Part shown: piece after piece, positions 1-20,000 of the stretch
How positions within the stretch are numbered: the stretch's first letter is position 1
Layout of the letters: each line of letters begins with the position of its first letter
Source of the DNA: Chiloscyllium plagiosum
Lineage: Eukaryota
NCBI RefSeq assembly: GCF_004010195.1
Contig: NC_057718.1
Coordinates: 69,541,224-69,561,223, forward strand
Length of the DNA stretch: 20,000 nt
Reading direction: 5' to 3'
Made by a program: the position numbers and the translations under genes
The notes under the pieces: model-generated
Database searches by the model: none
What the model was told of the DNA's origin: nothing
What the model saw: the letters and a program-made list of their open reading frames with translations, nothing else

Positions 1-80
1 GCCTGCCATCAGTGGTCTGGAAATTATTGGAGAATATTCTTAGTGACAAGATTTACTTGCATTTGCAAAAGAATGGACTT
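1..80 (+). mobile_element. Old CR1-clade LINE ORF2 (RT) fragment, 5' piece of an interrupted copy
   Basis: Translates SVVWKLLENILSDKIYLHLQKNGL, matching LTSVVGKCLKGILRDRIYMYLERQGL in the CR1 ORF at 12046-12408. The reading continues at about 1248. Confidence 0.8.
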
Positions 81-1242
81 GGAGTCATAGAGATGTATAG
101 GACGGAAATAGACCCTTCAATCCAACTAGACCAAGCTGACCAGATATCCCAACCCAATCTAGTCCCTTTTGCGAGCACTTGGCCCATATCCTCTAAACAC
201 TTCCTATTCATATATCCATCCAGATGCCTTTTAAATGTTGCAATTGTACCAGACTCCACCACTTCCTCTAGCAGCTCATTCCATACAAACACCACCTTCT
301 GCAAGAAAAGGTTGTCCCTTATGTCCCTTTTATATCTTTTCCCTCTCACCTTAAACCTATGCTGTCTAGTTCTGGACTTGCCCACCCCAGGGAAAAGACT
401 TTGTCTATTTATCCTATCCATGCTCCTCTATAAACCTCTATAAGGTCACCCGTCAGCCTCCAACCTTCCAAGGAAAACAGCCCCAGCCTATTCAGCCTCT
501 CCTTATAGCTCAAATCCTCCAACCCTGGCAACATCCTTGTAAATCTTTTCTGAACCCTTTCAAGTTTCACAACATCCTTTTGATAGGAAGGAGACCAGAA
601 TTGCACACAATATTCCAAAAGTGACCTAACCAATGTCCTGTACAACCATAACATGACCTCCCAACTCCTATATTCAATGCTCTGACCAATAATGGAAAGC
701 ATACCAAATGCCTTCTTCACTATCCTATCTACATACAACTCTACTTTCAAGGAGCTATGAACCTGCACACCAAGATCTCTTTGTTCAGCAACATTCCTTA
801 AGACCTTTCCTTTAAGTGTAAAAGTCCTGCTCTGACTTGCTTTCCCAAAATTCAGCACCTCGCATTTATCTAAATTAAACTCAATCTGCCACTTCTCAGC
901 CAATTGGCCCATCTGATCAAGATCCCATTGTAATCTGAGGTAACCTTCTTCACTGTCCACTACACTTCTAATTTTGGTGTCATCTGCAAACTTACTAACT
1001 ATACCTCCTATATTTATATCCAAATCCTTTATATAAATGATGAAACATAGTGGACCCAGCACCCATTCTTGTGGCATACCACTGGTCACAAGTCTCCAGT
1101 CTGAAAAACAACCCTCCACCATCACCCTCTGTCTTCTACCTTTGAGCCAATTCTGTATCCAAATGGCTGGTCCTCCCTGTATTCCATGAGATCTAACCTT
1201 GCTAACCAGTCTCCCATGGGGAACCTTGTCCAATGCCTTACT
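81..1242 (-). mobile_element. 5'-truncated CR1/HER1-like LINE (RT C-terminal half plus 3' end)
   Basis: ORF 409-1233 has [30 protein letters not shown] and LERVQKRFTRM; frameshifted C-terminus in ORF 53-421; CTCTATGA-type 3' tail at 81-92; candidate TSD GACTT at 76-80 and 1243-1247. Confidence 0.95.
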
Positions 1243-1247
1243 GACTT

Positions 1248-2415
1248 ATGAGGGATAGACAGCCTCGATTTAAGCCGGAAGGTCTTGTCTTACAAATTTG
1301 AGTTGTTTGAGGAAGTTATAGGGGTAAATGTAGGGGAATGGGTCTGGGTGGGTGCGCTTTGGCGGGTCGGTGTGGACTTGTTGGGCCGAAGGGCCTGTTT
1401 CCACACTGTAAGTAATCTTGACTAAAGTATTTGACAAGGTGCCTCATAGCAGGCTGAATCCATGGTGAGTTGGTAAGTTGGATACAAAACTGGCTTAACC
1501 ATAGGTCAATGGTGTTTCACAAGGATCCGTTATAGGATCTTTGTTTTTTTTTAATGTATAAAATGTAAGTGGTCTGATTAGTAAGTTTATAGATGACATA
1601 AAAATTGATGCAGTTGTGGATAGTGAGGAAGGTTGTCAAAGCAAACAGCAGGAAAGTTGGGCAGAGAAGTGACAGTTGAGAATTTAATCCAGACATGTGT
1701 GAGATGATGCATTTTGGGAGGTCAAATACAAGAAGAAAGTATACAGCAAATGGCAGGTGTCTTAGAAGCACTGATATGCAGAAGGATCCTGAGTGCAAGT
1801 CCATAACTGTCTGAAAGTCGCAACACAAGTGGATAAAATGATAAAGGTGGTGTCCGGCATGCTTGCCTTCAGCATTCAGGGCATTGAGTATGAAGGTTCG
1901 GAGTATTGCGTGAAGTTCTGGTTGCAACGCTATAGGACGGATGTGAAGGCTTCAGAGAGGGTGCGGAAGAGGTTTACCAATTGCCTGTATTAGATTGTAT
2001 TAACTATAAGGAGAGGGTGGACAAACTTGGATCAGTTTTGGTAGACCATCAGAGGCTGAGAGGTGACCTGACAGAAGTACATAAAATTGTGATAGGCATG
2101 GGTAGGGTGGATGGTTAGAAATGTCAAATACTAGGGGGCATACATTTAAGGTGAGAGTGTAAGAGTTCAAAGGAGATTGGTGAGAAATTTTATTTTTTAC
2201 AAAGAGGGTGGTAAGTGCCTGCAACACGTTGCCAGGGAAGATGGTAGAAGCAGATGCGTTATCAAAGTTTAAGAGACATCTAAACAGAAACATGAACAGA
2301 CAGGACATAGAAGAATACAGACCATATGCTGACAGATAAGATTAGCTTAAAATGGCATCATGGTTGGTGAAGATATGGCAGGCCAATGTGTCTATTCCTG
2401 TGCTGTGCTGTTCTA
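1248..2415 (+). mobile_element. Old, degenerate CR1-clade LINE RT to 3' UTR (continuation of 1-80)
   Basis: Decayed RT motifs FDKVPH (about 1430), KFIDD (about 1583), EYCVKFW and ERVRKRFT (ORF 1793-1993); 3' end resembling CR1 tails at about 2390-2415. Confidence 0.85.
1319..1418 (+). mobile_element. 3' fragment of HE1-like SINE
   Basis: GGAATGGGTCTGGGTGGG...GGGCCGAAGGGCCTGTTTCCACACTGTAAGTAATCT matches the reverse complement of the 3' part of the SINE at 8271-8567. Confidence 0.8.
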
Positions 2416-2686
2416 AGATATAGATATAGAATCCCTACTGTGTAGGGCCCTTTGGTCCAACAAGTCCACATCAACCCTCTGAAGAGTAACCTACCCAGAC
2501 CCATTCCCCTACCCTATTATTCTACATTTATCCCTGACTAATGCACGTAACCTACACATCCCTGAACACTATGGATAGTTTAGTATGGCCAATTCACCTA
2601 ACCTGCACATCTTTGTACTGTGGAAGGAAACCGGAGCAACCAGAGGAAACCCATGCAGACACAAGGAGACTGTGCACGGGGAGAAT
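2416..2686 (-). mobile_element. HE1-like V-SINE lacking its tRNA head
   Basis: V-domain-like GGAAACCGGAGCAACCAGAGGAAACCCATGCAGACAC and the same 3' tail as 8271-8567, with an extra internal segment at about 2510-2570. Confidence 0.85.
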
Positions 2687-4191
2687 AAAGAAAAACAAAT
2701 AATCTTGAAATTAGTGGCCAGGAACCGTGGTTCTGTTTGGATGATTGGAGCATAAATGTTGATCAGAATATTCTTTGTTCTTCAGCAAATTGTCCATTAG
2801 ATGTTTTATATTGGATATGGTCGAGGTTCGTGCCTTACCTAAATGATCTAGAAAATAAATTTAAGAATTACCAGGGTCATTGTTATTATCTAAGCAGGAT
2901 GAAAAAGAAGGGGATCCTGTATGCCTGGTCCACAGGATGCTAAATATCGTAAAAATGCAGATGGATAAATGCAGCCTTGAACCAGGCAATAGCATAATCT
3001 CTATCTGTAACATTGAATCTATACTTTCTCTGATGTGCAAGATGTAAAACAAAGACATAAATGTAACTTTTACCATTAACACCACTCCAGTCTGTTAAGA
3101 CCTAAATCATTGTTCACAAACATACAAATGAACAGCTTTTGGGATTACTTTTGGATTTGTGCTTCTTTCCCACAAAACAGCTGTTTGCCATATCATTCAT
3201 AAATATTAAGCAGATGTTCACATTTACAATGTATTAAGAAAATAAACCTTCTCTGCATCAAGAGATTTGGAAAATACACACTCATGAATGAACAAGAGGA
3301 AAGAATTTGTCCCTTGCACACAGAAATGCATGAATTCTGAATCTCCATTTAATTTTCAGCTAAATACAATTTTAAATTCTTGATTTTTTTATATATATAA
3401 ATATTTATGCAAAAATCCTGGAAATAACCTGCTCTTTCTAGGAGAGTTACTGCTTGAAATATTTTCAAAGTCACCCGTCAGTTTACAAATAGTGTATTCT
3501 GCAAATTAGTATGAACTAATGAGGAATTCAATGGGAAATTTCCTTGCTTATATAAACCTTACAAACTAAACCATAAAGCATTTGACTTTGCTTATATCAG
3601 AAGAGGAGGCTGTTCTGTCAGCAAGTGCTTTGTATCTGCTCAGTACCAAAGGGGCTGCTGAGATTGGGAATTCTCAAACTAGCAAAACTACATATGTGAA
3701 TTTTCTCGACTATTCACTGGCAACAGTTTATTGAAATCATTAAAAAAATCAAACTCCACCAACCAATATCATAACCACATTTCAAACAAAATAGACATGC
3801 TTGCCAGTGGTATATCAATGAGGTTCAGTTTGCATAAGGAATAAATGGATTTGCTCTAACACCATAATTTACATCCGTTCTCATATTTTCTCGATTCAGG
3901 GAGTTTTAAACAAAGCTTTTGTGAAAGAGGCTGAAATGAGTGGTATAAACGATGGAAGTAGACAGTATAAGTTTTCTCTGCTTGTTAAGTAACCCAAGTG
4001 AAATGAATCTGAGCCTCAAATTTGGTATTAACTGACATTTAATTGTCAAGTGTGTAAAACGGGTGTCACATTGTAAATAGGATGTCCTTCTGAACTTGGA
4101 ACAGAACAACAAATAGGGCAGATTCAACAAACACCCGATTGTGCTGCACCTGATCTGTTCAATGAATGAAACAGAAAGCCTTCCTGTAGTT

Positions 4192-4224
4192 TCACATGGA
4201 GTTGTCCTCAAAATTCTCAAGAAC
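4192..4224 (-). CDS. Candidate terminal coding exon of an unidentified host gene (VLENFEDNSM*)
   Basis: Strong acceptor on the minus strand (tcttaatcagttttctctttag|GTT), 10 codons then TGA, repeat-free sequence downstream and AATAAA on the minus strand at 3727-3732. Homology not recognised. Confidence 0.45.
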   Translation of the reverse strand, partial: VLENFEDNSM

Positions 4225-4399
4225 CTAAAGAGAAAACTGATTAAGAGAACATGAGGAGGAGCCAGTTCAATGGCCGCATCTTAGTAAGCACATAAAAACA
4301 TAAAATAAAGGAGTTGTGATGCAAAGGACTCTTTACACCAGCTTTCCCATCTTTTTCTTCAACACTTTCCTGTCTATAGCAATTGATTCCTGAATATAC

Positions 4400-4960
4400 C
4401 AAGGATTGCCCAGTCCTATCCATGAATATATTCAAAAATGGCGCATGCAATTTCTTTGGGATAGAGAAATCCAGATATTCATAATCCTTTGAGTGAGGAT
4501 ATGTCTCATCCTTTACCTGCATATCTGATCTACTATCCTTGTCTACATGTTCTAGCAAGAGGAAGCAACCCCTGCAACTATCCTGCCAAACTCCTTCAGT
4601 GTTTTTATTTAGGTGCTTTTTCTGATTAACCTATTCAGAGATGTTACAACACACCCCTGGAGCAGGTGGCAATTGTGTGGCCTCCCAGTCCAGGGGTAGA
4701 GACATTACCACTGCACCACAAGAGAGCCCCAAAATCCTTCAGAATCTTACAAGTTTCAATTAGATCACCTGCATTCAGACAGCATTGGTCCAATTTATTC
4801 TGATTGTCATCACAAAACAATCCTTATCCCAGAAATGAATCTAATGAATCTTCATAGTACTATCTCCAAAACAAGTAGACTAATAATTGAATATGGAGAC
4901 CAAAACTGTTCGCAGAACACCAGCTGTGTTCCTACCAAAACATGACAATTGTAGCAAGAC
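4400..4960 (-). mobile_element. Old degenerate CR1-clade LINE 3' region (host of nested insertions; may resume at about 6455)
   Basis: Decayed similarity to the CR1 3' ends in the window, e.g. GAGACCAAAACTGTTCGCAGAACACCAG (QFWSP region) and AGAATCTTACAAGTTTCAATTAGATCACC (GDLIETCKIL). Boundaries approximate. Confidence 0.6.
4600..4728 (-). mobile_element. Short tRNA-derived SINE with TSD
   Basis: Minus strand begins GGCTCTCTTGTGGTGCAGTGGTA (A-box-like) and ends A-rich; flanked by CCAAACTCCTTCAG (4586-4599) and CCAAAATCCTTCAG (4729-4742). Confidence 0.7.
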
Positions 4961-4961
4961 C

Positions 4962-5319
4962 TATAGAGTCTTACAGCACAGAAACAGACCCTTCTATGCT
5001 GACCAAACTTCCCAAACTAAACCAGTCCCTCTTGCCTGTGTTTGGTCCCAATCTCTCTATACCTTTCCTATTCATGTATCTGTCCAAATATCTTTTCAAT
5101 GTTGTGACTGTACCTGCATCTAACACTTTCTCTAGCAATTCATTCTGCATACAAACCACTGTGTGTGAAAGAAATTGCCCCTCAGGTCCTTTACAAATCT
5201 TTCTCTTCTCATCTGAAAAATATACCCCTTAGTTTTGAACTTGGACACTTACTATTCATCTTATCTATGCCCCTCATGATTTTATAAACCTCTAAAAGGT
5301 CATCCTTCAACCTCCTATG
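4962..5319 (-). mobile_element. CR1/HER1-like LINE 3' end (interrupted; resumes at 6302-6455)
   Basis: ORF 4971-5159 (NELLEKVLDAGTVTTLKRYLDRYMNRKG) is homologous to ORFs 53-421 and 10893-11444. Confidence 0.85.
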
Positions 5320-6301
5320 ACCATAAGACCATAAGACATAGGAGTGGAAGTAAGGCCATTCGGCCCATCAAGTCCACTCCGCCATTCAATCATGGCTGAT
5401 TCCTAGCATCCTTCTTTTCCAAGCCATGTATTATTTTGTACGTCTCTATTAAGTCTCCCCTTAATCTTCTAAGCTCCAACGAATACAATCCCAGTATCCT
5501 CAGCTGTTCCTCATATGTTAGACCTGTCATTCCAGGGATGATCCGTGTGAATCTCCGCTGGACACGTTCCAGTGCCAGTATGTCCTTCCTGGGGTGTGGG
5601 GACCAAAACTGGACACAGTACTCCAAATGGGGCCTAACCAGAGGTTTATAAAGTCTTAGTAGTACATCTCTGTTTTTATATTCCAACCCTCTTGAGACAA
5701 CATTGCATTCGCTTTCTTAATCACGGACTCAACCTGCATGTTTACCTTTAGAGAATCCTCGACTAGCACTCCCCGATCCCTTTGTGCTTTGGCTTTATTA
5801 ATTTTCTCACCATTTAGAGAGTAGTCTATGCTTTTATTCTTTTTGCCAAAGTGCAAGACCTCGCACTTGCTCACGTTAAATTCCATCAGCCATTTCCTGG
5901 ACCACTCTCCCAACCTGTCTAGATCCTTCTGTAGCCTCCCCACTTCCTCAGTACTACCTGCCTGTCCACCTAACTTTGTATCATCGGCAAACTTCGCTAG
6001 AATGCCCCGGTTCCCTCATCCAAATCATTAATATATATTGCGAACAGCTGTGGCCCCAGCACCGAACCTTGCGGGACACCGCTCGTCACCGGCTGGCATT
6101 CTGAAAAAGAACCTTTTATCCCAATTCTCTGCCTTCTGTTAGACAGCCAATCCTCAATCCATCCCAGCAGCTCACCTCGAACACCATGGGCCCTCACCTT
6201 GCTCAGCAGCCTCCCGTGTGGCACCTTATCAAAGGCCTTTTGAAAGTCTAGATAGACCACATCCACTGGGTTTCCCTGGTCTAACCTACTTGTTACCACT
6301 G
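5320..6301 (-). mobile_element. 5'-truncated CR1 LINE of a different subfamily, nested
   Basis: RT motifs [23 protein letters not shown] and LEYCVQFWSP (ORFs 5390-5686, 5656-5943, 5997-6374); (ACCATAAG)n tail at 5320-5340; candidate TSD TATG at 5316-5319 and 6302-6305. Confidence 0.92.
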
Positions 6302-6455
6302 TATGCTCCAGTGAAAGAAGACTGATGCTATCCAGCCTCTCCTTATAACTCAAAACCCACCTGCCCAGCAACATTCTGGTAACTCTTTTCTCAACCTCTC
6401 CAATTTAATAATATCCTCCCTGTAGTATGGTGACTAGAACTGTACACAGTACTTC
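6302..6455 (-). mobile_element. Upstream part of the CR1 copy at 4962-5319
   Basis: [16 protein letters not shown] (N-terminus of chimeric ORF 5997-6374) is collinear with the sequence ending at 5319. Confidence 0.75.
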
Positions 6456-7232
6456 ACGCTTCTCTATGTTTTACTCCATCTGACATCTTGTTGCCTGCTT
6501 ACTTAACATGTTTACATCCCTTTACAGTTTTTTTTCCCCCATGACCAGTGAATGCATATTCTTGGTATCTTTGCCAAAGGCATTAACATAGCTTGAAAAT
6601 AGCTGAGGCCCAACTACACTATAGTGCAAACATGAAAAGGTCCCCTTTTATCATCTATTACTTGTCTGCCCATTCATGCCCTTTTGAAATTTTACACTGT
6701 TCTCAGATTTCTAATTTTTAAAAAAAAATTGGTGAATTTTGTGAATTTGTTCTTTATGCCAAAATCTACGTCACTAATATATACTAGGAAAATCAGGGAT
6801 CAGAAATTCTAGGGACTTGCACTTTTGAAAAAAATATTGTTTACCATTTCCCATTATTCAGCCAATTTTATGCCCATAATGCTACTGTCCTTCTATTCCT
6901 GGTGTATATTGACTTACTTGTTTACTATACATCAAAAAACCTTTGGAAGCCCATGTACACAACATCATTAACCCTCTGTAATATCATTTAAAAAAAACAT
7001 CAGCAAGGTAGTTCAACACAATTTGCATTAACAAGTCATGTCAGTTTTCTTCAATTAACATTTGCCAAAATATTAATTTTTTCCCAAATTATTGACTCTA
7101 AACTTTTCCCCACTATGGTTAAATTCATTGGCTTGTAGTAAAAATTTGGCAAACATCACTTTTGTTCAGTACCATCCAAGTCTAAAGATTATTCAAAACA
7201 TACAGTCAACAGATCGACAATTTCATTCTCAC

Positions 7233-7267
7233 TTCCTTCAGAATCATCAGATGTATCTTATCCATTC
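7233..7267 (-). CDS. Candidate 35-nt internal exon ([x]MDKIHLMILKE), in phase with 4192-4224
   Basis: ttgatttgacgccag|GA ATG GAT AAG ATA CAT CTG ATG ATT CTG AAG GAA|gtgaga; the phase-0 donor fits the phase-0 acceptor at 4224. The acceptor is only moderate. Confidence 0.3.
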
Positions 7268-7787
7268 CTGGCGTCAAATCAAGTTTAAGCACAGACAGCT
7301 AACCAATACCTCTTCTTTAACAATGCTAAATACTTTAGGTGTCTGGACAAATGCACACTTGACCCACTGTTCATTGGTGGTGGAAGAAGTGAAAATTGAA
7401 GGTGGGGAATATAGTGCCAGTCAAGTGGGATATTTTGCCCTGTATACTGACAAACGTCTTCAGTGTTAGTGGGCAAATTGACAATAGTTAATCATGTTGG
7501 TTGTGATGGGAATACCACGGAGAAATGGTCTATGTCCTGGACCACTCTGTCTTTAATGTAAGGCTCAATTTATTGCAGTCCCCTGAAGTGCTGAATGAAT
7601 CAATTGTCTTCATCTCCCCTACCAGTAATCTGGACACAGTCATATTAACTTCAATTCTCTGTAATAGATTATGTTAGTATATATAACATTAACAAAGTAC
7701 TGTTTGTTTAGCAGTTTATATCTCAGAGTTTTCCCTCAGCACATCTTGATTATTTTACCAGTTACATCACTGACAGACTTATATTAA

Positions 7788-7917
7788 TTCCTTATTCCAA
7801 ATCAGCCTCCAGGCTCGTTGTTTGCTGTGTACATAGGCTTTGGAGGATCATAAGATACAGCTTCCCAGCCTCTGACTGCTTCAAGACACAGTGATGATAT
7901 GACTAGTCTAATTCAGT
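7788..7917. repeat. 130-bp direct repeat, copy 1
   Basis: Matches 10046-10175 with 3 mismatches and no indels. Confidence 0.95.
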
Positions 7918-7922
7918 TTCTA

Positions 7923-8108
7923 AGAGAAAGGGAGGACAGCAGATGGCAGAGATAAGAATTGAAAAGTCACTGTGGCACTGGAAAACACAGCGGGTCAGGC
8001 AGGAATGCTGCTGAAGGGCTTATGCCCGAAACATCGATTCTCCTGCTCCTTGGATGCTGCCTGACCTGCTGTGCTTTTCCTGCACCACACTTTTTGACGC
8101 TAATTTCT
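7923..8108. mobile_element. Palindromic Penelope-like-derived element, copy A (centre deleted), with TSD
   Basis: Inverted arms GGAAAACACAGCGGGTCAGGCAG / CTGCCTGACCTGCTGTGCTTTTCC; homologous to 17917-18408 and 19616-19809; 8-bp TSD AGTTTCTA at 7915-7922 and 8109-8116. Confidence 0.8.
8003..8040 (+). ncRNA. Degenerate minimal hammerhead ribozyme motif
   Basis: GAATG-CTGCTGA-A-GGGC-TTAT-GCCC-GAAAC-ATC-GATTC: core with an A6-to-C change and intact stem II. Confidence 0.5.
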
Positions 8109-8270
8109 AGTTTCTAGTCAATGGTAGCTCCCAGGATGCTGATAGTGGAGAATTCAGTGACAATGTTGAATGTCAAGGCTACATGATAGGATTCTCTCTT
8201 GTTGAAGATGGCCATTGCCAGGCACTTCTGTGTTGTGACTATAACATTCCATCTATCAAGCTATATCTTT

Positions 8271-8567
8271 AGATTAGATTAGATTACTTACAATGTGGAA
8301 ACAGTCCCTTCAGCCCAACAAGTTCACACCGACCCTCCAAAGATAAACCCACCCGGACCCATTCCCTACATTGGCAATTTAGCATGGCCAATTCACCTGA
8401 CCTGCACATTTTTGGATTGTGGGAGGAAACGGGGCACCCGGAGGAAACCGGCGTAGACACGGGGAGAATGTGCAAACTCCACACAGACAGTTGCCTGAGG
8501 CGGGAATTGAACCCAGGTCTCTGGCGCTGTGAGGCAGTAGTGCTAACCACTGTGCCACCGTGCTGCC
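8271..8567 (-). mobile_element. Full-length HE1-like tRNA-derived V-SINE
   Basis: Minus strand: A box TGGCACAGTGG, B box GGTTCAATTCC, V-domain GTCTGTGTGGAGTTTGCACATTCTCCCCGTGTC...GTTTCCTCCCACAATCCAAA, LINE-like 3' end and (TAATC)n tail. Confidence 0.92.
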
Positions 8568-9329
8568 TGTTGTAGACAGACATGGATTGCTCCCGTATTT
8601 GAGGAGTCATGAATGTTGCTGAACTTTGTATAAACATCAGCAAACATCCTATTTTCTGATCTTATGTTAGAGCTGATGAAGTCAATTTCCATCACTTTGC
8701 CAAAAGGCAATGGACTGATGATACAGTAATTGGTCAGGTTGATTTGTCCTGTTTCTGTGTGCAGGGCATAACTGTGTAATTTTTCACATTGCTATGTAGC
8801 TGGCAGTTTTATTGCTATTTTAGAACAGCTTGGCATCGGGGCACATTTAGTTCTGGAACATGAATCTTCAATATTATTATTGGAATGTTGTCAGAGCATT
8901 TGCAGTATCTTCAAGCAGTTTCTTGATATCATGTGGAGTGAATTAAACTGGCTAAAAACTAGCAACTATAATGCTGGGGACCCCAGGAAGAGGCAGAGAT
9001 GAATCACATGGCACTTCTGGTCGAAGATGAATGCAAATATAGTATTTTTTTTCCTTTGCACTCATGTGCTGCACTTCTCTATTATTGAGGATGATGTTCT
9101 ATGTAGAGCCTGTTTCTCCTGTTAATTATTTAATTGCTCACTGCCACTCATGACTGGAGTGGCAGAACTGCAGAGCTCAGATCTGATCATTGATTGGGGA
9201 TTAATTTAGCTCTTGTTATTACATACCACTTACAATGCTTGGCATACCTGTATGCCGAATTTTAGCTTCACCAGGCGACAGCTTATTTTTAGACATGCCT
9301 GATGCTGCACTTGGCATGTCCTCCTGAAG

Positions 9330-10520
9330 CTCCTAGCCTTTTCTGCTTTTACATTATTATCCTAGTCTGCATTCTGATGGTTAAACTCCCTCATTATGAT
9401 GTATCTCATACTTTGATTTCTCAATTGTCCTGTAAATTTGTTCCTCCATAGCTTTGCCACTTGTTGCTGACCTACGGACTATAGTGAGCAATGTAACTTC
9501 ACTTTATAGGTCCCTGATATCCAGCCAAATAGATTGCCTTAGATCTCTCTGGGGTATTCTCTATTTCCACCAGTTGAACGTTCATATTAATTAATAGGGC
9601 AACCATTCCTCTTCCTTTACTTCCTTTCTACCTTTTCAATAGTATGCTGTATCCAGTCCTGCCTTTCTTTGAGACAGATCTCTGTTATCATTATATTTCC
9701 TCATTACAATCTGCATCTATAACTCACCAACCCTATTTACCATATAGGCATTCACATACATGCATGGGAACTGGTAAATCTAATTTAGACTTTATTATTT
9801 ATCCTCTACCATATTATTAACTACTCGAGTGCTTTTGTTCTATTCCAGTGTACTCTTGGTGTACCTATTTCGTATTGACATTTTGGTTGATGCACTCCTA
9901 CCAAGTGAGTTTAAAAATTCCATAGCACTAGCAAATTACACAAGGAAATTGGTCCTGACCTTATTTATATCTATCATTCCTGGCTTGATCAGATTCCTTC
10001 TCCCAGTACTGATTTGAATTCCCAAGAATCTAAAGTTGTCCCCCTTTCCTTATTCCAAATCAGCCTCCAGGCTCGTTGTTTGCTGTGTACATAGGCTTTA
10101 GAGGATCAAAAGATACAGCTTCCCAGCCTCTGACTGCTTCAAGACACAGTGATGATATGACTAGTCTAATCCAGTCAAGCATTTATATGCTCCATCTTCC
10201 TTTTTGCACACAATAAGTGTATTACCGGGAGTAATGTGGAGATTAATATATTAGAGTTCCTAATAGCTGATTTGATTTCCTATTTCATTCCCTAAATTCT
10301 GACAATAGGTCTGAAATCCTCTTTTTACCTCTGTTGCTGGTTCTGGTGTGGGCAGTGACTACTCATAGTCCACTCTACTCTCTCATGTTACTCTGTAGCT
10401 GTGAGCTGACATTTTTGATCCTGTCACCAGGGAGGCAGCATACATCCTGGAGTCATGCTGCGGCTGCAGAAACACCAGTGTGCTTCTCTAACTATTGAAT
10501 TTGCTATCATTATTGTGTTT
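9330..10520 (-). mobile_element. Old degenerate CR1 LINE: ORF1 esterase region and start of ORF2 endonuclease
   Basis: Minus strand IMIANSIVR (decayed IGDSIVR) at about 10490-10515 and CLPGDRIKNV at about 10410-10440; ITEICLKERQDW (APE N-terminus) at about 9653-9690. Boundaries approximate. Confidence 0.65.
10046..10175. repeat. 130-bp direct repeat, copy 2 (inserted in an old CR1 ORF1)
   Basis: Matches 7788-7917 with 3 mismatches. Confidence 0.95.
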
Positions 10521-10809
10521 TCTTTTTTGTTTCAGCCTGCTACAAGTGATTACCGTGGATTTGGCTCTGACTGCACTTCCTTGGTGATCTTCATAAAAAT
10601 ATAAGGTTTTTCTTTTAATCAAATGATAACTCTATCCTTATTCTAAGCTTTCTACTCAGTTATTAACTATCTTACTCATCTGTTTCAGTCTTCTATCTCT
10701 TTTATTTCTCCCTTTAACCTCATTCACAATCATTGCTTACTAAATTATTTAGTTTACCACAGTTAGATATTTGTAGTTGATGTTCAAGTAAAAATACTTT
10801 AACAATACA

Positions 10810-13800
10810 GTCATGGAGTCATAGAGGTGTACAGCACGGAAACAGACCCTTTGGTTCAACCCGTCCATGCCAACCTGATATCCCAGCCCAATCTAGTCCC
10901 ACCTGCCAGCACCCGGCCCATATCCCTCCAAACCCTTCCCATTCATATACCTATCCAAATGCCTTTTAAATGTTGCAATTATATGAGCCTCCACCACTTC
11001 CTCTGGCAGCTCATTCCATACACATACCACTCTCTGCGTGAAAAAGTTTCCCTTTAGGCCTTTTTTATATCTTTCCCCCGTCACCCGAAACCCATGCCCT
11101 CTAGTTCTGGATTCCCACACCCCAGGGAAAAGACTTTGTCCATTTATCATACACATGCCGCTCATGATTTTATAAATCTCTACAAGGTCACCCCTCAGCC
11201 TCCCTTGCTCTAGGGAAAACAGCCCCAGCCTGTTCAGCCTCTCCCTATAGCTCAAATCCTCCAACCCTGGCAACATCCTTGTAAATCTTTTCCGAACCCT
11301 TTCACGTTTCACAACATCTTTCCGATAGGAAGGAGACCAGACTCGCATGCAATATTCCAAAAGCGGCCTAACCAATGTCCTGTACAACCGCAACATGACC
11401 TCCCAACTCCTGTACTCAATACTCTGACCAATAAAGGAAAGCATACCAAACGCCTTCTTATCCTACCAAATCCTATCCACCTGTGACGCCACTTTCAAGG
11501 AGCTATGAACCTGCACTCCAATGTATCTTTGTTCAGCAGCACTCCCTAGAGTCTTACCATCAAGTGTATAAGTCCTGCTAAGATTTGCTTTCCCAAAATT
11601 CAGCACCTCGCATTTATCTAAATTAAACTCAATCTGCCACTTCTCAGCCCATTAGCCCATCTGATCAAGATCCCATTGTAATCTGAGGTAACCTTCTTCA
11701 CTGTCCACTACACTTCTAATTTTGGTGTCATCTACAAACTTACTAACTATATCTCCTATATTTATATCCAAATCCTTTATATAAATGATGAAACATAGTG
11801 GACCTAGCACCCATTCTTGTCGCATACCACTGGTCACAAGTCTCCAGTCTGAAAAACAACCCTCCACCACTGCATCTGCAAACTTACTAACTATACCTCT
11901 TATGCTAACATCCAAATCATTTATATAAATGAACAAAAGTAAGCGGACCCAGCACCTATCCTTGTGGCACTCCACTGGTCACAGGCCTCCAGTCTGAAAA
12001 ACAGCCCTCCACCACTATTCTCTGTCTTCTACCTTTTAGCCAGTTCTATATCCAAATGGCTAGTTCTCTCTTCATTCTGTGAGATCTAACCTTGTCAACC
12101 AGTCTCCCATGGGGAACCTTGTCAAACGCCTTACTGAAGTTCATATAGATCACATATACTGCTCTCCCCTCATCAATCCTCTTTGTTACTTCTTCAAAAA
12201 ACTCAATCAAGTTTGTGAGGCATGATTTCCCACGCACAAAGCCATGTTGACTATCGCTAATCAGTCCTTGCCTTTCCAAATACATGTATATCCTGTCCCT
12301 CAGGATTCCCTTCAAACACTTGCCCACCACTGATGTCAAGCTCGCTGATCTATAGTTCTCTGGCTTGTCCTTACCACCTTTCTTAAACAGTGGCACCATG
12401 TTAGACAAACTCCATCTTCAGGCACCTCACCTGTGACTATTGATGACACAAATATCTCAGCAAGGGACCCAGCAATCACTTCCCTAGCTTCCCACAGACT
12501 TCTAGGGTACACCTGATCAGGTCCTGAGGATTTATCCACTTTTATGCATTTGAAAACATCCAGCACTTCCTCCTCTGTAACATGGACATTTTTCAAGATG
12601 TCGCAATCTATTTTCCTACATCCTATATCTTACATATCCTTTTCCACAGTAAATACTGATGCAAAATACTCGTTTAGTATCTCCCCCATTTTCTGTGGCT
12701 CCACACACAGGCCACCTTGCTGATCTTTGAAAGGCCTTATTCTCTCCCTCGTTACCCTTTTGTCCTTAATGTGTTTGTAAAAACCCTTTGGATTCTCCTT
12801 AACTCTATTTGCCAAAGTTATCTCATGTCCCCTTTTTGCCCTCCTGATTTCTCTCTTAAGTATAACTCCTACTGCCTTTATACTCTTCCAGGGATTCACT
12901 CGATCTATCCTGTCTCCATCTGACATATGCTTTCGCCTTTTCATTAACCAAATCCTTAATTTCTTTAGTCATCCAGCATTCCCTATACGTATCAGGCTTC
13001 CCTTTCACACTAATAGGAATATACTTTCTCTGAACTCTTGTTATCTCATTTCTGAAGGCTTTCCATTTTCCAGCCGTCCCTTTACCTGCGAACATTTGCC
13101 CCCAATCGGCTTATGAAAGTTCTTGCCTAATACCATCAAAATTGGCCTTTCTCCAATTTAGAACTTCAACTTTAGACCTGGTCTATCTTTTTCCATCACT
13201 ATTTTAAAACGAATAGAATTATGGTCGCTGGCCCCAAAGTGCTCTCTGATTGACACCTCAGTCACCTGCCCTGCCTTATTTCCCAAGAGTAGGTCAAGTT
13301 TTGCACCTTCTCTACTAGGGACACCCACAAACTGAATCAAAAAAGTTTCTTGTACACACATTCCTCTCCATCTAAACTCTTAACACTATGGCAGTCCCAG
13401 TTTATGTTTGGAAAGTTAAAATCCCCTACCATAACCATCCAATTATTTTTACAGACAATGGAGACCTCCTTACTAATTTGTTTCTCAATTTCACTCTGAC
13501 TATTAGGGGTTATAGCACAATCCAAATAAGGTGATCGTCCCTTTCTTATTTCTCAGTTCCACCCAAATAACTTCCCTGGATGTATTTCTGGAAATATCCT
13601 CCCTCAATAACACTATCCCTTATCAAAAAAACCTCTCCCCCTCCTCTCTTGCCTCCCTTTCTATCCTTCCTGTAGCATTTGTATCCTGGAACATGAAGCT
13701 GCCAGTCCTGTCCATCCCTGAGCCACATTTCTGTAATTGCTTTGATTTCCCAGTCCCATGTTCCTAAACATACCCGGTTTTCCAAAACAGCACAACTATT

Positions 13801-14620
13801 TGAATTGGAGATAGCCACAGAAGACTCCTGCACTAACTGCCTACCTCTCTTACCTTTCCTGGAGCTAACACATCTATGTGACTGTATCTGTGACTTTTCC
13901 CCCATCCTATAACTGCCATCCATCACATCCCCTTCCTCTTGTAAATTCCTCATTGCCTCTAACTGTCTCTCCAACCGATCCATTTGATCTCACAGGATTC
14001 ACAATTAATGGCATTTATTGCAGATATAATCCTCAGTAACCATAAACTCTCTCTAAACTCCCACATCCGACAAAAAGAGCATATCACTCTACTAAGGGCC
14101 ATTTTTGCTCCTTCACAATCTACAGACCCAGAAAGTAGCACCGTCTTATTCCTCTACAAAATACTGCTCCAGGTTAAATTAATAATTATGGCTTATATTT
14201 TATGTTTAATCAAGAGACATATCACAATAAAACATATAATCAAGAAAGAACCCAATCTACTCACTACTGCAGACGTACCGTAAGGCCACGCTTAAATATT
14301 CAACACTGTTTCTGGGCTGTGACCTCTCCCAAACATGTCCCTCCAAGATTAGTTGTGAATTTTAATGTTTGTTAATTTTCTCAGACGCACTCCGATGTCC
14401 AGCAATACATGAATTCAATTAACAAAGGCAGTAACTGTTCAGGTTCACTGCTCTGTAAACTTCTTTCTCTCTCTCTTAAACTGCTGTTGTTTTGACTTTT
14501 TTTTCCAAAGTTCCAAAACAATGCAACAGCATATAAAACAGTAATTGCTGCTCCTGGAATTCGTGGAAATCACCTCCAACACCTAAAATACCTCAAAAAA
14601 GGTAGAGTCAGAAATTGTTC
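10810..14620 (-). mobile_element. Near full-length, inactive CR1/HER1-like LINE (5' UTR, ORF1 N-terminus, APE and RT, 3' tail)
   Basis: ORF1 start ATG at 14102 (MALSRVICSFCRMWE, Cys-rich); APE motifs AITEMWL, YRKDR..RGGG, VGDFNFP, LDLLL and ASDH; RT motifs [24 protein letters not shown] and KFAD; tail GTCATGGAGTCATAGAG at 10810-10826; many frameshifts and stops. 5' limit approximate. Confidence 0.95.
11729..12015. repeat. Diverged tandem duplication of about 142 bp inside the RT (11729-11870 and 11873-12015)
   Basis: ORF 11652-11975 shows the block twice (IYINDLDVSIRGIVSKFAD...IYIKDLDINIGDIVSKFVDD). Confidence 0.9.
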
Positions 14621-14916
14621 CTACCCTCCATCTTGGTTTACCCAGAATTCATTAAATCTTTTGAACAATTTGAAGCTCCCCTTACCACCACTGTTTACCA
14701 TAGACAGTAAAATGTTATGGAGAATTTTTTGGTCAGCAAAGGTGCTTGCCATTGACCTTGACAAAGCTGAGAAATCTAGCAAAAATCTGTGGTAGGAATT
14801 TGGAAGCTTCTGCATGTGATTCATTGCAACAATCATTATTGGGGATTCCCTTTGTTGAACTGTCAAGCTGTCAGCCAATCACATTATGCAAATTTACAAC
14901 ATAAAATTTACTTATT

Positions 14917-15302
14917 TCCAACTCTCTTTTGATTTAGTCCCTACCCTCCCCTTCACTGTTTTGATCACACAGCACTGCCCCTGTTTTGATCACACAGCAC
15001 TGCCCTTTGATGTGAAGGGCAGTGTTTGTCACTGGCCACCTAGGTGTTTTCCTATCTTCCTGGTGGTGGAATTTGAATAAAGATTCGTGCACTTTGTGTC
15101 TTTCACTGTGTCTCACACCTGCACACACACACCATGGGATAAAATAAGCACTACCGCACTTAGGCGGTAGTGTGGGGGTTAAAAAGAAAAAAAAGGAAAA
15201 AAAAGGAAAAAAAAAGAAAAGAGTAAAAAATAAACAGGGGATCTAATCCTTGGGTGCTGGGGAAAAATAAGCACAAAGAAAAGAAAAAAAATAAAAAAAA
15301 AA
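14917..15302 (+). mobile_element. 5'-truncated poly(A)-tailed retroelement 3' end (L1/Tx1-like)
   Basis: Starts with SNSLLI*; AATAAA at 15076-15081; A-rich tails at 15181-15235 and 15275-15302; TSD TTACTTATT at 14908-14916 and 15303-15311. Clade assignment is from recalled similarity. Confidence 0.7.
14956..15005. repeat. Perfect 25-bp tandem duplication
   Basis: CTGTTTTGATCACACAGCACTGCCC twice. Confidence 0.95.
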
Positions 15303-17294
15303 TTACTTATTATAAAATGCAATTCTGCAAAAGGTAAAGAGGAAAAATGTTTGGGAGACACATGTAGGAGTTGGGTGAAGGCTGAAATACAATAAACTTT
15401 AAATACACTTAAAATACATTTCATTTAAGAAGGTGTAAATTTTCAAAACAGTGCTTACAGTGGGACTAACAGCACCAAAGAGCAACTTGTTATCAGTCAC
15501 TGATTCCTACTTAATGAATTGTGGGAGAACAGCAACATCACATCCACAGGGAAAAGTCACTGAGAAAAACGTCTGGATTTTTGCACATGCACAGGTCCAG
15601 GTATTGCTGCTAAATTCAGAGGAGTATGATGGCAAACTTTGATAATTTCATTATCATTATGACCAGAAATTAAGGTTCAATGTCTCTTCTGGAAGAATAG
15701 AATCAACAAAAAAAAACAAAGTTCAAGTTTTATAAGGATCCAGTTTGTTAGGATGGAGATGTACTCAACTGTCACATATTTGAATAGCAGGGTTGCTTTG
15801 CCTGTGTTTTTCTTTCTCAAGTTCAGAGAATGGAATCTCAGTTATAAGAATTGAATATTTCTTAAAGCCTATTGGAAGCTATCTGCATGCAAGATGTAGT
15901 TAGAAACCAAGCAAGATATAATCCCATATGTCAGAGATGTCAGGGATCATGGAGATTGCCAGTGAACTGGCCAGTTACATCTCATTTGTTCTTTCCCTTT
16001 TCATTCAACCCATAACGGTGTCTGTTTGAGTGTCTACCTTTGAGAGAGACTGAGGGCTAGAATCAAGCAGAACTGGGTTTAAAACAAAGACATTAATTAG
16101 ATTATCTTGTGGTTTAAGTTTGCTCTGTAAAGTTGTTAGATATTATATTTGAGCTATGTCAATTATTCACAAAGTTTGGATATGAATCATTGGAGTCAGT
16201 TTTAGGTTTGACGGTTTTGCTTTTCCTGTGTTGTGACTATAGAAGCAGGGAGGCTGTTTTGATTTGGCTGTCTGTTTCTGTGTCATAATACATGGAAACC
16301 ACTGCTTAATACCACCTTCCATTCTTCAGCTGATCAGAATTCCTCTATGTGAAGCACAAATTGGAAAAGTACCCATGATGGCAAGGGCACACTGGAGGTT
16401 TGGATGGGGCTGGGGTGGAAACCTCAATGATCATCACCAGTAATACCACTCAAGGTGTAGCAGAGTCATGAAGTAGTTATTTGCCAAACCACAAATGGTG
16501 AAAGAGCTAATATGAGCAAAAATGCTGCAATAACCTTGGTCCTACTGTTGTAATAGTGTGGCTAACTAAATGTTCAGATAATCACTGCTAGAGTATTGGT
16601 CATGATAAAGTAGATTTGGCAGATGCTCCTTTCTAGGTTGGGGTCTGCAGGGAATGCTTTGTCAGCATGCAGGAGCAAAGTGCTATGTTGTCTAATGTGA
16701 AGAACTTTTGTTCTTAAACATAATGTAGTTTATTGCATATTAGAAATCAGGCATGTGTCACATTGGTATGATGAATATCATTACAAAGAGTATGAGGGCT
16801 CCGAGATCACAAGACTGTCACCTTTGAGTTCTCTTGCCATTCTGCCTCTCCCCCCCTCCCCTTAATTTCTGATGACATTAGGCAGATCATGTAGTCTTCA
16901 GCATTAATCCTATCAGAACCATTACCTTAGGCATCACTCACCTATCTACTAGTTGCAGATGCATTTGTTCATGTTAAAAGTGACCACTTCACAGTTCAAG
17001 CAGCACATAGTTGGACGGCCATGCTATATGATTTTTACATCCTTACCAATGCTCTAAAGCTGGATGACCAATACTGGTTCAATGCAAAATGTGGAAAAAC
17101 AACAGCAAGTGCATAAAAATGTGAGTTATAACCCTAATGAAATGATATCACATGACTGTATAGCTGCCAAACAGCAGAAACAGTATTCAATCAATAGATC
17201 AAACAATTCCATGACCAGTTGCTTAGGAACACAGAATTTGAGTATTGTTGAAAAATATACTTTGTCAAAGCTTTATGTCTTACCCTCATCATTT

Positions 17295-17520
17295 GTCATT
17301 GAACAACTGTCGGGCATTCTGAAGAGGAGAGGGCAAACAAACAGATCATCATACATATCGGTGCCAATAGCACAAACAGAGAAAGGGATTAGGTCCAGAA
17401 AGCAGAATATGGAATATGCAGCGAGGAAGTAGATTAAAGAACAGGACCCAGAAGATAGTAATCTCTGAATTACTTCCAGCGCCAAGTGCTAGTGAGTACA
17501 GATGTAGGAGGCTAATCCAG
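17295..17520 (+). mobile_element. Isolated degenerate CR1 ORF1 SGNH-esterase fragment
   Basis: IIIHIGANS (decayed HIGTND block) at about 17345-17371 and LKNRTQKIVISELLPAPSASEYR at about 17434-17502. Confidence 0.7.
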
Positions 17521-17916
17521 AAAGGGGATGGTTCTGAGCTTAATTTTAGTTAATGAAGCTGGCAAGTGTTGAAGTAGCATTGGGGGACGATTTTGTAGAC
17601 CACAATAATAAGTCTGTTAGAAATAAAAGCTCTGAACTCGATTTATATCTTATTGTCATGTGTACTCAGGTACAGGAATATAGGAATACAGTGAAAAATG
17701 TACAAAGTCAACATCCTAGTATATAAAAAACAGGATTAAAAACAAAGACAGAAATGAAAGAAACAGCCAAAAGAAAAGGAAATGTATAGATTACTCCATG
17801 CCTCCACCAAGAGTCCTCGCTACCATAAACAAAACCACAAACTCCAGTGCTCAGTCTGCAAACACCCAGGTGCCCAAAGACCCCGCATGCCACTGCAGCT
17901 GAAACGGCATCACCTT

Positions 17917-18408
17917 GGTGAAAGTGAGTACTTGCAGACGCTGGAGATTAGAGTCAAGATTAGAGTCATGCTGAAAAAGCACAGCAGGTCAGGCAGCATC
18001 CAAAAACCAGAAAAATAGATGTTTCATTGAACATAGAACATAGAAAAATACTGCGCAGTACAGGCCCTTTGGCCCTCGATGTTGCGCTGATCCAAGCCCA
18101 CCTAACCTACACTAGCCCACTATCCTCCATATGCCTATCCAATGCCCATTTAAATGCCCATAAAGAGGGAGAGTCCACCACTGCTACTGGCAGGGCATTC
18201 CATGAACTCACGACTCGCTGAGTAAAGAATCTACCCCTAACATTTGTCCTATACCTACCACCCTTAATTTAAAGCTATGCCCCCTCGTAATAGCTGACTC
18301 CTTTTCGAGTAAAAGCCCTTCAGCAGCTCTTCCTGAGGAAGGACTTTTGCCTGAAATGTCAATTTTCCTGCTCCTTGGATGCTGCCTGACCTGCTGTGCT
18401 TTTCAGCA
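17917..18408. mobile_element. Palindromic Penelope-like-derived element, copy B, interrupted by a LINE tail
   Basis: Same head (GAAAGTGAG..CTGCAGA.GCTG) and inverted arms as 19616-19809; degenerate hammerhead cores on both strands at 18303-18362. Confidence 0.85.
18026..18302 (-). mobile_element. CR1-type LINE 3' end with (AACATAG)n tail
   Basis: Tail GAACATAGAACATAG; highly similar to 19810-20000; candidate TSD TTTC at 18022-18025 and 18303-18306. Confidence 0.85.
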
Positions 18409-18619
18409 AAGAAACTCACCCTGCCGACCTTCCTGGAAAGGAAATGTTCCTGCTGCTAATATCAGGCACAATTTGTTCGGTGTGGACTGGGAATCTGTGT
18501 TTGTTTCAAGGAGGAAGTAAGGAGAATATGGGCCAGCATTTTGGGATAAACACAAAGGGTTGAACCAACAAATCCTCTGAATCCTCAATGTCAAGACATA
18601 TTTAGGTTAACAGCAGAAA

Positions 18620-19615
18620 CCCTAGAGGGATAGAGAATATGCAAGAGAAAACTTAAAAAGGGAGATTAGGAAAGCTAAAAGGAAGCATGAAAGAATAATG
18701 CCAGGAAAATAAAGAAAAATCCAAAGTGATTTTATTACTTTATTAAGGATAAAAGGATAACTAGGGAAAGAGTATGGCCCAACAAGGACCACAGTGGTAA
18801 TTAGTGTGTGGCGCGAAAGAAGGGTAAGTAGGGTTCTAAGCAATTAATTTATGTTGCTGTTCACCAGTGAGAGGGATAGTGTGGGAGCTTGAGTGTGATC
18901 TAGCATGCTTAGAAGCCTAATGAAATGTATTCCAGGCTATTAAGGTAAAGGTGGAAGTAGTAGTGATGTAAGCAATAATTTTTAATTCCCTAACCACAGG
19001 AAAGATATCAAAGGACTGAAGCCAATGTGGTTCCTTAACCAAGAAGAGAGCAAGGGATAAACCAGGAAACTACTGGCCAGTCAGTCTAAGCTTGATGGTG
19101 AGAAGTCATTGGAAGCAATTCTGAGTGATAGAATTAACTCAAACTTGGAGAGGCAGAAATTAATCAAGAATAAAGAACTTAAAATAAGTATAAAGATCTT
19201 AAACATGGAATTAGATAGGCTAAAATGGGTCATGAAAAGTCATTCAAAAACAGGATTAAGGAGAATCCCAAGGCTCCAAAAGCTAGTGCTTCCAAATACG
19301 TCTGTTGGACTGTAACTTGGTGTTGTGTGATTTTTAACTTTGTCCACCCCAGTCCAACACCGGCTCCTCCAAGTCATGCATAGCAAGGGAATAGCAGGAT
19401 ACGGATCCTGTAAGTGAAAACAGTGTAGTACTGAAGGACAAAGTATGTCTGCACAGGCTTAGAGGATTGAAGAGCCTATTCCTATGCTGTATTGTTTTTT
19501 GTTCTTTAATAGTCAGCTTAATGGTTTTGTTAAGGGGACGTCATGTCTGACCAACTTGATTGAATTTTTCTAAGAGTTAACCAGGTATGTCGATGAGGGC
19601 AATGCTTTGGATGTA
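18620..19615 (+). mobile_element. Old degenerate CR1 ORF2 with nested insertions at about 19172-19508
   Basis: LKREIRKAKRKHE (about 18653), DKPGNYWPVSL (about 19056), LEAILSDRINSNLERQKLIK, resuming at about 19510 with GFVKGTSCLTNLIEFF..DEGNALDV. Confidence 0.8.
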
Positions 19616-19710
19616 GGCGAAAGTGAGGACTGCAGATGCTGAAAACCAGAGTCTAGATTAGAGTGGTGCTAGAAAAGCACAGCAGGTCAGGCAGCTTCCG
19701 AGGAGCAGGA

Positions 19711-19749
19711 AAATTGACATTTCGGGCAAAAGCCCCTCATCAGGAATTC
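19711..19749 (-). ncRNA. Minimal type I hammerhead ribozyme motif (opposite arm)
   Basis: Minus strand GAATTC-CTGATGA-G-GGGC-TTTT-GCCC-GAAA-T-GTC-AATT. Confidence 0.65.
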
Positions 19750-19782
19750 CTGATGAAGGGCTTTTGCTTGAAACGTTGATTT
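19744..19782 (+). ncRNA. Minimal type I hammerhead ribozyme motif
   Basis: GAATTC-CTGATGA(19750-19756)-A-GGGC-TTTT-GCTT-GAAA(19770-19773)-C-GTT-GATT. Confidence 0.65.
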
Positions 19783-19809
19783 TCCTGGCCCTCGAATGCT
19801 GCCTGACCT

Positions 19810-20000
19810 AGAACATAGAACATAGAACATAGAAGAATACAGCGCAGTACAGGCCCTTCGGCCCTCGATGTTGCGCCAATCCAAGCACACCTAACCTACA
19901 CTAGCCCACTATCCTCCATATGCCTATCCAATGCCCGCTTAAATGCCCATAATGAGGGAGAGTCCACCACTGCCACTGGCAGAGCATTCCATGAACTCAC
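19810..20000 (-). mobile_element. CR1-type LINE 3' end with (AACATAG)n tail, running off the window
   Basis: (AGAACAT)3 tail followed by sequence highly similar to 18026-18220. Confidence 0.85.

Follow-up and report, generated by a model that had tools for sequence, protein, structure and literature searches.

Two copies of the same end module, each about 130 nt long, lie head to head near the end of the 20,000-nucleotide stretch of Chiloscyllium plagiosum DNA analysed here (hereafter the window) and have later decayed. The resulting palindrome, copy A, is best read as an integration product of the kind described for Penelope-like elements (PLEs), and we put at roughly 80% the probability that it is a retrotransposition product of an abundant, endonuclease-bearing PLE and is carried as a passenger hairpin. 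The parts of copy A are as follows.

19616..19747, minus strand: left (inverted) arm with its outer extension, the putative 3' end of a PLE-type terminal repeat, which aligns with copies B and C
19616..19662, minus strand: what we infer to be a PLE 'tail', an optional extension at one end only
19712..19747, minus strand: minimal type I hammerhead; core 19743-19737, stem II 19735-19724, GAAA 19723-19720, GUC cleavage triplet ending at 19716
19744..19749, no strand: head-to-head junction GAATTC, with a 2-nt overlap of the arms at 19746-19747
19746..19809, plus strand: right arm, shortened by a LINE insertion, from self-comparison of the window
19746..19781, plus strand: minimal type I hammerhead; core 19750-19756, stem II 19758-19769, GAAA 19770-19773, GUU ending at 19777

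As the original prediction had it, the inverted repeat is free of indels and centred on GAATTC: its arms (19684-19746 and 19747-19809) are 63 nt apiece and ungapped, with zero spacer and 10 mismatches (84%). The predicted size of 126 bp holds for the repeat as measured but not as a natural length, since the left arm extends as far as about 19614-19616 and a LINE truncates the right arm at 19809/19810; 126 bp is an accidental length. The outer boundary of copy A is marked by a jump in the depth of family matches of about 500-fold, from 19595-19605 to 19617-19627, with loose ends at 19614 and 19619, and a second depth step with loose ends at 19663/19667 in contigs and reads marks the inner edge of the probable tail. 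The right arms of copies B and C end short of the tail portion. These two outer ends, separated by about 45 nt, and the unequal arms of B and C correspond to the optional one-end tail of EN+ PLEs. At the centre, both arms of copy A terminate 4 nt upstream of C3, and loose ends fall at the junction itself, at 19746/19747 in contigs of two organisms (X1 and X9) and at 19747 in RNA reads (X21).

The window contains three such elements, A, B and C, and all three consist of an inverted, 5'-truncated copy placed head to head with another, the arrangement of EN+ PLE insertions, which supports the inverted pLTR arrangement that had been proposed for copy A. All their centres differ. The other two copies and the immediate surroundings of copy A are these.

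17917..18408, no strand: copy B, head-to-head element; a 277-bp LINE 3' end (18026-18302) interrupts its left arm; candidate decayed target-site duplication
7923..8099, no strand: copy C, head-to-head element of another subfamily, left hammerhead absent; candidate decayed target-site duplication 7908-7922 / 8100-8116
19509..19599, plus strand: left flank of copy A, a decayed LINE reverse transcriptase fragment and the insertion site; 71% match to 12167-12254 (RVT_1-positive frame)
19810..20000, minus strand: LINE 3' end with a 7-nt tandem tail (array 19809-19834), continuing past the window end; 94% identical to 18026-18211

Any target-site duplication of copy A would be hidden, its right end lying beyond the LINE. 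The window is rich in broken LINE reverse transcriptase frames. The LINE that cuts copy A, which we take from its protein motifs to be of CR1 type, belongs to the same subfamily as the one that splits the left arm of copy B, and also resembles a LINE 3' end at 10944-11045. Only two LINE 3' ends in the window carry a 7-nt tail (18026-18302 and 19810-20000, 94% identical), and both sit inside hammerhead palindromes, at different points. This is probably chance; targeting of hairpins by the LINE was considered and rejected, the sequence preceding the tail being heterogeneous and AT-rich genome-wide (agreement 0.34 in contigs). Other repeats of the window comprise two LINE subfamily fragments that are 86% identical (80-1244 and 10814-12137, the second with a 145-bp internal tandem duplication at 11729-12016), SINE-like repeat pieces (1327-1418, 2446-2512, 2579-2676 and 8281-8474, with a short tandem tail at 8269) and a 130-bp direct repeat (7788-7917 / 10046-10175) whose copies are 98% identical and 2258 bp apart; the first of these stops within the candidate left target-site duplication of copy C and appears much younger than copy C. 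Sequencing runs of at least four organisms contain parts of the window.

The family is very abundant: at 80% likeness, 66,917 and 68,239 contig pieces in two organisms (X1 and X9) and 3,445 RNA reads (X21) match 19540-19860; a further RNA run (X22) gave no matching read and is uninformative. The depth of such matches is not equivalent to copy number, and no single contig among those listed spans this region whole. The exact centre of copy A is a minority form, the depth at 19745 being 7% (X1), 8% (X9) and 13% (X21) of that at 19739, values that are a lower bound for palindromic copies because junctions with indels are clipped and undercounted. From the centre, the loose ends that are listed run on, in two organisms, into one common upstream sequence, with low agreement (0.33-0.42); this sequence is absent from the window, where 2 matches at 2 mismatches were found against 1.69 expected. 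Among the 40 variant rows listed, alongside 31 unlisted ones, the free position N7 (19739), loop II (19729) and G12 vary, the last a CpG with about 10-20% variation. RNA editing was rejected as a source of variation, A>G and T>C changes accounting for 22 of the 66 variant places seen in RNA against 12 of the 41 seen in DNA contigs, which is no enrichment; the RNA/DNA differences look like a subfamily mix.

These data bear on whether the short palindrome constitutes a non-autonomous family of its own, that is, a hairpin master copy of MITE-like shape that is transcribed and that PLE enzymes retrotranspose as one unit. Copies A, B and C are indeed all short palindromes, and some contigs and reads from two organisms cross the exact centre of copy A. 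In addition, the left arm of B and the right arm of C (18318-18331 and 8004-8017) share two changes, core A6 to C and a G at 2.1, so that a common dead-core variant is carried in one arm of each; such changes could reflect a shared source, that is, descent from a common palindromic element, or a recurrent junction event. Against this, the same two arms differ at subfamily positions elsewhere and fall in different subfamilies, the relatives form a continuum of gaps, and a stable hairpin would presumably be a poor template. The differing centres, the 7-13% depth at the centre and the spacer continuum argue against a separately propagating family, which we consider unlikely. The non-autonomous derivative of the original prediction is thus retained solely in the sense of a truncated insertion.

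Within copy A, the hammerhead motifs are as predicted: reading outward from the centre, each strand gives CUGAUGA, a purine, stem II, GAAA and Y-GUH, the order being CUGAUGA, A, GGGC-UUUU-GCUU, GAAA, C, GUU on the plus strand and CUGAUGA, G, GGGC-UUUU-GCCC, GAAA, U, GUC on the minus strand. The assignment to the minimal type I hammerheads known from PLEs is supported. The core boxes CUGANGA and GAAA with U16.1-H17 occur on both strands, and helix II has its 9.1 nucleotide and the G10.1-C11.1 pair, intact on the minus strand and G-U through decay on the plus strand (family majority C). The palindromic positions 15.2-16.2, which would form dimer helix III, read ACGU in the plus motif and in most arms and AUGU in the minus motif, and helix I of the family comprises three pairs and one mismatch beside the core. 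A minimal hammerhead descriptor, composed after the motif had been seen, finds three motifs in the window (two in copy A and one at 18333); of 500 dinucleotide shuffles, 489 gave none, 11 gave one and none gave more. The Rfam scan called for by the original prediction found, at E<=1, no match to a hammerhead family, only sub-threshold matches to the MIR6024 hairpin and one match to sR52. We rejected the MIR6024 identity since the scores lie far under the gathering score and the matches reflect the hairpin.

Both motifs are damaged, which supports the earlier suspicion that this copy is probably inactive. Each of the 10 arm mismatches represents one arm leaving the family majority (four times the left arm, six times the right), and the CpG decay that had been invoked holds for four of the 10 (19715, 19719, 19769 and 19777), judged against that majority. 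The predicted imperfection of stem I is likewise apparent, C2.1 standing opposite A1.1 on the minus strand, where the motif also has AUGU in its stem III core and a G at 9.1; it departs from the family majority at 19715, 19719 and 19736, and decay affects the first stem I pair and the dimer helix. The plus motif, which departs at 19768, 19769 and 19777, has G10.1 opposite U11.1, a second G-U pair and U17, so that decay affects the G10.1-C11.1 pair, the neighbouring pair and N17. None of the six arms of copies A, B and C is intact.

It had also been proposed that a transcript of the element could pass back and forth between a long dsRNA hairpin and a fold that cleaves; such a switch would regulate self-cleavage. 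The palindromic centre does extend stem I, to 8 pairs on the plus strand and 7 on the minus strand, RNA of the family runs in both directions among the 3,445 reads of X21, and one PLE hammerhead was shown to be assisted by protein (Frangieh et al., 2024, PMC11167929). Folding speaks against the switch. The hairpin has an energy of -107 (plus) and -104.5 (minus) kcal/mol, and the best fold that keeps the hammerhead, stem I extension included, sits 41 (plus) and 47 (minus) kcal/mol above it, a large gap even though the energies are nearest-neighbour estimates; in prefixes ending 8 nt past C3 the core is already paired to its antisense. According to these models the hairpin would block the ribozyme, not switch it on. 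Besides the damage to both cores and to every arm in the window, RNA ends form no pile-up at any position in the one polyA single-cell library used, a weak test of cleavage, and just 26 of the 3,445 reads reach a likeness of at least 99%. We regard such a switch as highly improbable, the energy penalty and the pairing of the core upon transcription giving the proposed alternation no support. Cleavage as a dimer, also part of the original proposal, has a basis in the literature, in which minimal hammerheads (min-HHRs) cleave weakly as dimers (PMC4209133; review PMC6765202), but each transcript here holds one sense hammerhead, so a dimer needs two molecules, both of them melted.

The link of the family to PLEs is an analogy drawn from other animals. 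In the window itself we found no PLE ORF, and a protein search with the read-through frame of the element gave six candidates, none at E<=0.01, which is weak evidence. A 28-nt arm motif had no match in viral and metagenome contigs and the core motif none in viral contigs, and nine prokaryote matches to a 20-nt motif were set aside as chance (none with a PLE hit, longest alignment 34 nt). A metagenome scan for the core returned at least 120 loci, none of which was dropped, the core being fixed by the search pattern and therefore conserved by construction. The 120 listed loci have no DNA similarity to the window element beyond this core, and together with the lack of a direct PLE ORF in the family this makes the assignment one of analogy. 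Most of these loci look like animal host DNA, from their GPCR and P450 frames; one (L050) may be bacterial. A PLE protein (RVT_1 + GIY-YIG) from locus L003 matches 40 of the 120 listed loci, upstream on the hammerhead strand in 39, and its C-terminus lies 73-165 nt before C3 in 35. The Penelope ORF that was to be looked for beside the same arm is absent from the window; a PLE ORF remnant lies upstream of the same core in 39 of the 120 listed loci of other animals.

The position of the core downstream of PLE ORFs in other animals also weighs against a MITE resembling a DNA transposon, or a repeat of some other class, in which terminal inverted repeats carry a hammerhead-like motif by chance. 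A short inverted repeat with many copies and no ORF would suit such an origin, but the arms are unequal, one end is extended, and the arms run on into longer shared upstream sequence, so that we give this alternative very little credence.

Stem I provides a measure of ribozyme conservation that is independent of the search, since its pairs 1-4 lay outside the search pattern. They form in 97, 94, 84 and 68% of 125 hits (those of the 127 listed whose flanks are complete); the shuffles give 84, 58, 40 and 39%, and 0 of 2000 reached each observed value; pairs 5 and 6 give no signal in these 125 hits. When one hit is taken per crude cluster (37 clusters, over-split and not independent), pairs 1-4 form in 92, 89, 76 and 62%. 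The stem I covariation called for by the original prediction is therefore clear among the hits listed from other animals, the within-family set offering three pairs and a mismatch. Three further observations concern the loci themselves. L003:1005-3663 is a near-complete PLE, with a frameshifted RT/GIY-YIG ORF (its RVT_1 and GIY-YIG matches both fall under the Pfam cut-offs), a cysteine linker like that of Neptune and, at its ends, inverted arms of 130 bp with a hammerhead in each, one of them 133 nt after the frame. L023 holds two more palindromes (3051-3237 and 1147-1267, about 187 and 121 nt) that lack the searched core. L029:3022 (minus), L043 and L114 carry other minimal hammerhead families with different stems, several PLE families lying side by side.

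Of the 120 listed loci, 21 have an inverted arm upstream in head-to-head orientation, separated by 3-2494 nt; L020 and L065 represent the same locus. In the eight independent listed cases with gaps of up to 31 nt, symmetry reaches to 3-13 nt upstream of C3 in seven, and four of the eight are flanked by direct repeats of 12-14 bp. Alignment-based 5' ends, which are rough, could be kept for 96 of the 127 listed hits and lie at most 25 nt upstream of C3 in 20, at 26-50 nt in 10, at 51-100 nt in 13, at 101-200 nt in 11 and further away in 42. Together with the junction of copy A at -4, the short-gap palindromes and the 20 of 96 ends within 25 nt, against 10 in the next 25 nt, suggest a tentative generalisation that we hold to be possible but short of an even chance, namely that, across distant animals, PLE reverse transcription ends preferentially at the 5' edge of stem I and the inverted copy is primed at this same site, either since the template RNA begins at that point or since the enzyme is halted by the uncleaved ribozyme fold. 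The same counts are compatible with ordinary length-biased truncation.

The proposed retrotransposition would proceed as follows. The PLE enzyme would nick the target, and uncleaved RNA would be copied from the 3' end of the repeat through the hammerhead until copying halts at the 5' edge of stem I. The inverted second copy would be made in the same event, by fold-back and self-priming or else by priming of both strands followed by joining at the 2-nt overlap. The hammerhead would have been active in the source element, with its tandem arrangement, either as a dimer or helped by protein; in the stub it would be a passenger, mutated and locked in a long hairpin, and read-through transcripts would form dsRNA with no cleavage.

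As a single locus, copy A matters little: it is dead, has been modified twice and belongs to a very abundant repeat whose kind is already described, both its class of ribozyme and its inverted architecture having been published. The family as a whole, by contrast, supplies a great many natural PLE integration junctions for study, and how inverted pLTRs form and what purpose PLE hammerheads serve are open questions according to the cited papers. If junctions do cluster at stem I across animals, a precise prediction follows for the in vitro PLE system that already exists; the motif would then be an integration landmark rather than a cutter, and short insertions would emerge as self-silencing hairpins.

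Among known systems, the closest ribozymes are the min-HHRs described in the pseudo-LTRs of metazoan PLEs, in which opposite-strand pairs lie about 100-700 bp apart (Cervera and De la Pena, 2014, PMC4209133). The family shares with them the CUGANGA and GAAA boxes, the extra nucleotide at 9.1, the G10.1-C11.1 pair of the family majority, palindromic 15.2-16.2 positions (ACGU), a short helix I, many solo truncated copies and opposite-strand pairs, but the cores of copy A are 6 nt apart and its helix II has 4 bp. The term shark was not found in the covered part of its supplement, and the supplement of PMC8557442 held none of the motifs or shark terms sought; within our limited literature collection we found no description of zero-spacer PLE stubs in sharks. 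Li et al. (2026, bioRxiv 10.64898/2026.07.22.740005) describe non-LTR retrozymes of animals, one sampled chondrichthyan included. Like these, the present family consists of non-coding, PLE-derived repeats with type I hammerheads, but retrozymes are arranged head to tail, so that dimer cleavage is possible, whereas copy A is head to head, which prevents it, and the window has no head-to-tail hammerhead array.

In PMC11167929, the hammerhead of the Poseidon element PAc of Anolis needs protein and is dispensable for insertion, which draws predominantly on uncleaved RNA. The likeness to PAc extends to the two internal reverse transcription starts that explain its tail, the pLTR hammerhead, the uncleaved template and the lack of RNA-seq ends at the cleavage site; the PAc ORF begins at stem II, in contrast to the matched listed loci, in which the hammerhead follows 73-165 nt after the ORF end, and L003 has a CxxxxCxxC linker motif as in Neptune/Nematis, unlike PAc. 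The insertions themselves most resemble those of EN+ PLEs, which often carry an inverted truncated copy, read as self-priming (Arkhipova et al., 2013, PMC3846280; Craig et al., 2021, PMC8557442), and whose tail is described in both papers and in PMC11167929. As in the units reported in the first two, a 5'-truncated copy and an inverted copy stand head to head at a junction palindrome, with an optional tail (30-40 bp in those units) at one end; the units also have target-site duplications, of which copies B and C show decayed candidates. Unlike in those units, both copies here are reduced to their last ~130 nt, with no ORF. Their junction lies at the 5' edge of hammerhead stem I.
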